Virus record (IMG/VR): IMGVR_UViG_2693429733_000016
DNA from: a virus
Taxonomy: Duplodnaviria > Heunggongvirae > Uroviricota > Caudoviricetes
Length of the DNA stretch: 4,626 nt
Reading direction: 5' to 3' (one strand)
Shown here: positions 1 to 4,626 of the stretch, one piece after another
Position numbering within the stretch: the first letter of the stretch is position 1
Layout of the letters: each line of letters begins with the position of its first letter
Made by a program: the position numbers and the translations under genes
The notes under the pieces: generated by a model
The model's input: only the letters and a program-made list of their open reading frames with translations
What the model was told of the DNA's origin: nothing
Databases searched by the model: none

Positions 1-2
1 TG

Positions 3-197
3 CTGGCCAACACCTGCACCTGGACCTATCGCGGTGATGAGTGCGGTTATCACGGTCCGGCAGTCGCGGATGAATATGACCAGCCGACGTCCGATATCAC
101 GAAGGATAAGTGCAGCAAATGCCTGAGTGGTTGCAAGTTCCGCAATAACGTCGGCAATTTTGGCGGCTACCTTTCCATTAACAAACTTTCGCAGTAA
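3..197 (+). CDS. L: Tail tip protein L, C-terminal 64 codons (5' end lies upstream of the window)
   Basis: Open frame from window start to TAA at 195-197, translating to LANTCTWTYRGDECGYHGPAVADEYDQPTSDITKDKCSKCLSGCKFRNNVGNFGGYLSINKLSQ*. From memory this matches the C-terminus of lambda gpL, including the cysteine-rich tail. It lies immediately upstream of K, as in lambda. Not reported by the ORF track because the start is outside the window. Confidence 0.8.
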   Translation: MANTCTWTYRGDECGYHGPAVADEYDQPTSDITKDKCSKCLSGCKFRNNVGNFGGYLSINKLSQ

Positions 198-202
198 ATC
201 CC

Positions 203-946
203 ATGACAGAGACAGAATCAGCGATTCTGGCGCACGCCCGGCGATGTGCGCCAGCGGAGTCGTGCGGCTTCGTGGTGAGAACGCCGGAAGGGGAAAGATA
301 TTTTCCCTGCGTGAATATCTCCGGTGAGCCGGAGGCGTATTTCCGGATGTCGCCGGAGGACTGGCTGCGGGCAGAGATGCAGGGTGAGATTGTGGCGCTG
401 GTCCACAGCCACCCCGGTGGTCTGCCCTGGCTGAGTGAGGCCGACCGGCGGCTGCAGGTGCAGAGTGATTTGCCGTGGTGGCTGGTCTGCCGGGGGGCGA
501 TTCACAAGTTCCGCTGTGTGCCACATCTTACCGGGCGGCGCTTTGAGCACGGGGTGACGGACTGTTACACGCTGTTCCGGGATGCTTATCATCTGGCGGG
601 GATTGAGATGCCGGATTTTCATCGCGGGGATGACTGGTGGCGTCACGGTCAGAATCTCTATCTGGATAATCTGGAGGCCACAGGGCTGTATCAGGTGCCG
701 TTGTCAGCGGCGCAGCCGGGCGATGTGCTGCTGTGCTGTTTTGGTTCATCGGTGCCGAATCATGCCGCCATTTACTGTGGTGACGGTGAGCTGCTGCACC
801 ATATTCCTGAACAACTGAGCAAACGAGAGAGGTATACCGACAAATGGCAGCGACGCACACACTCCCTCTGGCGTCACCGGGCATGGCACGCATCTGCCTT
901 TACGGGGATTTGCAACGATTTGGCCGCCGCATCGACCTTCGTGTGA
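203..946 (+). CDS. K: Tail tip assembly protein K with two peptidase-like domains (N-terminal JAMM/MPN, C-terminal NlpC/P60); classical 199-aa form would start at the internal ATG 347
   Basis: 247-codon ORF starting 5 nt after the L stop. It contains a complete JAMM motif H68-x-H70-x7-S78-x2-D81 (HSHPGGLPWLSEAD) with an upstream E-x-C-G element (AESCGFVV) typical of prokaryotic JAB/MPN domains, followed by an NlpC/P60-like Cys (TDCY, codon 121, nt 563-565) and downstream His residues (NHAAIY, LLHH). Near-identical to lambda gpK as I recall it. The internal ATG at 347-349 is preceded by GGAGG (333-337) and gives exactly 199 codons. Confidence 0.85.
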   Translation: MTETESAILAHARRCAPAESCGFVVRTPEGERYFPCVNISGEPEAYFRMSPEDWLRAEMQGEIVALVHSHPGGLPWLSEADRRLQVQSDLPWWLVCRGAIHKFRCVPHLTGRRFEHGVTDCYTLFRDAYHLAGIEMPDFHRGDDWWRHGQNLYLDNLEATGLYQVPLSAAQPGDVLLCCFGSSVPNHAAIYCGDGELLHHIPEQLSKRERYTDKWQRRTHSLWRHRAWHASAFTGICNDLAAASTFV

Positions 947-1515
947 AAACGGGTGCCGAAGCCATCCGGGCGATGGCCACACAGCTCCCTGCGTTTCGTC
1001 AGAAGCTGAGCGACGGCTGGTATCAGGTGCGTATTGCCGGGCAGGATGTTAGCACGTCCGGATTAACGGCGCAGTTACATGAGGCTCTGCCTGACGGCGC
1101 TGTGATTCATATTGTTCCCAGAGTCGCCGGGGCCAAGTCAGGTGGTGTATTCCAGATTGTCCTGGGAGCAGCCGCCATTGCCGGATCATTCTTTACCGCC
1201 GGAGCCACCCTTGCAGCATGGGGGGCTGCCATTGGTGCCGGTGGTATGACCGGCATTCTGTTTTCTCTCGGTGCCAGTATGGTGCTCGGCGGTGTGGCTC
1301 AGATGCTGGCACCGAAAGCCAGAACTCCCCGCACACAGACAACGGATAACGGTAAGCAGAACACCTATTTCTCCTCACTGGATAACATGGTTGCCCAGGG
1401 CAATGTTCTGCCCGTTCTGTACGGTGAAATGCGCGTGGGGTCGCGGGTGGTCTCTCAGGAGATCAGCACGGCAGACGAAGGGGATGGTGGTCAGGTTGTG
1501 GTGATTGGTCGCTGA
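844..1515 (+). CDS. I: Tail tip assembly protein I (N-terminal ubiquitin-like region plus Gly/Ala-rich hydrophobic segment)
   Basis: 223-codon ORF MAATHTLPLASPGMARICLYGDLQRFGRRIDLRVKTGAEAIRAMATQLPAFRQKLSDGWYQVRIAG...GGQVVVIGR*, essentially the lambda gpI sequence as I recall it. Start overlaps the end of K by 103 nt in another frame. Purine-rich GAGAGAGG at 825-832 lies upstream of the ATG. Confidence 0.9.
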   Translation: MAATHTLPLASPGMARICLYGDLQRFGRRIDLRVKTGAEAIRAMATQLPAFRQKLSDGWYQVRIAGQDVSTSGLTAQLHEALPDGAVIHIVPRVAGAKSGGVFQIVLGAAAIAGSFFTAGATLAAWGAAIGAGGMTGILFSLGASMVLGGVAQMLAPKARTPRTQTTDNGKQNTYFSSLDNMVAQGNVLPVLYGEMRVGSRVVSQEISTADEGDGGQVVVIGR

Positions 1516-1532
1516 TGAAAAACGTTTATGTG

Positions 1533-1552
1533 AAACCGCCTCCGGGCGGTTT
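1533..1552 (+). promoter_or_regulatory. Perfect 8-bp stem / 4-nt loop hairpin (AAACCGCC-TCCG-GGCGGTTT) followed by a T-rich tract, in the I-J spacer; a possible RNA structure or weak intrinsic-terminator-like element
   Basis: Inverted repeat read directly. The second copy at 2405-2424 (AAATCGCC-TCCG-GGCGGTTT) keeps the pairing through a G-U wobble. The function is an inference. Confidence 0.4.
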
Positions 1553-1574
1553 TGTCGTTTATGGAGCGTGAGGA

Positions 1575-1861
1575 ATGGGTAAAGGCAGCAGTAAGGGGCA
1601 TACTCCGCGCGAAGCGAAGGACAACCTGAAGTCCACGCAGTTGCTGAGTGTGATCGATGCCATCAGCGAAGGGCCGATTGAAGGTCCGGTGGATGGATTA
1701 AAAAGCGTGCTGCTGAACAGTACGCCAGTGCTGGACAGTGAGGGGAATACCAACATCTCCGGCGTCACGGTGGTGTTCCGGGCCGGTGAGCAGGAGCAGA
1801 CACCGCCGGAGGGATTTGAATCCTCCGGCTCCGAGACGGTGCTGGGTACGGAAGTGAAATA
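1575..1861 (+). CDS. J: Host specificity protein J / central tail fibre, 5' fragment (codons 1-~95), cut off at the N-containing junction at 1862
   Basis: ATG at 1575 preceded by GGAG (1563-1566). Translation MGKGSSKGHTPREAKDNLKSTQLLSVIDAISEGPIEGPVDGLKSVLLNSTPVLDSEGNTNISGVTVVFRAGEQEQTPPEGFESSGSETVLGTEVK matches the lambda gpJ N-terminus. After nt 1861 the sequence switches to internal I sequence, so the track ORF 1575-1880 ends in out-of-frame junk. Confidence 0.85.
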
Positions 1862-1862
1862 N

Positions 1863-2386
1863 CGTTTCGTCAGAAGCTGAGCGACGGCTGGTATCAGGTG
1901 CGTATTGCCGGGCAGGATGTTAGCACGTCCGGATTAACGGCGCAGTTACATGAGGCTCTGCCTGACGGCGCTGTGATTCATATTGTTCCCAGAGTCGCCG
2001 GGGCCAAGTCAGGTGGTGTATTCCAGATTGTCCTGGGAGCAGCCGCCATTGCCGGATCATTCTTTACCGCCGGAGCCACCCTTGCAGCATGGGGGGCTGC
2101 CATTGGTGCCGGTGGTATGACCGGCATTCTGTTTTCTCTCGGTGCCAGTATGGTGCTCGGCGGTGTGGCTCAGATGCTGGCACCGAAAGCCAGAACTCCC
2201 CGCACACAGACAACGGATAACGGTAAGCAGAACACCTATTTCTCCTCACTGGATAACATGGTTGCCCAGGGCAATGTTATGCCTGTTCTGTATGGTGAAA
2301 TGCGCGTGGGGTCACGTGTGGTATCTCAGGAGATCAGCACGGCAGACGAAGGGGACGGTGGTCAGGTTGTGGTGATTGGTCGCTGA
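1863..2386 (+). CDS. I: Tail tip assembly protein I, 3' fragment of a second allele (5' 148 nt missing at the junction); corresponds to gpI codons ~50-223
   Basis: In-frame translation ...RQKLSDGWYQVRIAGQDVSTSGLTAQLHEALPDGAVIHIVPRVAGAKSGG...NVMPVLYGEMRVGSRVVSQEISTADEGDGGQVVVIGR* ending at TGA 2384-2386. It differs from copy 1 by one conservative change (L to M) and about six synonymous substitutions. The track ORF 1898-2386 is just the first internal Met of this fragment. Confidence 0.8.
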
Positions 2387-2446
2387 TGCAAAATGTTTTA
2401 TGTGAAATCGCCTCCGGGCGGTTTTATCGTTTATGGAGCATGACGA

Positions 2447-2836
2447 ATGGGTAAAGGCAGCAGTAAGGGGCATACCCCGCGCGAAGCGAAGGACAACCTG
2501 AAGTCCACGCAGTTGCTGAGTGTGATCGATGCCATCAGCGAAGGGCCGGTTGAAGGTCCGGTGGATGGATTAAAAAGCGTGCTGCTGAACAGTACGCCGG
2601 TGCTGGACAGTGAGGGGAATACCAACATCTCCGGCGTCACGGTGGTGTTCCGGGCAGGTGAGCAGGAGCAGTCACCGCCGGAGGGATTTGAATCCTCCGG
2701 CTCCGAGACGGTGCTGGGTACGGAAGTGAAATACGACACGCCGATCACCCGCGCCATCACGTCGGCAAACATCGACCGACTGCGCTTTACCTTCGGTGTG
2801 CAGGCACTGGTGGAAACCACCTCAAAGGGGGACCGG
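2447..2836 (+). CDS. J: Host specificity protein J, 5' fragment of the second allele (codons 1-130), running into the N gap
   Basis: ATG 2447 with GGAG upstream. Translation MGKGSSKGHTPREAKDNLKSTQLLSVIDAISEGPVEGPVDGLKSVLLNSTPVLDSEGNTNISGVTVVFRAGEQEQSPPEGFESSGSETVLGTEVKYDTPITRAITSANIDRLRFTFGVQALVETTSKGDR. Differs from copy 1 at I34V and T76S plus synonymous sites. Not in the ORF track because it ends in Ns. Confidence 0.85.
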
Positions 2837-2857
2837 NNNNNNNNNNNNNNNNNNNNN
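2837..2857. other. Run of 21 N: assembly or scaffold gap
   Basis: Literal n characters in the sequence. A single n also occurs at 1862. Confidence 0.99.
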
Positions 2858-2872
2858 TGGTCTGTGGTGCTG

Positions 2873-4626
2873 TCCGGCGTCACGGTGGTGTTCCGGGCCG
2901 GTGAGCAGGAGCAGACACCGCCGGAGGGATTTGAATCCTCCGGCTCCGAGACGGTGCTGGGTACGGAAGTGAAATATGACACGCCGATCACCCGGACCAT
3001 CACGTCGGCAAACATTGACCGACTGCGTTTTACCTTCGGTGTACAGGCACTGGTGGAAACCACCTCAAAGGGAGACAGGAATCCGTCTGAAGTTCGCCTG
3101 CTGGTTCAGATACAGCGTAACGGTGGCTGGGTGACGGAAAAAGACATCACCATTAAGGGCAAAACCACCTCGCAGTATCTGGCCTCGGTGGTGGTGGATA
3201 ACCTGCCGCCGCGCCCGTTTAATATCCGGATGCGCAGAATGACGCCGGACAGCACCACAGACCAGCTGCAGAACAAAACGCTCTGGTCGTCATACACCGA
3301 AATCATCGATGTGAAACAGTGCTACCCGAACACGGCACTGGTCGGCGTACAGGTGGATTCGGAGCAGTTCGGCAGCCAGCAGGTGAGCCGTAATTATCAT
3401 CTTCGCGGGCGCATTCTGCAGGTGCCGTCGAACTATAATCCGCAGACGCGGCAATACAGCGGTATCTGGGACGGAACGTTAAAACCGGCATACAGCAACA
3501 ACATGGCCTGGTGTCTGTGGGATATGCTGACCCATCCGCGCTATGGCATGGGGAAACGTCTTGGTGCGGCAGATGTGGATAAATGGGCGCTGTATGTCAT
3601 CGGCCAGTACTGCGACCAGTCGGTGCCGGATGGCTTTGGCGGCACGGAGCCGCGCATCATCTGTAACGCTTACCTGACCACACAGCGCAAGGCGTGGGAT
3701 GTGCTCAGTGATTTCTGCTCGGCGATGCGCTGTATGCCGGTATGGAACGGGCAGACGCTGACGTTCGTGCAGGACCGGCCATCAGATAAGGTGTGGACCT
3801 ATAACCGCAGTAATGTGGTGATGCCGGATGATGGCGCGCCGTTCCGCTACAGTTTCAGCGCCCTGAAAGACCGCCATAATGCCGTTGAGGTGAACTGGAT
3901 TGACCCGGATAACGGCTGGGAGACGGCGACAGAGCTTGTGGAGGATACGCAGGCCATTGCCCGTTACGGTCGTAACGTCACGAAAATGGATGCCTTTGGC
4001 TGTACCAGCCGGGGGCAGGCACATCGCGCCGGGCTGTGGCTGATTAAAACAGAACTGCTGGAAACGCAGACCGTGGACTTCAGCGTGGGCGCAGAAGGGC
4101 TTCGCCATGTGCCGGGCGATGTCATTGAAATCTGTGATGATGACTATGCCGGTATCAGCATCGGCGGGCGCGTGCTGGCGGTAAACAGCCAGACCCGGAC
4201 GCTGACGCTCGACCGTGAAATCACGCTGCCATCCTCCGGTACCACGCTGATAAGCCTGGTTGACGGAAGTGGCAATCCGATCAGCGTGGAGGTTCAGTCC
4301 GTCACCGACGGCGTGAAGGTGAAAGTGAGCCGTGTTCCTGACGGTGTTGCTGAATACAGCGTGTGGGGGCTGAAGCTGCCGACGCTGCGCCAGCGCCTGT
4401 TCCGCTGCGTGAGTATCCGTGAGAACGACGACGGCACGTATGCCATCACCGCCGTGCAGCATGTGCCGGAAAAAGAAGCCATCGTGGATAACGGGGCGCA
4501 CTTTGACGGCGACCAGAGCGGCACGGTGAATGGTGTCACGCCGCCAGCGGTGCAGCACCTGACTGCCGAAGTCACCGCAGACAGCGGGGAATATCAGGTG
4601 CTGGCGCGCTGGGACACGCCGAAGGT
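2873..4626 (+). CDS. J: Host specificity protein J / central tail fibre, main body (about codons 62-645), continuing past the window end; same allele as the 1575-1861 fragment
   Basis: Continuous open frame (codon phase 2873, 2876, ...) to the window edge. Translation SGVTVVFRAGEQEQTPPEGFESSGSETVLGTEVKYDTPITRTITSANIDRLRFTFGVQALVETTSKGDRNPSEVRLLVQIQRNGGWVTEKDITIKGKTTSQYLASVVVDNLPPRPFNIRMRRMTPDSTTDQLQNKTLWSSYTEIIDVKQCYPNTALVGVQVDSEQFGSQQVSRNYHLRGRILQVPSNYNPQTRQYSGIWDGTLKPAYSNNMAWCLWDMLTHPRYGMGKRLGAADVDKWALYVIGQYCDQSVPDGFGGTEPR... matches lambda gpJ. Nt 2873-2976 are identical to 1758-1861. Missed by the ORF track because there is no in-window start or stop. Confidence 0.9.

Follow-up and report, generated by a model that had tools for sequence, protein, structure and literature searches.

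An apparent tandem duplication at the I-J junction of a lambdoid tail-tip scaffold, read as a probable assembly artefact

The tandem duplication that seems to interrupt the tail-tip genes of this scaffold is very probably an assembly artefact, in which a contig carrying a second allele of the I-J junction (piece B) was inserted between two overlapping contigs (pieces A and C). The window, by which we mean the whole stretch of 4,626 bp that was analysed, is the complete draft scaffold CXDM01000241.1 (GCA_001253895.1), one small scaffold within a fragmented short-read draft assembly. The initial annotation, made from the letters of the sequence, had already favoured a draft misjoin between near-identical or paralogous lambdoid prophages. 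This reading is supported by the Ns found at the joints, the overlap of A and C, the allelic nature of B, the absence of the novel junction elsewhere and similar defects in two other scaffolds (L015 and L016). It needs refining in one respect: the artefact stands, but it is not a simple two-copy duplication, since the pieces follow one another as A-B-C with an alternative allele placed in series.

Scaffold layout and the tail-tip module

The window contains a single N at 1862 and a run of 21 Ns at 2837-2857, which split it into three pieces:

1-1861, piece A, 1,861 nt
1863-2836, piece B, 974 nt
2858-4626, piece C, 1,769 nt

These pieces carry an ordinary lambda-type tail-tip module, whose plus strand holds the end of L, then K, I, a 59-nt spacer and J. 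The module layout is recognisable from the order L-K-I-J on one strand, the overlap of I with the end of K and the short I-J spacer. The Pfam matches of L, K, I and J all exceed their gathering scores (L, 90.1 bits vs 25; I, 95.1 vs 23.8; J Phage-tail_3, 147.4 vs 23). The features are given below, with one joint also placed on the reference locus L001, a prophage of E. coli Z1323HEC0475.

1..197, plus strand: 3' end of L, contig A; 64 codons and a stop at 195-197; PF05100 Phage_tail_L, E=1.5e-25, profile positions 141-206 of 206
203..946, plus strand: K, intact, 247 aa, contig A; Prok-JAB, E=4.8e-14, and NLPC_P60, E=1.7e-12
844..1515, plus strand: I allele 1, intact, contig A; PF06805 Lambda_tail_I, E=3.5e-27
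1516..1574, plus strand: I-J spacer of allele 1; GC-rich hairpin followed by a T-run at about 1522-1569, -20.8 kcal/mol, z=-2.8
1575..1861, plus strand: 5' part of J allele 1, codons 1-95 and two bases of codon 96; 3' end of contig A
1862: lone N, A/B joint; third base of J codon 96, which is C in allele B (2734) and T in piece C (2977)
1863..2386, plus strand: 3' 524 nt of I allele 2, start of contig B; Lambda_tail_I profile positions 40-83 only
2387..2446, plus strand: I-J spacer of allele 2; 6 substitutions and the extra base 2396 relative to allele 1; hairpin kept, -20.6 kcal/mol, z=-2.97
2447..2836, plus strand: J allele 2, codons 1-130, end of contig B; FNIII-A_GpJ from residue 86
2837-2857: 21-N gap, B/C joint; on L001, B ends at 7965 and C starts at 7760
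2858..2872: fold-back of 15 nt with which C begins; reverse complement of 3250-3264, with the shared 10-nt word TCCGGCGTCA at the join
2873..4626, plus strand: contig C, J allele 1 from codon 62 to the scaffold end, where the gene is cut off; FNIII-A_GpJ, Phage-tail_3 and Ig_J

Complete-genome matches to the L region carry the annotation 'phage minor tail protein L', and a protein identical to K is present on eight independent contigs, with the order L-K-I-J in every case. The length of I depends on the start that is chosen. The GTG at 943, the start called in the record, gives 190 aa, and the ATG at 844 gives 223 aa and makes I overlap the end of K, as it does in phage 434 and lambda. The second I is truncated, as follows from the restricted stretch of the Lambda_tail_I profile that it matches.

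Both spacers hold a hairpin followed by a T-run (1522-1569 in allele 1, 2393-2441 in allele 2), and the homologous site is annotated 'terminator' in the phage 434 record OL657226.1. Two allele differences within the hairpin preserve predicted pairs, namely C/T at 1536 (C-G to U-G) and G/A at 1554 (U-G to U-A). A terminator between the co-expressed late genes I and J is mildly curious, though annotated already. Scanning the window for terminators and promoters gave counts no higher than those of shuffled sequence. Both copies of I also have a terminator-like hairpin in their glycine-rich part (1234-1257 and 2105-2128), which is probably meaningless; 3 such sites were found vs 3.5 by chance.

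Copies, alleles and the merged locus

Past the N the sequence returns to the equivalent of position 992 in I and continues to 2836, passing the stop of I (2384-2386), the spacer and another start of J (2447), just as the initial annotation had described. In a gapped alignment, A 992-1861 and B 1863-2733 are identical at 852/870 positions (97.9%), with one 1-nt indel (the extra base 2396). Their first 416 nt agree exactly (992-1407 and 1863-2278), and all 18 substitutions fall after 1408. A repeat of 870 nt at 97.9% identity cannot have originated by chance. The single N had been placed after about codon 95 of J, and this position holds: J starts at 1575, and bases 1860-1861 are the first two of codon 96 (TA, then N). 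As deposited, the first J ORF ends at 1880 with the residues EVKXRFVRS and a stop.

The repeat on which the tandem duplication was proposed is therefore present where it was said to be, but a two-copy layout is an incomplete description, as the copies are not identical and the J 5' region occurs three times. The third copy is piece C, which restarts past the 21-N run. B stops at J codon 130 and C resumes at codon 62, a further restart after the last copy that a genuine duplication would not be expected to show. Over C 2873-3079 and B 2630-2836 the identity is 95.2%; C 2873-2976, by comparison with A 1758-1861, is identical at 104/104 positions. This identity, which can be read directly from the scaffold, indicates that A and C are the same allele and overlap, and that B is a different allele.

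Twenty-six sites separate B from A and C, and at 24/26 of them the base of B is shared with at least one of six independent loci. The coding differences are largely synonymous (16/20 overall; 6/7 in I and 10/13 in J), and the non-synonymous I difference between the alleles is L189M. On these comparisons B is no copy of its neighbours but a natural allele of its own, as expected of an artefact. The pattern argues that B is a genuine second allele, a second functional homolog and not a noisy copy.

Homologous blocks occupy several places in complete E. coli genomes (median 3, maximum 15), so that two copies per genome are to be expected by default, and both copies here would be prophages of one genome. 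The alternative that B comes from a second strain in the sample, through mixed culture or cross-contamination, would leave the arrangement an artefact and place the two alleles in different cells. We consider this unlikely. Sequence alone cannot separate paralogs in one genome from homologs in two, and B is 99.0-99.3% identical to contigs of similarly numbered assemblies (L016-L019), as cross-sample carry-over might yield. However, 99% falls short of identity, and polylysogeny suffices and is the norm at the copy numbers just given. The similarly numbered assemblies also show two alleles of the block (L016), which suits a shared multi-prophage lineage.

The pieces map to L001 as follows:

A: 6001-7862
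B: 6992-7965
C (from base 17): 7760-9512

The stretch of L001 that A and C cover between them thus takes in the whole of B. Without positions 1862-2976 the window comes to 3,511 nt and gives one collinear match to L001, with J open for 645 codons, and the merged A and C likewise align unbroken and collinear to L004, L010 and L014. The contigs flanking B overlap, and their merger directly restores a collinear locus with an open J, as expected of an artefact. At 100% identity the merged A and C were found in no independent assembly compared, the best match being 98.4% for A (L014), so their continuity rests on the internal 104-nt overlap and on collinearity with relatives at 96-98%. On this evidence the true locus would be the window minus 1862-2976, an intact and ordinary L-K-I-J. 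The 21-N run would be a placeholder, with B and C truly overlapping and no sequence missing. The PCR product sizes that had been suggested for telling the arrangements apart are about right; computed for primers at 700 and 3300, they are 1,486 bp for the single arrangement vs 2,601 bp as deposited.

Two of the loci compared show features of their own. In L010 (JBIGOX010000001.1, 10550-14244), which lies in a 5.09-Mb contig, J is called as two ORFs of 328 and 894 aa; this split may be due to a sequencing error or to a frameshift or stop within J. In L002 (NWAJ01000026.1, 8306-10744) K is preceded, at a distance of about 300 nt, by a terminase large-subunit gene shortened to 462 aa; all that is left of L between the two is its last ~200 nt, and the locus appears to be a prophage remnant that has lost its head genes and most tail genes.

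Joints, contig edges and the scaffolding step

Both rearrangement joints coincide with scaffold Ns (1862 and 2837-2857), which bears out the suggestion in the initial annotation that the N at the joint and the N-run favour an artefact. A genuine tandem duplication is expected to have a continuous joint made of called bases; here the sole candidate joint is the N at 1862, and the second joint lies inside the 21-N run.

The contig edges carry further marks. Among six independent loci the site equivalent to 1862 varies between C and T, and A ends exactly one base before this allele-discriminating site (T vs C). The start of B (992) is 2 nt from the variable site 990, the end of B has no adjacent variable site, and the first collinear base of C is variable among the references, not between the two alleles here. 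The proposal that all four contig ends adjoin allele-variable sites was rejected, as the relation is exact for the end of A only, and the argument that extension stalled at a SNP is confined to that end and to the joint of L016 described below. At the edge of C, a perfect 25-nt inverted repeat links 2858-2882 with 3240-3264, in J about 380 nt downstream. The 15-nt fold-back is absent from the reference loci compared, which align only from base 16-18 of C. In the matches listed, which are the best of those to 4,244 E. coli records, the alignment begins at base 16 of the query throughout, with a coverage of at most 85%. The collections genome_contigs and metagenome_contigs gave no exact match to the chimeric start of C and so do not include the source scaffold, which was identified through an exact match of its truncated I product. 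The fold-back looks like a chimeric contig end. The stop of A before the discriminating site and the fold-back of C are contig-edge marks and not biology.

A scaffolding artefact of this kind could have arisen as follows. The sample would have held at least two slightly different copies of L-K-I-J, one of which gave A and C, overlapping by 104 nt, and the other of which gave B (974 nt) from its I-J junction. Because the copies are identical across hundreds of bases (992-1407), read pairs would link all three contigs, and a greedy scaffolder may have strung A, B and C serially, missing that B is an alternative to the overlap of A and C. The extension of A would have halted one base before the T/C site, where no majority base was available, and left the lone N; presumably no molecules span 1862.

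SSPACE puts a single n between contigs that are expected to overlap but cannot be merged. False gaps of the SSPACE/GapFiller type are like those of the window in their N-marked joints, their overlapping gap flanks, a divergent repeat copy in series, a halt at an allelic difference and a multi-copy prophage block. GapFiller extends contig edges base by base and needs a majority of 0.7 at 'allelic differences', and the gaps that it leaves unfilled are mainly in repeated areas (PMC3446322). The pipeline of Velvet, SSPACE and GapFiller is widely used, and its authors call the tools greedy and capable of false joins (PMC5320598). The lone N at the discriminating site and the false gaps would fit the behaviour of GapFiller and SSPACE; the published GapFiller rule, by which a 29-nt overlap is needed, does not account for the 15-nt fold-back at the start of C. 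The accession of the scaffold was not found in the supplement text of PMC5320598 or in the papers searched, so the assembly software is one that we infer.

The contigs could also have been ordered by a reference genome and not by read pairs, with contigs of the same interval concatenated through N separators, although we regard this as very improbable. The pieces do map to overlapping intervals of one locus, and their start order A, B, C is what sorting would give. The usual product of such ordering, however, is a chromosome-scale pseudomolecule and not a free-standing 4.6-kb record numbered 241, and the separators are unequal (1 vs 21 N), resembling estimated or partly filled gaps.

Serial joining by a scaffolder, which we prefer, can be compared with what is seen in other short scaffolds that share the allele-1 I protein and are similarly numbered; judging from their accessions only, these would be sister assemblies. 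CXFS01000279.1 (L016, 1-3299) has a lone N at 895, directly after a first piece whose last base corresponds to window position 989, one base before a site (990) that varies T/G among alleles. Past this N a 95.3%-identical paralogous piece restarts upstream in L, giving the order K'-N-L-K-I-J', in which the first piece is a K'-I' fragment. The lone N of L016 is a false join of the same kind in the same prophage block. In CWVL01000184.1 (L015) the flanks of a 375-N gap (3975-4349) overlap by 19 nt inside the I-J hairpin, and the gap joins an allele-2-like left flank to an allele-1-like right flank; the gap is false and the scaffold probably chimeric. L017 and L018 have the normal arrangement, uninterrupted through the position equivalent to 1862. 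Between the similarly numbered scaffolds, the assemblies of this one gene block contradict each other.

The J-to-I junction was sought directly with a 161-nt probe (1782-1942), presence being set at 80% coverage. It was found in 0/4,280 probe-matching complete E. coli genomes at a coverage of at least 80%; at any one place these genomes matched the J half or the I half of the probe alone. Matching phage records likewise gave half-probe matches, with the junction in 0/102. A genuine duplication should leave a junction that can be recovered in independent genomes, and neither the E. coli genomes nor the phage records contained one.

It is accordingly extremely unlikely that the arrangement is real, that is, that a defective prophage underwent a tandem partial duplication (with triplication of the J 5' region), that J is broken after codon 95 and that the Ns are ambiguous calls. 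The lone N could be an ambiguous base in continuous sequence, and rearranged prophage remnants exist, as with the terminase gene near K in L002 and the split J of L010. But one duplication makes one novel joint, and two are needed here, both of them on Ns. A and C agree at 104/104 positions, yet the middle copy is 2-5% diverged, mostly at synonymous positions and with naturally shared variants, which is the reverse of a recent duplication. The absence of the junction from the 4,280 complete E. coli genomes and 102 phage records, the chimeric fold-back with which C opens and the joints of the same kind at other places in similarly numbered scaffolds also speak against it. A version in which the deposited order is real and represents a degenerate prophage with a diverged I'-J' cassette in J, formed for example by illegitimate or homeologous recombination between resident lambdoid prophages and with the Ns as uncalled bases, is just as hard to credit.

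Annotation of the record and relation to known phages

With the arrangement read as a scaffolding artefact, the repeat holds no new biology, and its value is as a caution. The genes of the record include a 101-aa J fragment with an X (1575-1880, plus strand) and a 162-aa truncated I (1898-2386, plus strand). There are also two antisense ORFs on the minus strand, one of 194 aa that spans the N-run (2431-3015) and one of 258 aa inside J (3782-4558), and the long J reading frame of piece C is left uncalled. These four genes are artefactual, comprising a false J pseudogene, a false truncated I and the two antisense ORFs. False products of this sort enter protein databases, where they can cause duplications, pseudogenes and 'defective prophages' to be overcounted. 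Since the same type of defect occurs in other similarly numbered scaffolds, lone Ns and short N-runs in multi-copy prophage genes should be regarded as possible false joins.

Lambdoid phages, among them 434 and a Lambda_ev record, match the DNA of piece A at 96.2-97.0% identity, and prophages of complete E. coli genomes reach 97.4%. The annotation of the prophage L001 shows an L-K-I-J layout matching that of the window. The tail-tip module of phages lambda and 434 is like the window both in gene order and in its Pfam families (Phage_tail_L, Prok-JAB with NLPC_P60, Lambda_tail_I, and FNIII-A_GpJ, Phage-tail_3 and Ig_J). As in the window, I of phage 434 begins within the end of K, and the spacer of roughly 60 nt between I and J holds a hairpin, which in 434 is annotated as a terminator. 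Once 1862-2976 is removed, the window is without biological difference from lambda and 434 and represents another mosaic allele of their module, at best 97-98% identical to the records examined.

Follow-up and report, generated by a model that had tools for sequence, protein, structure and literature searches.

The window analysed here, a 4,626-nt stretch that makes up the whole of the record shown, raises a narrow question: does a short inverted piece of the J gene, lying directly beside a run of Ns, mark the edge of a real rearrangement in a phage genome, or was it produced in the course of sequencing and assembly? The first-pass annotation described a chimeric junction, in which a short inverted repeat able to template a fold-back links codon 62 to an inverted fragment from further downstream in J, and this description holds. 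The junction is very probably a technical product, a fold-back chimeric read or molecule that was caught at a contig end in a mis-resolved scaffold, with no phage biology behind it.

The record consists of three contigs, referred to below as A, B and C, which are separated by two runs of N (Table 1). Within these contigs the 5' part of J appears in three overlapping copies, and the non-redundant content of the window comes to 3,511 nt (contigs A and C merged) together with a 974-nt second allele. Only about 3,510 nt of each best-matching phage genome is covered by the window, as three pieces.

Table 1. Coordinates of the contigs, N runs, genes and junction features in the window.
Feature	Position	Strand	Remarks
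Contig A	1-1861	+	Ends in J codon 96
Gene L, 3' end	3-197	+	Contig A; frame 3 reads LANTCTWTYRGDECGY...INKLSQ, then stop; aligns with phage 434 L
Gene K, tail tip assembly	203-946	+	Contig A; ORF of 247 aa; colinear with 434 K
Tail gene I, full copy	844-1515	+	Contig A; ORF of 223 aa; homologues carry Pfam Lambda_tail_I
J codons 1-96	1575-1861	+	Contig A; ORF, colinear through codon 62
Single N	1862		Scaffold join of A and B; the sequence leaps from J codon 96 back to about position 992 (gene I)
Contig B	1863-2836	+	Apparent second allele: 3' part of I (stop 2384-2386) and J codons 1-130 (2447-2836)
Antisense ORF	2431-3063	-	210 aa, contains a run of X; not a gene
21-N scaffold gap	2837-2857		Between contigs B and C
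Contig C	2858-4626	+	15 out-of-place bases, then J from 2873
Out-of-place bases (15)	2858-2872	+	Start of contig C, next to the 21-N gap; reverse complement of 3250-3264
Microhomology TCCGGCGTCA	2873-2882	+	J codons 62-65; common to colinear J and the inverted copy
J codons 62-646	2873-4626	+	Genuine part of contig C; gapless alignment with phage 434 J
Source of the inverted fragment	3240-3264	+	Its first 10 nt, 3240-3249 (TGACGCCGGA), form the second arm of the 10-nt inverted repeat

Gene order, sequence and annotations place these genes in a lambda-like tail tip module, L-K-I-J, as do the Pfam assignments of the K protein and of the I and J homologues. A protein identical to that encoded by K is found on other contigs, where it carries the Pfam domains Prok-JAB and NLPC_P60. 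When contigs A and C are merged, the resulting sequence aligns end to end with the L-K-I-J region of phage 434, at 96.3% identity over 3,512 columns with a single gap, and J stays open for 645 codons without a stop. K and I overlap by 103 nt (844-946) in different reading frames, an arrangement that is likewise annotated in phage 434.

Two further features of the module were recorded. Between I and J lies a G+C-rich hairpin followed by a T run, present at both 1534-1560 and 2406-2432 (AAACCGCCTCCGGGCGGTTTTGTCGTTT); the phage 434 annotation gives the matching site as a terminator, and the two copies in the window differ at a few bases. The K protein is residue-for-residue identical on eight other contigs (L002-L009), and the DNA of contig A that spans K is about 96-98.6% identical to them, so the differences within K must be synonymous.

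The relationships among the three contigs account for the redundancy of the record. From 2873 onwards, contig C (2873-2976) repeats positions 1758-1861 of contig A over 104 nt at 100% identity, and at the allele-specific bases 2899 and 2915 contig C agrees with contig A, both differing from contig B. This identity and the two shared SNPs indicate that A and C derive from one locus and were left unmerged; the colinear sequence that belongs upstream of contig C thus exists in the same record. Contig A ends one base ahead of a site at which the alleles differ (2977 T versus 2734 C), a point at which an assembler would cut a repeated region short.

Contig B (1863-2278) is identical to contig A (992-1407) for 416 nt, and the next 455 nt hold 18 mismatches and one indel, giving an overall identity of 97.8% over 871 nt. 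The boundary after the 416 identical nucleotides could be either a natural mosaic of two prophage alleles or a collapsed shared stretch that the assembler used twice. The overlap between contigs B and C, of about 204-207 nt, is about 95-95.6% identical, with 10 differing positions. Contig B is also 99% identical to natural viral contigs (for example L023 and L087) and, judged from its sequence, is a second, natural allele. Its end falls 2 nt past two allele-specific bases (2830 and 2834), in mid-sequence and at no obvious branch point; this end looks genuine, since some natural contigs align to its last base.

Taken as a scaffold, the record reads as three contigs derived from repeats in a sample that contained two or more lambdoid tail modules, and its N runs represent failed joins rather than missing sequence. 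The best explanation is that the sample held at least two slightly different copies of L-K-I-J, and that the assembler could not resolve the module because of them. In complete E. coli genomes (n=4,273), the part of J that was searched is present in a median of two copies and a maximum of seven. Redundant contig ends at N gaps are known from scaffolds of repeated prophages, a general artefact class with no curated family, and the window has the same organization: A overlaps C, A overlaps B and B overlaps C, and the non-redundant content is a normal L-K-I-J stretch.

The inverted copy itself is exact. Positions 2858-2882 (TGGTCTGTGGTGCTGTCCGGCGTCA) are, as first described, the reverse complement of 3240-3264, with 100% complementarity over 25 nt and 357 nt between the two arms. 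A chance origin is ruled out, as about 1e-8 exact 25-nt inverted pairs are expected in 4,626 nt and the probability of a chance match of the 15 out-of-place bases anywhere in the window is about 9e-6, and an adaptor or vector origin of these 15 nt is ruled out by their exact match to J itself. The source also encodes the peptide that had been assigned to it: MTPDSTTDQ is specified by 3239-3265, J codons 184-192.

The shared short repeat at the point of fusion was correctly noted, with its length put at 9 nt; the actual length is 10 nt. Contig C leaves colinear J at 2872, and the reverse-complement match to downstream J ends at 2883, which leaves TCCGGCGTCA common to both. With a microhomology of 10 nt, only 15 nt are out of place. 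Position 2873 is the first base of codon 62 (Ser, TCC), in agreement with the fusion point originally given as about codon 62. The same 10-mer is found at 1758-1767 and 2630-2639. The 9-nt motif CCGGCGTCA had been placed at 1759 and 2874, and both sites are present; a third, at 2631, had been missed, and the three occurrences reflect the three overlapping copies of J in the window.

The 10-nt inverted repeat has a G+C content of 70%. Both of its arms, with the partner within 600 nt downstream, occur in 102 of the 120 listed viral contigs that contain the colinear sequence at codon 62. The repeat is an ordinary conserved by-product of coding sequence, with nothing special about it. The 3.5-kb non-redundant region contains 23 inverted 10-mer pairs, eight of them within 500 nt.

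A colinear passage through J from about codon 50 to about codon 100 had been proposed at the outset as the sign of an assembly or chimeric-read artefact, and such a passage is present twice in the window itself, in contig A (codons 1-96) and in contig B (codons 1-130). The junction is absent from every external collection searched. A 120-nt query across the junction aligned at 8,300 places in the 4,273 complete E. coli genomes; the 15 out-of-place bases remained unaligned in these roughly 8,300 J copies, and the best matches listed all start at query base 16, the first base of the shared 10-nt motif. Alignments of the full contig C to complete E. coli genomes, the closest of which is 98.7% identical, likewise start at base 16.

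The same pattern is seen in viral sequences. The junction is absent from 101 phage records, whose alignments start at base 16 of contig C, and 104 of 106 long viral-contig alignments also start there, skipping the 15 out-of-place bases. No contig in the genome, viral and metagenome collections matched the junction in exact scans. The colinear 26-mer at codon 62, scanned as a positive control, was found in at least 120 viral contigs, and the junction is in none of the 120 natural J-bearing viral contigs listed. A second query represented the reciprocal junction that an inversion would create (...CATCTCCGGCGTCA/TTCTGCGCATCC..., the slash marking the join). It covered 80% or more of its length at zero places in the E. 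coli genomes, and exact scans of the genome, viral and metagenome contigs again gave no match.

These observations fit a known kind of library artefact. Fragmentation followed by end repair has been described as a source of chimeric reads in which a strand is fused, at a natural inverted repeat, to its own reverse complement (PMC10908179). As in the reads reported in that study after sonication and end repair, one side of the present junction is the normal strand and the other reverse-complements a neighbouring stretch of that molecule, with the point of fusion inside a short inverted repeat that occurs naturally, here 10 nt long. The foreign part of those reads sits at the read end in the manner of a soft clip; here it comprises 15 nt at a contig end. 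Two differences should be noted: the present case is known from an assembled record rather than from reads, and its arms are 357 nt apart, unlike the main short-range cases of that study. In sum of its structure, the junction has a nearby exact reverse complement and a natural microhomology, is short, lies at a contig end and is absent from independent assemblies.

A likely route to the fold-back chimera is as follows. A single-stranded minus-strand fragment of J, with its 3' end at TGACGCCGGA (the complement of 2873-2882), would snap back onto the inverted copy of the 10-mer located 357 nt away on the same strand, and a polymerase active in end repair, PCR or another amplification would then extend it as far as the fragment's 5' end. 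The opposite strand of such a product would read, from its 5' end, revcomp(3264..3250), then TCCGGCGTCA, then 2883 onward, which is exactly the sequence observed. The inverted part would stop at 25 nt because the fragment ends there, and the assembler or gap closer would have kept the overhanging read end because it lay at a repeat boundary beside a gap. Contig B, the other allele, would have been threaded between the unmerged contigs A and C.

The proposed fragment (3264->2873 on the minus strand) carries TCCGGCGTCA at nt 16-25 and TGACGCCGGA at its 3' end. When it is folded as single-stranded DNA, both the minimum free energy and the centroid structures are predicted to pair the two 10-mers and to leave a 15-nt 5' overhang; the ends were picked to suit the model, and the fold therefore speaks to compatibility and is no proof. 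An inter-molecular template switch during amplification would yield the same product. We infer both the molecular step, whether intramolecular fold-back or inter-molecular template switching, and the behaviour of the assembler.

A purely computational origin, in which the assembler or gap filler switched strand at the repeat (through a graph walk at k of about 25 or during gap closing) and no chimeric molecule existed, is improbable. It draws its appeal from the length of the inverted arm, which at exactly 25 nt matches a common k-mer size; in a graph built with k = 25, the reverse complement of 3240-3264 is the first genuine k-mer, and precisely there a side path would terminate. The junction also lies at a contig end beside an N gap, in a scaffold that is clearly mis-resolved. 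However, the true shared sequence is only 10 nt, far below the usual k and too short for a k-mer edge, which makes a graph-based strand switch less likely. The 14 junction-spanning 25-mers (starts 2859-2872) would moreover have to be present in the reads, which again calls for a chimeric read. Reading the assembler's k from the contig ends was also rejected: the 25-nt arm fits k = 25, but the end of contig B, 2 nt past a SNP, and the 416 identical nucleotides duplicated between A and B do not fit a simple k-mer graph or any single k. The genuine start of contig C at 2873 is 26 nt ahead of the first allele-specific base, 2899.

A genuine in vivo event is very unlikely. Under this reading, the 15 inverted bases would be the visible edge of a J gene rearranged in a phage subpopulation or a single lambdoid prophage copy, whether as a 357-bp inversion or as a fold-back duplication, by template switching at the conserved 10-bp repeat. 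The N gap masks the sequence 5' of 2858, where a longer inverted stretch, from a true inversion or a palindrome, may lie. Were the rearrangement real, the 10-bp repeat would be a recurrent J-inactivating hotspot.

Taken singly, each of the two forms of rearrangement is exceedingly improbable. If the 357 bp between the 10-bp repeats (2873-2882 and 3240-3249) had truly been inverted, contig C would begin with the reverse complement of the right-hand junction, and the observed sequence is formally equal to that product, as derived from the sequence; the sample also holds more than one copy of J. Against this, translation of the inverted form meets a stop 45 codons past the junction, truncating J at about 107 residues, and contig C itself runs through the right-hand site (3239/3240-3249/3250) without a break in colinearity. 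Repeats of 10 bp are very poor substrates for homologous recombination, and the window contains no recombinase gene or longer crossover site. The inversion that had been offered as an alternative thus lacks support: neither of the junctions it predicts was found in the roughly 8,300 E. coli J copies, the phage records or the three contig collections, and the inverted J runs into a stop.

Short inverted repeats can seed template-switch and fold-back rearrangements in vivo, and if replication switched template at the 10-bp repeat in a phage or prophage, the resulting inverted duplication or palindrome would have the same junction structure as the in vitro artefact. Such an event, however, would cost the phage its J gene and leave a large inverted duplication behind. 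None of the comparison sets contains it, its only evidence is the 15 nt at the start of a contig next to a gap, and the same record has a colinear copy identical to contig C.

An invertible tail-fibre switch was rejected: the phage Mu G/Gin and P1 C/Cin segments and the shufflons resemble the present case in having a piece flanked by inverted repeats in a tail or host-range gene, but next to them lies a serine or tyrosine recombinase, their specific crossover sites are longer, and both orientations are open and affect the C-terminal ends of tail fibres, whereas here there is a 10-bp repeat only, no recombinase gene within the 4.6-kb window (which holds only L, K, I and J), a stop in the inverted orientation, a location in the N-terminal part of J, and no second orientation among the related genomes searched.

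The antisense ORF that crosses the gap had been said to be explained by the junction, which is only partly right. The inverted piece does contain no stop in this frame, but colinear J by itself already offers 429 nt of open antisense frame. The ORF reaches 210 aa because the duplicated 5' regions of J in contigs B and C are joined by 21 in-frame Ns, which, as a multiple of 3, translate into seven X whatever the frame. VTPDSTTD appears in the translation of the inverted piece for no other reason than that this piece reverse-complements the sense codons of MTPDSTTDQ. The ORF was rejected as a gene and represents antisense frames of the B and C copies of J joined across the Ns.

The main importance of this locus lies in quality control. 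The inverted copy is really in the record and, with high confidence, is not a biological feature. Redundant or spurious positions number 1,115, comprising the second allele, the 104-nt unmerged overlap, the 22 Ns and the 15 chimeric bases. From such a record a gene caller would report false products, namely two truncated J genes, a partial I and the 210-aa antisense ORF with its run of X, and a search of scaffolds like this one for new ORFs, inversions or invertible tail-fibre switches would here return a false positive. Even if it were real, the junction would be merely an inactivating rearrangement of a well-known gene.

A separate inverted repeat was noted in J near the end of the record. 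It is imperfect, with two 19-nt arms (4544-4562 and 4594-4612) that are 84% complementary and lie 31 nt apart.
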